Shown here: piece after piece, positions 1-64,000 of the stretch
How positions within the stretch are numbered: position 1 is the stretch's first letter
Layout of the letters: every line of letters begins with the position of its first letter
Assembly: GCA_964490075.1 (NCBI GenBank)
Contig: CAZBBK010000004.1
Coordinates: 62,001-126,000 of the forward strand
Reading direction: 5' to 3'
Origin: an uncultured Gemmatimonadota bacterium
Lineage (GTDB): Bacteria > GCA-2686955
Length of the DNA: 64,000 nucleotides
Notes under the pieces: generated by a model
What the model saw: only the letters and a program-made list of their open reading frames with translations
Told to the model about the DNA's origin: nothing
The model's database searches: none
Translations under genes and position numbers: made by a program

Positions 1-71
1 ATGTCGGTCTTGAACACGGTGTCGGGGAAGTAGCCACCCAACATGCCGTTGGCTCCGGTGGCGAGAATCAT
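1..71 (-). CDS. N-terminus of an NAD(P)-dependent sugar reductase/epimerase (dTDP-4-dehydrorhamnose reductase-like), partial at window edge
   Basis: Manual translation MILATGANGMLGGYFPDTVFKTD; Rossmann TGxxGxxG motif; same strand as the upstream sugar operon. Confidence 0.6.
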   Translation of the reverse strand, partial: MILATGANGMLGGYFPDTVFKTD

Positions 72-165
72 GCGAAAGCTCCCTGGCGTGGGGAAGAGGT
101 GTCTGGCGGCGCGGGAGTATAGGCGCGCTTCGGCCCCACGATCCAGGAGCCTGTGGCGCGCCGCT

Positions 166-1473
166 TCAGTGGGCCGCCTTGGGGACCGGCACGCGCAGCG
201 CACGACCGGTCGCCAGAGCATCATAAGCTCGAATCAAGACCGCCGCTGACTGCTGCCACGACAGCCGCTCGATGAGGCGCTCTCTGCCGATCCTGCCCAT
301 TCTCGCCCGGCGCGGCTCGTCGTCCAGGAGCTCGATCAGGCGATCGCCGAAATCACCGCAGTCGTTGTCGCGCGCGTATAGGGCGGCCTCGCCGGCCGAT
401 CTCTGGGTTTCGATCAACCCGAAGGAGACGATGGGCTTGGCCATCGCCATGTACTCCAGGATCTTGTTCATCGTCGATACGTTGTTGAGCGGGTTGACCG
501 GATCCGGGGCTACGCAGACGTCGGCCGTGGAAAGCCAACGACGCAGCTCGGCGTCGGGAATGCGGCCGGTGAAAGAGACGACACCCTGGAGATCCAGCTC
601 GACGACCAGGGCCTGGAGATCTTCGATCGAGTCCCCTCCGCCGATCAGCACAAAACGCAGGTCACTCCTGCCACGAACGTGAACCACGTGATGCGCGGAA
701 CGAATCAGGTAGTCCACTCCGTCTTGCGGCGCCATCGTCCCCAGATAGCAGACCAGGTGCGATTGCCCGGCCCGTAACGACTCGTCCGGCGGTTCGGGAC
801 GGAACTCCCTGACGTCGGGAGCACTGCGCACGACGAACACGCGGTCCGGGTCGCACCCCCCCCGCTCGATCGCTGTCTTCCGATACGATTCATTGGTGGC
901 GATGACGACGTCGGAAGTCCGATAGGTCCAACGCTCGAGCAGCTGTAGAGCGCGAAACAGGAACCCGCTCGATCGACCGAATCGGCTGGTGAATGTTTCC
1001 GGGCAAAGATCGTGCTGGTCATAGACGAAGCGGACCCCGAACGGCCGAAAGATCCAGCCGATCATGAAGAACAGATCCGGGGGATTGCAGGCATGGATGG
1101 CATCAAAGCGATCGCGAGCGAAGATGATCAGGGCATAGAGCAGGGTCATCAAGATGGCCCACGGGTACTCCCACAGGTAGCCGAGTGCGCCCTTGGTCGG
1201 CAGCAAGGGCAGAGGATAGCGATAGATCCTCACGCCGCTGTTCACTTCGTAGGTCTTGCGATCCACGACCTTGGGACAGATCACGCTGACCGAATGCCCG
1301 GCCTGCACCAACGAGCGTGCCTCGTTCCAGACCCGGCGATCGAAAGGAACCGAGAGGTTCTCCACCAGAATCAAGACGCGTTTTGGATGCTCGGCGCGGG
1401 GGGGTTCGATGCCTGGTTGCGAGGCAGGCTGTGTCGAGCTTGCAGTGCTTCTAGTTGAGGTATCCAAGGGCAC
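166..1473 (-). CDS. Glycosyltransferase family 4
   Basis: RVLILVENLSVPFDRRVW, IHACNPPD, YDQHDLCPE, NKILEYMAMAKPIV; start uncertain (about 1400-1473). Confidence 0.9.
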   Translation of the reverse strand: MPLDTSTRSTASSTQPASQPGIEPPRAEHPKRVLILVENLSVPFDRRVWNEARSLVQAGHSVSVICPKVVDRKTYEVNSGVRIYRYPLPLLPTKGALGYLWEYPWAILMTLLYALIIFARDRFDAIHACNPPDLFFMIGWIFRPFGVRFVYDQHDLCPETFTSRFGRSSGFLFRALQLLERWTYRTSDVVIATNESYRKTAIERGGCDPDRVFVVRSAPDVREFRPEPPDESLRAGQSHLVCYLGTMAPQDGVDYLIRSAHHVVHVRGRSDLRFVLIGGGDSIEDLQALVVELDLQGVVSFTGRIPDAELRRWLSTADVCVAPDPVNPLNNVSTMNKILEYMAMAKPIVSFGLIETQRSAGEAALYARDNDCGDFGDRLIELLDDEPRRARMGRIGRERLIERLSWQQSAAVLIRAYDALATGRALRVPVPKAAH

Positions 1474-3664
1474 GGATCGCCTCCAGGGATCGGCGCTCGG
1501 CATCGTCCGTCTCGCCACCGGCGAGTTGCGGCAGGGGAGACGGTTGGCGACGCCGGCGGATCGGCCGCCTTTGCATGCCATCGGCACGCAGCAAGATTTC
1601 GAGACCTTCGACACGATGCGCCGGCTCCAGCGGCAGATCCAGCAAGTGCAGAATCAACGGAGCGATGTCTCGCGTCGAAACGCCCCGGACATGCCCCGTC
1701 CGCAGCCCCGGAGCGAGTGCCGCGAACACACCCTCCTGGCCGAGCTCGCGCCGCAGGGCGGGCAAGGGGCGCCCGTGAAGGCCGCGAATACCGCGGTCGA
1801 TCACGTAGTGACGAAGAGACCTGGCCCGGCCACCGAATCCGCGCACCTGGGCGGTGTCCAGCTCCGCCAGGGTCAGCTCGACGGGACCGAACAGTTCCAG
1901 CCGCTTCGCCGCGGCGTCAACGCGGCACGAGCGAAAGAGCGGACGGCCGTCGCGAAGAGCGAGCGAAGTCAACTTGTCGCTTGCCGCCTGTGGTGCAGCG
2001 GCGGGCGCGTCGTCCCGGCACTGCAGAACCGCGCCCTTGGGGGAGTCGGCTTGAAACCAGTGCCCCGCCGCATCGCTCAGCCCCAGGTCGTCGAAGAGCC
2101 GCTCCCAGCGAATCGTGAGGACCTGCGAAACCACCGGCACGGGAAGGTGCTCCGGCAGAGGCTCGATGCCGTGATCCGAAACGACCACCGGGGCGAACCC
2201 TCGCGCATGCAGCTCGGCGATGAAACGATCTACCCTGCCGATCAACGCCAGCAGACGGGCAACGGCGTCTGGCGTGGGCGCGGAGTTCGTGCCCGCGATC
2301 GCTGCAATCGAGTCGGCCAGACGATGCCCGAGGCCGTCGGGGAAGTAGAAGACGTGCGAGTAGAAGTTGACGCTCGGATCACGCGCCAGGATTTCGTCCG
2401 CCAGACCGCGACCGACCTCGATCTCCGCCTCGGCGGTCGCCAGGTAGTGCTCCACTTCATCCTCCGACGCGGTGGCTGGCGGCTCGGCACGCGCCGCCAT
2501 TGCTCGGGCGAGCGCGAGCAGATCCGGATCGTTGGATCCCACCGGCGTCCGCCAGCCTTCCTGCCAACCGCTGAGGACCGCCGCCGGCGATCCATCGGCG
2601 GGAAGCGTGAAAAGCCAGCGCAAAGCGACCGAAGGACGGCCCGCTTGCGCCGCGATCTCCCAGATCCGAGGGGCGCGCACGCTGAGCGCTCCGGTCGGAA
2701 TCAACCGGTACGATTCGCCCACGCGAGGTGCAATAGCATTCAGGATCGGCGGAGCGACGAAGTTCCCCAGCCAGCGTCCCGGGATCGAGCAGACGCGTGC
2801 GCTGCGGCCCTCGAGCGCCGCGCAGGCGAGCTCCGCGCGCAGCAGCGATCGCGACGCCACGAAGGGCCAAGTGTCGGGAGCGACCGGCAGGAGCGTACCG
2901 TCGGAGTAGGCCCGCTGCACGAAATCGTCCACGCCGTGCTCCGACTTGGAGAGCCCGGTGGCGATCGTCGTCCACGAAGGGGGCGAGAAGGGATCCTCGG
3001 CCCGCAGAGGCCCCCAGGTGCCGGCGGCGCGCATGCGGTCGAGCTGCGGCGTCAATCCGCGTGCCGACGCCAGGTCGAGCAGCTCCCAGTCGGCGCCGTC
3101 GAGCCCGATCAGGGCGACGCGGAGGGGGGTGTTCGAAGCGGCGGCGGCGGCGAGAAGTGATGCTGAGTCGCGCGGCTCCGCGACCTGCAGCTTCAATGTG
3201 TCCCAGTACATAAGGAAAAGACCGAGCAGAGGCGCGACACAGGCGAGCACGAGTGGAACGCGCCTGCGAGCAGCGGGGCCGCCAGCCACCCAAACGCGCA
3301 GGGCGGGCGCCGCGACCTCGGCGAGCAGCAACCATCCCAGCGCCACGGGGGCCACGATTGACATAGGCGAAGGCTGCTCGGCACGCGCAATCGATTCGAG
3401 CCCCAGGACCGCGGCCAGCAGCGCGGCGACCAGCGCCAGCAGCCGCCCCACCACCTCGATTCCCTGCCCGGCCGATCTCTCAGGAGCGCGCCCGAACGCC
3501 ACCACCGCAGCCGCCAGCAACGCTCCGAGGAACGCACCGCCGATCCCAGACAACGCCACCGCCTCTTTCGCGCCGGCGTCTGCGACGACCGCGACCGCCG
3601 CCAAGGCTCCGCAGGCGAGCCCCAGGCGGGGAGCCAGCATCACCAGAGCGTGGATCGAACCCAC
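1451..3664 (-). CDS. Membrane-anchored alkaline phosphatase / nucleotide pyrophosphatase superfamily protein
   Basis: N-terminal hydrophobic helices; LIGLDGADW, SPPSWTTIATG, DGLGH, VVSDHG; C-terminal IRALGYL. Confidence 0.8.
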   Translation of the reverse strand: MGSIHALVMLAPRLGLACGALAAVAVVADAGAKEAVALSGIGGAFLGALLAAAVVAFGRAPERSAGQGIEVVGRLLALVAALLAAVLGLESIARAEQPSPMSIVAPVALGWLLLAEVAAPALRVWVAGGPAARRRVPLVLACVAPLLGLFLMYWDTLKLQVAEPRDSASLLAAAAASNTPLRVALIGLDGADWELLDLASARGLTPQLDRMRAAGTWGPLRAEDPFSPPSWTTIATGLSKSEHGVDDFVQRAYSDGTLLPVAPDTWPFVASRSLLRAELACAALEGRSARVCSIPGRWLGNFVAPPILNAIAPRVGESYRLIPTGALSVRAPRIWEIAAQAGRPSVALRWLFTLPADGSPAAVLSGWQEGWRTPVGSNDPDLLALARAMAARAEPPATASEDEVEHYLATAEAEIEVGRGLADEILARDPSVNFYSHVFYFPDGLGHRLADSIAAIAGTNSAPTPDAVARLLALIGRVDRFIAELHARGFAPVVVSDHGIEPLPEHLPVPVVSQVLTIRWERLFDDLGLSDAAGHWFQADSPKGAVLQCRDDAPAAAPQAASDKLTSLALRDGRPLFRSCRVDAAAKRLELFGPVELTLAELDTAQVRGFGGRARSLRHYVIDRGIRGLHGRPLPALRRELGQEGVFAALAPGLRTGHVRGVSTRDIAPLILHLLDLPLEPAHRVEGLEILLRADGMQRRPIRRRRQPSPLPQLAGGETDDAERRSLEAIRALGYLN

Positions 3665-3681
3665 AATCGCTTCGCCGGCGC

Positions 3682-4998
3682 TCAGGGTGCCGCGAGGGCG
3701 GACTGTTCCACGAAGGCGTCGGCAGGAAAGGTCCCGCCCAGATCGATGATCTCGCGCGGCCCCTCGATCGCCAACAGATCGGGCAGCGTTGTCAGTGCGT
3801 CGGATGCCGACCCGACCACCAACACCTCTGCGAACTCGACCGCCTCCTGGAGGCTGTCGACGAGCAGCGACGAAATATGCGGGATCTTCTCTTCCAGATA
3901 GGCCTTATTGGCCCCGACCAGCCGCGACAGACGCACGCCCTCGTCGAAGATCCGGAGCTGGCGCCCCTTCCCGATCAATGTCTCGGCCAGGCGAAGCATG
4001 GGGCTTTCGCGAAGATCGTCGGTGCCGCCCTTGAACGCTAGCCCGAGCAACGCGATCCGCTTGCCCTCGTGCTTCAGCACCTGGCGCAGCGCTCGCCCGA
4101 GATGGGCCTCGTTGGACGGCAGAATCGAACCGACCAGAGGGGTATCGAGATCGAGACGGTTGGCTCGATAAGCGATGGCGCGCAGGTCTTTCGGCAGACA
4201 AGAACCGCCGAAGGCGAAGCCCGGCCGCAGATAGGCTCGGGAAATGTTGAGCTTGGTGTCGCGTGCCACCAAGTCCATCACCAGGCGGCCGTCGATCTCT
4301 TGGCTGTTGCAGATCTCTCCGATCTCGTTCGCGAAAGCGACCTTGAGGGCGTGAAAAGCGTTGCTGGCGTACTTCACCATCTCGGCCGCGCCCAGGGGGA
4401 TTCGATAGAGCGGCGCCTCGATGTGCTGATACAGCTCCGCCACGACATCGCCAGCGGCCCGATCCGATTCGCCGATGATCGTGAAGGGGGGTTGGTGGAA
4501 GTCGCCCACCGCCGTGCCTTCGCGCAGGAACTCGGGATTGACGCAGAGCCCGAAGTCGCGGCCTGCCTGCTTGCCCGAGCGCAGCTCCAGAATCTCCCGC
4601 ACGCCGTCGATGGTGCCGGGCAGAGAGGTCGAACGGAGAATCACCACGTGGTAGCCGGGGCACATCCGCAAGCCAGCCCCGATCGACTCCATGGTGCGGG
4701 CGATCGCCTCGGTATCGAGCGACCCGTTCTCGCGCGAGGGCGTGCCGACGCAGACCATGGAGCAGTCGGCCATGGCGACCGCGTCCGCGCCGTCGGTGGT
4801 GGCGTGCACCGCACCCATGGCGACGGATTCGCGGATCATCTCGGCCACCCCCTGCTCGACCACCGGCGAGACGCCGGAGTTGACCAGGTCGACCTTGAGC
4901 TGGTTGACGTCGACGCCCACGACTTCGTGGCCGGCCTCCGCCAGGCATGCCGTGGAAACGGTCCCCACATAGCCGAGCCCGAATATGGCGATTCTCAT
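3682..4998 (-). CDS. UDP-glucose/GDP-mannose dehydrogenase family protein (GDP-mannose 6-dehydrogenase-like)
   Basis: MRIAIFGLGYVG, CVGTPS, NPEFLREG, FGGSCLPKD, GLAFKGGTDDLRESP. Confidence 0.95.
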   Translation of the reverse strand: MRIAIFGLGYVGTVSTACLAEAGHEVVGVDVNQLKVDLVNSGVSPVVEQGVAEMIRESVAMGAVHATTDGADAVAMADCSMVCVGTPSRENGSLDTEAIARTMESIGAGLRMCPGYHVVILRSTSLPGTIDGVREILELRSGKQAGRDFGLCVNPEFLREGTAVGDFHQPPFTIIGESDRAAGDVVAELYQHIEAPLYRIPLGAAEMVKYASNAFHALKVAFANEIGEICNSQEIDGRLVMDLVARDTKLNISRAYLRPGFAFGGSCLPKDLRAIAYRANRLDLDTPLVGSILPSNEAHLGRALRQVLKHEGKRIALLGLAFKGGTDDLRESPMLRLAETLIGKGRQLRIFDEGVRLSRLVGANKAYLEEKIPHISSLLVDSLQEAVEFAEVLVVGSASDALTTLPDLLAIEGPREIIDLGGTFPADAFVEQSALAAP

Positions 4999-5041
4999 GG
5001 TGGCGCTACTCCGTAGATCCAGAGCGTCGGGCCGGCGCGCG

Positions 5042-7456
5042 TCAGCTTTTTCGGGCGCCAATCCGACATGCTTTCGAAGCTGTTGGCTGAGCTCCTATTG
5101 GGGATTCGGCCGATTGCCCGCCGGGTTGAGCGGGCGATGAGGGATACCCGTCGGCGGCCGCGCGCGAGGCCAGGGCACGCAGCCGGGCGGCGCCCCCGTC
5201 GCGCGGCTGCAACAGCGACGCCGCGACACCGTCGAAGCGCATCGGACCCAGCCGCAGTTCCACCCCGGCGGACCCGGATGGGGAGAGCGCGATCCAATGG
5301 GTGCCGGCTTCGTCGTCGACCCGTAGACCGACCGCGTCGTCCTCGCGAACGCCCTCGTCGTTCACGACCGGCCGCCACTCCGCCCCCCGAGCTGCAGCGC
5401 TGCCCGATGGACCGGAAGCCGCCGTGGCGAGGTAGAGGTCGATCCGGGCCCGAGCGCGGATGCGCCCCTGTAGTCGCACCACCGGTGCCGCGACGCGCTC
5501 GCCGAAGCGCTCGGAGATCCATCCGGCGGGCGGATGGTCTTCTCCCGTCAGCACAACGACGGTGGCCGCGAAATCGGCGCCCAGCAACAGATCGAGGCAG
5601 GTTCCGGAGGGCGTCCTGGCGCTCAGCGCCAGCCCTTCGGGCGGAACGCTGTGGAGGTCGCTCACCGTCACCGTGCCCGGTGGGAGCGGCAATGCGAGGC
5701 TGAGCTGGTGATCACCCGCGCAGTCCACGAGATCCTGGATCAGGAAGCGCCCATCGCCCAGGTGCAGCACTCTGCGCCTGTGCAGCACCGGATCGGCCAG
5801 GCGCTGGTAGCCGTCGTGACGGGCCGAGACGAGCTCGAGCGCTCCGCCGAGGTGGCACTCGGTGATCCCGCTTCGAGCGCGCCCGTGCCAGAGGAAGGGG
5901 CCCGCCATCCGGCTCTGGTCGACGCCGTCGATCTCGATCGTCGCGTGGGCGGCGGTGGACCGGAAGTGGTCGCGCCAGCGTCCTCCCGAGTGGTAGCGGT
6001 AGGTGCCGGGATCGACGATGAGGGGGGCCTCTGCCGCGCTCAGAGCGATCGCCAGCGCATCGGCGTGCGCGTGGGCATCGAGCGGCGCGAGGCCGTGCGG
6101 TCCCGCGTCGAGGAGCAAGCTGCGCCGGGGAGAGCCGCCTCGGAGCACGATCCAGCCGGCGTCGGGGCTGACCGACGAGGCCCGAGGAGGGGTGCTGGGC
6201 GCCGGCTCGAGGCCGGGGGGATTCAGCAGCCACCGAGCGGTCGGCAGGACCGCAGCGCGGAGCTGCGGGGGCAGGAGCTCGGGCCGCCCGATCGCCAAGG
6301 CCGCGGCCTGAGCGGTCTCCGCCAGGGTCGAACGCGGGGAGGCCGCGAGCCCGTGGACCAATCCGTCGTCCGAATCTCCGGGCTCCAGGGCGTGCGTCCC
6401 CTCCAGGATCAGCTCGCCGAGGAAGCGCGCGGAGTGCGCCAGGTGCCGCTCCAGAAAGCGCGGGACCGGCCGGCCGCCGCGCCGCAGCGCCAACAGGGCC
6501 TGCAGCACGAAACCGGTCGCGAAGGCCTGGTAGTGAGGCGCCTGCTCGCGCCCCGAGCCGTCCGGCGCGAACTGTCGTCGCAGCTCCCGCCGGAGCACCG
6601 AGAGGCCGCGCGTGACCCAACGCTCCGCGCGGCGAAGCTCAGGCAGACGGGATCCCAAGATGATGAGCCCGGCCGCCTCGCCGATGGCGTGGTTGTTGGC
6701 CGACGAACCGCACGAGATCGAACGCGCGATCGCGGCGCCGTGGTGGGCCGCGCAGATCGTGAGACGCGCGCCCAATCGCGCCGATATGGCGCCGGATCCA
6801 GCGACCAGATCGGCGGCGTGCAGCATGGCGATCATCCGGATCGCCAGCTCGAGGGGGGACTGCCAGGCGATGCCGGTCTCGGGCGGGTTGGCGTCGAGCC
6901 AGGCGCGCAGCGTGGCAGCCACGGCATCGGCGTGGCGGCGCTCTCTCGACTCCCGGTAGGCGCGCCCCAGAAGGGCGAGCTGAGGAAGGCGGTGGAGCTC
7001 CCAGATGAAGCGAACGCCGCCGCCAGACGGGTCGCGGTGATTCAGGGTGGGAGCGAAAGCCCGCGGCCAAACTCCCGTGCCGAGTGGATCGGAGTGCCAG
7101 TCCTGGCGCCGGTGAATCGCCACGGAGGCCAGAGAGAAGAGCGGGCACCATCCGCGAAGCGCGGCACCGGCGACCCGCAGCAGCGCCGCGCGATCCGCGT
7201 GATCGTCTCGCCGGGGATCGGGCAGTGGATCGGCGAGCAGGAAACCGCCGCTGTCCCAGCAGGGCTCGGAGCACCCGCGGCGCAGCAGGCGACGATTGCC
7301 GCGCCGGGAGGGGTCGTAGTCGACCGGGAGCAGCCCGAGAGCCCACAGTCGGCCGCGGATGCGGTCGCGCACCCCGCGGATCGACCGAGTGGCGACCTCG
7401 GCGGGAGACATCACCGCGAGACGCCGCATGCGCCAGCGCAGCTCCGCGGCGCTCAT
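5042..7456 (-). CDS. Heparinase II/III family protein (polysaccharide-cluster associated)
   Basis: RFIWELHR, WLDANPP, SANNH, EQAPHY, HAHADAL, VDPGTYRY, FRSTAAH. Confidence 0.85.
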   Translation of the reverse strand: MSAAELRWRMRRLAVMSPAEVATRSIRGVRDRIRGRLWALGLLPVDYDPSRRGNRRLLRRGCSEPCWDSGGFLLADPLPDPRRDDHADRAALLRVAGAALRGWCPLFSLASVAIHRRQDWHSDPLGTGVWPRAFAPTLNHRDPSGGGVRFIWELHRLPQLALLGRAYRESRERRHADAVAATLRAWLDANPPETGIAWQSPLELAIRMIAMLHAADLVAGSGAISARLGARLTICAAHHGAAIARSISCGSSANNHAIGEAAGLIILGSRLPELRRAERWVTRGLSVLRRELRRQFAPDGSGREQAPHYQAFATGFVLQALLALRRGGRPVPRFLERHLAHSARFLGELILEGTHALEPGDSDDGLVHGLAASPRSTLAETAQAAALAIGRPELLPPQLRAAVLPTARWLLNPPGLEPAPSTPPRASSVSPDAGWIVLRGGSPRRSLLLDAGPHGLAPLDAHAHADALAIALSAAEAPLIVDPGTYRYHSGGRWRDHFRSTAAHATIEIDGVDQSRMAGPFLWHGRARSGITECHLGGALELVSARHDGYQRLADPVLHRRRVLHLGDGRFLIQDLVDCAGDHQLSLALPLPPGTVTVSDLHSVPPEGLALSARTPSGTCLDLLLGADFAATVVVLTGEDHPPAGWISERFGERVAAPVVRLQGRIRARARIDLYLATAASGPSGSAAARGAEWRPVVNDEGVREDDAVGLRVDDEAGTHWIALSPSGSAGVELRLGPMRFDGVAASLLQPRDGGAARLRALASRAAADGYPSSPAQPGGQSAESPIGAQPTASKACRIGARKS

Positions 7457-8730
7457 GGTGTGACAGTCCCTGCTCCCGGAGAGTCGAGCGCGACGCTCGC
7501 GGCAGCGCCTTCCCCGCGGGGCGGGACCGTGGCAGGACCGTGGCGGTGGCGGCGCAGCACCGCGAGCGCCAGGCGCTGCTCGCGCAGCGGCAGAGCGATG
7601 CCCTGTCGGGCGAGAACCTCGGTGTAGATCTCACGCAGCCGCAGGGCCACCGCGGCGGGGGCGTGGACCGCACCGCGCGCCCGGGCCGCCCGGGAGTAGC
7701 GAAGCCGGCGCTGGCTGTCGCCCAGCAGCTCGGTGACACAGGAGGCCAGCGCGGGCGAATCCCCCGCCGTGAAGAGGTGGCCGACCTCGCCCTCGACGAC
7801 CAGATCGGGAATCCCGCCGACCCGGGACGCCACGACCGGTGTTCCCGCCGCGAGCGCCTGGGTGATCGCGATGGGAGCCGAATCCTCGAGGGAGGTGAGC
7901 ACGAAGAGATCGGCGCGACGGTACTCCTCACGCAGCGACCGCTCGTCGATCCGACCAGTGAACACCACCCGCCCCTCGACCCCCAGCTGCCGCGCCAGGT
8001 GACGGAGGCTCTCCAGGTAGCCGGCGTTGTCGACCGCCCCGGCGATCCGCAGGTGCATTCGTTCGGGCAGCAGCGGCAGCGCCCGGATCAGTGTCGCCAG
8101 GTCCTTGCGCGGCGTAATCAGGCCGACGAAGAGCAACCGACCCGGCTCGGGATCGTCGCCGAGCTGGCACCAATCGGGATCGATCGGATTCGGCGCCCAG
8201 TGGAGCTTGGCCTCGCTGTCGCGGCGCACCGCGTCGGCCACGTGACGGCTCATGACGATCGCGTCGAGAGCGCCACCGAGCACCTCGACCTCGACCCGCC
8301 GCCACAGCGCCGCCCGGATCTTGCGGGCCACCCAGGATCCCTCGAGGAGGCGATTCTGCGCCTGCAACAACCCGTGTACCGACACCACCGCCGGCAGCCC
8401 GCTGCGCAGTGCCGCCAGCGCATGCCCTTCTTGGCTGTGAGCGTGGACGAGCTGCGGTCGAATCCGGTCGATCAGTGAACGCAGCGCAGCAACATCGACG
8501 GTGGAGGCGCGCACGCTGGCTGGAAGCGTCGCCACCTTGGCCTCGTGCACTGTCACACCCTGGTCGACGCGAATCCTGCTGCCCGCGAAGCGCGGCGATG
8601 TCGTCGCCACATGAACGTCCAGATCGTCGTGGGCGGCGAGTGCCCGGGCGGTCGCCTGCGTGACTGCCTGCACGCCTCCGCGACAGATCTCGGTCGGATA
8701 GTCGCCGGTGATGAGGATTCGCGCACGCAT
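7453..8730 (-). CDS. Glycosyltransferase family 4
   Basis: GGVQ, LFVGLITPRK, LFVLTSLED, ALAAGTPVVASRVGGIPD; TGATG overlap with the upstream gene. Confidence 0.9.
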   Translation of the reverse strand: MRARILITGDYPTEICRGGVQAVTQATARALAAHDDLDVHVATTSPRFAGSRIRVDQGVTVHEAKVATLPASVRASTVDVAALRSLIDRIRPQLVHAHSQEGHALAALRSGLPAVVSVHGLLQAQNRLLEGSWVARKIRAALWRRVEVEVLGGALDAIVMSRHVADAVRRDSEAKLHWAPNPIDPDWCQLGDDPEPGRLLFVGLITPRKDLATLIRALPLLPERMHLRIAGAVDNAGYLESLRHLARQLGVEGRVVFTGRIDERSLREEYRRADLFVLTSLEDSAPIAITQALAAGTPVVASRVGGIPDLVVEGEVGHLFTAGDSPALASCVTELLGDSQRRLRYSRAARARGAVHAPAAVALRLREIYTEVLARQGIALPLREQRLALAVLRRHRHGPATVPPRGEGAAASVALDSPGAGTVTP

Positions 8731-9686
8731 CAGCCGGCCGCCGAGCCCACCTCCGCCAGGCAGTCCCGCGCCCATGCGACGGTCGGGGGAATTCCGCCGT
8801 CGAGCGACGCATCGACGGCGATGCCGAGACTTGTCAGACGGGTCGCGTCGCCGCGCCAGTGCTGCGGATCGCCGGGGCGAGTCGCCCCGGTGAATCGGAA
8901 GCGCGGATTCAATCCCAGACAGCGAGCGATGGTCCGGCCAAGCTGTGCGGTGGTCACCGCACGGCCGGTCGCGACATTGTAGGTTTCGCCGGAGAGGGGA
9001 GCGGATTGGGCCACCTCGACGAATGCCCGCGCCACGTCGCCCACGTAGACCAGGTCTCGAGACTGGGTGCCGTCGCCGAGTATCTCCACCTCGCCGGGAT
9101 CGGCCAGGGTTTTGCGGATCAGGTCGAACACCACCTGTTTGCGCTGCCGCGGACCGTAGACCGAGAACAGACGCAGCGATGCCGCACGGATGCCGTAGAG
9201 ATTTGCGAACACGCTGAGATAGCGCTCGGCGGCGAGCTTGGACACACCGTAGGGGCTAATGGGGTCAGAAGGAGTGTCATCGCGGATCGGCATCTCGGAG
9301 GGATCGCCGTAGACCGCCGCCGAGGAGGCGAGCACGAATGGCGGAGGAGCATCGAGCTCGCGCAGGCGCAGCAGCAGCCGCAGAGGCAGCACCAGATTCG
9401 CATCGAAGTCCATCGCTGGATCTTCGACCGAGGGCGGTACATAGGCGCTGCCCGCGAGATGCAGCACTGCCGCGAATCGGCGTTCACCCAGGAGCTCCAG
9501 CACCCGGTCGCTGGCGGCGTCGTCGACGATCAGCTCCACGCCCTCGCGCTTCCCCGGATCGCTGTAGCGGGACGAGAGATCGTCCACCACCACGCAACGC
9601 TCTCCGCGAGCCAGCAACAAGTCGACGATGTGGCTGCCGATGAACCCGGCGCCTCCGAGTACCAGCCACGCATCAGGAGACGGCAT
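8730..9686 (-). CDS. NAD-dependent epimerase/dehydratase (UDP-glucose 4-epimerase-like)
   Basis: GGAGFIGSH, ASSAAVYG, YGVSK (YxxxK), VYGPRQ, GDGTQSRDLVYV. Confidence 0.92.
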   Translation of the reverse strand: MPSPDAWLVLGGAGFIGSHIVDLLLARGERCVVVDDLSSRYSDPGKREGVELIVDDAASDRVLELLGERRFAAVLHLAGSAYVPPSVEDPAMDFDANLVLPLRLLLRLRELDAPPPFVLASSAAVYGDPSEMPIRDDTPSDPISPYGVSKLAAERYLSVFANLYGIRAASLRLFSVYGPRQRKQVVFDLIRKTLADPGEVEILGDGTQSRDLVYVGDVARAFVEVAQSAPLSGETYNVATGRAVTTAQLGRTIARCLGLNPRFRFTGATRPGDPQHWRGDATRLTSLGIAVDASLDGGIPPTVAWARDCLAEVGSAAG

Positions 9687-10875
9687 GGACCCTCCCGGCG
9701 AATCGCGCGCGCCCCGGCGCGCACTCCAGATCGCGCCACAGGGCGCGTCCAATCAACCTGCGACAGATTCTCTCGTAGCGGTCGACCAGGGCCGCGGCGC
9801 TGAAATGCTGGATCACCTGGCGGCGCGCCCGCGCGCCGATCTCGGCCGCCAAGGCAGAATCGCTGGTCAACGCCCCGACCGCTTCGCGCAGGGCGCGCGG
9901 ATCGTGCGCCAGGAGTCCGGCCCCACCCTCGGCGATCGCTCTTCGTGGATCCGGACCCATCGACACCACCGGAATGCCTCGCACCCACGCCTCGAGGAAG
10001 GTGTTGGCGAACCCCTCGGAACGAGAGGTACAGACCAGGAGATCGGCCTCGTCGAATATCTCGGCCATCCGCTTCGGCGCCACCTGTCCGAGTACTTCGA
10101 GATTGGGAAGCTCCTTGGCACGGTCCGCCAGCCAATTCAGCAGTCCCGGAAAGCGCGGATCGGCGCCGCCGGCGAGGCTGAAGTCGACATCGGGCAACGA
10201 TGCAGCGAGATCCAGAATCAGCTCGGGGCGCTTCCAGGGACGCAGCGTTCCGGCCCACAGCGCGCGCGGCCGCTCGTTGCGAATGGCCCGGGGGCGGCGC
10301 ACCCCGGTGTCTGGCTCGATGCCGTTCGACACCACGATCGAGTCGAGCCCGGTGGAGTCGCGCAGCAGTTCCGCCTGCGCCTCGGTCTGGGTCACGATCT
10401 GATCGACCTGGCGCAGCCCGCGACGATAGAGCCAGCGGTCGCGCACGTTCAGGAAGCCGCGCAGATGCCCGGTCGCCTCGCGGTCGTGAGAGAGGGCCAG
10501 CAACGAAGCCGCTCCCCGGCGGCGCGCATGGCGGGCAATCACCGACGACCAGATCGAAGCGGTGCGGGTCAAGTAGAGGTCGGCAGGGGCGTCGCGCAGA
10601 GCTTGCCGAACCGAGCGCCAGCGCGGCCAGACGAAGCGCACGATCGGCAGGCCCGCCGATGGGGAAAAGGTCGCACGCACCGCGATCGAGGACCGCCCCT
10701 CGACCCGCGCTCCCTGCCCATGATCCTCGGTCAGGAAAATGACCTGCCATCCTCTGCGGGCCAGTCCCTCGGCGATCCTGACCTCCTGGGTCTCGGCACC
10801 GCCCACGAACTGGGGTCCGGCATCGCACAGGTATGGCAATGCGTTGAGCGACAGGAAGCAGAGTCTTCCGTTCAC
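9673..10875 (-). CDS. Glycosyltransferase family 4
   Basis: VGGAETQ, GTLRPWKRP, TSRSEGFANTFLEAW; GTG start at 10875 inferred. Confidence 0.88.
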   Translation of the reverse strand: MNGRLCFLSLNALPYLCDAGPQFVGGAETQEVRIAEGLARRGWQVIFLTEDHGQGARVEGRSSIAVRATFSPSAGLPIVRFVWPRWRSVRQALRDAPADLYLTRTASIWSSVIARHARRRGAASLLALSHDREATGHLRGFLNVRDRWLYRRGLRQVDQIVTQTEAQAELLRDSTGLDSIVVSNGIEPDTGVRRPRAIRNERPRALWAGTLRPWKRPELILDLAASLPDVDFSLAGGADPRFPGLLNWLADRAKELPNLEVLGQVAPKRMAEIFDEADLLVCTSRSEGFANTFLEAWVRGIPVVSMGPDPRRAIAEGGAGLLAHDPRALREAVGALTSDSALAAEIGARARRQVIQHFSAAALVDRYERICRRLIGRALWRDLECAPGRARFAGRVHAVS

Positions 10876-11039
10876 GCGGGGCTTTCTCGGGTCTCGATTG
10901 GCGAATCCGTTCGATCGGTCCGGACTCTCTTCGCGATCGACGCGAAGCTGCAATCCACCACCGAATTCCGGATTGGCCTCCAGCAGCCGCGCGGCTGGCA
11001 TCGATTGGGCGGCGGACGCGCCTGCGCTACGATCGTTCC

Positions 11040-11714
11040 ATGGAACGCAGCATCGTCCTGCTCTCCGGGGGCCTCGATTCCGCCACCGTGCTCGGCCTGG
11101 CGCGCGCCGAGGGACTGGAGTGCTTCGGGCTGAGCTTCGACTACGGCCAGCGGCACCGGATCGAGCTCGACTTCGCCCGCCGCCAGGCCGAAGCTCTGGG
11201 GGCCGTGCGCCACCTGGTGCTCCGAGTCCCTCTGGACACGCTGGGCGGCTCCTCGCTGACCACGGACGAGCCGGTCCCGGCGGCCGACCCCGCGCGCCAC
11301 GCGATCCCTTCGACCTACGTGCCGGCGCGCAACACCATCTTTCTCGCCCACGCTCTGGCCTGGGCCGAGGTGATCGGAGCGACGCGGATCGATCTCGGCA
11401 TCAACGCGGTCGACTACTCCGGCTATCCCGACTGCCGGCCGGAGTTCCTGCGCGCGTTCCAGGCGATCGCCGACCTCGCCACCGCCGCGGCGGTGGAGGG
11501 GCGCTCCAGATCGGTGGTCCACGCGCCCCTGTTGCACCTGAACAAGACCGAGATCATCCGCCGGGGCCTGGCCTGCGGCGTGGACTACTCGCTGACCAGC
11601 TCCTGCTATCAACCCAGCGCCACCGGCGCGCCCTGCCGCAGCTGCGACTCCTGCGCGATCCGCGGCGCGGCCTTCGCCGAGCTGGAGCTCCGCGATCCGG
11701 CCTTCGATCGCTGA
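11040..11714 (+). CDS. queC: 7-cyano-7-deazaguanine synthase
   Basis: SGGLDS, YGQRH, TYVPARN, YSGYPDCRPEF, SCY...CRSCDSC zinc motif. Confidence 0.97.
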   Translation: MERSIVLLSGGLDSATVLGLARAEGLECFGLSFDYGQRHRIELDFARRQAEALGAVRHLVLRVPLDTLGGSSLTTDEPVPAADPARHAIPSTYVPARNTIFLAHALAWAEVIGATRIDLGINAVDYSGYPDCRPEFLRAFQAIADLATAAAVEGRSRSVVHAPLLHLNKTEIIRRGLACGVDYSLTSSCYQPSATGAPCRSCDSCAIRGAAFAELELRDPAFDR

Positions 11715-11914
11715 GGCCCTCTGTCCCGGTACCCTCGATTCGGGACACCCGCGCGTACCGGTTCCGCCACGGCCGCCGTGTTCAGATTCTGAACACCGCG
11801 CGCAAGCAGCCGATTCACAACCGCTTGCGCGCATAGCAGCCGCTGGCCCAATTCCTGCGTCTCGAAGCTCACCGGCTTCAACCCGTCGCGCCCTTGGCGC
11901 CGCAGGAGATTCTC

Positions 11915-12631
11915 ATGAAATCGATGCTGCTACTCACCGCGGCCGCGCTCACCGCGGCCCCTTCGATCGCCGCCGCCGAGGACTACTCCGCGAGCTCGTT
12001 GCTCCTGTCCGAAAGCTGGCATCCCACTCGGGTCCACGTGCACCGGCATCCGCCGAGCCGCGTGGAAGGTTCCACCTACCTTCGACTCGGCTCGTTCAAG
12101 CCGGCCAGCGACAACCTGAACTCCGGCGTGGCGCTCGGTCTCGAGTTCGCCGGCGGGGCGACCGGCCGCCTCGAGTTCGGCTTTGCGGTCGACTACTACC
12201 GCAACGCCATCCACGATCCAAACTCGGTGTTCCGCGGAGAGGATCAGCTCGGCAACCCGGTCGAGATCATCGAGCAGGGCGATTCGTACGTGTCGAATCA
12301 CGTCCCCCTGCTCTTCACCGGCCGCTACTTCCTCCCGGTGCTCTCGCAGACCGCGTTCAATCCCTACCTCTCCGGCGGACTGGGCTACGGCATCGTCTGG
12401 ACGGTCCAGAACCGCGAGGGTGAGATCGAGCGCGATGTCTACGGCGGAGTCGCCTGGCAGGCGGGTGGCGGCGCCGGCTTCCACCTCAGCGATACCGTGA
12501 GTCTGATCGGCGAGCTGCGCTACACGCACAACGTGGTTCACAGCCGCGAGCAGATCGACGACCGGATCTACATCACGCGCCTCGACGCATCGGGTCCCTC
12601 GGCCTGGATCGGGCTGCGCTTCGGCATCTGA
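11915..12631 (+). CDS. Outer-membrane beta-barrel protein
   Basis: AGGAG RBS, signal peptide, amphipathic strands, NPYLSGGLGY, C-terminal IGLRF. Confidence 0.75.
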   Translation: MKSMLLLTAAALTAAPSIAAAEDYSASSLLLSESWHPTRVHVHRHPPSRVEGSTYLRLGSFKPASDNLNSGVALGLEFAGGATGRLEFGFAVDYYRNAIHDPNSVFRGEDQLGNPVEIIEQGDSYVSNHVPLLFTGRYFLPVLSQTAFNPYLSGGLGYGIVWTVQNREGEIERDVYGGVAWQAGGGAGFHLSDTVSLIGELRYTHNVVHSREQIDDRIYITRLDASGPSAWIGLRFGI

Positions 12632-12654
12632 CGCGCCTTTTCTAGCCCTCGATC

Positions 12655-12709
12655 GAGCCGCCTCGCTCACCGCTCCGCACCCCGCGGATCGGCGCGAGGC
12701 GGTTCTTTT
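12655..12709 (+). terminator. Putative intrinsic terminator between convergent genes
   Basis: GAGCCGCCTCGC ... GCGAGGCGGTTC arms with inner TCCGC/GCGGA stem, followed by TTTT. Confidence 0.5.
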
Positions 12710-12713
12710 CGTT

Positions 12714-13388
12714 CTACAGCGGCGGCAGGTTGAGCGCGAAGCAGGCTCCGCGGGCACAAGGAACCAGCGCGATCTCGCCGCCCATCGCGCGCAGCGCCCG
12801 GCGCGCCAGCGCCAGACCCAGACCCGCGCCGCCGTGCTCGCGGGTGATCCTCTCGTCCCCCTGCCTGAAATCCTCGAACACCCTTTCCCCCAGAGAATCG
12901 GGAACACCGGCGCCCTCATCGCGCAGCTCCAGCCTCACACCGCCATCCGCCGCGAGCTCCGCTCGCAGCCAGAGTGTGCCTCCCGGAGCAAACTTCAGCG
13001 CGTTGTCGAAAAGGCAGCGCAGCGCCAGGCGCAGCAGGCCGGCATCGGCCTCGAAGACCGGCGGGCAGTCGGGCGCCTTGCCCACCACCAGGCGCCCCCC
13101 CGCCGCCTCGACCGTGGGGGCGTGGTCGCGCGCCGTGGTCTCGAGCAGCTGGGTGACGCTGGTCGGGCCAGAGTCGAGCGCGACCTGGTCGCCGGCCAGG
13201 CGGGCCAGAGTGAGGATGTCTTCGATCAGACCGAGCAGCTCCTCGCCGTTGCTCCGAATCCGCTCGGCATAGCCGGCGTGCTCCCCGGCGCCCTCCTCGA
13301 GCATCTCGGCGAGGCCGATGATCGAGGTCAGGGGGGTGCGCAGCTCGTGGCTGAGACTGGCCAGGGACTCGGGGGAAGTGGGAAGCAT
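12714..13388 (-). CDS. Histidine kinase (HisKA + HATPase only, no sensor domain)
   Basis: SHELRTPLTSIIG, DNALKF, DEGAGV, GAGLGL; in-frame stop 11 codons upstream of the ATG. Confidence 0.88.
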   Translation of the reverse strand: MLPTSPESLASLSHELRTPLTSIIGLAEMLEEGAGEHAGYAERIRSNGEELLGLIEDILTLARLAGDQVALDSGPTSVTQLLETTARDHAPTVEAAGGRLVVGKAPDCPPVFEADAGLLRLALRCLFDNALKFAPGGTLWLRAELAADGGVRLELRDEGAGVPDSLGERVFEDFRQGDERITREHGGAGLGLALARRALRAMGGEIALVPCARGACFALNLPPL

Positions 13389-13659
13389 GGAGGGGCTCGG
13401 CGTGGTCGGGTACTGGTCCTACGATCGGCGGACCTCCGCGACCGACTTGAGAACCTGTTTGCGCGTTGCGCGGACTCTTAGGGTCGGCGAAGAAGTAACT
13501 CCCCGGGTTTGCGCCCAGATGTGCCGTGGATCCGGTCGATCGGTGAGGTCCGAAACCGGAGGAATAGCAGAGCTATTTCGAGGATTTCGGGGCTCGCCGA
13601 TCGGCCGGAGACGCGGTGCAGATGGGATGCAAACACGGGAGTTATTTCTTCGCCGGCCC

Positions 13660-14865
13660 TTAGGGCAGAGCCGTCTCGACCACCCGCGAGAGCGCGCCGC
13701 CGAGCGGATCGGCGACCAGCCCCTGGGAGTAGACCGTGGAGCCGCTCCACTCGGGCCCGGGGCAGAGGACGATCTCGCGCCAACCCTCCGCGCCCAGCGC
13801 CTCTTGCAGAACCACGCGCATGAGATCGGGGTCCAGTCCCAGCTCGCCGTAGGGGGTCTGCATCGATCCGCTCTCGGTCGCGAAAGCAATCGCCGCCGTC
13901 GCGCCGGCGAATCCGCCCAGTCCGGCCACGTAGCAGTCCGGCTCGACCGCGCTGGGGCGTGTCCAGAAGGGCGGATCGGCGCACTCGCTCTCGCGCCTCA
14001 CCGGCTCCAGGCTCATCCCCTCGCCGAGCAGGTCGGCGTAGAGATCCTCCTCCAAGCCCCCCGTCTCGGCACGGAAGAGCCCGGTCACCAGGCGCTTGTG
14101 CAGGCGGATCTGGTCGGCGCCGGGCAGAGGCTCCCAGCCGGGAGGAGTGTCGGTGCACCCGGTATGTCCCATGCCCTGGACCTCGAAATAGAGGTTGCGC
14201 GGGGCCGAGTCGGCCAGCTCGAACCAGTCGTGCACGGTGTGCGGGCGCACGATCCAGTCGGCGGAGCCGGCGACCTGCGCGGCGATCCCGGTGAAGGCGC
14301 GCATGTGATCGGCACCCTCGCCCTCGGGGCCGGCCGATTGCAGCCCCACGATGGTGCGCACCCGGGGCTCGATGCCGATCAGAAGCCCGAGGGTGCCGCC
14401 GCCCATCGAATGCCCCGACGCCCCCCAGTCGCCGTCCCAGGCCATGGCGTGGAGCCATGACTGGGAGTCGCCCGACTCCCGGTCGACCCAGTGGAGGAGC
14501 GAGCGGGTGTCGCGGGCGTACTGATCCACGTCGGCGAAGAAGCCGGTCTCGGTGCCGGTCGACGCGACCAGGAAACCCCAGCTCGCCAGGTGGGTGCAGA
14601 GGTCATCGTAGTCGCGCGGCTCGCCCAGGTAGCCATGCTGGAAGGCGATCAGCGGATAGGGACCCTGACTCGGATCGGCCGGGGTGTCCCGCCCCGCGTC
14701 GAGGGCCGGGTAGTAGATGCGGGCCAGGATCGTACCCTGCCCAAAGATGTCGTCGTCGAAGCTGATGTCGCGCCAGCCGACCGGCAACACGCCCGGATCT
14801 TCGATCGCGGCGGACGCCGCGGGGGCGAGGACGAGAGCCGAGAGGAGGAGGATTGCGATTCTCAT
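13660..14865 (-). CDS. Secreted alpha/beta hydrolase (chlorophyllase/cutinase-like) with extra C-terminal domain
   Basis: Signal peptide, IYYP, YPLIAFQHG, LASWGF, GHSMGGG nucleophile elbow. Confidence 0.85.
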   Translation of the reverse strand: MRIAILLLSALVLAPAASAAIEDPGVLPVGWRDISFDDDIFGQGTILARIYYPALDAGRDTPADPSQGPYPLIAFQHGYLGEPRDYDDLCTHLASWGFLVASTGTETGFFADVDQYARDTRSLLHWVDRESGDSQSWLHAMAWDGDWGASGHSMGGGTLGLLIGIEPRVRTIVGLQSAGPEGEGADHMRAFTGIAAQVAGSADWIVRPHTVHDWFELADSAPRNLYFEVQGMGHTGCTDTPPGWEPLPGADQIRLHKRLVTGLFRAETGGLEEDLYADLLGEGMSLEPVRRESECADPPFWTRPSAVEPDCYVAGLGGFAGATAAIAFATESGSMQTPYGELGLDPDLMRVVLQEALGAEGWREIVLCPGPEWSGSTVYSQGLVADPLGGALSRVVETALP

Positions 14866-14999
14866 GGCGCGGAGCTCCGACTGCGGACCGGGCTGGAAGG
14901 CGAGTAAGGGACTGGTGCTTATGGACTAACTCGCTTCGCGCGTGGACGCAACCGGCGACCGATCGGGGTCGCTCGATTCTGATAGGGTCTCTCGCCATC

Positions 15000-16475
15000 A
15001 TGAGAATCTCGCGACTCGCGCTCGTTGCGCTCAGCGCCGCCCTCCTCGGTGCCTGCGGCCGCCCGGAGGGCCCGTCGATCGTCTTGATCACCATCGACAC
15101 CCTGCGCTCCGACCACCTCTCGGCCTACGGCTACCCGCTCCGGACCTCTCCCCGCATCGACGAGCTGGCCTCTCGCGGAGTGCTCTTCGAGAGCTCCTAC
15201 AGCCAGACCAACAGCACCAATCCATCCCACACCACGATCCTGACCGGGCGCCACGTCAAGACCCACGGCGTGAGCGACAACACGCTGGGCTTCACCACCA
15301 AGGGGATTCCGACCCTGGCCCAACACCTGGAGAAGGCCGGCTACGCGACCGGTTGCGTGGTCAGCTCAGGGCATCTGAATCGCGGACACTCGGGATTGGG
15401 GCGTGGATTCGATCGCTTCATGGGGGTGCGCCCGCGAACCGACACGCCCGAGGGGGCGTTCCGCGACTGGACGCGTCCGGCGACGACCGCGGTGGAGCTC
15501 GCCCTGGAGTGGATTCGCGAGCAGGGCGACCATCCCTACTTCCTCTGGCTGCACCTCTTCGATCCGCACATGCCCTACGCGCCCGAGCCCGGCTATTCCG
15601 AGCACTTCGTCGACGATCTCGCCGGACGGGTGCGGACGATGCAGCGGATCTACGAGCGCGAGACGACGCCGGACGATCTCTTCCAGGCCGAGCCCGATCT
15701 CAGCGAAATGGAGCGCAAGCTCTATCGGGCGGTCTACCGGCGCGAGATCCCGATCGACGCGCTGATCTACAACGGGGTCGGATGGACCGACGCGGAGGTC
15801 GAGACCTTCCGGGCGCTCTACGATGCCGAGATCGCCCAGACCGATCGCGCGATCGGAGAGCTGCTCGACGGCCTCGGCGAGCAGGGCGCCGAGACCATCG
15901 TCGTGTTGACCGCCGACCACGGAGAGGCGTTCGGCAAGGGGGGGATCTACTTCGACCACCGAGGCATCTACGAACCATCGGTGAACGTGCCCCTGATCGT
16001 GGCCGGGGCGGGAGTGCAGGCCGGTAAGCGGGTGGCGACGCCGGTCCAGGCCATCGATCTGGCGCCGACCATTCTGGATCTGGCGGGGCTCGATGCCGCG
16101 GAAGGCCTGCCGGGCCAGAGCCTGGCGCCCGCCCTGAGGGGTCCGGCGGAGCCGCCGCCGCAGCCGATCTTCATCGAGCACGCCAACGGCTCGGCGGTGG
16201 CGCTGGTGGAAGGGGACTGGAAGCTGATCCTGTCGCTGCTGGAGCCGGCCCTCGACCCGGAGGATCGGGTCTACCGGCACCCCGGCGTGGAGCTCTACGA
16301 CCTGGGCGCGGACCCGGGCGAGGCGACCAACCTGGCGGATCGGGAGGAGGCCCGGGTGGCGGAGATGAGCGACGCGCTGCTCTCGTGGATGCAGACCGAG
16401 CGCGCCGCGGCCGCCGAGGCGGAGATGACGCCCGAGGTGCGCGGACAGCTCAAGGCGCTCGGCTATATCGACTGA
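15000..16475 (+). CDS. Sulfatase-like hydrolase/transferase, probable lipoprotein
   Basis: LLGAC lipobox, ITIDTLRSDH, TNPSH, HLFDPH, TADHGE, LYDL..DPGE, LKALGY. Confidence 0.9.
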   Translation: MRISRLALVALSAALLGACGRPEGPSIVLITIDTLRSDHLSAYGYPLRTSPRIDELASRGVLFESSYSQTNSTNPSHTTILTGRHVKTHGVSDNTLGFTTKGIPTLAQHLEKAGYATGCVVSSGHLNRGHSGLGRGFDRFMGVRPRTDTPEGAFRDWTRPATTAVELALEWIREQGDHPYFLWLHLFDPHMPYAPEPGYSEHFVDDLAGRVRTMQRIYERETTPDDLFQAEPDLSEMERKLYRAVYRREIPIDALIYNGVGWTDAEVETFRALYDAEIAQTDRAIGELLDGLGEQGAETIVVLTADHGEAFGKGGIYFDHRGIYEPSVNVPLIVAGAGVQAGKRVATPVQAIDLAPTILDLAGLDAAEGLPGQSLAPALRGPAEPPPQPIFIEHANGSAVALVEGDWKLILSLLEPALDPEDRVYRHPGVELYDLGADPGEATNLADREEARVAEMSDALLSWMQTERAAAAEAEMTPEVRGQLKALGYID

Positions 16476-16540
16476 AACTCGATATTTCGCACCCGAAATG
16501 CCGATGGGTGGATTGAGCACGGGATGCTCTCGATCCGCCC

Positions 16541-17794
16541 ATGTACGAACGTGCCCCCTATCTCGGTAAGTCTCTGAGCGCCTTGATCCTGGCGTGGTTG
16601 GTGGCGTGTTCCGCGGCGGACGATGCCATCCTCGATCCGGAGGGAGACCCCCTGGAGGCCGGAACCCCTCTGCCGGGGATCTTCGACGACGACACGACGC
16701 TCACCGGGGAGCTCGTGGTGCGCCGCATGCTGCAGGTGGCCCGCGGCACCACGCTCTCGGTCGCTCCGGGAACCACGATGCTCTTCCGCGACACCGAGGA
16801 CAGCGTCGCCGGAATCGACGTGGCGGGGGTGCTGCTGGCCCCGGGCAGCAGCGAGCTGCCGATCCGCTTCGGAACCCTGGACACGGTCCCGCGGCCCGGC
16901 GATTGGGAAGGGATCACGGTGCACGGAGGGAGCGCGCTGCTCACCCACACCCGCATCGACCACGCGCGGATCGGGCTCAGGGTGACCGGCGGGGCGCGGG
17001 CGCGCATCGACACCTGCGTGATCGACTCGCACGCGATCAGCGCGGTGATGAGCGAGCTGGGGTGGATCGAGATCGCGCAGAGCGCCCTCTCCGCCGACCA
17101 GACCGGAGCCTGGGCCGAGGGGGGCGGCTTTCGCGTGACAGGAGGATCGATCGCGGGAGAGGACGACGCGGGGTTCCGAGGGCACGCCAGCAGCGACACG
17201 CTGGTGGGGGTGAGACTCGAGGGCGATGACGCGCTGGTGCTGGTGGGCGGCTTCGAGAGCGTGGTACGCGGCTGCACGCTGGATGGGCGGCAGCACGGTG
17301 CCCGCCTGGTGGGACGGATCGCCGACGCGGTGGTCGACTCGAATCTGGTGCTGCCGAGCATCGTCGGGATTCTGGTGATCGACGCGCGACGCACCCGGCT
17401 GGTGGGCAACTCGGTCCGCAATGCGGCGGAGGCGGGGATCGAATGCCGCGATGCCGACGTCGAGCTGCTCGGCAATTCCGCCGACAGCTGCGACATCGGC
17501 TTGTGGTTGGCCGGCGGGGATGTGAGCGCGCTCGGAAACTCGCTCGTGAGCAACCACACCGACGGAGCTCGAATCGACGCCGGAATGCCCCTGATCAGCG
17601 GCAACGTCTTCGCCGACAACGGCTCCCACGGTGGCTACGGGTTGCGCACCGAGGTCCACGGGATCGACGCCTCGGGCAACTGGTGGGGCGATCCCTCCGG
17701 TCCGGAGCAAGAAATCTACAACCCGGATGGACTGGGAGATCGGGTGACGCGACCCTTGATCGTCAGTCCCTGGCTGATCGCGCCGCCCGACTGA
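16541..17794 (+). CDS. Right-handed parallel beta-helix protein, probable lipoprotein
   Basis: LVAC lipobox, PGDWEGI, repeated GI...GN motifs, DASGNWWGDPSGP. Confidence 0.75.
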   Translation: MYERAPYLGKSLSALILAWLVACSAADDAILDPEGDPLEAGTPLPGIFDDDTTLTGELVVRRMLQVARGTTLSVAPGTTMLFRDTEDSVAGIDVAGVLLAPGSSELPIRFGTLDTVPRPGDWEGITVHGGSALLTHTRIDHARIGLRVTGGARARIDTCVIDSHAISAVMSELGWIEIAQSALSADQTGAWAEGGGFRVTGGSIAGEDDAGFRGHASSDTLVGVRLEGDDALVLVGGFESVVRGCTLDGRQHGARLVGRIADAVVDSNLVLPSIVGILVIDARRTRLVGNSVRNAAEAGIECRDADVELLGNSADSCDIGLWLAGGDVSALGNSLVSNHTDGARIDAGMPLISGNVFADNGSHGGYGLRTEVHGIDASGNWWGDPSGPEQEIYNPDGLGDRVTRPLIVSPWLIAPPD

Positions 17795-17880
17795 TCTTCG
17801 GCTGCCGGCGCCGCCGAAGGGGTAGGATTCGCATCCGCCGAGCGGAGCGTGTGCGGCGGATGTGGAGAGACCGAGGCCCG

Positions 17881-18435
17881 ATGAGCCGAGAACGCGCGGG
17901 GCGGATGAGCCATGTGGACGAGACCGGTCGCCTGCAGATGGTCGACGTGGGCGGCAAGGAGATCACCCGCCGCCGGGCGGTGGCCGAGGGGCGGATCGCG
18001 ACCTCGGCGGAGGCGGTGGCGCAGGTGGTGGAGCGCCGCGCGGCCAAGGGAGACGTGCTGGCGGCGGCGCGAGTCGCGGGGATCGCGGCGGCCAAGCGCA
18101 CGGCCGAGCTGATTCCGCTCTGCCACACGGTCGCGATCGACTCGGTGAAGGTCGAGATCACGGCGCCGGGAGCGGCGGCGCAGGGCGCGGCGGCGGGGCC
18201 GCTGGAGAAGGAGCTCGGCGGCGGCGGCTGGGCCGGGCCGGGCTTCCTGGTGCGGGCCGAGGCGGTCGCCACCGGCAGGACCGGCGTGGAGATGGAGGCC
18301 TTGACGGCGGTCTCGGGCGCGTTGCTCACCCTCTACGACATGTTGAAAGCGGTCGACCGGGCGATGGAGATCGGCGCGCTGCGGCTGCTCCTGAAAGAAG
18401 GCGGACGAAGCGGCAGATGGAGGCGAGATGGCTGA
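17881..18435 (+). CDS. moaC: Cyclic pyranopterin monophosphate synthase accessory protein MoaC
   Basis: HVDETG..QMVDV, KGDVL, LIPLCH, TGVEMEAL, YDMLKAVD, KEGGRSG; alternative ATG at 17905. Confidence 0.95.
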   Translation: MSRERAGRMSHVDETGRLQMVDVGGKEITRRRAVAEGRIATSAEAVAQVVERRAAKGDVLAAARVAGIAAAKRTAELIPLCHTVAIDSVKVEITAPGAAAQGAAAGPLEKELGGGGWAGPGFLVRAEAVATGRTGVEMEALTAVSGALLTLYDMLKAVDRAMEIGALRLLLKEGGRSGRWRRDG

Positions 18436-19642
18436 GTTGATCGAGCTGGAAGAGGCCCGCCGGCGCGTGGCGCGGGCGATCGAGCGGATGCCGGCGGTGG
18501 CTCTGCCGCTGGACGAAGCGCGTGGCCAGGTGCTGGCCGAGGATCTGAGCTCCGACATCTCGGTGCCGCCGGATGACTGCTCGGCGATGGACGGCTTCGC
18601 GCTGCGGGCGCACGACGCGCGGCAGCCGGGGGCGCGGCTGCGGGTGGTGCGGGAAATCATGGCGGGGCAGCTGGCAGGCGGCGAGATCGGCGCCGGCGAG
18701 GCGGTGCGCATCATGACCGGGGCGCCGTTGCCGCCGGGAGCCGACAGCGTGGTGATGGTGGAGCGCAGCTCGATCCCCGACCCCGCGACGGTCGAGATCG
18801 AGGAGCCCCCGAAGCCGGGGCAACACGTGCGGCGCGCCGGCGAGGATCTGCGCCAGGGACAGGTGGTGCTGCGCGCCGGAACCGTGCTCGGCCCCAGCGA
18901 GATCGGCCTGCTGGCGGCCGCGGGCTGCGACCCGCTGCCGGTCCACCGGCGGCCGTTGGTGGCGGTGCTGGCGACCGGCGACGAGCTGGTCGCGCCCGGC
19001 GAGCGACCGGGCCCAGGGCAGATCCGCAACTCCAACGGGCCGGCGCTGTGCGCCGCGATCCGCGAGGCGGGCGGCGTGCCGCTCGATCTCGGCATCGCCC
19101 GCGATACGCGCGCCCACACCGAGGAGCTGGTGCGCCGCGGGCTGGCCGAGGCCGACATGCTGGTGACCTCCGCCGGGGTGTCGGTGGGGGACCGCGACTA
19201 CGTCGGCGAGGCGCTCGACGCGGCCGGGCTCGAGCGCAGCTTCTGGGGCGTCAAGCAGAAGCCCGGCAAGCCGCTGCTCTTCGGCGTCGCCGGCCGGCGG
19301 CCGGTCTTCGGTCTGCCCGGCTACCCGGTGTCGACCATCATCAGCTTCGAGCAGTACGTGCGGCCGGCGATTCGCACCATGCTGGGGCTGAAGGGTCACG
19401 GCCGGCGGATGATCGAGGCCCGGGCGGCGGAGGAGCTGCGCGGCGCCGCCGAGCGGACCACCTGGGTGCGCGTGGTGGCGAGCAACAATCCGCCAGGGGA
19501 GTGGACGCTGCGCTCGGCGGGAGCGCAGGCCTCGGGTGTGCTCTCGACCATGGCGCGGGCCAACGGCCTGGTCGAGCTGGCGCCGGGGCGGGTGATCGCC
19601 GCGGGCGAGAAGATCGAAGTGCGCCTGATCCGCGAGGAGTGA
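18428..19642 (+). CDS. moeA: Molybdopterin molybdotransferase MoeA
   Basis: SAMDGFA, IMTGAPLP, ATGDEL, GVSVGDRD, KPGKP, GLPG. Confidence 0.95.
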   Translation: MAELIELEEARRRVARAIERMPAVALPLDEARGQVLAEDLSSDISVPPDDCSAMDGFALRAHDARQPGARLRVVREIMAGQLAGGEIGAGEAVRIMTGAPLPPGADSVVMVERSSIPDPATVEIEEPPKPGQHVRRAGEDLRQGQVVLRAGTVLGPSEIGLLAAAGCDPLPVHRRPLVAVLATGDELVAPGERPGPGQIRNSNGPALCAAIREAGGVPLDLGIARDTRAHTEELVRRGLAEADMLVTSAGVSVGDRDYVGEALDAAGLERSFWGVKQKPGKPLLFGVAGRRPVFGLPGYPVSTIISFEQYVRPAIRTMLGLKGHGRRMIEARAAEELRGAAERTTWVRVVASNNPPGEWTLRSAGAQASGVLSTMARANGLVELAPGRVIAAGEKIEVRLIREE

Positions 19643-19651
19643 GTCGGCGAA

Positions 19652-20992
19652 TCAGCCGATTCGTGTCCTCCGCTCAAGGAACTCGGCGATCTGATCGGCC
19701 CCGATCCGCTCCTGGGACATGGCGTCGCGGTCCCGCACGGTCACCGTTCCGTCGTTCATGGTGTCGGAATCGACGGTGAAGCAGAAGGGCGTGCCGGCCT
19801 CGTCCTGGCGCCAGTAGCGCTTGCCGATCGATCCGCTGTGCTCGCAGAGCACCCGGAAGCGACGGCGCAGATCCTGGTAGATCGCATCGGCCCGCTCCGG
19901 CATTCCGTCGCGCTTGACCAGCGAGAAGATGCCAGCCTTGACCGGCGCCAGCTTCGGGTGGAGCCGCATCACCACCCGGACGTTGCCGCCCTTGGCCGGC
20001 TCTTCGTCGTAGGCATCGCAGAGCACCGAGAGCAGGGTTCGGTCGCAGCCCGCCGAGGCCTCGACGACCACCGGCAGGTAGCGCTCCTTGGTCTCCTCGT
20101 CGAAGTAGGTCTGGGGCTTGCCCGAGTACTCCTGGTGCCGCGACAGATCGTAGTCCCCGCGGTTGTGGATCCCTTCGAGCTCCTTCCAGCCGAAGGGGAA
20201 GCAATACTCGATGTCGAAGGCGGCGCGGGCGTAGTGGGCCAGCTCTTCCGGTCCGTGCTCGACATAGCGCAGACGATCCGCGTCGATCCCGATCGCCCGG
20301 TAGTAGTCCATTCGATCGGCTTTCCAGGTCTCGAACCACTCCTGGTCGGTCGACGGTCGAACGAAGTACTGCATCTCCATCTGCTCGAACTCGCGGGTTC
20401 GAAAGGTGAAGTTGCGGGGATTGATCTCGTTGCGGAAAGCCTTGCCGATCTGGGCGATGCCGAAGGGGATGCGACGCCGCGCCGACTGAGCAACGTTGTG
20501 GAAGTTGACGTAGATCCCCTGCGCGGTCTCGGGGCGCAGGAAGACCTTCGACGCGCCATCCTCGACCGGCCCGACGAAGGTCTTGAACATCAGGTTGAAC
20601 TCGCGCGCCTCGGTCAGGTCGCCGCCGCACTGCGCCGGGGTCTTCGAGGGCTTCTTCAGGCAGCGCGATTCGTCGAGCTGGTCGGCGCGGAAGCGCCCTT
20701 TGCAGGTGCGACAGTCGACCATCGGGTCGGCGAAGCCGCCGACGTGCCCCGATGCATCCCAGACCCGGGCGTGCATCAGAATCGATGCATCGAGTCCTTC
20801 GATATCGTCGCGGCTGCGGGTCATCCAGTTCCACCAGAAATCCTTGACGTTGCGCTTGAGCTCGGTCCCCAAGGGGCCGTAGTCGTAGCAGCCGTTGATG
20901 CCGCCGTAGATCTCGCTGGAGGGAAAGACGAAGCCGCGTCGCTTGCAGAGCGAGACGATCTTCTCCATGGTGTCGGTGGGGCTGGGGGACAT
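19652..20992 (-). CDS. glyQS: Glycine--tRNA ligase (alpha2 type)
   Basis: LCKRRGFVFPSSEIYGG, LRPETAQG, FRNEI, REFEQME, ELEGIHNR. Confidence 0.96.
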   Translation of the reverse strand: MSPSPTDTMEKIVSLCKRRGFVFPSSEIYGGINGCYDYGPLGTELKRNVKDFWWNWMTRSRDDIEGLDASILMHARVWDASGHVGGFADPMVDCRTCKGRFRADQLDESRCLKKPSKTPAQCGGDLTEAREFNLMFKTFVGPVEDGASKVFLRPETAQGIYVNFHNVAQSARRRIPFGIAQIGKAFRNEINPRNFTFRTREFEQMEMQYFVRPSTDQEWFETWKADRMDYYRAIGIDADRLRYVEHGPEELAHYARAAFDIEYCFPFGWKELEGIHNRGDYDLSRHQEYSGKPQTYFDEETKERYLPVVVEASAGCDRTLLSVLCDAYDEEPAKGGNVRVVMRLHPKLAPVKAGIFSLVKRDGMPERADAIYQDLRRRFRVLCEHSGSIGKRYWRQDEAGTPFCFTVDSDTMNDGTVTVRDRDAMSQERIGADQIAEFLERRTRIG

Positions 20993-21078
20993 TGCTCTCT
21001 GGCCGGGAACTGACTGAGGTTCGACGAGGGGCGAGAGAGCAGGCTAGCCCGCGAGTGAGAGGCGATGCAAGAAGCGCA

Positions 21079-22254
21079 TCAGGGCTCGATCACGGCGCTC
21101 AGGCGATTGGTGACAAAGCCGGTGTTGGCGTCGGCGTCGCACTGCACCACCGCCTGGACGTAGACAGTCTGGCCAGCCAGGCAGGGGTAGTCGGGGATCG
21201 TCAGCTCTACGCTGTAGTGATTCGATTCGGTCACCACGTCCTCGATGGCCATATCGCGGCTGTTCCAGTCGACGCGCAAGAGACCGTAGCCGACGACCTC
21301 GTGCTCGGCCTCCTGGCGACCGATGACGATGCAGAATGCATGGTCTCTGAAGTCGTGGAGGACCAGCGAGACTGTCGCGCCGACGCGCACTTCGCCGACC
21401 AGCTCGAGATAGGAGGGCTGCACCTTCCAGACCATGCCGCCTTCGGGCGAGGAGATGTGCATGGTGGCGCTGTCGGTGAAAGCGATTCCGACCGGATTGT
21501 CGTCGGGACCGACCGTGAAGCTGCCCCACTCGGTCACCGCACCGCTCTCGTCCACCTCGCGGATGTGCTTGGCCGCTCCGTCGACCACGAACATGTTGTC
21601 GCCGAAAGGCCCACCGCGGGCGAAGGCCATGCCGTGCACTCCGTCCAGGTCTTCGGTGAAGGTGGTGACCTGGCCCTCTTGCCAGCGGTAGATCTGGCTC
21701 TTGTAGTCGCCGAAGTAGATCGCGTCCGGCCCGGCCAGGACTGCGTCAGTGCCGTGCGGAGTGTGGCCGATCACCTCGCCACCGCAGTCCGGAGTGACGC
21801 GAAATACGGTGCCGTTGTTGTCGCCGACATAGACCGTGCCGGTGTCGTCGATGGCGATGCTGGAGAGATTTCCGAAGCAGCCGGCGAAGTAGGAGACGTC
21901 TCCGGAAGGGAAGTCGACTTCGGAGATCTTGGTGGCCCCGGCCACCAGCACGCGGCCCGCGGCGGTCGCGGCGATGCCGTCAGGATCGGGGATCGGGTCG
22001 GACGCCACCAGAGCGCCCTCGCGATCGGCGCGGTGCACCGGGCGCGAGCTCCAGTCGCCCAGGCCGGCGGCGATGTAGAGATAACCCGCGGCGTCGGCCG
22101 ACAGGGCGGTGGGGCGGTACATGCCCTCCAGGAAAAGCTCCGGATGGAATCCGCAGCGCGGGATCAGCTCGCCGGGCGCGGTGGTGCCCAGAACCCAGCA
22201 AAGGGCGGCGGCGAAGCAGCGAGCGGTCGTTCGGATATGAGCCTGGAACGGCAT
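21079..22254 (-). CDS. Secreted beta-propeller (NHL/SMP-30-like repeat) protein with C-terminal domain
   Basis: Signal-like N-terminus; repeats PDGIA..AAGRVLV, IAIDDTGTVYV, PVGIAF. Confidence 0.65.
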   Translation of the reverse strand: MPFQAHIRTTARCFAAALCWVLGTTAPGELIPRCGFHPELFLEGMYRPTALSADAAGYLYIAAGLGDWSSRPVHRADREGALVASDPIPDPDGIAATAAGRVLVAGATKISEVDFPSGDVSYFAGCFGNLSSIAIDDTGTVYVGDNNGTVFRVTPDCGGEVIGHTPHGTDAVLAGPDAIYFGDYKSQIYRWQEGQVTTFTEDLDGVHGMAFARGGPFGDNMFVVDGAAKHIREVDESGAVTEWGSFTVGPDDNPVGIAFTDSATMHISSPEGGMVWKVQPSYLELVGEVRVGATVSLVLHDFRDHAFCIVIGRQEAEHEVVGYGLLRVDWNSRDMAIEDVVTESNHYSVELTIPDYPCLAGQTVYVQAVVQCDADANTGFVTNRLSAVIEP

Positions 22255-22444
22255 GGTTGTCCCCCCAGGGCCGCGCGCTGTTTGCGATGGCGGCCCCGCG
22301 TCCAATCTATCGATCGGCCGGCTCCGGCGCAAGCGGTCCAATGCTGGCGCCTGGTCCATATCGGACTATTTTGATCGAGTATAGAGATGGACCTGCGCCG
22401 CGGGGTCGACCGATCGCTCCGCGGATTCCGAGACGGAACCGCCG

Positions 22445-23461
22445 ATGAGACTCGAACCAGTGCTGGCGAAAAACGGTTTCGGAGCGCGAATGGTGCCGGT
22501 GCCCCTGGGCCCGAGCCCGGCGCTCGGCCCCCGGAATGGCGTCCGACCGAACGCCATGGGAGAGAGGCTCGCGTCGCGGGTCGGCAACACGCCCCTGCTG
22601 CGGCTGGAATCGTTGAGCCGCGAGGTGGCGCCGGTGCAAATCCTGGCCAAGGCGGAGTGGTTCAACCCGGGCGGCTCGGTGAAGGACCGCGCTGCGCTCT
22701 CGATCATCGAGGACGCGCGGCGGCGCGGGCTGCTGGCGCGGGGAGGAACCCTGCTCGACGCCAGCTCCGGCAACACCGGCATCGCCTACGCATGGATCGG
22801 CGCGGCGCTCGGGTTGCGGGTCGAGCTGGCGATGCCGGCGAGCGCGACGCTGGAACGTAAGAAGATCTTGCGGGCGCTCGGCGTGGAGCTGATCCTGACC
22901 GACCCGGCGGAGGGCTCCGATGGGGCGATCCTGGAAGCGCGGCGGCGTCACCAGGCCGACCCGCAGCGCGCATACTATGCGGACCAGTACAGCAACCCGG
23001 CCAACTGGCGGGCCCACGAGCAGAGCACCGCGCCCGAGATCTACCGCCAGACCGCTGGAGCCGTCAGCCACTTCGTCGCCGGGCTCGGCACCAGCGGCAC
23101 CTTCGTCGGCACCGGGCGGGGGCTGCGGGCGCTCGATCCGGGCATCCGCCTGATCTCGGTGCAACCCGACATGCCCCTACACGGCATCGAGGGACTCAAA
23201 CACATGGAGAGCGCTATTCAGCCACCGATCTACGACCCCCACCTGGCCGACCAGAGCCGCCTGGTGACCACCGAAGATTCCTACCGGATGGTGCGGAGAC
23301 TGGCGCGCGACGAGGGGATCCTGGTCGGCGTGTCGGGCGCCGCGGCGGCGGCCTGCGCGCTCGAGGTCGCGCGCGAGCTGCGCGAGGGTGTGGTGGTGAC
23401 GGTCTTCCCCGATAGTGGGGAACGTTATCTGAGCGAGCCCTTCTGGGAGGAAGAGTCGTGA
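22445..23461 (+). CDS. PLP-dependent cysteine synthase family protein (CysM-like)
   Basis: GNTPL, NPGGSVKDR, SSGNTG, GTSGT, IEGL, PDSGERYLS; true start may be 22490 or 22556. Confidence 0.93.
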   Translation: MRLEPVLAKNGFGARMVPVPLGPSPALGPRNGVRPNAMGERLASRVGNTPLLRLESLSREVAPVQILAKAEWFNPGGSVKDRAALSIIEDARRRGLLARGGTLLDASSGNTGIAYAWIGAALGLRVELAMPASATLERKKILRALGVELILTDPAEGSDGAILEARRRHQADPQRAYYADQYSNPANWRAHEQSTAPEIYRQTAGAVSHFVAGLGTSGTFVGTGRGLRALDPGIRLISVQPDMPLHGIEGLKHMESAIQPPIYDPHLADQSRLVTTEDSYRMVRRLARDEGILVGVSGAAAAACALEVARELREGVVVTVFPDSGERYLSEPFWEEES

Positions 23462-23907
23462 TTCGCCTGCCCGAGCGCCTGCGCGACGAGATCCGCCACC
23501 ATGGCGAGCGGGCCTTTCCGCACGAATGCTGTGGCTTCCTGGTGGGTGAGGCCGAGGGTGAGGTGCGTACGATTCTAGAGGTCTGGCCCGCGACCAACGG
23601 CAGGGAGGACTCGCCGCGGAATCGTTATGTGGTCCCGCCACAGGAAATCGTGCGGGCCGAGATCGAATGCCGCAAGCGCGGCCTCGCGGTGGTCGGCTAC
23701 TACCATTCCCACCCCGACGCGCCCGCGGAACCGTCGCAATTCGATCGCCAGCACGCGTGGCCGGGATACAGCTACGTGATCGTGTCGGTGCGCGCCGGCG
23801 AGACCGCGGAGCTGTGCTGCTGGACGATCGCCGACCCGGAAGGCCCTTTCGTGGCCGAGGAGATCTCCACCGGTCCAAAGCAGACTGTGAAGTCGGCGGC
23901 TCGGTAG
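23458..23907 (+). CDS. JAB/JAMM (M67) metallopeptidase, Mec-like
   Basis: HECCG, YHSHP...PSQFD JAMM motif; GTGA overlap with the cysteine synthase. Confidence 0.92.
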   Translation: MIRLPERLRDEIRHHGERAFPHECCGFLVGEAEGEVRTILEVWPATNGREDSPRNRYVVPPQEIVRAEIECRKRGLAVVGYYHSHPDAPAEPSQFDRQHAWPGYSYVIVSVRAGETAELCCWTIADPEGPFVAEEISTGPKQTVKSAAR

Positions 23908-23929
23908 CTCCGAAGAGAGAGAAAAAGCG

Positions 23930-25345
23930 ATGCAAACCGAAATTTTGATTCCAACCCCCTTGCGTCGCTTCGCCGGCGACCGGGGGTCGGTAGAGGTCGA
24001 CGCGAGCACGGTCGGCGAGGCATTCGAGAAACTGGTGCAGGCGCACCCGGCGCTGCGTAATCACCTCTTCGGAGACCGTGGACAATTGCGCAGCTACGTG
24101 AATGTGTTCATCGGCGACGAGGAGATCCGCCATCTCGACGGGGATCGAACGCCGCTCAAGGAGGGCACGCCGGTGACCATCGTGCCGGCGATCGCCGGGG
24201 GCGCGCCGGTGCAACTCGAGCGCTCGGAGATCGCTCGCTACAGTCGCCACCTGATCTTGCCCGAGGTGGGGATGGAGGGGCAGCGACGGCTGAAAGGGGC
24301 GAGCGTGCTGCTGATCGGGACGGGGGGACTGGGATCGCCCTTGGCGATGTACCTGGCGGCCGCCGGCGTGGGTCGCATCGGCCTGGTCGACTTCGACGTG
24401 GTGGACCATTCCAACCTGCAGCGCCAGGTGATCCATGGCACCAAGGACGTGGGGCACCCCAAGCTGGCGTCGGCACGCGCCCGGATCCTGGACATCAACC
24501 CCGGAGCACGCGTCGATCTCTACGAGACGCGACTGGCATCGGACAACGCCGAGCGGATCATCGAGCCGTACGATCTGGTGATCGATGGCACCGACAATTT
24601 TCCTACCCGTTACCTGGTGAACGACGTTTGCGTGCTGCAAGACAAGCCGAACGTCTACGGCAGCATCTTCCGCTTCGAAGGGCAAGCGTCGGTTTTCTGG
24701 GCCAAAGAGGGGCCCTGCTATCGCTGTCTCTACCCGGATCCGCCGCCGCCCGGACTGGTGCCGAGCTGTGCCGAAGGAGGGGTGCTCGGCGTGCTGCCGG
24801 GGATCATCGGCACGATCCAGGCCACCGAGGGGATCAAGCTCTTGCTGGGTCGCGGCGAGCCTCTGATCGGGCGCTTGCTGCTCTTCGACGCCCTGGCGAT
24901 GCGTTTTCGCGAGCTGAAGCTGCGCAAGGATCCGGGCTGTCCGATCTGTGGGGACCGTCCGACCATCCACGCGCCGATCGACTACGAAGCGTTCTGCGGT
25001 CTGGAGGCGCCCGCGCTGCACCCCGAGGAGTGGGACGTGAGCCCGCGCGAGCTGAAGGCGCGGCTGGAGCGCGGCGACCGCCTGGTGCTGCTCGACGTCC
25101 GCTCGCCCCAGGAGTGGGAGATCTGTCGGCTGCCGGAGGCGCGGCTGCTGCCGGCGGACGATCTGCCCGGGCGCGTGCAGGAGCTCGACTCCGGCGACGA
25201 GATCGTCGTCTACTGCAAGGCGGGCATTCGCAGCGCACAGGCCGTGCGCTTCCTGAAAGACGCCGGATTCGCCCGCCCGCGCAACCTGCAGGGAGGGATC
25301 CTGGCCTGGGCCGACCAGGTCGACGGAAACGTGCCGAAGTACTGA
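23930..25345 (+). CDS. moeB: MoaD/ThiS/CysO-like sulfur carrier fused to MoeB/ThiF adenylyltransferase and rhodanese (MoeZ-like)
   Basis: IPTPLR...IVPAIAGG ubiquitin-like domain, then RYSRH, GTGGLG, SNLQRQ, CYRC, CAEGG, CPIC, rhodanese YCKAGIRS. Confidence 0.93.
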   Translation: MQTEILIPTPLRRFAGDRGSVEVDASTVGEAFEKLVQAHPALRNHLFGDRGQLRSYVNVFIGDEEIRHLDGDRTPLKEGTPVTIVPAIAGGAPVQLERSEIARYSRHLILPEVGMEGQRRLKGASVLLIGTGGLGSPLAMYLAAAGVGRIGLVDFDVVDHSNLQRQVIHGTKDVGHPKLASARARILDINPGARVDLYETRLASDNAERIIEPYDLVIDGTDNFPTRYLVNDVCVLQDKPNVYGSIFRFEGQASVFWAKEGPCYRCLYPDPPPPGLVPSCAEGGVLGVLPGIIGTIQATEGIKLLLGRGEPLIGRLLLFDALAMRFRELKLRKDPGCPICGDRPTIHAPIDYEAFCGLEAPALHPEEWDVSPRELKARLERGDRLVLLDVRSPQEWEICRLPEARLLPADDLPGRVQELDSGDEIVVYCKAGIRSAQAVRFLKDAGFARPRNLQGGILAWADQVDGNVPKY

Positions 25346-25361
25346 GGAGGAAAGGGGCTCC

Positions 25362-26747
25362 GTGGAGGACGAAGGAGGCCGGGAGGGCGACGCGTTGCGC
25401 GTGGTGCTCGCCTATCACGAGCGCAGCAAGCACCATCCCTCGCGCTACGCGCGATCGCTGGGCTTCATGGACTGGGCCAATCAGCCCGACCCCTTCCGCC
25501 GTTTCGAAGGCGCCCGGTTGGTGGCGCTGGCGCAGGGGCGCGATGATGATGGCCCGGGATACGACTCGCTCTTGGCGGCGGAGCGGAGGGTAGAGCCGGC
25601 GAGCCTGGATGCCGATTCGATCGCCCGGCTCTTCTTCGACAGCCTGGCGCTATCGGCCTGGAAGGCGGCGGGCGGCACGCGCTGGGCGTTGCGCGTCAAC
25701 CCGTCCAGCGGCAATCTGCACCCGACCGAGGGCTACCTGCTCTGCGGGCCGATCGAGGGCTTGTGCGAGCTGCCGGGCTTGTGGCACTACGCGCCTGAGC
25801 GGCACGGGCTCGAGCTTCGTCGCGAGCTCTCCGCCGATGCCTGGCGCGCGCTCCGCGCGGAATCGCCCTACGACCTCTTCGTCGCCCTCACCAGCATCCA
25901 CTGGCGCGAGGCCTGGAAGTACGGCGAGCGCGCGTATCGCTACTGCCAGCACGACGCGGGGCATGCGATCGGCGCCCTGGCACTCGGCTGCGCGATCCTC
26001 GGGTGGCGCTGTGAATTGGTCGAATCGTGCAGCGACCCGGGGACAACACCGGCCGGCGCCGAGCCGGCGCGCCGGATCGTCCGCCGGCGGCGCAGCGCGG
26101 TGCGGATGGACGGCAGGACCGCGCTCGGGCGACGCGCCTTCTACGGCATGCTCTCGCGCCTGATGCCTCTCGAGAGGCATCCGCTGTGGAGCGCCTGGCC
26201 CTGGCCCGCCTGTATCGACCTGGCGCTCTTCGTGCACCGGGTGAAAGGGTTGCCGAGCGGCCTCTACTGGTTGCAGCGCGGCGCACGCCCTCTCGACGAA
26301 ATGGCGGCGGAGATGCGCTCGAGCTTCGCCTGGACCCGGCCCGAGGATTGCCCGGATGATCTGCCGCTGCGCCTGCTCGAAGCGGGCGACGTACGCACCC
26401 TGGCCGCACAGATTCCCTGCCAGCAGACGATCGCCGGCGACGGTGTGTTCGCCGCCGCGATGATCGCCGATTTCGCGGGCTCGCTCGAGTCGCGCGGCGC
26501 CTGGTTCTATCGCCGACTCTTCTGGGAGACCGGGATGCTGGGGCAGCTGCTCTATCTCGAGGCCGAGGCCGCGGGCATCCGCGGCACCGGAATCGGCTGC
26601 TTCTTCGACGACGCGATGCACGAGAGCCTTGGGCTGCGGGGCAACGATCGACAGTCCCTCTACCACTTCACGGTCGGTGGGCCGATCGAGGACGAGAGGA
26701 TTCAGACTCTGGCGGCGTATGGGCACCTGGAAGATCGTGGGCGCTAA
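25362..26747 (+). CDS. SagB/ThcOx-type nitroreductase family protein (two domains)
   Basis: YHERSKH, LRVNPSSGNLHPTE, WKYGERAYRY, RRRRSA, LYLEAEA, GIGCFFD. Confidence 0.88.
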   Translation: MEDEGGREGDALRVVLAYHERSKHHPSRYARSLGFMDWANQPDPFRRFEGARLVALAQGRDDDGPGYDSLLAAERRVEPASLDADSIARLFFDSLALSAWKAAGGTRWALRVNPSSGNLHPTEGYLLCGPIEGLCELPGLWHYAPERHGLELRRELSADAWRALRAESPYDLFVALTSIHWREAWKYGERAYRYCQHDAGHAIGALALGCAILGWRCELVESCSDPGTTPAGAEPARRIVRRRRSAVRMDGRTALGRRAFYGMLSRLMPLERHPLWSAWPWPACIDLALFVHRVKGLPSGLYWLQRGARPLDEMAAEMRSSFAWTRPEDCPDDLPLRLLEAGDVRTLAAQIPCQQTIAGDGVFAAAMIADFAGSLESRGAWFYRRLFWETGMLGQLLYLEAEAAGIRGTGIGCFFDDAMHESLGLRGNDRQSLYHFTVGGPIEDERIQTLAAYGHLEDRGR

Positions 26748-26793
26748 TGCTGCTTCGTCGGAAGCGGCGGGTTGCCGCGGATCGGGCTGTCGG

Positions 26794-26850
26794 GCAGGCG
26801 TGGATTCCGGCTTTCGCCGGAATGACGGAAAAGGGGGAACCGGAATGACG
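26794..26850. repeat. REP-like palindromic repeat, copy 1 plus partial copy
   Basis: GCAGGCGTGGATTCCGGCTTTCGCCGGAATGACG at 26794-26827; CCGGAATGACG repeated at 26840-26850. Confidence 0.8.
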
Positions 26851-26855
26851 AGGGA

Positions 26856-28193
26856 TCACTTCATCAGCAGGACTTTCCTCGTGTCGAGCGTCGCGCCGGC
26901 GACGAGGCGGATTGAGTAGGTCCCGAAGGCGACATGATTCCAGAGGGGGGCGCGCCCCGGGCTGTAGTAGTAGAGGGAGCGAAGGGAGGTTTCGGGGTCG
27001 CGGGCGAGCGCGAGGAATTGATCGTTCGCGTCGGCGGGAGCGCCCACGGCGATGGTCTCGGAAGGGGGCTCGGGCGAGCCCGCTCCGCCGAGCCAGCGCT
27101 CGAAGGGAGAGATGCTCTCGTGCCCGCCGTGGCAGAAGAGGCCACGGAGACCCGACACGAAGGTCCGCGATGCACTGCGCCAATCGGCGAAGATGCAGCC
27201 TATCCAGACCGATTCGCCCCCCCCGCCTCACAACCGCTGAACCAGATCGAGTCGAACGCGGTCCAAGCGCCGCCGGGCTCCGCGGGGCGGAGGTGAAGCT
27301 CGAGCTCGTTCCGGCCGTTGTTGTGGACGACCAGGGGTCGAGTCGGGTCGCTCGGTGAAGGGAAGATGCCTTCGGCATTATCGCCGTAATTCCCGAAGTA
27401 CCAGGCGGGCCGGGTCCACGCCCAGGTGGCGCCGAAATCCTCGCTCCAGCCAACGCCTCGGTCCCGGTCCGCGACGACGATCCAACCGCTGGCCAGCCAT
27501 GCCGCGGCACAAGGTTGGAAAGGACCAATCCCCCCCACTCAGAGCTTCCCAACTGTCGCCAGCATCGACGCTGAAGAAGAGGCCGGACCATTTCAGCGCC
27601 AGCAGGTTTTCCGGTGCTCCCGGGCGCACTCCGACGTGGAGGATATGCTGCCCCTCGATCCCATCCGATGAGAGGCTCCAAGTGTCGTCACCGGCGGTAT
27701 CGGCGCGGAAGATGCCGTGTCTCGACGAGGCCAGTACGGTGCCGCCGCCCGCGAGGGTGGTCAGCGCGGGGTTGCCCAGGAGACCCCCGGGTCGGGGAAT
27801 CGCTCGCCAGGCGCGATCGGTGTCGCGGCGGTAGAGGGCTCCCCAGGATTCGGCGACGTAGAGGCGTCCGGTCGCGGCGTCGAAGCTCAGATCGGAGTAG
27901 GCGGCGAGTGACAGATCGCTGCGCCAGGTGTTGCCACCGTCCTCGACTTGGGTCGCGATCTCGGTGAAGGTCTCGCCGGCATCGGTGGAGCGCAGCAGGG
28001 TGCCGTCGCAAAGACCGACGAAGAGGCGTCCGCCCACCAGGACGATGTCGGGGTCGTGCGGTGAGCTCGCCAGCGCTCCGGGGCCGTCGCCGCCGCCGGG
28101 GCCGAGGGATTCCCAGGCCGGCAGGGTCGCGAGGGCGGTGGATGCGAACGATGCCAGGAGGCTGAGGGAGAGGAGGCGCTCTGGTGTAGCCAT
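26856..28193 (-). pseudogene. Secreted BNR/Asp-box (VPS10-like) propeller protein broken by two frameshifts at G tracts
   Basis: Signal peptide, WESLGP, RSTDAGETF, SVDAGDSW, SEDFGATW spread over three ORF pieces joined at G7 (27530-27536) and G8 (27217-27224). Confidence 0.7.
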
Positions 28194-28429
28194 CGCCAGA
28201 TCCCGTTTCGGTGCACTCCGGTGGACGCGGGGACTTGCTGCTGTTCATGGTAGCGCCTCGACGGGAGCGCTTCAGGCGTTCGGTGCGCAACCGACGATTC
28301 GAGCCCATTATGGGGATCATTGCGGGCCTCTGGCCGCAAGCGCCTCCCCCCCGCTTCCGGTGACGGGCTGGGGTGTGGCGGCTTCTTGTTCGAAATCGCG
28401 CCCCGCGAGACGCGGGAGGAAGCAGAGGC

Positions 28430-30301
28430 ATGAGAGCTAGATGGCACCGCCCCCTGATCGGGGGGGGCCTGGCGGTAGTGTTGGTCGCGGGGGGCAGTGG
28501 ATCCCTCGACTGGGTTCGCGGGCGGCAAGACGCCCCGGTCTTCGCCCGCATCGACCGCATGGAAGAGAGCTACCTCCAGCTCGCGAAAACGCTGAAGACG
28601 ACGCTCGACCGCAGCGCGCAGAACCTGCGTTTGCCGGATTTCGCGAGCCGATCGCTCTTTGCCGAGCGGGTCGAGGTGCGCGACCTGGGGGCTGTGTCGG
28701 AGCCGGTCGCGCTGGGCGCGGAGGGGATCCGGCAACGCGGCTGGGAGGGCGAGAGCGGCTCGCGACGGGTCGCGATCGAGGATCTCTCGCTCTGGGAATC
28801 GCTCTGGAGGGAGATCGACTACCTTGAACGGGCCAAGTTCTACATCCACATGGGCGGCTTCGCCGACGACTCGGAGCTGCGCTACCAGGCCGGGGTCGGC
28901 TTCGAGGGTCTGGCCTGGCTCTGGGAGCGGCGCTGGGCGCAGCTGCGGGGGCGGATCGATGTGATGCTGGAGCGCGACTCGCGCGCGGCGCGGGATTGGC
29001 GCATCACGCGCTGGGAGAGCCGCGAGCTGGAGTCGGTGGAGCACGGCAGCTTGCTCTTCAGCGAAGTGCTGGACAGGGCGCTGCCGGAGGCGGAGCAGCG
29101 GCGGCGGGCGCGGCGTTCTCTGCACCAAGAGCTGGTGCTCGATTTCTTTCGCGAACCCGACTTCGAGGCGCCCAACGAGTTCTTCACCTTGCAGGCCTTC
29201 GATCGCCATCCGGGGCTGGCGGTCAACGACTTCGACGGCGATGGTGACGACGATCTTTACGCGGTCACGCGCTGGGGCAGGGCGCAGCTCTTTCGGCAGC
29301 AAGACGACGGTCGCTTCCACGAGGCGGCGGGCGAGGCCGGCATCGACCTGGAGGGGCATGCGTCGAGCGCGATCTTCGCCGACTTCGACAATGACGGCGA
29401 TGCCGATCTTTTCGTCGGGCGGACGCTGGAGCCGAGTCGCTACTTCGTCAACGAGGGGGGGGTGTTCGAGGACCGCAGCGCGGATCTGCCGGAGGGAGCG
29501 CTGCCTTTCCTGGTGTCGTCGGTCAACGCGGTCGACTACGACGGAGACGGTCTGCTCGATGTCTACTTCTCGACCTACGCCGCAGCCATGGCCCACCGCC
29601 GCTACTGGACACACCATTACCACGGCGGCGACGACCAGATCCTGCCGGAGTTTCTTTCGCGGGCCGAAAATCTGGAGCTGAGCCGGCGTTTCGCCGGTGA
29701 GTGGCACGACTATCAGAACCGCGTCGGACCGCCGAACGTGCTGCTGCACAACCGGGGGCGGCGGCGTTTCGAGCGGGTTCGAGTCCCCGCGTTGGAGATC
29801 TGGCGCAACAGCTACCAGACCACCTGGGCCGACTTCGACGGCGACGGCGACGCCGACTGTTATGTGGCCAACGATTTCGCCAAGAACCACATGCTGCGCA
29901 ACGAAGGCGAGGGCGTCTTCGTCGACGTCACCGAGCCGACCGGCACCGCCGACATCGGTTTCGGGATGGGCGCCGCCTGGGGCGACTACGACAACGATGG
30001 AGACGACGATCTGTACGTCACCAACATGTTCAGCAAGGCGGGACAGCGCATCGTCTCGCATCTTCCCGAGATCGACCCCAGCTTCGCCAACATGGCCCGC
30101 GGCAACACTCTGTTTCGCAACGATTCGGATCGTTTCAAGGCGGTCTCGGGGCTGGCGCCGCCGGCGCTGACGGTGGAGCGAGCCGGCTGGGCCTGGGGGG
30201 GGCAATTCTTCGATGCCGACAACGATGGCTGTCTCGACCTCTACTCGCTCTCCGGCTTCTACACCGCGCCCGACGAGGTGGCGATCCCGGTCGATACCTG
30301 A
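28430..30301 (+). CDS. FG-GAP/VCBS-repeat (CRTAC1-like) exported protein, N-terminal part; probably reads through its TGA into the next ORF
   Basis: N-terminal hydrophobic segment; repeated DFDGDGDxDL/DYDNDG motifs; GWAWGGQFFDADNDG; ends IPVDT-TGA. Confidence 0.9.
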   Translation: MRARWHRPLIGGGLAVVLVAGGSGSLDWVRGRQDAPVFARIDRMEESYLQLAKTLKTTLDRSAQNLRLPDFASRSLFAERVEVRDLGAVSEPVALGAEGIRQRGWEGESGSRRVAIEDLSLWESLWREIDYLERAKFYIHMGGFADDSELRYQAGVGFEGLAWLWERRWAQLRGRIDVMLERDSRAARDWRITRWESRELESVEHGSLLFSEVLDRALPEAEQRRRARRSLHQELVLDFFREPDFEAPNEFFTLQAFDRHPGLAVNDFDGDGDDDLYAVTRWGRAQLFRQQDDGRFHEAAGEAGIDLEGHASSAIFADFDNDGDADLFVGRTLEPSRYFVNEGGVFEDRSADLPEGALPFLVSSVNAVDYDGDGLLDVYFSTYAAAMAHRRYWTHHYHGGDDQILPEFLSRAENLELSRRFAGEWHDYQNRVGPPNVLLHNRGRRRFERVRVPALEIWRNSYQTTWADFDGDGDADCYVANDFAKNHMLRNEGEGVFVDVTEPTGTADIGFGMGAAWGDYDNDGDDDLYVTNMFSKAGQRIVSHLPEIDPSFANMARGNTLFRNDSDRFKAVSGLAPPALTVERAGWAWGGQFFDADNDGCLDLYSLSGFYTAPDEVAIPVDT

Positions 30302-31036
30302 AGCCATTTCTGGCGCACGGTCGTGCGCAGCGATCGCAAGGGGCTGAAGGGCGACCCGGCCGCGCGCGACCAGGGGTTCCGGTCGGCCGAAAACCGCAGG
30401 CTCGGCGGCGCGCGGGCGCCGACCGACGTGCGCATCAACGACGACGGCTCGTCGATGAGCGGCGGCGAGCGCAATCACTTCTTCCTGAGCCTGGGCTGCG
30501 GGGAGCAGTTCGCGGACATCTCCGCGATCTCAGGGCTCGACAGCGCGGCCGACGGCAGGGCCTTTGCCTGCTGGGATTTCGATCGCGACGGTTGGACCGA
30601 CATCGCCCTGGTGAACGCCAACGCACCGCAGCTCGGCATCTACCGCAACAACATGGGCGATCTGGAGAGGGCGCGCGGAGGATCGAAAGGCAGCATCGCG
30701 CTGCGCTTCGCCGGCGGCAACCGCCGGGCGCTGCCCTCCGGCGAGTGGAGCAACGCCGACGGCTACGGCGCGCGGGTGGTGGCGACTCTGAGCGGGCGCA
30801 GACTGACGCGCGAGCAGCGGGCGGGAGAGGGGCTGGCGGCGCAGAACAGCGCCACGATGGTGATCGGCATCGGCGCGGAGGAGAGGGTCGAGCGACTCGA
30901 GGTGCTCTGGCCCTCGGGCATCCGGCGCTCGATCGAAGCGGTGCCGGTGGGATCGCTGGTGGACGCCTACGAGGATCCGACGCAGTCTCCTACCGGAGAG
31001 GCGTTCGTGGTCTCGGAGTACGGAGCGGACCGATGA
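30302..31036 (+). CDS. ASPIC/UnbV-domain C-terminal part of the same CRTAC1-like protein, in frame after the TGA
   Basis: SHFWRTVV..., SMSGGERNHFF, ISAISGLD, DFDRDGWTD, SNADGYGARV, GEGLAAQNS, LEVLWPSG; no own signal peptide or obvious RBS. Confidence 0.85.
   Translation, partial: SHFWRTVVRSDRKGLKGDPAARDQGFRSAENRRLGGARAPTDVRINDDGSSMSGGERNHFFLSLGCGEQFADISAISGLDSAADGRAFACWDFDRDGWTDIALVNANAPQLGIYRNNMGDLERARGGSKGSIALRFAGGNRRALPSGEWSNADGYGARVVATLSGRRLTREQRAGEGLAAQNSATMVIGIGAEERVERLEVLWPSGIRRSIEAVPVGSLVDAYEDPTQSPTGEAFVVSEYGADR
30310..30330 (+). promoter_or_regulatory. Candidate bacterial SECIS element
   Basis: CU-(G bulge)-GCGCAC [GGUC] GUGCGC-AG hairpin; loop at +21..+24 counting U of UGA as +1. 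Confidence 0.65.
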
Positions 31037-31554
31037 CACAGTTTCTGCTGACCTGGGCCCTGGTGCTGGTGCAGGCCGCCCCGCGACCCGCGGACGCGGC
31101 GCCGCCCTGGGTGGCCGAGGCGCGCGAGATCGACCTGGAGAGCGTGCGGCTGCGGCCGGCGGGAACGCGGGAGAGCGAAGCGGCGCTGCTCAGCTTCACG
31201 ACCTTTGCGACCTGGTGCTCGGCCTGCAAGCGCGAGCTGCCGCAGTTCGACGCACTGCGAGCTCGATTCGGGGCGCGGGAGCTGCGCCTCTTCGGGGTCG
31301 CCATCGACGAGAAGGACACGCCGGCGAAGCTGGATGCCTACCGGCGGGAGCATCGTCCCGGCTACGAGCTACTGGGGGAGCTTCCCGCCGCAGAGCGGAT
31401 TCTGCTGCGGCAGGTGATCATCAAGGAGCTGGGGGTGGACGGTCTGCCCGCGACTGTCGTCACCCGCGGGGACGGAAGGGTGGTGCACGTGCAGAGCGGA
31501 GTGCCGACGCTCTCCCAGGTGCGACGGCTGCTGGTCGCCGAGGGTGGAAGATGA
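31033..31554 (+). CDS. TlpA-like thioredoxin-fold protein, exported
   Basis: Signal-like N-terminus, FATWCSACKRELP, cis-Pro GLPAT; ATGA overlaps with both neighbours. Confidence 0.85.
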   Translation: MTQFLLTWALVLVQAAPRPADAAPPWVAEAREIDLESVRLRPAGTRESEAALLSFTTFATWCSACKRELPQFDALRARFGARELRLFGVAIDEKDTPAKLDAYRREHRPGYELLGELPAAERILLRQVIIKELGVDGLPATVVTRGDGRVVHVQSGVPTLSQVRRLLVAEGGR

Positions 31555-33836
31555 GCCTCTTCGCACGGGATTCGGATCGGGGCGGCCGGAGCGAGGCGGG
31601 TGCGGCGGCGGGCCGGCGGGCGGCGCGCAGCGGGTTCCTGCTTCTCGCCGCCGTGCCGCTGGCGATGCTCTCGGCGGCGTGGCTCGCCCGCCGGCCGATC
31701 GCCATGAGCGCGCGGCTGGAGCAGATCGCCGAAGATCTCGATCCGGTGCGCTACAGGTCGGCGCGGCTGGAGCGCAAGGCAGCCGCGGAGGCGGAGTCGG
31801 CGCGCTGGAGCTGGCGCCACGGCAAGGCCTTGCTCGACGAGGGGCGCAACGAGGAATCGGTCGAAGCGCTCGCCCGGGCGCTGCGACTGGCCCAGGACCA
31901 GTCGGCGGAGGCGTCGTTGCTGCGGGAGCTTCGCGGCTCGCTGGCGACGGCCTGGTTGCGGCTGGGCGAGCAGCAAAACTGCATCGAGCGCCACAATGCC
32001 GATGCCTGTCTGCTGCCGATTCGCTCCGCGGCGGTCCACGCCCTGCCGCGCGGTTCGCGGCGGGCGATCGAGGAGCTGGAGCATCTGCTCGAGTCGGATC
32101 CCGACGATCTCGCCAGCCGCTGGCTGCTCAACATCGCTCACATGACCCTGGGCCGCTACCCGCGGGGCGTGCCGGAGCGCTGGCTGATTCCGGAAAATGT
32201 GTTCGCATCGGAGGAGTCGTTCCCGCGCTTCCGCGACGTGGCGGAGCAGGCCGGCGTGGCGGCCTTCAATCTGGCCGGCGGAAGTGTCGCCGACGATTTC
32301 GACGGCGACGGGTTGATCGATATCGTGACCTCGGGCATGGATCCGCGCGATCAATTGCGCTTCTTCCGCAACGAGGGCGACGGCACTTTCGCCGATCGGA
32401 CCGAGGCGGCCGGACTGCTGGGCGAATGGGGCGGCCTGAACCTGATCCACGCCGACTACGACAACGACGGCGACCGTGATCTGCTGGTGCTGCGCGGCGG
32501 CTGGATGAGCCTGCTGGTGGGGGCGGGACGCAGCGGACACCCCAACTCGCTGCTGCGCAACGAGGGCGACGGCACCTTCACGAACGTCACCCAGAGCGCC
32601 GGATTGCTCTCCTTCCACCCGACCCAGACCGCCGCCTGGGGGGACTACGACAACGACGGATGGCTGGACCTGGTGGTCGGCAACGAGTCGACGGCGGAAG
32701 ACCCCCATCCTCCGGAGCTCTTCCACAACCAGGGAGACGGCAGCTTCGTCGAGGTCGCCGCCCGGGTCGGCCTGGGCCCGATGGGATTCGTCAAGGCGGT
32801 GGCCTGGGGGGACTACGACAACGACGACCGCCTCGATCTCTATGTGTCGCGGCATGGCGCGAGCAACCTGCTCTTCCACAACGAGTGGCGGCCGGAGGGC
32901 GGGGTGGGCTTCGTCGATCGAACCCGGGAGGCCGGCGTCGCGGAGCCTCATTGGAGCTTTCCGGCCTGGTTCTGGGACTACGACAACGACGGCTGGCTCG
33001 ACCTCTTCGTGGCGGGCTACACCGATCCGGTCGATCCTCCGATCGAGGACGCCGCCAACGACTACCTCGGGCGGCCGCTGGTGGGCTCCGACCATCCGCG
33101 CCTCTATCACAACCGAGGAGACGGCAGCTTCGAGGAGCGCAGCGCCGAAGCCGGACTCGACCGCACGGTCTTCGTCATGGGAGCCAACTACGGCGACCTC
33201 GACAACGACGGCTTCCTCGATCTCTACCTGGGGACGGGCGCGCCCAGCTACCGCGCGCTGCTGCCGAATCGGATGTTCCGCTCGTTGGCGGGGATGCGCT
33301 TCGCGGATGTCACCACGGCGGGAGGATTCGGGCACGCTCAGAAGGGGCACGGGGTGTCGTTCGCCGATTTCGACAACGACGGGGACCAGGACCTCTATCA
33401 CCAGCTCGGGGGCTTCTATCCCGGGGACGCGTTCCAGAACGCGCTCTTCGAGAACCCCGGCGGCGCCAATGCCTGGCTCGGCCTGGAGCTGGTGGGCGTC
33501 GACTCGAATCGGGATGGCCTGGGGGCGAGGCTGCGGGTGGTGGTGCGGACCGCGGAGGGGAGGCGCGCGATTCGCGCGCTGGTGAGCAGCGGCGGCAGCT
33601 TCGGGGGATCACCCTTCCGGGTCGAGCTGGGACTGGGGCGGGCCGAGGCCGTAGAGGTGCTGGAGGTGCACTGGCCGGCGACGGGCAAGACCCAGCGCGT
33701 CAACGACTTGGCCCCGAATCGCCGGTACCGGATCCGCGAGGGCGAGAGCCGCGCCACGGCGATCGGATTGGAGCGATTCCGGCTCGGCGGAGAGGCCGCG
33801 ACGCGAGGGCCGGAAGGTGGTGTTATGCTTGGGTGA
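31551..33836 (+). CDS. TPR + FG-GAP + ASPIC/UnbV (CRTAC1-like) protein
   Basis: TM segment, LRLGEQQNC, WLLNIAHMTLG, many DYDNDG repeats, QKGHGV, SNRDGLGAR, SGGSFG, VHWP. Confidence 0.9.
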   Translation: MSLFARDSDRGGRSEAGAAAGRRAARSGFLLLAAVPLAMLSAAWLARRPIAMSARLEQIAEDLDPVRYRSARLERKAAAEAESARWSWRHGKALLDEGRNEESVEALARALRLAQDQSAEASLLRELRGSLATAWLRLGEQQNCIERHNADACLLPIRSAAVHALPRGSRRAIEELEHLLESDPDDLASRWLLNIAHMTLGRYPRGVPERWLIPENVFASEESFPRFRDVAEQAGVAAFNLAGGSVADDFDGDGLIDIVTSGMDPRDQLRFFRNEGDGTFADRTEAAGLLGEWGGLNLIHADYDNDGDRDLLVLRGGWMSLLVGAGRSGHPNSLLRNEGDGTFTNVTQSAGLLSFHPTQTAAWGDYDNDGWLDLVVGNESTAEDPHPPELFHNQGDGSFVEVAARVGLGPMGFVKAVAWGDYDNDDRLDLYVSRHGASNLLFHNEWRPEGGVGFVDRTREAGVAEPHWSFPAWFWDYDNDGWLDLFVAGYTDPVDPPIEDAANDYLGRPLVGSDHPRLYHNRGDGSFEERSAEAGLDRTVFVMGANYGDLDNDGFLDLYLGTGAPSYRALLPNRMFRSLAGMRFADVTTAGGFGHAQKGHGVSFADFDNDGDQDLYHQLGGFYPGDAFQNALFENPGGANAWLGLELVGVDSNRDGLGARLRVVVRTAEGRRAIRALVSSGGSFGGSPFRVELGLGRAEAVEVLEVHWPATGKTQRVNDLAPNRRYRIREGESRATAIGLERFRLGGEAATRGPEGGVMLG

Positions 33837-33952
33837 CGAGGAGGTGCTTTCGGGACTCCTCATGACCGATTCGGGCCTTCATCGAACACCACCGGCCAAT
33901 CCACCCAAGAGCCTATTGCACCAAGGCCTCCAACCCCCGGGGGGGGAAATCC

Positions 33953-34924
33953 ATGACCAAAGCACTCCTCGGCGCAGCCGCCGTCGCGCTGCTCGCGCTG
34001 CCCGTCCACGCCCTTGCCGCCAACCACTCCCACGACGCCGCCCGCCAGGGCGAGGCGGTCCAGGAGATGCTCGACGCCAACGGCGTGGTAGACACCGATG
34101 CCTACTACGAATACCAGCTGAAGAGCCTCGACGAGCTCTGGGACGTGCTCGACGTCTACGCCAGCACTCCCGGCGAAGAGGCCTACCTGAGCTTCACGAT
34201 TCACTGGACCAACGCCTCGATCGATTGGTGCATGTGGCTGGTGCTCGATACCGTGACCTGGGTGGTCTACGACGGCAACATCAACGGCACCATCTGCTGC
34301 AGCGGCAACTGGATCATCGACAGCGTGACCCCGCAAGGCGGCCGTTGCTACCAGCTGCTGGCGCACCAGACCGCCTGCTCGGGCTCTTGCGCCGACGACA
34401 TTTGCATGGACGGGTGCAAAGATTCACCCGGCTTCATCAATGACGCCACCTACGGCTGGTGGGGCAGCTGCACCGACTTCATCGCCGACGGTGCCATCAA
34501 CGCCTGCGAGTACGGCGTGACCACGCTCCACAGCTACGACGATATCAGTGGTGTGGTCGGGTCTCAGTATTCCGGTGTCACCTACTCGGCCGGCTGGCAG
34601 ACCTGGGATTCGCGAGGAAACACCTACTATGACCCCTTCAGCGATCCCAACGTGATCTACACCCACGAGGCGACCAATTCCGTCGTGTGGGAGCACAAAA
34701 TCAACAACCTGGATTTCTACGCCTCGACCTACGGTGAGGGCGGAGACACTTTCTACTACACCGTGTATGACAAGGACGACGTCCAGCTCGCCCAGACGAC
34801 CTTGGGGCACGGCAACAACCAGCTCGTGACCTTCAGCGCAACTGGGATCAAGAAGATGGTCGTGACCGGCACCGGCAGCTGGACGACGCACCACACGATC
34901 GACCACCTCTCCTGGGTGAAGTAG
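33953..34924 (+). CDS. Secreted cysteine-rich hypothetical protein
   Basis: Signal peptide ending ALA, GC3-biased codons, 10 Cys in the central region, tandem TAG TAG stop. Confidence 0.75.
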   Translation: MTKALLGAAAVALLALPVHALAANHSHDAARQGEAVQEMLDANGVVDTDAYYEYQLKSLDELWDVLDVYASTPGEEAYLSFTIHWTNASIDWCMWLVLDTVTWVVYDGNINGTICCSGNWIIDSVTPQGGRCYQLLAHQTACSGSCADDICMDGCKDSPGFINDATYGWWGSCTDFIADGAINACEYGVTTLHSYDDISGVVGSQYSGVTYSAGWQTWDSRGNTYYDPFSDPNVIYTHEATNSVVWEHKINNLDFYASTYGEGGDTFYYTVYDKDDVQLAQTTLGHGNNQLVTFSATGIKKMVVTGTGSWTTHHTIDHLSWVK

Positions 34925-34974
34925 TAGGGCGCGCGGCGCGGGCCATACGTTCGGGCCGGGCGCTCCCGCGCCCG

Positions 34975-35628
34975 TTGGTGGCGCTCGGGGTCTGGTTGAT
35001 GGTCGGGGCGGCGCCCGGCGCACCGCGGGCCGCCGCCGAGTCGGAGGAGCTCTACGATCCGGTGCCCCCGCCGAGCGCGGCCTATCTGCGGGTGGTGCAC
35101 GCCCGCCCCGCGGGCGCCGCGCTCGAGCCCGAGATCGAGGGCCGCGCTCTCGGCCCGGTCTGCTATCCCGGCGCGACCCCCTTCGTGGTGGTGGAACGGG
35201 GGCGGCGCGTGCTGCGGCTGGGCTCGGGCGGAGGGCGCGAGCTGGATCTCGAGGCCGGGCACTCGTACACGGTCGCGTTGCTGGGGGAGGCCCACGGCGA
35301 CTCGCTGCTGGTCCTGGACGACACCATCGCGGCGAATCGCGCCCGCGCCACCCTGGTGCTCTACAACCTCTCCGGGCTGAGCGCGGTGCATCTGGCCACG
35401 GCGGACCGCTCGGTAGAGGTGCTCTCGGATGCGGGGCGGGGAGCGCGCGCCCACCGCCGGGTCAACGCGCTGCGTGCGGATTTCGCGGTCTTTTCGGAGG
35501 AGGGAGCGATGGTGGCGCGCTTCGACGATATGGCTCTGGAACGCGGCGCGGTCTACAGTGCGATCGTCACCGGCCCGGCGAACGCGGCGCGGGCGATCTG
35601 GGTCGCGAGCGAAGTCGTGATGCGGTAG
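34975..35628 (+). CDS. algF: AlgF-like O-acetylation accessory protein
   Basis: Signal peptide, LYDPVPPPSAAYLRVVHA, ATLVLYNLS; upstream of MBOAT and AlgJ/AlgX genes; start uncertain. Confidence 0.75.
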   Translation: MVALGVWLMVGAAPGAPRAAAESEELYDPVPPPSAAYLRVVHARPAGAALEPEIEGRALGPVCYPGATPFVVVERGRRVLRLGSGGGRELDLEAGHSYTVALLGEAHGDSLLVLDDTIAANRARATLVLYNLSGLSAVHLATADRSVEVLSDAGRGARAHRRVNALRADFAVFSEEGAMVARFDDMALERGAVYSAIVTGPANAARAIWVASEVVMR

Positions 35629-35660
35629 TTCTACTTTGGTAGATTGGTGTTGGATCGGAC

Positions 35661-35687
35661 TGGATTCCGGCTTTCGCCGGAATGACG
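35661..35687. repeat. REP-like palindromic repeat, copy 2
   Basis: TGGATTCCGGCTTTCGCCGGAATGACG, identical to 26801-26827. Confidence 0.8.
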
Positions 35688-35792
35688 GGGAAGGAGGCGT
35701 CGACGGGTGGATCGATGGCTGCGTCTGCTTGCGGATGGAGCACACGGCTCCGCCGAACGCGCCGCCCACCTCTCGACGATCAGCCCCCTATT

Positions 35793-35826
35793 CGTCATTC
35801 CGGCGAAAGCCGGAATCCACGCCTGC
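35793..35826. repeat. REP-like palindromic repeat, copy 3 (inverted)
   Basis: 34-bp exact reverse complement of 26794-26827. Confidence 0.8.
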
Positions 35827-35982
35827 ACGACGGCCTCGAGCCGCGGGCGCCCGCCCAATTCTCGCAAAGTAGAATTTGGGGTTGCGCAAGGATAATTTGC
35901 TATTTTGGCATCCCATCCGCACCGCATCTGGGCGCCAAGATAGCGAACTACTCTTGCGCGAACCCTGAGCCCCGGCCACCCA

Positions 35983-37392
35983 ATGGTCTTCTCCTCCAAC
36001 ATCTTCCTCTTCGGGTTCCTGCCGCTCTTTCTCGGCCTCTACTTCCTGCTTCCTTTTCGGCGCCGCTCGGCCCTGATCCTGGTCGCCAGCTACATCTTCT
36101 ACGGCTGGTGGGACTATCGCTTCGTGGCGCTGATGTTCGCCTCCACCCTGCTCGACTACCACTGCGGGCGGAGCATCGAGGCATCGGACGATGCGTGCGT
36201 GCGCAAGCGCTGGCTGCGTGTCTCGGTGGTTGCCAACCTGTCGGTGCTCGGCTTCTTCAAGTACTACGACTTCTTCGCCCTCAACCTCGCCGCTTCGGCC
36301 GCCGCCTTCGGTCTCGAGCTGCCCCTGCCGCTTCTCGATATGGTGCTGCCGATCGGCATCTCCTTCTACACCCTGCAGTCGATGGGCTACTCGATCGACA
36401 TCTACCGCGGCCACGCCCGACCGGCCGGCAACTTCCTCGACTTCGCCGCCTTCGTCGCCTTCTTCCCCCAATTGGTCGCCGGACCGATCCTGCGCCACAC
36501 CGACCTGGCGCCGCAGTTTCGCCAGCGCACCCATTCCTTCGACTCCTTCTCAGCCGGAGCCGCGCGCTTCATGACCGGCTTCGCCAAGAAGGTGCTGCTG
36601 GCCGACGCGCTGCTGCCGCTCTCGGAGCTGATGTTCGCGCAGAGCGCCCCCAGCTTCTGCGACGCCTGGATCGGCAACTTCGCCGCCAGCGCGCGGATCT
36701 ACATCGACTTCGCCGCCTACAGCGACATCGCCATCGGCCTCGGCATGATGCTGGGCTTTCGGATTCCCGAGAACTTCCGTTTCCCCTATCTGGCCAGGAG
36801 CATGAGCGAGCTCTGGCAACGCTGGCATATCAGCCTCACCGGCTGGCTGATCGACTATCTCTACATCCCCCTGGGCGGCAGCCGGCGCGGGGTGGGGCGC
36901 ACCGTCGCCAATATCGTCTTTACCTTTCTGATCTGCGGGCTGTGGCACGGGGCGAGCTGGACCTTCGTGATCTGGGGTGGGCTGCACGGCGCGTTGCTCT
37001 GCGGGGAGCGCTGGCTGCGCGCTCGCGGGGTGCGCGATCGCCTGCCCGAGATGTTGAAGCCGCTGCGCACGCTCTTCATCTGGATCGTCATCGGGGTGTT
37101 CTTTCGGGCACCGGATCTGGAGATCGCGACAGGATTCTACCGGGGCATGATCGGACTTCACGGATTCGCCCTGAGCGATGCGCTGGCCTGGCAGGTCACC
37201 GGCCTGCAGTTGACCACACTCTGCGCCGCTTACCTGATGATCTTCGTCGAGCCCTTCTGGAGATCCCACCTGAGGCCGAGGCTGGTCGGGTCGGCGTGGC
37301 TGCCGGCCGGTGCGGCCTTCGCGGTGTTCCTGCTGGCGGTCGTTCGGCTCGCGGCGCGCGGCTACGAGCCCTTCCTCTACTACCAGTTCTGA
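35983..37392 (+). CDS. algI: MBOAT O-acyltransferase, AlgI-like
   Basis: MVFSS..FLF.FLP, LPIGISFYTLQ, FPQLVAGPI, WQRWHISL, GLWHGA, PFLYYQF. Confidence 0.95.
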   Translation: MVFSSNIFLFGFLPLFLGLYFLLPFRRRSALILVASYIFYGWWDYRFVALMFASTLLDYHCGRSIEASDDACVRKRWLRVSVVANLSVLGFFKYYDFFALNLAASAAAFGLELPLPLLDMVLPIGISFYTLQSMGYSIDIYRGHARPAGNFLDFAAFVAFFPQLVAGPILRHTDLAPQFRQRTHSFDSFSAGAARFMTGFAKKVLLADALLPLSELMFAQSAPSFCDAWIGNFAASARIYIDFAAYSDIAIGLGMMLGFRIPENFRFPYLARSMSELWQRWHISLTGWLIDYLYIPLGGSRRGVGRTVANIVFTFLICGLWHGASWTFVIWGGLHGALLCGERWLRARGVRDRLPEMLKPLRTLFIWIVIGVFFRAPDLEIATGFYRGMIGLHGFALSDALAWQVTGLQLTTLCAAYLMIFVEPFWRSHLRPRLVGSAWLPAGAAFAVFLLAVVRLAARGYEPFLYYQF

Positions 37393-37396
37393 AACG

Positions 37397-39802
37397 ATGA
37401 AAGACGCCGAAGCCCGATCCGACTCGCGCGCGCGATCGTCCCTTCCGGGAATCGCCCTGGCGGCCTTTCTGGTCGCCGGCGGGGTGACGGCGCTGTGGGC
37501 GGCGCCCGCTTTGCGCTGGCCGCGCGGAGTGACGCTGGCCGACTTCCGCTGGACGGCACGGGTCGAGGAGGCCTTCGACGCCGCGCTGCCCTTCCGGGAG
37601 CTGGCGGTCGAGCTCTCGGCGGCTCTCGATTTCGCCCTCTTTGGGCAAGGGGCGCCGGGAGTGGTGCTGGGCGAGGGGGATTGGTTGTTCAGCGCCGAGG
37701 AGCTCGCGACCTACCCGGCGGAGGAGGAGGCGGCGGCGCGCAAGCTCGACCTGGTGGCGCGGGTCGGCGAGCTCTTCGCGGAGCAGGGCGCGGGGCTGGT
37801 GGTCGCGCTGGTGCCCTCCAAGGCGAGGATCTACGACGATTTCCTGGGGCGGCACCGCTTGCCGCGCAGGGTGCGTAATCGCTACCGGGACTATCGATCG
37901 CGGCTGATGGATCGCGGGGTGGAAGTGCCGGATCTTGCGACGCGGATGCGCGACGCGCGCGCCGGCGGCGAGCTCTTCATGCGCGACGACAGCCACTGGA
38001 GCCCGCGCGGAGCCGAGCTGGTGGCGCGGGTGCTGGCCGCGACACTCGACGAGGGGACGACCGGCGCCTGGCGCGGCGGCTCCTTCGTGACCGAGGTGGG
38101 AGAGCCGCGTCCGCACCCGGGAGATCTGACGCGCTTCCTCCCGCTGGGGCGCTTCGCCGGCGCGCTGCGCCCGGCGGCCGAGCCCCTGCGCCCGCGCCGC
38201 ACCACCCCGGCTCCGGGAAGTCCCCAGCCCGGGCTGCTCGATCCGCCCGCGATCCCGGCGGCGCTGGTCGGCACCAGCTACAGCGCCGAGCCGCGGTGGG
38301 ACTTCCCGGGCGCCCTGCGGCGGGCGCTCGGCGCCGACCTGGTGGTGGCGGCGAGGCAGCGAGAGGGTCCCTTCGCCGCGATGCTCGACTACCTGGACGA
38401 CCAGGCCTTGCTGGAGACGCCGCCACGCCTGGTGGTCTGGGAGATGCCGGAGCGGGCGCTGCCGGCGCCCGATGGGTGGGCGGAGCGGCTGACCGAGCGC
38501 CTCGACGCGCTGCGGCGCCGCCGCGCGGGGTTGTCGGAGCTCTGCCCCGAGCTCGGCGACCCGGCCCACTACCAGCGGCCGCAGCTTTCGGCGCTGGCGG
38601 CGGGCGAGCCGGGCTGGCTCTTCCGGGGGCGCGATTTCTGGCAGGGATTCGATCCGGACGCCCCCTTCTTGCCCTATCTCGACCGCCTGGTGCGAGCCTT
38701 CGGCGAGCAGGGCATCACGCTGCTCAGCGCGGTGCTGCCGCCGCGCGCCATGGTCCACCACGAGGCCGCGGGGGCGGCGGCGCCCCCCGACTACTCCGCG
38801 GCGCGGGCCTTCGAGCGCTATCGGGCTTTTCTCGATCGGCTGGGCGCGGCGGGCGCGCGGGCGCCGGAGGTGAAGGAGCTGGCCGGATCGGAGAGCGGGA
38901 CCGGCGAGCCCTTCTACTTCCGCCGCGACCGCCACATGACGCCCACCGGCGGCCGGCGCCTGGCCCGAGCCGTCGCCGCGGCGCTGCGCTCCGATCCGAT
39001 CTACGGCGAGCTGGAACAGGTCGCGTTCGTCTGCGAGGCGCTCGGCGACACCCTCAACGATGGCGGCATGCTGGCGGCGCTGCGGCGGATCTGCGGTGTC
39101 GAGCTGCCCGGCGAGCGTTTCACCCTCTACGACTGCCGCCGCGAAGAACCGCTTGGTCCCGAGTCGTTGCTCGACCTGGCGCCGCCCGAGGTGGTGCTGC
39201 TTGGCAGCAGCAACAGCAACCGCTGGAAGCGCGACGCGGCCCACTTCGCCGGCTCGCTGCGGATGCTGACCAGCCTCGACATCGTCAACCACGCCTTCAA
39301 CGGCGCGGTGAACCTGGTCGCACCGCTGGCCTTCTTCCTCTCCGAGGGCTACCAGATCGAGGGCGAGCGGCCGCGGGTGGTGATCTGGGAGATCTGCCTG
39401 GAGTGCGATGCGCTGCTCGACGTCGATCTCTATCGCCAGCTGATCCCGGCGATCCGGGGCGTGCCGGCGGGAGGCGAGGCGCTGCTCGAGGGATCGGTCC
39501 GGCTCGACGAGGGCCGCCACGCGCTGACGCTGCGCAATGAGGGGCGGCTGCCGATCGCGGGCAGCCGCTGCTTCCTGCTGGTCGAGAGCAGCGATCTCTC
39601 GGTCACGAGCTTCGAGGTCGAGATCGGCTATCGAGGGGGCGGCAGCGATCTGCCGGCACTGGCCCTGCCGCCGCGGGTCGCCAGCAGCGGGCGTTTCTTC
39701 CTGGAGCTGCGCGACGATCTGGAGGAGGTGGTGGAGTCGATTCGGATCGCGGCTCCGCCCGATGCGCGGGGGGTGCTGCGGGCGGCGGTGTTCGGGGACT
39801 GA
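37397..39802 (+). CDS. AlgJ-AlgX fusion (two SGNH-like domains plus C-terminal beta domain)
   Basis: Domain 1: GEGDWLF, VPSKARIY, DSHWSPRG, VGTSYS, WEMPER; domain 2: GWLFRG, DRHMTPTG, LGSSNS, VIWE. Confidence 0.85.
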   Translation: MKDAEARSDSRARSSLPGIALAAFLVAGGVTALWAAPALRWPRGVTLADFRWTARVEEAFDAALPFRELAVELSAALDFALFGQGAPGVVLGEGDWLFSAEELATYPAEEEAAARKLDLVARVGELFAEQGAGLVVALVPSKARIYDDFLGRHRLPRRVRNRYRDYRSRLMDRGVEVPDLATRMRDARAGGELFMRDDSHWSPRGAELVARVLAATLDEGTTGAWRGGSFVTEVGEPRPHPGDLTRFLPLGRFAGALRPAAEPLRPRRTTPAPGSPQPGLLDPPAIPAALVGTSYSAEPRWDFPGALRRALGADLVVAARQREGPFAAMLDYLDDQALLETPPRLVVWEMPERALPAPDGWAERLTERLDALRRRRAGLSELCPELGDPAHYQRPQLSALAAGEPGWLFRGRDFWQGFDPDAPFLPYLDRLVRAFGEQGITLLSAVLPPRAMVHHEAAGAAAPPDYSAARAFERYRAFLDRLGAAGARAPEVKELAGSESGTGEPFYFRRDRHMTPTGGRRLARAVAAALRSDPIYGELEQVAFVCEALGDTLNDGGMLAALRRICGVELPGERFTLYDCRREEPLGPESLLDLAPPEVVLLGSSNSNRWKRDAAHFAGSLRMLTSLDIVNHAFNGAVNLVAPLAFFLSEGYQIEGERPRVVIWEICLECDALLDVDLYRQLIPAIRGVPAGGEALLEGSVRLDEGRHALTLRNEGRLPIAGSRCFLLVESSDLSVTSFEVEIGYRGGGSDLPALALPPRVASSGRFFLELRDDLEEVVESIRIAAPPDARGVLRAAVFGD

Positions 39803-39808
39803 TCGGTC

Positions 39809-41269
39809 CTACCTTCTCGGCGTCGTTCCACGGAATCCGCGCGGGACGGATCCGCCGGTCACCGCTTCCAGCGCATCGAGCATCTCGGCCGCGCGCTCGG
39901 GCCGGGTGGCCGCCAGGTCGTGCTCTTCGGCGGGGTCGGCGGCGAGATCGAAGAGGCGGGGAGGGGCGATTTCGCTGCTGAGCAGCTTCCATCGACCGTC
40001 GTAAAGGGCCCACAGGCGCCGGGTCCAGGGAGTGGGGTCCATGCCCGGCGGGGCCGATTCCATGACGCAGCGCGGAACTCTGAAGTCGTTCATGTAGAGG
40101 GCCATCCGGGCGCGCGCGGGGTTGGTGGCGAGCAATGGCCTTCCCCCCCCCTTCCCCAACGGAGGGGATGCGACTCCGGCCAGCTCCAGGAGCGTGGGGA
40201 AGAGGTCGTGCACCATCACCGGGTCGGCGCTGCGTCCGGGCTCGGGATCGCGAGGCAGGCGCAGAACGAGGGGGACGCGCAAGAGCGGCTCATAGAGGGA
40301 GTAGCGGTGGTCGAGCAGGCCGTGCTCGCCGAGATGCTCGCCGTGGTCGGAGGTGAGCACCACGACGGTGTTGTCGAGGTCGCCGCGCCCCTGGAGATCG
40401 CCGATGAGCTGCTCCAGGAGCTGATCGAGCTCGGCGCAGGCGGCGTCGTAGGTCTTGGCGATCAGGGCGATCTGGGAAGGAGCGAGGGGCTGGAGGCCGA
40501 AGACGTGGGACCAGCGGCGCGACCAGGACTGGTCCTGGGTGCGGGATGCGGCCACTTCGGAGGCGCTCATGACGCGGGCGCGCAGGGAGTCGGGCGGCAG
40601 CAGGGGATGGTGGGCCTCCATGTAGTTCAGGAAGGCGAACCAGGGGCCGGCGGCGGGGCGGCGGTCGAGCCAATCGAGCAGGCCGACGCGGGCCAGGCGC
40701 CCGCCCATGCGCAGATCCTGGTCGGTCTCGGTGCCCTGGCGGAGGCGCTCGGCGACGCCGGTGCGGCTGTCGCCGCCGCGCACCTTGCGGGCCAGCGCGG
40801 CGCGGGCCTGGGGGCGGTGGCGAGGGTCCCAGGGGTGCTCGACCCGCGCGAAGCCCTGCGCCATGTTGGTGGCGGCACCGACCAGGGGATTGGCGGAGAA
40901 GAGGTAGGTCTGGTAGCCGGCGGCGGTGAGGCGTTCGGCGAGGGTCTCGAAGCGCTCGTCGAGGTGCGGGGTGGCGTGGCTGGCGTCGTGCTCGGAGGGG
41001 ATCAGGCCGGTGAAGAGCGAGGCGTGCGCCGGGACGGTCGAAGGGGCGGCGGAGATGCAGTCGTCGTAGACGCGCGCGTCCTGAGCCCAGCGGTCGAGGA
41101 AGGGGGTGGTGGGGGCGGTGCAGCCGTAGAGGCCGAGGCGATCGGCGCGCACGGTGTCCCAGAGGACGACCAGGATGTTGGGGGGCGGCGCGGGATCGGG
41201 GGCGGCGCAGGCGCTGACGCAGGTGCAGGTGCAGACGAGGGCCAGGAGGAGGGCGGGGCGGCGGATCAT
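39809..41269 (-). CDS. Sulfatase-like hydrolase/transferase
   Basis: VSAC lipobox-like, WDTVRADR, TVPAHASLFTG, NYMEAH, TSDHGE, FDLAADPAE. Confidence 0.9.
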   Translation of the reverse strand: MIRRPALLLALVCTCTCVSACAAPDPAPPPNILVVLWDTVRADRLGLYGCTAPTTPFLDRWAQDARVYDDCISAAPSTVPAHASLFTGLIPSEHDASHATPHLDERFETLAERLTAAGYQTYLFSANPLVGAATNMAQGFARVEHPWDPRHRPQARAALARKVRGGDSRTGVAERLRQGTETDQDLRMGGRLARVGLLDWLDRRPAAGPWFAFLNYMEAHHPLLPPDSLRARVMSASEVAASRTQDQSWSRRWSHVFGLQPLAPSQIALIAKTYDAACAELDQLLEQLIGDLQGRGDLDNTVVVLTSDHGEHLGEHGLLDHRYSLYEPLLRVPLVLRLPRDPEPGRSADPVMVHDLFPTLLELAGVASPPLGKGGGRPLLATNPARARMALYMNDFRVPRCVMESAPPGMDPTPWTRRLWALYDGRWKLLSSEIAPPRLFDLAADPAEEHDLAATRPERAAEMLDALEAVTGGSVPRGFRGTTPRR

Positions 41270-41357
41270 GAGAGGGCAGTGTAGGGACACGCCGCGTGTG
41301 ACGGGTAGGATGGGTTGGTCCGAAGCTCTTCACCAGCAACACAGGCGACCCCACCCC

Positions 41358-43283
41358 GTGGAGCTCAGCAGCGCCCTCATCACGCACGCCGCCCTGGCCT
41401 GGCTGGCCGCGCGCCTGGCCGACCGGGTGGTGGCGCGCTCGGCGGCGGCGAGCTGGCTGCTGGCCTGGTTGACGCTGGTGGCGGTGCTGCCGGCGCTGCT
41501 GCTGATCGCGCTCTCGTGGGTGGCGCCGGTCGGAGCGCGTGGGGTCGGGGGGGCGCTGGCGGTCGCCATCGGCCTGGAGCTGGCGGCGCGGCGTTTCTGG
41601 GGGATGGGCGCGGCCGCGGAGGGGGCAGCAGCGGCGGGGAAATGGACGCGAAGCGAGGTGGGCGCGCTGGGTCTGCTGCTCGCGCTGGTGGTGGCCTGGA
41701 TGCTGCACGCCGCCCTGAGCGGGCCGAGCCTGGTCTGGGACGACCTCTCCTACCACGCGGCGCTGCCGGCGTTCTGGCGAACGAGCGGCTCCCTCGCGCT
41801 GCCACCCTTCACCTACCAGGCCTACTACCCGGCGCACTCCGAGCTGGTCGCACTGTGGTTTCTGCTGCCGGCCGGGGAGCTCGCGCACACCAAGGTGCTG
41901 GAGCTCCTGTGGCCGGTGCTTGGGGCGGCGGCGATCGTGCGCCTCGGCGCGGCGGTGGGGGGAGGACGGGCGGCGGCGAGTCTGGCGGCGGCCGCCTTCC
42001 TGGTGAGCGACGGGGTGGTGGGGGCGGCGGCGACCTTCTGCGGCTCCGACCTGGCGCCGGTCGCGCTGGCGCTGGCGGGTCTGGCCTGGGCGGTGCCGGT
42101 GGCGGGGACGGGGGAGCGGCGCGGCGCGAGGGTGGCGCTGGCCGGGCTGGCGGCGGGGGCCGCCCTGGGTGCCAAGGTGTCGATGGCTCCGGCGCTGCTC
42201 GCCGCGGTCGCCCTGGTGCTGGCGGACGCCGATCGTTCGGGTCGAATGAGGACCGGGATGCGCTTCGCGGCGGCGGCGCTGGCGGCGGGGGGCCTTTGCT
42301 ACCTGCGCAACCTGCTGCTCACCGGCAACCCGGTGTTCCCGGCGGCCTTGGGGCCCTTGTCGGGGCCCCTGGACGGGCCGATTCGACTCGCCACCAGCAT
42401 CGCCGGCGCGCTGCTGAGGCCGAACGCCGAGATCGCCATCTGGAGCGACGTGCTGCGTCCCGCGCTGAGCTGGCCGGCGGCGATCGCCGCCCTGGCGGCC
42501 GCCGGTTGGATCGCGTCGGGATCGGGACGAGTAGCGGGGGGCGTCGCCGACCCGGAAGCGACCCGACGCCTGCGCCGCGTGTTGGGGGCGACGGCGCTCG
42601 CCGGCCTGGTGCTCTTTCCGCTGCTGCCCTTCTCGGGCACGGTGAACCGGCCAAACGCCGACTTCCACCTGGCGCGCCGCTACGCCCTGCTGCCGATCGC
42701 CCTCGGCCTGGCGCTCTACCCGGCCTGGCGTCCGACCCGCCCCTTGCTGGCACGGATCGCCCTGATCCTGCCTTTGCTGGCCATGCTCAGCGCCCTGCCC
42801 CGAGCGTGGCGCGAAGGCTTCGGCCGCAGACACGCCGATCCCTATCTGCTTTTCGAGGGCGCGCGCCCGATCGCCGCGGCCTGGCGCGCGCTCGACACGC
42901 TGCCAGCGGGTGCCCGGATCGCCTGCTTCAATCGACTGCCCGCCAGCCACGCCCAGTACTTCCCGCTCTTCGGACCGGCGCTCGACCTGGTGCCGGTGGC
43001 GTTGGACCGCGATGGAGCGCCAGCACGGCCGCTGCACGAGAGCTGGCGCGAGGATCCGCGGCGTGGGTGGTGGGACGATTTCGAGGACGAGGAGCGAGGG
43101 AGCAGCGCCGGGCTGATCGAGAGGCTGCGGGAGAGCGCGGTCGACTTCGTGCTGGTGAGCCGCTGGGATCGACCGCCCGGCGACGACTGGCCGGTCCAGC
43201 GCGCCGAGCTGGCGGGTCTGCCGGACGATCGCCGGGTTTACCGCGACGGTTACTCCGAGATATGGGATCTGCGCGGGCTCTAG
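41358..43283 (+). CDS. Polytopic membrane protein, GT-C (ArnT/PMT)-like
   Basis: Many hydrophobic helices; WDDLSYH, YPAHSEL, YLRNLLLTGNPVFP; start inferred. Confidence 0.7.
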   Translation: MELSSALITHAALAWLAARLADRVVARSAAASWLLAWLTLVAVLPALLLIALSWVAPVGARGVGGALAVAIGLELAARRFWGMGAAAEGAAAAGKWTRSEVGALGLLLALVVAWMLHAALSGPSLVWDDLSYHAALPAFWRTSGSLALPPFTYQAYYPAHSELVALWFLLPAGELAHTKVLELLWPVLGAAAIVRLGAAVGGGRAAASLAAAAFLVSDGVVGAAATFCGSDLAPVALALAGLAWAVPVAGTGERRGARVALAGLAAGAALGAKVSMAPALLAAVALVLADADRSGRMRTGMRFAAAALAAGGLCYLRNLLLTGNPVFPAALGPLSGPLDGPIRLATSIAGALLRPNAEIAIWSDVLRPALSWPAAIAALAAAGWIASGSGRVAGGVADPEATRRLRRVLGATALAGLVLFPLLPFSGTVNRPNADFHLARRYALLPIALGLALYPAWRPTRPLLARIALILPLLAMLSALPRAWREGFGRRHADPYLLFEGARPIAAAWRALDTLPAGARIACFNRLPASHAQYFPLFGPALDLVPVALDRDGAPARPLHESWREDPRRGWWDDFEDEERGSSAGLIERLRESAVDFVLVSRWDRPPGDDWPVQRAELAGLPDDRRVYRDGYSEIWDLRGL

Positions 43284-44431
43284 AAGAACTCTCCTCCCCA
43301 GAGCGCATCCAGAAAATCCGCGACGCCGAGGATTTCGATGCCGTCTTCGGTGCGCCGGCTGAGTGGGTCCAGGCTGACGACCACGCGACGCCCGATCGCG
43401 GGATGCTCCTTGGCGATCTCCCGCAGACCTTTCAGGTGCGCGGCGCGCAGGTTCGCGGACGACTTGCACTCGACGACACATTCCAGGTCATTGACCACGA
43501 AGTCGACCTCCGTGCCGGTGCTCAAGCGCCAGAAGCTGAGCTCGGCAAATCGCCCGCGGTAGGCATTGTAGCAACACAATTCATGATGGACCCAGTTCTC
43601 GAAGGCCTTCCCGAAAAGCTCCGAGCCTTGCTGCAGGGTGCCCCTTCGGGCGAGGAAGTTCACGACTCCGACGTCGTGGAAGTAGAGCTTGTCCGCCAGT
43701 GAGAGACGTCGCTTCGGACGCTTGCGATAGGGGGGCAACATGCGGGCAATCAGTGTGTCGCACAGGATCTCGAAGTAACCACGCACCGTTTCCCGAGACA
43801 CTCCCAGCTCCCGCGCGATGCTCGTATGGTGGACCTGTTCAGTATCTGTCAGTGCCGCCGCATGCAGAAATCTCGAGAAAGGGGGCAGACGGCGCACCAA
43901 GCCCTCCGCCATCACCTCCTCTTTGAGGTAGTCCGCCACGTAGGCATTCAGCAAACGCCGAGGTTGGTTGCTGAGGTAGAGGCGGGGAAGGGTGCCGTGG
44001 TTGAGCATGCGAACCAGGTCGAACGATTCCGCCAGCTCGTGCGCCGATAGCCCGCGCAGCTCATAGCGGATTGCCCGTCCGCCGAGGAGGTTTCCGTGTC
44101 CCCGTTTCAGCTTCCGCGCACTGGAGCCGCATAGAGCGAAGTGCACGCCTCGGTTCTCGTGCAACCAGTGCACTTCGTCGAGAAGACCCGGCGCCTTCTG
44201 CACTTCGTCCACGACCACGAAGCGCGCGCCGCTGCGGGCCAGCTCTTCTCGCAAGAGCTCGGGATTCGTCGCGTAGCGCCGCAGCACCTCGGACTTGAGC
44301 AGGTCGATCCACAGCGCATTCGGGAACAGCCCGCGCAGCAGCGTGCTCTTGCCCGACTGCCGGGGTCCCCAGAGGAAAAAGGTCTCGGTGCCGGCGGGCG
44401 GGAGGCGTAGATTCCTGATGATATTCGCCAT
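43280..44431 (-). CDS. AAA+ ATPase with DUF4143-type C-terminal domain
   Basis: GPRQSGKST, VVDEVQK, GSSARKL, LLGGRA, KLYFHDVG, EVDFV...VECK. Confidence 0.9.
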   Translation of the reverse strand: MANIIRNLRLPPAGTETFFLWGPRQSGKSTLLRGLFPNALWIDLLKSEVLRRYATNPELLREELARSGARFVVVDEVQKAPGLLDEVHWLHENRGVHFALCGSSARKLKRGHGNLLGGRAIRYELRGLSAHELAESFDLVRMLNHGTLPRLYLSNQPRRLLNAYVADYLKEEVMAEGLVRRLPPFSRFLHAAALTDTEQVHHTSIARELGVSRETVRGYFEILCDTLIARMLPPYRKRPKRRLSLADKLYFHDVGVVNFLARRGTLQQGSELFGKAFENWVHHELCCYNAYRGRFAELSFWRLSTGTEVDFVVNDLECVVECKSSANLRAAHLKGLREIAKEHPAIGRRVVVSLDPLSRRTEDGIEILGVADFLDALWGGEFF

Positions 44432-44441
44432 GATATCTTGC

Positions 44442-44469
44442 ATATTACATGTAAATCGCAAGTTGTCAA
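44442..44469 (-). promoter_or_regulatory. Putative sigma70 promoter of the ATPase gene
   Basis: Minus strand TTGACA-16 nt-TAATAT, 10 nt before the ATG, in an AT-rich patch with TGCATATT/AATATGCA inverted repeat. Confidence 0.55.
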
Positions 44470-44631
44470 TGGAATATGCACCGAGATCTCGGGGCCGGGA
44501 CGCAGGCGTAGTAGAGCTACGTTGAGCATCAAATCGGCGCGAGCAACGAAGGACAAGGCCAAGAGGCGCGTGGCGGATCATGGCAGGCGTTTCCCGTTGC
44601 GATGCAAGGCTTTCATCGCTACGGAGGCGAA

Positions 44632-46002
44632 TCAGGGCAGGTAGCCCAGCGTGCGCAGCGCCTCGGCGGCCGCCGGATCGGGGTGGGAGTCGGGGGTGTC
44701 GGTTGCGGGGAGAGCGGCGCCGCGATGGGTGGCGAGGGTGCGCTCCAGAGTGCCGATCAGCTCGCTCAGGAGATCGCGCTTCGAGTCGAGGGCGGCCAGG
44801 TCGCGCAGCTCTAGCGGGTCGAGCGCCAGGTCGTAGAGCTGGTGGCGGCCGTCGGCGCCCCAGATCAGCTTCTGATCGCCCCGCACCAGGGCGCGGATCC
44901 TGCGGTCGTGCCGGGCCAGGGCTGGATGGCGCGGCTCCGGTCCGTGGGCCCGCAGGGCCTGCACGGGACGGTAGTACTCGCAGAGCGAGACACGCTCCGC
45001 GGCCGCCGGCCCGGCGGCCAGGTCGATGCCCTGGGAGGGGGCGTCGAGCCCGGCGAGGTGCAGAATGGTCGGGAAGAGGTCGAGGAGCTGGACCGGTGTG
45101 GAATCGCGGGAGCCGGGCTCGAAACGGGGCGGATGGCGGATCAGGAGGGGGATCCGCAGGGTGCTCTCGTAGAGGCTGAAGACGTGCCCGACGTGGCCGT
45201 GGTCGCCGAGGTTCTCACCGTGGTCGGAGGTGACGATGAAGGCGCAGCGGTCCCAGCGCCGCCGCTCCCGCAGCCGGTCGGCGATCGCTCCCACGGTCTG
45301 GTCCACGCGGCGGATCTCGGCATCGTAGAGCTCGCCCATGTGGCGCAGCTCGGCGGCGGAGTAGCGGCGCCGCCCTTCGTAGAACGCGATCCGATTCGGT
45401 CCGTCGAGAGAGATCGAGGGGTCGCTGAGAAATATGTCTCGATGGTCGCCCGAGGAGTCGTAGGGTCCGTGGGCGCCGTTCAGGTTGATGAAGAGGAAGA
45501 GCGGCTGGACGGGGTCGAGCTCGCCGAGCAGGGTCGAGAGGCGCTCCAGGGTGCGGGTCCCCGAGATCTCTCCTCGGGGATCGGCCCAGATCTGGTCCCA
45601 GCTTTCGAAGCCCTGATGAAAACCGTTGGCCTCGCGCAGCACCACATTTTCGACGATCCCGAGGGTGGTGTAGCCAGCGGCGGACAGCCTCTCGGCCAGG
45701 GTGTGGGCGGTCTCCGGCAAGTGCCACGATTCCTGCGTGGTGCGGTGGGCGACCGGGTAGAGACCGGTGAAGAGCGAGGCGTGCGCCGGCGCGGTCCAGC
45801 TCGAGACCGAGCGCGCTCCGTCGAAGACCCGCGACTCGGCGGCCAGGGCGCGCAGCGCGGGACTGGTGTCGCGCGGGTAGCCGTAGAGCGAGAGGTGGTC
45901 GCGGCGCACGGTGTCCATCACGACGAGCACGATATCGGGCCGCTCGGCGAAGGCCGCGCTGCAGCCGAGCGCCAGCATGAGGCCGCGGATCAGAGCCTGC
46001 AT
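44632..46002 (-). CDS. Sulfatase-like hydrolase/transferase
   Basis: Signal peptide, MDTVRRDH, WTAPAHASLFTG, TSDHGE, LRTLGYL. Confidence 0.9.
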   Translation of the reverse strand: MQALIRGLMLALGCSAAFAERPDIVLVVMDTVRRDHLSLYGYPRDTSPALRALAAESRVFDGARSVSSWTAPAHASLFTGLYPVAHRTTQESWHLPETAHTLAERLSAAGYTTLGIVENVVLREANGFHQGFESWDQIWADPRGEISGTRTLERLSTLLGELDPVQPLFLFINLNGAHGPYDSSGDHRDIFLSDPSISLDGPNRIAFYEGRRRYSAAELRHMGELYDAEIRRVDQTVGAIADRLRERRRWDRCAFIVTSDHGENLGDHGHVGHVFSLYESTLRIPLLIRHPPRFEPGSRDSTPVQLLDLFPTILHLAGLDAPSQGIDLAAGPAAAERVSLCEYYRPVQALRAHGPEPRHPALARHDRRIRALVRGDQKLIWGADGRHQLYDLALDPLELRDLAALDSKRDLLSELIGTLERTLATHRGAALPATDTPDSHPDPAAAEALRTLGYLP

Positions 46003-46106
46003 GGGGACATCCTCGTCGCGAATCGCCGGGGATCGGCGATTCGGGTAGAGTCTACGCGAGACGCTGGCCCGACCATTCCGCCCCCCGAACGAGAAGAGTG
46101 TCGATC

Positions 46107-46637
46107 ATGAGAATCGCCCACGCACGCAAGCGACTCCTGGCCCTTACCGGGTGCTGGCTCTGGCTGGGCGCGGTGGGGCCCGCGCCGGCCCAGACCGCGA
46201 CGGCTGCGGAAGAGCGGGCGGAGGCGCAGTCCGAAGACGCGCTGAAGATGGAGGCAAAGGCGGTTTGGGACCGCTGGGTGGCGCTGACCGAAGCGCACGA
46301 TCCGGAGGTCGCCGAGCTCTACGCCGAGGACGCGGTGCTGATCCGCGTCCAGAGGCTGCCCGACGGCACCCAGAGCACTTCGGAGACCGCGGCCTCCGAG
46401 CTCCGGCCGACGCTGACCCGGACCCTGAAAGCGGCCCGCAAGGCCGGCTACCACGCCACCTACGCCGAGGTGCGCCTGCGCGTGGAGGAGAAGGGCGTGA
46501 AGATCGACGCGACGCGGGTGGTGGCGGCGGAGAACCAGCGCCTGCCCCATTCCTGGTTCATGGTCCCCGACCAGGGCGGCAGCTGGAAGATCCAGACCGA
46601 GTGGTTCTCGACGGCTCATGCGCCGGGGGGCGACTAG
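46107..46637 (+). CDS. Secreted NTF2/SnoaL-like protein
   Basis: Signal peptide; W...HD..VAELYAEDAV and terminal GSWKI..E pattern. Confidence 0.55.
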   Translation: MRIAHARKRLLALTGCWLWLGAVGPAPAQTATAAEERAEAQSEDALKMEAKAVWDRWVALTEAHDPEVAELYAEDAVLIRVQRLPDGTQSTSETAASELRPTLTRTLKAARKAGYHATYAEVRLRVEEKGVKIDATRVVAAENQRLPHSWFMVPDQGGSWKIQTEWFSTAHAPGGD

Positions 46638-48739
46638 AAGTCGACCTGGAGCTCACCGACGTCGCAGAAGAGCGGCAGCGAGGGATCGAGCCCCTCCATC
46701 AGGATCCGTTCGCTGCTCAGCTCCCGGTGATCGTCGAAAGGCTCGATCTCGAGCTCGTAGAGCGTGCCCGTAGTCCGGTCGGCCAGCTCGGGGAGGCGCC
46801 GGCCGTCGAGGATGGTCCAGTGGGCGACCAGGATGCGCTCGGCGTCGAGCTGCGGCTGGTCGGCCGGATCGACCTGGTAGACGAAAACCGCCAGCGCCCG
46901 CCGGTAGGGCGCCAGGGTGCCGGGATCGGGGGTCGAGCTGCGCCGCAGCAGGCGGCCTCGTAGCTGGTAGCGCGCCGTTCCTTTGCGACGATAGAGATGG
47001 CTGGAGTAGAGGTCGTGCTGCCAGGCGATCTCGGACTCGCCGAGGGCGCGGGAGTAGATCGCCACCCCTTCGATCGATCCCGCCCAGTCGGAGCCGCCGC
47101 CCGGCAGGTCGCCGAAGCGCAGGGGGACGGGGGTCCAGGAGCGGGGATCGGCCGCGGCGCTGGTGGCGACCGATTGTGGCGAGCCGTCACGGAAGGCGCG
47201 GATCTCGCCCGCGGAGATCGACAAGGCCAGGTGCGTTTGACGCGCGGCGGGCAGGTCGAAGAGGCGGATGCGAGGCAGGTCTCGCGCTTCTGGCGCCGCG
47301 CCTTGCAGCTCCAGGTAGAGCACGCCCTGTTCTTGCAGCAGGCGCAACGGGGCCGCGGCGGCGCCGTCGGAGAGAGCGAGCAGGGTCGCGGCGCCTTCGT
47401 GGGGCCGGGGCCCGGGCGTGACCAGAGCTTCGATCGCGAGCTCCCCGCTGCGCCGACTGGCCGTGACCAGCCGCTCGCCGGCCCCGGGCGCGAGGCAGGA
47501 TCCGCCGCCCAGCACCATGACTCCGAAGCGGCCCCAGCGCGCGCGCCCCTCGGGCTCGACGCGGCAGGAGCGGCGCGGTTCTCCCGGGAGGGCGTCCAGC
47601 TGGTTGGCGGCGAGCGAGCCGCGCCAGATGAACTCGAGCCCGCTCCGATCGCCGGGCCAGCGCGTGCCGGGCTCCCGGGCGGCGTCGCGCGGCGCCGGAT
47701 CGGGCGCGGGGGCGGCCACCCGGGCGGGAATGCGCGCGCTCGCGCCGCCGGCGACCCAGACGTCCGGCCAGAAGTCGCCGAGGTCGTTGCGAGATACCCG
47801 TGCCCAGGTCTCGATCCGGTCGTAGGCGGGGGCGAAGCGGCCCAGATAGATCTCCACCTGGGGACCGCCCTTGAAGAGCTTGATCTCGTCGTCGCCCAGG
47901 GTGTAGGGAGCGCTGATCGCCAGGTGGCGGACGTGATTGCTCCACCGGGGATGGTAGATCTCGAGCCCCTCGACCCCGGGGGCGCCGCTCAGGTCGACCG
48001 GCCACGAGTCGCGGCTGCCTTCGCGCAGCAGGTGGATGCCGCGATGGGGACCGTCGAAAGCCCAGAAGAGGTGGCTGCCGTCGGGGGCGATGTCGGGCCA
48101 GCAGCCGAGCCGGTAGCGATGCCAGCGCGGCTCGCTCAAATCGAGCAGTCCGGTATCGGGCCACCGGCAGGTGGCTGCGGCCCGCTGCCCGTCGCCGGAG
48201 ACGCTGAGCCAGCCCCAGGTGATCTCGATCCCCTCCCAGACGAGCTCCGAGCGGGCCGGATCGTCGAGGTCACGGCGCCGGCATGGCAGGGTCTCCTGGT
48301 CGCCGAAGCGCTCGACCGTGTAGACCCATTCGATGCCGCTCGCCGCGTCGCGCCAGAGGTCGACCGCGAAGCCCTCGCAGACCTTGCGCCGCCCCGATCC
48401 CTCCCAGTCGACCACCCACACCGAGCGATCGAGGCGGTCGGAGTAGACCACCCGCGCGCCATCGGCGGTGAGCATCGGCTTGGTGTAGTTCGACACCTCC
48501 GGCAGCAGAGCGCGCTCGCCGCGCCGATCGTCGCTGTCGAGGCCGACCAGGCGCAGCTCCGAGCGCTCCGACAAGGGGTCGGAGTCGGGGCCGGCATCCT
48601 GGACCCAGACGACGCGGGTGTGGGCACCGGTGAGGGCGCGGAGGGCGTCCGGGGCGCCGGGGGGATCGGCGGGGCCGCAGCCGATCGGCGCGAGCAGAGC
48701 GATGCCGGGCCCGAAGGTCCGCGTCATGAAGCGCGTCAT
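46634..48739 (-). CDS. Exported protein: TolB-like propeller + LamG-like domain + C-terminal beta domain
   Basis: PIGC possible lipobox; PMLTADG, PDIAPDG, HPRWSN; AIEALVTP...WAGSIEGVAIYSRAL; ATGA overlap with upstream gene. Confidence 0.7.
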   Translation of the reverse strand: MTRFMTRTFGPGIALLAPIGCGPADPPGAPDALRALTGAHTRVVWVQDAGPDSDPLSERSELRLVGLDSDDRRGERALLPEVSNYTKPMLTADGARVVYSDRLDRSVWVVDWEGSGRRKVCEGFAVDLWRDAASGIEWVYTVERFGDQETLPCRRRDLDDPARSELVWEGIEITWGWLSVSGDGQRAAATCRWPDTGLLDLSEPRWHRYRLGCWPDIAPDGSHLFWAFDGPHRGIHLLREGSRDSWPVDLSGAPGVEGLEIYHPRWSNHVRHLAISAPYTLGDDEIKLFKGGPQVEIYLGRFAPAYDRIETWARVSRNDLGDFWPDVWVAGGASARIPARVAAPAPDPAPRDAAREPGTRWPGDRSGLEFIWRGSLAANQLDALPGEPRRSCRVEPEGRARWGRFGVMVLGGGSCLAPGAGERLVTASRRSGELAIEALVTPGPRPHEGAATLLALSDGAAAAPLRLLQEQGVLYLELQGAAPEARDLPRIRLFDLPAARQTHLALSISAGEIRAFRDGSPQSVATSAAADPRSWTPVPLRFGDLPGGGSDWAGSIEGVAIYSRALGESEIAWQHDLYSSHLYRRKGTARYQLRGRLLRRSSTPDPGTLAPYRRALAVFVYQVDPADQPQLDAERILVAHWTILDGRRLPELADRTTGTLYELEIEPFDDHRELSSERILMEGLDPSLPLFCDVGELQVDF

Positions 48740-51417
48740 GGCAGCACCTCGATCGACTGCCAGCCGTCGAAGCTCTCGCTGAAGGCGGCGGCGCTGAAGA
48801 GCCAGATTACGCAGCGCTTGCCGCGCAGCCGTTCGGGGTGACGGGCAAGGGTGACGCGCGGCGCGTTGACGCCCGACCCGAGCACGGCGATCAGGTCGAC
48901 CGGGTGACCGAGCTGGAAGGCGAGGTGATCCGGCAGGCCGGCGCTGGCGGCGTGCATCTCGCCCCCGGCGTGGAACACCAGGCCGTGGCTGTCGGCCAGC
49001 ACCAGCAGCGGGCTCTGCTCGCTGGGCGCGACCGGCTCCAGGCGCTCGCCGCGGCGCCGGCCCACGAACCAGAGGCGCAGCCGCTCGGACCCGAGGTCGC
49101 CGTCGATCCCGCGCGCCAGGTCGCCCTCGATCTCGACCAGGCCCTCCTCCACGGCGAGCTGCTCGGGCTCGATCTCGGCCAGCCAGCGCCGGTCTTGCAG
49201 CTCCTCGGCGATGCGCCGGGCCGCGATCCGGGCGGCCGCGCCGGACCAATGGGAATCCTGTCGGCAGTAGAGCTCGCCCCCCGCCGCGCGCGCCTCGCGG
49301 AAGGCCGGGACCAGGTCGAGGACCTCCACGCCGCGGGTGCGCAGCGCGGCGTAGAAGGCCTGGTGGTGGGGATCGAGGCGCGGCGCCTGGGCCGGCAGCG
49401 AATCGGCGGGGGCGGCCAGAGCCGCGCCGGGAAAAAGGATCGACTTGGGCGGCACCGGAACCAAGAGCAGCTCGATGCCGGCGCCGGCGAGCTGGCGCTG
49501 GAAGTCGACGATCACCGGCAAGGGATCGGCGCCGGCGGCCGCGGCGCCCCAGAAGGGTCCGGCGCCGAGATGACGCAGCTCGCTGGTGAGGAAGAGCCAG
49601 TCCTCGCTCCCCCGTACTACGCTCGCTCCGCGCTCCGTGGCGTCGGCCGCACGCCGGCCCAGCGTCGCCAGGAAGGGCCGGGCGGCGGCGTCCGATGGCG
49701 CCGCGGGCGGCACGCGCGCCGACTCGGACAGGGCGGCGGAGAGGGGCGCGCTGCTCGGCTCCTCGGCCCAGTAGGGAGTCAGGCGCCGCGACTCGGGATC
49801 GTCGAGCTCGACGCGGCGGTGCCGGCCGAGACGCGGCTCGAGCTGCTGCCAGGGAGTCAGCCGCAGCCGCACTCGCTCTCCGGCCCGGTAGGCGGCGGCC
49901 GCGGTGGAACGGTGGTCGCGCAGCCCCCAGAGGTAGACCACCAGCTCGGTGTCGGGAAGCGCGCCGGCCTCGACGCGAAGGGAATCGAGATGGACCGAAA
50001 TGACGCAGTCGGGATAGGGCGTCGAGCCGGGCGGCGGCGCGCCCGAGGTTGCGGCGATCCGGCCGCTGACGGTGATCGATGCGTCCCCGGCAACCGGTCC
50101 GCCACCGGGCGCGGATAACGCGCCCGGGCGCGGCGCCGCGGCCCCCAGATCGACCGGGCGCCAATCGCCCCAGCTCAGCTCGCGCATCGCGAACTGGTAG
50201 ATCACCACACCCTTGCCCGCCAGCCGATCGTCGCCGCGCGCGGCTGCGTCGGCCAGGGCGCGGCGGGTCGCCAGGGCGCCGCCGGCGTTGCGGCGGATGG
50301 CATCAAGGGGCCGGCCCAGCGCGACGCTGAGCTGCTCCACGAAACCGGCCGCCTCGCCCCAGCCCAGCTCGGCCTGGGAGTAGATGTTGCTGTAGCTGTC
50401 GCCGAGCACCAGCACCTCGGCCTCCCGCTCGGGACGCCAGGGCTCTCCCCCGGCGGCGACCACGGGGCGGATGTCGACCCGCTCCCGGAGCGCGTCCTGG
50501 CGAGAGCGCGGCAGGCCCAACATCGTCGCCACGTCTCCGGTGTTGGCGACCCGGCGGATCGCCGCGGCCCGAACCGGAGCGGCGAGTTGGCTCGGCGGCA
50601 GGGCATCGCCCAGAAAGTCGGCCAGCGCCCGGGCCGCGGCCTCGGCTCCACGCGGCGTCCAGTGGCTGTCGGTGGCGAGAAAGGCATCCTCGCCGCCGCG
50701 CCTGAGCTCCCAGAGCGCCTCGCTGGGGTCGAAGAGCCGCACCCCCACGGCCTCGAGACGGTCGGCGAAGAGCGCGAAGGAGGGGTTGTAGAGCGGAGCG
50801 GCGACCGCTTCGCAGCGGCGCGACCAGCGCTCCGGGTGGATCGCTGCCTTGGGCGGCACCGGCACCAGCACCAGCTCGATGCCGCGGCTCGCGAGCTGGT
50901 CGCGGAAGTCGACGATCGCCGGCAGCGGATCGGGCTCAGGCGGACGCTCCGAGACGGCGGTGTCACGCACCCGGCGAGCCAGCGCCCGCCCCTCCAGGAA
51001 CCCGGGAGCGCCGACGTGGATGAGCGCCGGCCCATAGAAGAGCCAGCCCTCGCGGCCGATGCGCGCCGTCTCGCCGCCGATGCCCAGACCGAAGGCCAGA
51101 GCGCTCTGCAGCCGCGGCCGGAGGGCGCCGGGCAGCACGGACTCCTGCTCAAGGGCGCGCTCGTAGGCGAGCAGCTCGGGAGCACGGGGAAGCAGATCGC
51201 CCAGGTCACCGATGCCGCGCAGGGCGGCCAGCTCGCGCGGCCCCGGCAGCATCCGCAGAAGCTCGTAGCAGCGCGGCAGCCGCCCGTCCCGCAGCTCCAC
51301 CCAATGCTGCACGGCCGGCACCGAGAGCAAGGTGGCGGCGCACAGGCCGACCAGCCAGCGGGACGCGCCGCGGCCAGAGGAGCCGGGTCCGGTTTCGGGA
51401 AGGTCGGTCGGCGACAT
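48736..51417 (-). CDS. Tandem AlgJ/AlgX-like SGNH O-acetyltransferase
   Basis: Two copies of GxxxWLF / LVPVPPK / DSHW / (G,A)DS motifs separated by a linker domain. Confidence 0.88.
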   Translation of the reverse strand: MSPTDLPETGPGSSGRGASRWLVGLCAATLLSVPAVQHWVELRDGRLPRCYELLRMLPGPRELAALRGIGDLGDLLPRAPELLAYERALEQESVLPGALRPRLQSALAFGLGIGGETARIGREGWLFYGPALIHVGAPGFLEGRALARRVRDTAVSERPPEPDPLPAIVDFRDQLASRGIELVLVPVPPKAAIHPERWSRRCEAVAAPLYNPSFALFADRLEAVGVRLFDPSEALWELRRGGEDAFLATDSHWTPRGAEAAARALADFLGDALPPSQLAAPVRAAAIRRVANTGDVATMLGLPRSRQDALRERVDIRPVVAAGGEPWRPEREAEVLVLGDSYSNIYSQAELGWGEAAGFVEQLSVALGRPLDAIRRNAGGALATRRALADAAARGDDRLAGKGVVIYQFAMRELSWGDWRPVDLGAAAPRPGALSAPGGGPVAGDASITVSGRIAATSGAPPPGSTPYPDCVISVHLDSLRVEAGALPDTELVVYLWGLRDHRSTAAAAYRAGERVRLRLTPWQQLEPRLGRHRRVELDDPESRRLTPYWAEEPSSAPLSAALSESARVPPAAPSDAAARPFLATLGRRAADATERGASVVRGSEDWLFLTSELRHLGAGPFWGAAAAGADPLPVIVDFQRQLAGAGIELLLVPVPPKSILFPGAALAAPADSLPAQAPRLDPHHQAFYAALRTRGVEVLDLVPAFREARAAGGELYCRQDSHWSGAAARIAARRIAEELQDRRWLAEIEPEQLAVEEGLVEIEGDLARGIDGDLGSERLRLWFVGRRRGERLEPVAPSEQSPLLVLADSHGLVFHAGGEMHAASAGLPDHLAFQLGHPVDLIAVLGSGVNAPRVTLARHPERLRGKRCVIWLFSAAAFSESFDGWQSIEVLP

Positions 51418-52979
51418 CAGAACACGAAGTAGATAAATGGGTTGTGAGCCTGCGTCATGAGCACGCCCAGAGAGAGCCAGAGCAGCAGCGCGGCCGCGGC
51501 AACCTTCGGCCAGCTAAGTGGCCCACTCCGCAAATACGGTGGCATTGGGCCGCCGCTGCATCCACGCTGGCGGCGCAGCGGCGCCCTCGGTGCGTCACCG
51601 TATTTGCGGAGTGGGCCACCAAGGCCGTGGCACCATTGCCAGCTGTTCGGGCAGCCCCAGACGATGGCGGCCGAGATGGCCAGCACGGCGATCGAATGGG
51701 GCCGGTAGAGCGTCCCGCCGACCAGAGCGGCCGCGTCGTGGACCGTCCCCAGGCCGACCAGTCGAGCGCTGAGGCGGAACGCCGATTCGAGATCGGGGGA
51801 GCGGAAGAAGGGCCAGGTGAACTGCAGGATGACGAAGGTCGCCGCCACCTGGAGCGGCGCCGGCAGGCGCTGGTAGAAGGTGCGGCGACCCAGCGCCCGC
51901 TCGATCATCAAGAGCAGCGCGTGGATCGCGCCCCACACCACGAAGCGCCATGACGCGCCGTGCCAGAGTCCGCAGAGCAACATGACGCTGGCCAGATTGG
52001 CCAGAGTGCGCCCGCCGCCGCGCCGGTTGCCGCCCAGGGGGATGTAGAGGTAGTCGCGCAGCCAGGTCGAGAGCGAGATATGCCAGCGGCGCCAGAACTC
52101 GGTGAACGATTTCGACTTGAGAGGCGAGTCGAAGTTGATTGGATAGGCGAAGCCGAATACCAGGCCGAGCCCGATCGCCATGTCGGAATAGCCGCTGAAA
52201 TCGAAGTAGACCTGAAAGGCGTAGGCCGCGGTCCCGACCCAGGCGTCGAGAGTGTGGACCGAACCGGCGTCGAAGACCGCGTCGGCGATGCTGCCGCAAG
52301 GGTTGGCGAGCAGCACCTTCTTGGCCATGCCGAGACAGAAGAAGAGCGCTCCGCGGGCCGCCATCTCGATGCCGTGGGTGCGCCGGTGGAGGGCCTCGGC
52401 CACCTGGTGGAAGCGCACGATGGGGCCGGCCACGAGCTGCGGGAACATCGACACGTAGCAGGCGAAGTCGATGAAGCCGCCGACCGGGCGCGCCCGGCCG
52501 CGGTAGACGTCGATGGTGTAGCTCATCGACTGGAAGGTGTAGAAGCTGATGCCCAGGGGCAGCGCCACGCGCAGGGTGGTGTGCCACTGCAAGGGGTCGA
52601 GCCCGGCCTGATGGAGCAGGCCGTTGTAGCTGTCGAGGGCGAAGTGGAAGTACTTGAAGAAGCCGAGCAGGCTCAGGTTGCAGAGCACCGAGACCAGCAC
52701 CGCGAGACGCTGGCCGCGGCGGCGCGGAGCTCCCTCGGGCAGAGCCAGCCGGCGGCCGTCCGTTCCGCGCGGAGCGCGCCGCGCGATGAGCGCGCCGCAG
52801 CCGTAGTCGACCACCGTCGACGCCAGCATCAGCACCACATAACGCGGGTTGGCCCAGCCGTAGAAGAGGTAGCTGAGCAGAGCCAGGCCGAGGTTCTTGG
52901 CGCGCCTCGGCAGAGCGAAGTAGATAAGCAGCGCGGCCGGCAAGAAGTAGTAGACGAAGAGATGGCTGGAGAAGACCAT
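51417..52979 (-). CDS. algI: MBOAT O-acyltransferase, AlgI-like (second copy, with in-frame insertion)
   Basis: MVFSSHLF, LPLGISFYTFQ, YFDFSGYSDMA, FWRRWHISL, GLWHGA, PFIYFVF. Confidence 0.93.
   Translation of the reverse strand: MVFSSHLFVYYFLPAALLIYFALPRRAKNLGLALLSYLFYGWANPRYVVLMLASTVVDYGCGALIARRAPRGTDGRRLALPEGAPRRRGQRLAVLVSVLCNLSLLGFFKYFHFALDSYNGLLHQAGLDPLQWHTTLRVALPLGISFYTFQSMSYTIDVYRGRARPVGGFIDFACYVSMFPQLVAGPIVRFHQVAEALHRRTHGIEMAARGALFFCLGMAKKVLLANPCGSIADAVFDAGSVHTLDAWVGTAAYAFQVYFDFSGYSDMAIGLGLVFGFAYPINFDSPLKSKSFTEFWRRWHISLSTWLRDYLYIPLGGNRRGGGRTLANLASVMLLCGLWHGASWRFVVWGAIHALLLMIERALGRRTFYQRLPAPLQVAATFVILQFTWPFFRSPDLESAFRLSARLVGLGTVHDAAALVGGTLYRPHSIAVLAISAAIVWGCPNSWQWCHGLGGPLRKYGDAPRAPLRRQRGCSGGPMPPYLRSGPLSWPKVAAAALLLWLSLGVLMTQAHNPFIYFVF
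51518..51619. mobile_element. MITE-like palindromic element inserted in frame in the MBOAT gene
   Basis: Perfect 24-bp terminal inverted repeats GTGGCCCACTCCGCAAATACGGTG (51518-51541 / 51596-51619), inner GCCGCTGC/GCAGCGGC stem. Confidence 0.7.
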
Positions 52980-54466
52980 CAGCGCAGGTACCCCAGCGCC
53001 CGCAGCTCGGCCAGCGCGTGCTCGTCCAGCCGATCTTCCGGCAGCACCGGGTAGAGATCGAAGCGCTCGCGATGGTCGGCGCAGCGCCTGCGCCAGGTGT
53101 CGATCTCGTCGCCGGCACGAGCGGCGAAGGCGCGGCCGGCCGCGGTGGCGGCGATGTCGTGCCGCTCGTGCGGATCGCGCTCCAGGTCGAACACCTCGGT
53201 CGCGCGGCCGGCCGCGGGGTGCAGAACCGCCTTCAGGCCGTCCCGCGAGACGCTGAGCTGGCGATGCGGCGCCCAGGGCAGCAGGGTCTCGCCGAAGATC
53301 GGCCGGCGCGGCGGCGGATCGGCGCCGGCGTCGAGCTCTATGACGCGCCCCTGGGCCGCCGACGGCACCTCCAGTCCCAGCGCCGCCAGGATGGTCGGCA
53401 TCAGGTCGAGCAGATCGACCGGCTCCGGGCGCCGGCCGGCCGCCGCGCCCCCCGGCAGGCGCAGCAGCAAGGGGATGCGCAGGGTGCTCTGGTAGACCTG
53501 CTTGTGGAAGAGCTGGCCGTGCTCGGCGAACTCCTCGCCGTGGTCCGAGGTCACGATCACCAACGTGGAGTCGAGCAGGCCGGTTTCGCGCAGGTCGCCG
53601 AGCAGCTTGGCGAAGGCCTCGTCCACCAGGGCGATCTCCGCGTCGTAGAGACCGGCCAGGTAGGCGGCGTCCGCGTCATCGATCTTCGGCGTGGGCCAGT
53701 CGTCGTCGTCGAAGAGGTGGGGACGGAAGAAGCGCTCTTGCAGCTCCACCAGCGGGTTCTCGAGGTCGTGGGGATCGTTGTCGGCGAGGAAGGCGCGGGC
53801 CTCGGCGAGCGCGTCATGGAGCCCGCCCCGGTAGTCGCCGACGAAGGGCTCTTCGTAGCCGCGCTCCGGCAGGTACGGGGTATGGACTTGGTAGGTGTGC
53901 AGGAAGAGGAAGAAGGGGCGGGCGCGGTCGCGGCGGCGCAGCCAGTCGCGGGCGGCGGCGACCCGGTCGCGCACCCCGCAGTAGCGCGAGTCGAAATGGT
54001 CGAAGCCCTGATCGAGACCGCGCCCGCGCTGGATCCAGCCGCCGTCGGCGACCGCCGCGGTCTGGTAGCCGGCGGCGCGCAAGAGCTCGGCCAGGGTGAG
54101 GGCCTCGGGGGCCAGGGCCGGGTAGGCGGTGCTGCCGTCGGCGAGCCGCAGCTCGTTCCAGACCCCGTGGCTGGCCGGGTAGGTGGAGGTGAAGAGGCTG
54201 GCGTGGGAGGCGGCGGTGCGCGGTGCCGGGGCGTGGGCGCGGTCGAATACGATCGCTTCGGTGGCCAGCGCGTCGAGGTGCGGGGAGGTGTCGAAGGGGT
54301 GGCCGTAGCAGCCCAGATGATCGGCGCGCAGGGTGTCGACCACCACCAGCAGCACGTTCCAGCGCGGCGGTGGGCCGCTCTGACAGGCGGCGACGCCGAG
54401 CGCCAGGGCCAGCGCGATCGGCCAGGGGTAGCGCGCGGAGCCCCCTCGCGGCGGGTCAGTCCACAT
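52979..54466 (-). CDS. Sulfatase-like hydrolase/transferase, probable lipoprotein
   Basis: VAAC lipobox, VDTLRADH, TAASHASLFT, HTYQVH, TSDHGE, LRALGYL. Confidence 0.9.
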   Translation of the reverse strand: MWTDPPRGGSARYPWPIALALALGVAACQSGPPPRWNVLLVVVDTLRADHLGCYGHPFDTSPHLDALATEAIVFDRAHAPAPRTAASHASLFTSTYPASHGVWNELRLADGSTAYPALAPEALTLAELLRAAGYQTAAVADGGWIQRGRGLDQGFDHFDSRYCGVRDRVAAARDWLRRRDRARPFFLFLHTYQVHTPYLPERGYEEPFVGDYRGGLHDALAEARAFLADNDPHDLENPLVELQERFFRPHLFDDDDWPTPKIDDADAAYLAGLYDAEIALVDEAFAKLLGDLRETGLLDSTLVIVTSDHGEEFAEHGQLFHKQVYQSTLRIPLLLRLPGGAAAGRRPEPVDLLDLMPTILAALGLEVPSAAQGRVIELDAGADPPPRRPIFGETLLPWAPHRQLSVSRDGLKAVLHPAAGRATEVFDLERDPHERHDIAATAAGRAFAARAGDEIDTWRRRCADHRERFDLYPVLPEDRLDEHALAELRALGYLR

Positions 54467-57400
54467 AGCCCAGAGCCCGCAGGGCATCCTGTTGACGCGC
54501 GTCGAGAGGGGCCGCGGAGGGGGCCGCCGGGGAGGTCCGATCGGTGCGGTAGAGCGCGATCTCGAGCGCCGGCGAGGAGGGGCGTGCGGGGGAATCGGGG
54601 CCGGCGTAGGGCGGCGCGGCGGCCAGGCTCAAGCTGCGCGTCAGAGCCGGCGCGGGCGCCCCCTCGACCTCCACCTCGACCCGCAGGCGCAGCCCATCCA
54701 CCGGCTCCAGGCGCGCCACCAGCAGCAGGGAGTCGTCGGCCTGGCCGCGGGCCAGGAATTCGCCCGGCCGATCGGCGGGCTCGAAGGCCGGTCCGAAGCG
54801 GGAGCGCGGCGCCAGATCGGCCGGCTCGGCCGAGAGCCGCACCTGGTAGTCGCGCCCGGCTTCGGCGCCGGAGACCACCAGATGGGCACCCCAACGGTTG
54901 CGCAGCAGGTAGTCGACCGCCAGCGCCCGCAGCCGGCGCAGTCGACCCGGCTCATCCGCCACCAGGTTTTGACGCTCGTCGGGGTCGGCGTCGACGTGGT
55001 AGAGCGCCTCGGTGGGCGGATCATCGATTCCCGAATCGAGGATGTATTTCCACCCCTCGTGACGCACCGCGAGCTGGCCCCAGCTCCCCTCGCAGATCGC
55101 CAGCCGCCCTTGCGCGCCGGAGCCGGGATCGAGGAAGGGGACCAGGCTCTCGGCGTCGCTCGGCTGGTCGCTCGGCGGCAGACCGGCGAGCTCGGCCAGG
55201 GTGGGCGCCAGGTCGATCAGGCGCACCTGCGGGCGCACCACGGTGCCGGGCTGGAAGCGGGTCGCGGCGCCGGGTTTGAGGATCAGAGGGACACGCACCA
55301 GGGCATCGTAGAGGAACCAACCGTGACCGAAGTGGTCGCGGTGGTCCCAGAGCACTTCGCCGTGGTCGGCGACCAGCGCGATCAGCGCGTCATCGTAGAG
55401 GTCGAGCCGGCGCAGGCCGGCCAGGAGACGCCCGATCTGCTGGTCGGTGTAGGCCACTTCGCCGTCGTAGAGGGTGCGCGCCAGCTCCTTGAACTCCGGC
55501 GAGAGGCCGGCCTGGTCGCCGCAGGCTTCGCAGTCGCGGCGGCGCGCCGGATCGCCGGGATCGAGCAGGGCGGCGCTGGCGGGGCGCACCTCGAGGGGCA
55601 GCTCGACTCCGGCGAGGGCGGCCGACGAGTCGGCGAAGGGCGAGGCGAAGGGTTCGGGCTGGCAGAAGGGCTGGTGGGGGTCGTCGAAATGCACCATCAG
55701 GAAGAAGCGCCGATCGCGGTTGCGGGTGAGCCATTCGAGGGCGGTGTCGACGCTCTCCGCGGCGCGCGGCGCGATGCGCGGCACGTTGAACGCGGCGTCG
55801 AAACCCTGGTCGAAGCCGCCGTCGTAGAGGGCCGCCTTGTAGAGCACGGCCTGGGTGTTCCAGCCGGCCGTCTGGAAGCGCTCGGCCAGGGTGACGAGGC
55901 GCGGGTCGAGGGGGGTGTGGGCGGCGAAGTTCTGCACGCCGTGGTGCGAGGGGAGCAGGCCGGTGAAGAGCGAGGCGAAGGCGGGGACCGTCCAGTTGGT
56001 GGGACTGACGCAGACTTCGAAGCGCACGCCGGCGGCGGCGAGGGCGTCGATATGGGGCGAGGTGGGACGCCGGTAGCCGTAGCTGGAGAGGCGATCCCAG
56101 CGCAGCGTGTCGATGGCGAGCAGGATGACGTTGGGCGGGTCGCCGGGGCGGCGGGCGACGTCGACGGTGGGGTTGGCCCACAGGCCGTAGCCGCGACCGC
56201 CCGCCGGGGCGCGGGTTTCGAGCACCAGCCGGAGCGGGCGGCCGGGGGGCGGCGCCGGGAGCTCGATGCGCTCCTCGGTCCAGTGCCAGGTCTCCCCCGC
56301 CGCTCCGGTGGCGCGGCGCTCGGCGAAGAGCATCTGCTCCCGGCCCGCGGCGCCAGCCAGGATGCGGAACTCCACCTGGTCGCCGAGGGCGGAGCGTTTC
56401 GAGAGGCCGCAGGCGAAGCTGAGCTCGGCTCCGGGGGGCGGCTCGAGCTCGAAGGCGATGCGGGTCGGGGCGGGGGCGAAGAGGGCGTCGCGCACGGCGA
56501 GGTTGTGGTCGAAGGGCGGGCGCGGGCGGCGCTGCAGTCCGGGCAGCAGTCGGCCGCGCTTGGCGGCCGCCGCGCCGGCGCGTTGGTCCTCGCGGGCGAC
56601 CAGGGCCAGCTCCTGCGGGCGGCTCGGCTCCAGCTTCTCGAGGACCAGGTCGTCGAGCAGCAGCGCGGCGGTGCCTTGCTCGGAGCGGTCCTCGGTCATC
56701 AGGGCCCAGCCGGCGGTGGCGGGGCGCAGGAGGACGATCAGGGAGCGCGTTTGGGGCGAGGTGGCGATGGTGCGGGTGCCGCGGTGCCAGGCTCCGTCAG
56801 GGGGCGGAGCGGGCAAGCGGTGGATGAGGATCGCCTCGTGCTTGCCCGGGACCCGCAGGTAGGCGGCCGGCGGGCGGTCGGCGGGATGGCTGGGGTCGGC
56901 GGGGTGGAGCAGCTCGCGCCGCGACTCGATCAGCGAGAGATCGACGCGCGGCGCGGCGGCGGCGCGGATCGAGCGGCCGAAGCGGTAGAAGGCCGCCGGT
57001 TGGGCGGGAACTTGCAGCAGGAACTGCTCGGGATCGCTGCCGCGGAAGCGGAAGGCGCGCCCCCCCTGGCGCGCGCGGGGCACCAGGTCGCCGCCCGCCT
57101 CGGCCGGCCAGCCGATCTCCTCGAGCGACTTCTCGTCGAAGGAGATGCGCAGCAGCTCGGTCCCGGGGATGGCCGCCAGCTCGGTCCGGGCCGCGGCGTC
57201 CTCGGGGTCGAGATCGGCCAGCGGCCCGTGCAGCTCCGCCGCGGGCAGCAGGTCGACCAGCCGGATCGGGGTCGCCGGGGGCGCGGCGGGGGCGTCGCGA
57301 TGGCAGCCGGCGCCGACCAGGGCGGCCAGGCCGACCAGGCCGCGGGCGCGCCGGACGATCGAGAGGGCCGACTGGGCGAGGGTCAGGCGCAGCAGGTAGA

Positions 57401-58862
57401 AGAACTTGCGGTCGCGCATCCGGAGCGCGTTGGCGGCCACCAGCGCCGGCTCCAGCGCTCCGCTCCCCGGCAGCGCCGCCAGCCGCTCCACCCAGGGCGC
57501 GGCGGCGGGCTCGCGGCGGCCGAGCAGCGGGATCAGGGCGAGCTGCAGTCCTTGGGCGCGATAGGCCCGCGGCTCCTCGGCCAGCGGTCCGCGGGTGCTG
57601 GTGTCGACCAGCCGCCCCTGCGTCAAGGCGGCCACGTCCTGCTCGGTGAGGTCGCCGCTCTCGACGCCGCGCCGGACCATCTCGGTGCCGGGGTAGTAGC
57701 TGAGCGGGAAGCCGAGCAGACGATCCGGGCGCAGGGCTCGGAAGCGCGTCAAATCCTCGGCGCGGTCGGACGCGTTTTCGCCGGGCGAGCCGGCGATCTT
57801 GTCGGTCGCGAGGCGGATTCCCCCGGCGTGAATGGCCTCCGCGGCGGTCTCGATTTGGCGGTCCGACTCTCTGCGGTTCATGGTCGACCGGCGCACGGTG
57901 GCGCTGCCCGACTGCACCCCGAGGGTGATCATCCAGCACCCGGCCCGCGCCAGCTCGCGCGCCAGCTCGCGATCGATCGCCCCCGGGTAGGTGTAGCACC
58001 AGAAGGGCAGGCCGATGGTGCGCCGGTAGCCGTCGAGGAAGGGCTCCAGCCAGCGGCGGTCGGCGGTGAAGACCGAGTCCATGAAGGAGATCTGCCGCAC
58101 CCGGCCGCGCGCTTTGACCACCCGCAGCTCCTCGAGCACCTGCTCCACCGGGCGCCAGCGCAAGCGCCGACGGTCGCCGATCTCGCGGTAGGCCCGGTGG
58201 TAGGCATCGACCGAGCAGAAGGCGCAGGAGTAGGGGCAGCCGAAGGAGGCCATGGTGAGGTAGTTGCGCTCCATCGCCGGCACCTGGCGGTAGAAGAGGT
58301 CGAAGTCGCGGATCGGCAGCCGCCCCAGGTCCTCGAGATAGGGGCGGATCGGGCTGCGCTCGATGCGCTCGCCGGCACGGGTCCAGACGTTGGGGATCCC
58401 GGGGGGAATCCGCCCTCCGGCGGAGGCGGCGACCAGCTCCGGCAAGGCCTCGAAAGCCTCGCCGAGGACCAGGGCGTCGACCTGCGGATGGGCGATGACC
58501 GCCTCGGGGGCGGCCAGCACGTGCACGCCACCGAACACGTTGAGGGCCCGCGGCAACGCCCGCTTGATCCGCGACGCGACGCCGAGCATCCAGCGGAGGT
58601 TGTCGGTGTAGCAGGAGTAGCAGACCAGGTCGGGATCGAAGCGGCGGGCGCTCTGGACGATGTGGTCGCGACAGTCGAGCAGCCGCACCAGGGCCGGCAC
58701 GCGCAGCAGGGGCTCGCCGCGAAAGGGCTGGGGATCGAAGGCCAGGCGCACCTCGTGGCCGGCCGCCTTGAGGAGCGCGGAGAGCCAGGTGATGCCGAGG
58801 TGCTCGTTGGAGTTGAAGACGAAGAGGACGCGGCGCGGCGCCGTGGGCGGGGCCGGATTCAT
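54456..58862 (-). CDS. B12-binding radical SAM domain fused to a sulfatase-like domain
   Basis: EHLG..WLSA.LK, GGVH, LGEA, GCPYSCAFC, FMDSVF, LGVQSG, YPGT; then IDTLRWD, WTVPAFASLFTG, ADHGE, LRALGY. Confidence 0.88.
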   Translation of the reverse strand: MNPAPPTAPRRVLFVFNSNEHLGITWLSALLKAAGHEVRLAFDPQPFRGEPLLRVPALVRLLDCRDHIVQSARRFDPDLVCYSCYTDNLRWMLGVASRIKRALPRALNVFGGVHVLAAPEAVIAHPQVDALVLGEAFEALPELVAASAGGRIPPGIPNVWTRAGERIERSPIRPYLEDLGRLPIRDFDLFYRQVPAMERNYLTMASFGCPYSCAFCSVDAYHRAYREIGDRRRLRWRPVEQVLEELRVVKARGRVRQISFMDSVFTADRRWLEPFLDGYRRTIGLPFWCYTYPGAIDRELARELARAGCWMITLGVQSGSATVRRSTMNRRESDRQIETAAEAIHAGGIRLATDKIAGSPGENASDRAEDLTRFRALRPDRLLGFPLSYYPGTEMVRRGVESGDLTEQDVAALTQGRLVDTSTRGPLAEEPRAYRAQGLQLALIPLLGRREPAAAPWVERLAALPGSGALEPALVAANALRMRDRKFFYLLRLTLAQSALSIVRRARGLVGLAALVGAGCHRDAPAAPPATPIRLVDLLPAAELHGPLADLDPEDAAARTELAAIPGTELLRISFDEKSLEEIGWPAEAGGDLVPRARQGGRAFRFRGSDPEQFLLQVPAQPAAFYRFGRSIRAAAAPRVDLSLIESRRELLHPADPSHPADRPPAAYLRVPGKHEAILIHRLPAPPPDGAWHRGTRTIATSPQTRSLIVLLRPATAGWALMTEDRSEQGTAALLLDDLVLEKLEPSRPQELALVAREDQRAGAAAAKRGRLLPGLQRRPRPPFDHNLAVRDALFAPAPTRIAFELEPPPGAELSFACGLSKRSALGDQVEFRILAGAAGREQMLFAERRATGAAGETWHWTEERIELPAPPPGRPLRLVLETRAPAGGRGYGLWANPTVDVARRPGDPPNVILLAIDTLRWDRLSSYGYRRPTSPHIDALAAAGVRFEVCVSPTNWTVPAFASLFTGLLPSHHGVQNFAAHTPLDPRLVTLAERFQTAGWNTQAVLYKAALYDGGFDQGFDAAFNVPRIAPRAAESVDTALEWLTRNRDRRFFLMVHFDDPHQPFCQPEPFASPFADSSAALAGVELPLEVRPASAALLDPGDPARRRDCEACGDQAGLSPEFKELARTLYDGEVAYTDQQIGRLLAGLRRLDLYDDALIALVADHGEVLWDHRDHFGHGWFLYDALVRVPLILKPGAATRFQPGTVVRPQVRLIDLAPTLAELAGLPPSDQPSDAESLVPFLDPGSGAQGRLAICEGSWGQLAVRHEGWKYILDSGIDDPPTEALYHVDADPDERQNLVADEPGRLRRLRALAVDYLLRNRWGAHLVVSGAEAGRDYQVRLSAEPADLAPRSRFGPAFEPADRPGEFLARGQADDSLLLVARLEPVDGLRLRVEVEVEGAPAPALTRSLSLAAAPPYAGPDSPARPSSPALEIALYRTDRTSPAAPSAAPLDARQQDALRALGYVD

Positions 58863-59011
58863 GAGGCGTCCCCTTGCAGCCACTGGCGGACGAACTTCAG
58901 GGTGTGGTCGAGCTGGCCGGCGGCGTAGACGCGGGCGAGCCAGAGCGCGGCGGCCAGCCAGGCGACGCTCAGTGTCCATTGAGCGGATCTGTTGTCAGTC
59001 GACCAGCCCAT
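58859..59011 (-). CDS. Small (50 aa) single-pass membrane protein, absent from the ORF track
   Basis: MGWSTDNRSAQWTLSVAWLAAALWLARVYAAGQLDHTLKFVRQWLQGDAS; GC3-rich codons; stop overlaps the next ATG (ATGA). Confidence 0.6.
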   Translation of the reverse strand: MGWSTDNRSAQWTLSVAWLAAALWLARVYAAGQLDHTLKFVRQWLQGDAS

Positions 59012-60887
59012 AGAGCCCCTCCCCCCGACGCTCGAGGGTGCCCGCCGCCAGCGCCTGGTCGATCTTCCGCTGGGCGATCGGCCGCGGCCGACAGACGAAG
59101 AGATGACGCGCGCCGCGGGCCGCCACTTCGGCAGCCAGATCGGTCGATTCGTCGATCGGAAGGTAGCGCAAGCGCCGCGACAGATCGGCGCCGTAGAGCG
59201 GGTAGACCCAGCCGTCGTCGCCCGGGTAGTCGACGTGGTAGGCGAGGGGCGTTTGCGCGGGGAGCGTCTCGAGAGTCTGGCGATAGCTGTCGCCGATGTA
59301 GAGCCCGAGCTCGGCGCTGGAGCGCCGGCGGAGGTCGAGACGCGCCATGCGCCGCCAGTCCTCCGGCGAGAGGCGCCCGGTGTCGAGGCTGCCGATGAAG
59401 CTCAGCGCGACGCAGGCGGCGGCGATGGTCAAGAAAGCGTGGCGCAGGATCGTGGGCCGCAGCCACTGCACCAGGCAACCGAATGCGAGGGCGAAGAGCG
59501 CCGGCATCCAGAGGGCGAAGTGCAGGTTCCAGGGGTCGGGCCTCACCCAGGCGAAGAGGCTGGCGAGGGAGAGGACGAAGGCGACGCTCAGCACCCGCAG
59601 GGGGCGCGAGATCAGAAACCCGATCGCCACGCTGGGGAGCCCGCAGACGAAGGCGAACCAGCCCCAGCCGGTCATCAGGTTGGCGTCGGCGTTGAAGGTC
59701 TCGTAGGAGTCGAAGATCTTCTCTTCGAAGAGCATGGCGAAGCTCTCGACCATCGAGCCGAGGCTGAAGGCGCCTTGCTGTCCTTGCCCGGCGCCGGTGC
59801 CGAAGACGAGCTTTCCGAAGAGGGTGAAGTCGGTGGGGTAGAAGGGGTTGTCGAACCAGATCCAGTTTCGCGCATACCAGAATCCGGCCACCCAGAGGGC
59901 GCTGGCCCCGAGCGCGAACGCCAAGCGGCGATCGAGCGCTCCGTGGCGGTCGGCGGGTTGCCGATCCGCCGGCCCGCGGACCGCCCAAAGAGCGACGACC
60001 AGGAGCCCGGGAGCGGCGAATGCGATGGTCGCCTTGCTGCCCAGGGCGATGCAGAGGGCGATGCCGGCCAGCAGCATCGGCCCTGCGAGCGGGCCGCCGC
60101 GTTGGCGCCGATCGGTCGCCAGCGCCACCACCCAGAGAAAGGCGGCCGCCGCCGGGAGGTCGTTGTGGCAGGAGGTGGCGTGCAGGAGCACCAGGGGCGT
60201 GGTGGCGTAGATCAGGGCGACGAAGACGGCCAGCGCCCGCTCGATCCCGAGCGAACGCGCCACCGAGTAGACGCAGGCGGTGGCCAGGGCGAGGAAGGGA
60301 ATGCCGGCCGCGTCGACCAGGAAATCATGGTGCGGGAAGAGCGCGAACCAGCTCTCGAAGAGCTCGAATCCGGCCGGCCAGTAGCTGCGCTGGGCCGGGG
60401 TATCGAAGCGCAGGAAGCCGCCGTGCTGGACCCACTCGGCGACGCTGGCCAGGTGGTAGGTCTGGACGTCCCAGATGTAGGGCGGCAGAAACCAGACGTG
60501 GGCGCCGAGGCGGATCAGCACCAGAAGGGCGGCGAGCCCCAGGAGCAGCGCGACCGGGCTGGGACGAGAGAGGCGCATCGAGCGGCGGGCATTGGCGGTC
60601 CCTTCGCCGCCGCGGCGGAGGCGGGCGTGATGCAAGAGCAGCGTCGCGAGCCCGAGCAGCGAGACGGTCAGGATCGGCACCGGGCGCAGGGTTCCGGTGG
60701 CGCCGCAGAGGAGCAGGGCGGCACTGAGCAGGTGCAGGCAGAGGAAACCCCAGGCGATGGCGTCGAGGCGCCGGCAGCGCAGCGAGAGATGGAGAACCAG
60801 CCGAGCCGCGGCGCTCGCGACGAAGATGTTGCAGACACCCCAGGCCAGCAGCGCCGGCAGAATCGCTGGAGGCGACGCATTTTCCAT
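58995..60887 (-). CDS. Polytopic membrane protein, GT-C-like
   Basis: WDVQTYHL, WPAGFEL, HNDL, WYARNWIWFDNPFYP; motif pattern shared with 41358-43283. Confidence 0.75.
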   Translation of the reverse strand: MENASPPAILPALLAWGVCNIFVASAAARLVLHLSLRCRRLDAIAWGFLCLHLLSAALLLCGATGTLRPVPILTVSLLGLATLLLHHARLRRGGEGTANARRSMRLSRPSPVALLLGLAALLVLIRLGAHVWFLPPYIWDVQTYHLASVAEWVQHGGFLRFDTPAQRSYWPAGFELFESWFALFPHHDFLVDAAGIPFLALATACVYSVARSLGIERALAVFVALIYATTPLVLLHATSCHNDLPAAAAFLWVVALATDRRQRGGPLAGPMLLAGIALCIALGSKATIAFAAPGLLVVALWAVRGPADRQPADRHGALDRRLAFALGASALWVAGFWYARNWIWFDNPFYPTDFTLFGKLVFGTGAGQGQQGAFSLGSMVESFAMLFEEKIFDSYETFNADANLMTGWGWFAFVCGLPSVAIGFLISRPLRVLSVAFVLSLASLFAWVRPDPWNLHFALWMPALFALAFGCLVQWLRPTILRHAFLTIAAACVALSFIGSLDTGRLSPEDWRRMARLDLRRRSSAELGLYIGDSYRQTLETLPAQTPLAYHVDYPGDDGWVYPLYGADLSRRLRYLPIDESTDLAAEVAARGARHLFVCRPRPIAQRKIDQALAAGTLERRGEGLYGLVD

Positions 60888-60905
60888 GGAGTGCCCCCGC
60901 CCCCC

Positions 60906-62429
60906 CTATTCGCTCTCGCTCAGATCGAAGAGATAGAGTGACGCTCCGGGGGGATCGAGCCTGTCGACCAAGGTTCCGCGGCTCTCCAGATAGCGCACGA
61001 TCCATGTTTCATGCTCGGCGACATAGTCGACGATGTCGCTGAACACCACCCAGGCTCGGTCGCGGCCCAGCAGCGGATCGAGCTCGGCGGCGTAGTCCGA
61101 GAGATCGTCCTGCGCCAGGCTGCCGAGAGTGTACTGAACCTCCTCGTCCAGGAAGCGTCGATAGTAGTCGAAGGCCCACTGCGCTTCGAAGTGTACGTAG
61201 AGGTGATCACCGTCGCGCCAGTGCTGCTCGACGTGGTCGATGGCGCGGGCCAGCTCCTGGGGGGTGCGATGGGGGGGATAGATATGCGGGCGGGTGAGAT
61301 GGGTGAGCGCCGCGAAGGCCGGCTCGAAGAGCAGTGCCGATGCCGCCACCGCCAGCGCCAGCGTGGGGCGTGGAGTGGCGCGCGCCACGCGCGTCGCGCC
61401 GGCGGCGATCAACAGCATCACCGGCGGCACGGCGAAGAGGATCGCCCGGCCACCGAAGGGGTAGAGCCGCCACGCGGAGGCGGCGCAGGCCAGCAGCAGA
61501 GGAGCCAGCAACAGAAAGAGCCCGGCGCGGTCGCTCCTCGCCGTGGTCCAAGATCCGACCAGAAAGAGCGGAGCCGCGAGCAGCACGGCGGGGATTCCGG
61601 CCGGCCAGGCGAAGAGCTCGACGAAGGCGCGCGCCAGCCAGGGCAGAGCTTGCGCACCCAGCGGCACGAACTGGTCGGTCCAGTGTTGGTGCAGATCGGC
61701 CACCAACCAGTCGATCCGCGCCAGCTCGGCGATCGAGACCTGCCAGAGGGCGACGAAGCTGGCGAACCAGAGCGCCGCGAGCGCGGTCCATTCGCCCAGC
61801 TCGCGGATGCGCAGCCGGGCGAGCGCCGAGCCGAGCCCACAGAGCGCCACGCCGGCCAGCACGAAGGGAGCCGCATAGGAGAACCAGAGAGCGAGCGCGC
61901 CGGCCGCGGCGAGCCATGCCAGGCGGCGCCGGGGCGCATCCGGGGCCAGCGCCGTGCGCGCCAGCAGGGTGAGGGCGAGGGCGATCGCCAGGTCGCCGGC
62001 ATAGGGCTTGACCTCGGAGCTGTAGTAGATCAGCGGCCCGGAGAGCGCGAAGAGGCCCACCGCCAAGGGACGGGCCCGGCGCTCGTTGAAGGCGCGCGCG
62101 CAGGCGAGAAAGAGCGGCAGCGAGATCAGTCCACAGAGCAGCGGCACCAGGCGCAGCGCCAGGGTGCTCGGCCCGAGGGCCAGCGTGGCGACCTTCTCCA
62201 GCAGATAGAAGCCGAAGGGAGAGGTCTTGCCGAACTCGAGGCTGGCGGGATGGAGGAAGTCCGCGAAGGAGCGATCGAGGACGCTTCCGACGACCCAGGA
62301 TTCGTCCAGCCACAGCGCCCGATCGATCAGGAACTGAAGCAGTCTCAGGAGCGCGCCGGCGGCCAGCAGCCAGAGCGTGACTCGTTGGGCCACACCGATG
62401 TCCCCGCGCGTGTCGAAGATGGTGCGCAT
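60906..62429 (-). CDS. Glycosyltransferase family 39-like (GT-C) membrane protein
   Basis: RALWLDE, LALRLVPLLCG, YYSSEVKPYA, many TM helices. Confidence 0.8.
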   Translation of the reverse strand: MRTIFDTRGDIGVAQRVTLWLLAAGALLRLLQFLIDRALWLDESWVVGSVLDRSFADFLHPASLEFGKTSPFGFYLLEKVATLALGPSTLALRLVPLLCGLISLPLFLACARAFNERRARPLAVGLFALSGPLIYYSSEVKPYAGDLAIALALTLLARTALAPDAPRRRLAWLAAAGALALWFSYAAPFVLAGVALCGLGSALARLRIRELGEWTALAALWFASFVALWQVSIAELARIDWLVADLHQHWTDQFVPLGAQALPWLARAFVELFAWPAGIPAVLLAAPLFLVGSWTTARSDRAGLFLLLAPLLLACAASAWRLYPFGGRAILFAVPPVMLLIAAGATRVARATPRPTLALAVAASALLFEPAFAALTHLTRPHIYPPHRTPQELARAIDHVEQHWRDGDHLYVHFEAQWAFDYYRRFLDEEVQYTLGSLAQDDLSDYAAELDPLLGRDRAWVVFSDIVDYVAEHETWIVRYLESRGTLVDRLDPPGASLYLFDLSESE

Positions 62430-62541
62430 CGGTCGAACGCTATCATGGCGGGGGGGGCGGAAACTCCCCCTTGACCACCCCGAAACGCGGGATCACACTC
62501 CAGGCAAGAAGCAGAGCGAAACCCACTTCCCGGAGGGAATC

Positions 62542-64000
62542 ATGAAGTACCATCGCTCGTCGCTCGTCGCTCGTCGCGCTAGCGCTGTGGGCGGCTCCGG
62601 CCTTGGCGACCGAAATCTACGTGTGTGAGGACTGCGTCGCGTGCGGGTTTACGCCGTGCTACGAGACGGTGCAGGCGGCGGTGGATGCAGCCGGCCATGG
62701 CGATGAGCTCGTGGTCTACCGGGGTACCTATGAAGACCAGCACGTGGTGATCAAGCCGAAGGCCGCCGATCAGTTCCACCTGACAATCCGAGGCGAAGAC
62801 TCCGCGTTCCGTGCCCGACTCCGCTGGGGCGGCCCGGTCGGGCAGCCGCAGGATACCGAAGAGCAGGCGGTGGTCGAGATCCACAACGAGAAGGGTACGC
62901 CTGATGTCTGCTGCGATATGCAGATCACGCTGCAAGACCTCGACATCGTGGCCACCAACTCCTTCACCAGCGCGTTGGCCGTGATCAGCTCGGTCGAGGA
63001 CGAGGACCAGGAGTGCAACACCGGGATCTTCCTCTACGGCAACTTGTTCAAGGCGCGCCGCAGCGGGCCCTTCCACGCCGGTGGAGGGGCGGTCTGGATC
63101 GGTCGAAGACCGGTCCACGGCGGTATCTGCGATGCGACGAACTTCGGCGAATGCCTGGTGAACCAGTCGCCCAAATGGGGCATCATCCGCGACAACGACT
63201 TCGTTACCCTGGCGCCAACGGTGCTGCCACCTCCCCCCTCGCTCTCCGACGCGATGTCGGCCTATCATTTCTTCGGGCTGATCGAGGGCAATCGGTTCAC
63301 CAGCACCGGCGAAGGTCTCCACCTGGGCTACTGCACGCTCGATGGCTCCCCACTCACCTGTGTCGACACGGGGGCGATCGGTGCGCTCGATCGCACGTGC
63401 GTACGTCACAACCTCTTCTACTGCAACGAGCAGAACGGCATCCACGTGACCCACGGCACGGTCGCCAAGGTCAACAACAACATCTTCGCCGGCACCTGGT
63501 TCCAGGAGAACGGTGCGGCGACCGGCATCGAGATCGGGCCGATGGCGGCCAGCATCGTGGCGGGTTGCGCCAGCGACACTTGCGATCCGGAGTTCAACAA
63601 CGGCGGGCTGCCTCCGGTTGCGGCGCAGGTGATGTTCAACACCGTCGACCGCAACGAAGGGCACGGGATCGGGATCGATGCGAGCGCCAATCTGAGCGCG
63701 CTGGTGGGAAATATCGTCTCCAGATGCGAGGAGCTGCCGCCGAAGTCCGATGGCGACGAATCGGTCGGGATCATCGTCCACAAGGGGACGTTCGATCCTC
63801 TGAAGGTGTACCCCGACTACAACGTGCTCTGGGAGAACTGGACCGATGCCGGGGCTCGTTCCGATTACGATCCGGCGGGGGTGTGGCCGGTGGGGCTCGA
63901 GGGGGTCCATGATCGGACGCATGAGGACCCAAAAGGAACGAATCCGCATTTCGAGGGGGAGCGGTCGGGGACGAATGTGTATAGTTATCTGTTGCAGAGT
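62542..64000 (+). CDS. Secreted Cys-rich right-handed beta-helix protein, partial at window edge, frameshifted within its signal peptide
   Basis: GGAGG RBS and ATG 62542; main frame open from 62573 to the end: YETVQAAVDAA..GD..VVYRGTY, HNLFYCNEQNGIHV, NNNIF. Confidence 0.75.
62554..62577 (+). repeat. Heptanucleotide tandem repeat (CGCTCGT)x3
   Basis: Units at 62554, 62561 and 62568, plus partial CGC. Confidence 0.85.

Follow-up and report, generated by a model that had tools for sequence, protein, structure and literature searches.

The selenocysteine (Sec) decoding signal of the Escherichia coli fdhF type is the closest described counterpart of the signal analysed here. In the passages of PMC8659212 that deal with it, the E. 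coli SECIS element spans positions 15-31 as a stem-loop of 17 nt, 11 nt away from the UGA, with U17 and the loop nucleotides G23 and U24. A different part of our locus resembles the animal cartilage acidic protein 1 (CRTAC1), in which an FG-GAP propeller with repeated Dx[DN]xDG loops is followed by a UnbV_ASPIC domain; a passage of PMC3123361 treats the loops as Ca2+ motifs. A further part resembles the TlpA/ResA/DsbE thioredoxins of cytochrome maturation, with their AhpC-TSA/Redoxin fold, WCxxC motif, cis-proline and N-terminal export segment. To our knowledge no chemical function has been assigned to the ASPIC/UnbV (CRTAC1) fold, and the portions of the CRTAC1 literature that our search retrieved mention no redox or selenium site.

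Here we describe a gene from an uncultured Gemmatimonadota bacterium that is related to each of these systems. It lies in a stretch of 64,000 nucleotides, which we call the window. As in the fdhF type, the open reading frame contains, about 11-14 nt past an in-frame UGA, the start of a stem-loop whose apical loop includes G-U, and selA, selB, selC and selD are present in the genome. Unlike in fdhF, the protein is of an unrelated kind, has no molybdopterin and is predicted to be exported; the loop is 1 nt nearer to the UGA, and a bulged U matching U17 was not identified. The FG-GAP propeller, its repeated loops and the UnbV_ASPIC domain are shared with CRTAC1, whereas the clade of the window protein has an additional N-terminal alpha+beta domain, a helix with the motif D[TL]-U-S-x-x-W-R-x-V-V that bears the proposed Sec, and a thioredoxin-fold partner. 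That partner has the TlpA/ResA/DsbE features listed above, but is tied by fusion or gene overlap to a propeller selenoprotein and not to cytochrome maturation.

The reading frame and its predicted product

The features of the locus are as follows.

28414-28419, forward strand: Shine-Dalgarno-like GGGAGG, 10 nt 5' of the ATG at 28430, read from the sequence
28430-31036, forward strand: proposed selenoprotein gene, from ATG 28430 to the final TGA at 31034-31036, 868 codons plus TGA
30299-30301, forward strand: in-frame TGA, the proposed selenocysteine codon (residue 624), in the same alignment column as the TGA of homologs
30313-30328, forward strand: SECIS-like hairpin core, a 6-bp stem GCGCAC/GUGCGC with the loop GGUC, from homolog comparison and a covariance model
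30761-30955, forward strand: ASPIC/UnbV domain, residues 778-842 (Pfam PF07593, UnbV_ASPIC, 49.7 bits, cut-off 23.4)
31033-31554, forward strand: TlpA/ResA-like thioredoxin-fold gene, 173 aa, with the motif WCSAC (AhpC-TSA, 32.6 bits, Pfam cut-off 26)
31551-33836, forward strand: non-Sec protein with FG-GAP and ASPIC/UnbV domains and weak TPR matches; start codon overlapping the stop of the thioredoxin gene as ATGA

Read from the ATG at 28430, the frame contains a single internal TGA, at residue 624 of 868, where the local peptide would be IPVDT-U-SHFWRTVV. An identical sequence over 30270-30420, TGA included, is present on a contig from another sample of this study, so an error confined to a single assembly does not account for the TGA. 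A scan of 27800-34200 for sigma-70 promoters and terminators gave nothing above shuffled sequences.

The 868-residue product would begin with a hydrophobic signal or anchor, followed by an alpha+beta domain, an FG-GAP propeller and the ASPIC/UnbV domain. The propeller has matches above cut-off to FG-GAP_3 (PF13517, 127 bits) and FG-GAP (PF01839, 60 bits). The alpha+beta domain matches no Pfam family, and NCBIfam holds no model for the protein. Seven Dx[DN]xDG-type loops are present, with invariant Asp and Gly, and relatives of the protein carry lipoboxes. The AlphaFold2 model of the product has a mean pLDDT of 88.7 and a pTM of 0.90. It places U624 as the first residue of a helix (624-633), with a pLDDT of about 87. 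The best Foldseek match in the PDB is murine CRTAC1 (9etn_A; E 1.4e-26, TM 0.72 on the target, 16% identity), with the next match at about 1e-8. These predictions fit an exported CRTAC1-like propeller with candidate Ca motifs and an ASPIC/UnbV domain.

Much of this had been anticipated. The initial annotation of the window proposed the frame at 28430-31036, the TGA at 30299-30301, an 868-residue product recoded at residue 624 and the hairpin GCGCAC-GGUC-GUGCGC at 30313-30328 with its loop at +21 to +24, and we recover all of these. It also held that the neighbouring gene from 31551 has the whole domain set in one piece; Pfam agrees, and adds the weak TPR matches. Its suggestion of an exported, probably Ca-binding propeller is likewise in keeping with the predicted loops, the N-terminal hydrophobic segment, the lipoboxes of relatives and the fold match to CRTAC1.

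Conservation of the TGA and of the downstream hairpin

We compared 83 loci, 30 of which (the window's own copy among these) align across the TGA column. TGA is found at this column in 20 of the 30, and in one more locus (L102) it is offset by one alignment column, which gives 21 sites. In other words, 20 homologs besides the window's gene carry TGA there, and TAA, TAG or a frame change were found in none. By their record titles, the carriers include Gemmatimonadota, Verrucomicrobiota, Pseudomonadota, Planctomycetota and Acidobacteriota, at least five named phyla. One carrier (L031) is a paralog in the window genome that is 40% identical, and another (L014) is the ortholog of this paralog in a genome of the same family. 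The initial annotation had suggested testing whether homologs keep TGA rather than TAA or TAG, and this is what the alignment contains.

The motif D[TL]-U-S-x-x-W-R-x-V-V straddles the TGA, and conservation is seen on both sides of it, at D622, T623, S625, W628, R629 and V631. Among 36 sequences W628 is invariant, and R629 and D622 are conserved in at least 90%. The serine that follows the proposed Sec is encoded by AGY in some homologs and by TCG in others. This type of gene is easily truncated in databases: of the 150 best cluster representatives, 34 have their last residues at precisely D[TLIVS], the point at which gene prediction would run into the TGA.

Selenoprotein families normally have abundant Cys homologs, and Cys had been expected at the aligned position here too. 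Clear Cys forms are rare, numbering two (P0034 and P0089) among the 150 representatives and among the 56 rows of the column table, and none was found among the loci. The other residues at this column of the 56-row table are S (12), E (9), N (8), A (6), D (6), R (4) and others. The deepest split in a tree of the family has Sec forms on either side, and the non-Sec forms branch from within these.

The window genome has the machinery for Sec insertion, whose presence the initial annotation had suggested checking. We found selB (345.6 bits, cut-off 242), selA (505.9 bits, cut-off 268), selD (317.9 bits, cut-off 125) and, with ARAGORN, a tRNA-SeC(tca). The selD gene itself has an in-frame TGA, in the context PAGG-U-ARK, with a downstream hairpin. 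Across genomes, selB is found in 17 of the 19 with the TGA form and in 17 of the 22 without it; as selB is common in both groups, co-occurrence discriminates little. The two TGA-bearing genomes in which no selB was seen are MAGs. Among the complete genomes of the set, only that of a Tunturiibacter (L043) lacks selB, and it has Gly (GGC) at the column.

The hairpin lies inside the reading frame, with its stem at 15-30 and its loop at +21 to +24, where the U of the UGA is +1. By folding energy alone it is not beyond chance, and its significance comes only from the comparison of homologs. The 71-nt fold at the window site has a z-score of 0.08 against dinucleotide shuffles and of -0.25 against synonymous-codon controls; for 20 TGA sites the mean z-score against the latter type of control is about -1, with three sites positive. 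A hairpin is nevertheless present at +14 to +32 in all 21 TGA sites. Two loop registers coexist in the family, one with 4 nt and one with 5 or 3 nt. In the 4-nt register (8 relatives) 92.9% of the alignment cells pair, compared with 12-70% when the partner strand is slid, and two pairs show compensatory changes. In the 5-nt register 87.3% pair, and the pair 18-28 is CG in four sequences, UA in three and AU in two. Because the stem lies over codons of the conserved WRxVV, the protein sequence itself forces some of the pairing. In three homologs without the TGA (L040, L042 and L043) the WRxxV peptide is retained but the hairpin is absent.

Trained on 9 sites and run over 672,643 bases, a covariance model gave 14 matches at E<=1, each one at the TGA. 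Five of these were outside the training set, so that the model reached 5 of the 12 non-training TGA sites at this threshold. A model trained on the other clade matches the window site at E 0.034. An Rfam scan of 30200-30450 gave chance-level matches only (E >= 2.5). The hairpin is kept at the same distance and with compensatory changes, a point that the initial annotation had suggested testing. Taken together, the Sec machinery, the conserved TGA column and the covarying hairpin strongly support, at the level of sequence comparison, the initial reading of the TGA at 30299-30301 as selenocysteine.

A proposed thioredoxin-fold partner and mechanism

The gene at 31033-31554 has its own hydrophobic N-terminus, and its ATG overlaps the stop of the selenoprotein gene as ATGA. 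The initial annotation did not point to this small downstream gene as a likely redox partner. Its C62 and C65, and P139 at the cis-Pro position, are invariant among 17 sequences. The ORF has no NCBIfam match, and the fused domain of the paralog P0002 scores only 32.7, 23.2 and 22.6 bits with the ResA, DsbE and TlpA models of NCBIfam (cut-offs 170, 123 and 230). By its sequence, then, the product is a thioredoxin-fold relative outside the named ResA, DsbE and TlpA families.

The window's thioredoxin is homologous to a domain that is fused in frame to 16 TGA-bearing relatives. The domain therefore occurs at 17 of the 21 TGA loci, fused in 16 and separate in one (the window), and the CxxC is intact in all of them. 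The remaining four loci are from three Pirellulaceae, with no such domain within 3-kb flanks, and from one contig end. Both clear Cys forms retain the domain with its CxxC, and in two acidobacterial non-Sec forms, L042 (Ser at the Sec column) and L043 (Gly there), the first Cys of the CxxC is lost. A strict rule equating Sec with CxxC was considered and dropped, as the CxxC is also intact in seven non-Sec, non-Cys representatives and in L040, and the three Pirellulaceae Sec forms are thioredoxin-less.

Our preferred explanation is that SelB and tRNA-Sec decode the TGA at 30299-30301, with the in-frame hairpin that starts 14 nt downstream as the signal, and that the outcome is a single exported protein of 868 residues, steps that the comparison of homologs shows. 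Because Sec624 stands at the start of a helix in the model and the propeller offers no conserved cysteine, we propose that it would act as a redox-active nucleophile. Its oxidized form, a selenenic acid or selenenylsulfide, would then be returned to the reduced state by the TlpA-like thioredoxin through its WCxxC; this thioredoxin is the product of the translationally coupled next gene here and part of the same polypeptide in most relatives. The electrons of the thioredoxin may come from a membrane conduit of the CcdA/DsbD type, and the substrate may be a peroxide or another extracytoplasmic oxidant. DsbD_TM/CcdA genes are found on contigs C2, C13 and C32, and none of these genes adjoins either Sec locus. 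We infer, in short, an extracytoplasmic redox selenoprotein that is recycled by a TlpA-like thioredoxin. Relatives with S, E, N, D or A in place of Sec have probably given up the redox chemistry, and in these the thioredoxin domain tends to go or to decay. We consider this explanation as a whole, from Sec decoding through the exported propeller to the thioredoxin-recycled site, to be very likely correct.

Alternative explanations and significance

A fresh nonsense mutation also gives one in-frame stop, and gene callers split such genes, as the 34 shortened proteins among the best 150 illustrate. However, a recent pseudogene or an assembly error, with the TGA as either a genuine nonsense codon or a wrongly called base, is hard to reconcile with the 20 further homologs, from several phyla and including the 40%-identical paralog, that have TGA in this column and never a TAA or TAG; conservation also goes on 3' of the TGA, and the second-sample contig is identical. 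We give this possibility practically no credence. Nearly as improbable is a pair of genes, with a stop at the TGA and a restart downstream that yields a propeller fragment and an ASPIC fragment. An in-frame GTG (30323) does lie within the hairpin, 24 nt 3' of the TGA, and databases list the halves as separate proteins (e.g. P0007 and P0018). Yet S625, W628, R629 and V631, which fall between the TGA and this restart, are among the best conserved residues of the family, relatives without the TGA run uninterrupted through the site, the structural model joins both parts in one propeller with a pTM of 0.90, and a Shine-Dalgarno sequence before GTG 30323 was not seen.

The UGA could also be read through in a conserved manner by a near-cognate tRNA for Trp, Cys or Arg, perhaps stimulated by the hairpin, and thereby fix how much of the product is short and how much is long. 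The rarity of Cys homologs and the diversity of the replacements, unusual for a catalytic Sec, are in line with this, as are the two TGA-bearing MAGs without a visible selB. We nevertheless think it very unlikely: selB is present in 17 of 19 TGA-bearing genomes and the full machinery in that of the window, TGA is the only stop used, the sole complete selB-less genome has GGC instead, the association with an intact-CxxC thioredoxin points to chalcogen redox chemistry, and the distance of the hairpin and its G-U-containing loop fit the E. coli rule in the passages of PMC8659212 that give it. A different question is whether Sec, once inserted, is catalytic at all. It may instead bind a metal or metalloid, or serve as a switch by which selenium controls whether the ASPIC and thioredoxin part is made. 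The many replacements by non-thiol residues while the WRxVV helix motif is kept, the propeller without a conserved Cys partner and the Sec forms without a nearby thioredoxin domain would suit such a role. Against it stand the thioredoxin fused or adjacent at 17 of 21 TGA loci, always with its CxxC, the retention of the domain in both Cys forms, and the loss of the first Cys in two acidobacterial non-Sec forms. The N-terminus of a helix, where Sec is placed, is moreover a typical position of activated nucleophiles. On balance a non-catalytic Sec seems rather unlikely, and we favour the thioredoxin-recycled redox site.

A literature search that combined selenocysteine or selenoprotein with FG-GAP, ASPIC, UnbV, CRTAC1 or VCBS found nothing relevant. 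FG-GAP, ASPIC, UnbV and CRTAC1 are absent from the main texts of a 2026 review, BSepDB (2026) and deep-Sep (2025), whose supplementary family tables may list the family. The main text of Kim et al. 2016 on planctomycetes (PLoS One, PMC4807772) has no FG-GAP or UnbV, the portions of it that our search retrieved describe neither the family nor its SECIS nor the thioredoxin link, and its S9 Table may list the family. As judged from the homologs, the TGA is almost certainly read as selenocysteine, in a gene of a widespread bacterial selenoprotein family that goes unmentioned in the main texts of the selenoprotein catalogues. We further propose, tentatively and with chances that fall just short of even, that it represents a new class of extracytoplasmic selenoenzyme, in which a Ca-binding CRTAC1-type propeller has a catalytic Sec where a helix begins and is served by its own dedicated TlpA-like thioredoxin; the family would then be ancient and would have lost its Sec repeatedly.

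If this is true, the family would be one of the more widespread selenoprotein families of bacteria that catalogues still lack, and would provide the first chemical function for the CRTAC1/ASPIC fold. The family breaks the 'Sec/Cys pair' rule used by most searches, which may explain why it was missed. Its genes are routinely split in annotation, so that selenoproteomes and the sizes of exported proteins would be under-reported in marine, soil and sediment bacteria. A selenium site with a thioredoxin-type partner would also be a testable handle on the ASPIC/UnbV (CRTAC1) fold. For such work the window is a natural split form, with the proposed selenoprotein and the thioredoxin as separate overlapping genes, which is convenient for in-trans tests; the same genome hosts members of both major clades.

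The selenoprotein gene and its genome

To the extent that comparing sequences can establish it, the in-frame TGA at 30299-30301 of a CRTAC1-like FG-GAP/ASPIC-UnbV gene is recoded as selenocysteine (Sec, U). The features of this locus, and of a second gene of the family, are as follows.

Features of the two selenoprotein loci
10 nt before ATG 28430, forward strand: Shine–Dalgarno-like GGGAGG, read from the sequence
ATG 28430 to TGA 31034-31036, forward strand: selenoprotein frame, with a lone internal stop, TGA 30299-30301
30313-30328, forward strand: hairpin GCGCAC-GGUC-GUGCGC, loop at +21..+24 (U of UGA is +1)
31033-31554, forward strand: thioredoxin gene, with its own hydrophobic N-terminus, WCSAC and an AhpC-TSA match over cut-off
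Contig C24, positions 964-3702 of locus L031, reverse strand: second family selenoprotein gene of the genome, 913 aa, U545

The initial annotation had described an FG-GAP frame that is broken by this TGA and then open to 31036, the hairpin behind it with its loop at +21..+24, and a neighbour at 31551 with the same architecture in one piece; each of these readings was confirmed. Translated from ATG 28430, the read-through product is 868 residues long, and residue 624 is the recoded one (...IPVDT-U-SHFWRTVV...). Its Pfam matches are four FG-GAP_3 stretches, FG-GAP, and UnbV_ASPIC at 778-842, and the gene from 31551 has FG-GAP and UnbV_ASPIC domains, as in the selenoprotein, without interruption. 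Seven loops of the Dx[DN]xDG type are invariant in the selenoprotein and its relatives, and none of its four cysteines is conserved in their alignment.

The genome (5.7 Mb, 95% complete; the window is on its contig C4) carries all of selA, selB, selC and selD. The matches to selB (345.6 bits), selA (505.9 bits) and selD (317.9 bits) each exceed the curated cut-off, and there is one copy of tRNA-SeC(tca). The selD gene (contig C65) also encodes a selenoprotein: PAGG-U-ARK contains an in-frame TGA, and a hairpin, GACCUG-GUC-CAGGUC, lies downstream of it. Because selA, selB, selD and tRNA-SeC are present, and selD is itself a selenoprotein gene, the organism decodes UGA as Sec.

FG-GAP and UnbV are not mentioned in the main text of Kim et al. 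2016, nor is the family in the main texts of a 2026 review, BSepDB and deep-Sep. There is no NCBIfam model for the selenoprotein family.

Conservation of the codon and its hairpin

Searching 41 related genomes, we found two further homologs whose corresponding region is interrupted by one in-frame TGA: L031, a paralog at 40% identity, and L014, its ortholog in a genome of the same family. Both read ...MHDT-U-SQHWRHV..., and the U of all three proteins falls in one alignment column. Scanning a single genome from each species gave 80 loci, or 83 with L013, L014 and L031. When these were compared by tblastn with residues 570-700, 30 aligned across the Sec column. The codon there is TGA in 20 of the 30, counting the window's own copy; a further locus, L102, has TGA offset by one alignment column. 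GAG, GGC or TCC stands there in three loci that share the motif; another six align weakly and lack it. Neither TAA nor TAG, nor a Cys codon or a shift of frame, occurs at this column among the 30. The expectation that homologs would keep TGA was borne out; Cys, the other residue anticipated, is rare, with two clear cases among the best 150 matches when a profile was searched against 1.84 billion cluster representatives. The TGA carriers belong, by record title, to Gemmatimonadota, Verrucomicrobiota, Pseudomonadota, Planctomycetota and Acidobacteriota.

Among those best 150 representatives are 34 whose last residues are precisely ...D[TLIVS], which is where a gene caller that took the TGA for a stop would end them. 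The residues straight after the Sec codon are among the best conserved: W628 does not vary in 36 sequences, and both AGY and TCG codons are used for the Ser after U. From this conservation after the TGA it follows that the region is translated in the selenoprotein frame.

Taken alone, the window's hairpin is unremarkable for GC-rich DNA (z = 0.08 versus shuffles). Across the family, a stem-loop follows 21/21 TGA sites, its 5′ arm starting at +14 to +18, and it covaries, with compensatory pairs in both of its two registers, as the initial annotation had anticipated. In the window's clade (8 sequences) the loop has 4 nt, mostly GGUC, and 92.9% of cells pair, versus 12-70% with the partner slid; two pairs have changed on both sides. 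The other clade (9 sequences) has a 5-nt or 3-nt loop and 87.3% of cells pair. Its pair 18-28 is CG in four sequences, UA in three and AU in two, a covariation that ties the synonymous third base of an Arg codon to the residue after VV. The hairpin is found in none of three non-TGA homologs, although these keep the WRxxV peptide.

A covariance model trained on the second clade was searched against 672,643 bases. All 14 matches at E<=1 lie at TGA sites; five are outside the training set, the window among them (E 0.034), and 7 of the 12 non-training TGA sites were missed at this threshold. Energy tests were weak, with a mean z of about -1 versus synonymous-codon controls. Hairpin position and loop agree with the E. 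coli rule as described in a review (PMC8659212), where the stem-loop is 17 nt long, occupies positions 15-31 at 11 nt from the UGA, and has G23 and U24 in its loop.

Evolution and the thioredoxin link

In a tree of 36 sequences, with the Sec column left out, each branch of the deepest split contains Sec forms (support 100 each side). The non-Sec forms nest among them, and well-supported branches require at least six state changes. Sec was probably ancestral in the family and lost repeatedly. The window protein and its C24 paralog fall in different major clades, and the nearest relative of the former is a Gemmatimonadota protein (56% identity) with a fused thioredoxin.

The thioredoxin gene overlaps the selenoprotein stop as ATGA (31033-31036), and the TPR/FG-GAP/ASPIC gene overlaps the thioredoxin gene in the same manner (31551-31554). 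An ATGA overlap at both junctions of three successive genes suggests that they are translationally coupled. Upstream, an ORF at 25362-26747 (forward strand) has a C-terminal Nitroreductase-family domain (39.8 bits); most other ORFs tested near the locus lack Pfam families.

The equivalent thioredoxin domain is fused in frame after the ASPIC domain at 16 of 21 TGA loci, each time with CxxC; that of L031 has WCRIC. The relatives L045 and L046 instead carry the TPR part in the same chain, after the thioredoxin domain. Three Pirellulaceae TGA loci showed no thioredoxin domain, nor did L036, where the contig ends. Judged from these sequences, the association is genuine, though it has exceptions. 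We propose that Sec may act as a redox nucleophile outside the cytoplasm, where thioredoxin would recycle it; lipoprotein-like signals are found at the N-termini of relatives. In two acidobacterial homologs, with Ser (L042) and Gly (L043) at the Sec column, the first Cys of CxxC is gone (ASLC and TPLC respectively), and the complete Tunturiibacter gelidiferens genome, whose chromosome holds the Gly homolog, has no selB above cut-off. Both clear Cys forms keep a thioredoxin domain with CxxC. Speaking against this redox role are the scarcity of Cys forms, the diversity of the replacing residues and the keeping of CxxC in some non-Sec forms, such as a homolog with Glu (L040). In the other 53 rows of the column table for the best 150 representatives, CxxC is kept in 7, decayed in 11 and the thioredoxin domain absent in 35.

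The genome also has three DsbD_TM/CcdA-type membrane reductant conduits, on contigs C2, C13 and C32; none adjoins either Sec locus.

Predicted structure

An AlphaFold2 model of the read-through protein, made from the 36-sequence alignment, has a mean pLDDT of 88.7 and a pTM of 0.90. Its first 32 residues, within which the hydrophobic signal or anchor falls, are disordered; an alpha+beta domain (about 33-245), a propeller and the ASPIC domain come next, in that order. U624 starts a helix (624-633), after which an insert (640-668) is modelled at low confidence. Among PDB structures, murine CRTAC1 matches best (9etn_A; E 1.4e-26, TM 0.72 on target), and the remaining matches are all near 1e-8. 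The confident N-terminal domain (residues 33-245; window 28526-29164) has one long helix and a curved sheet of long strands. It matched no Pfam family and is common to the whole Sec-bearing family.
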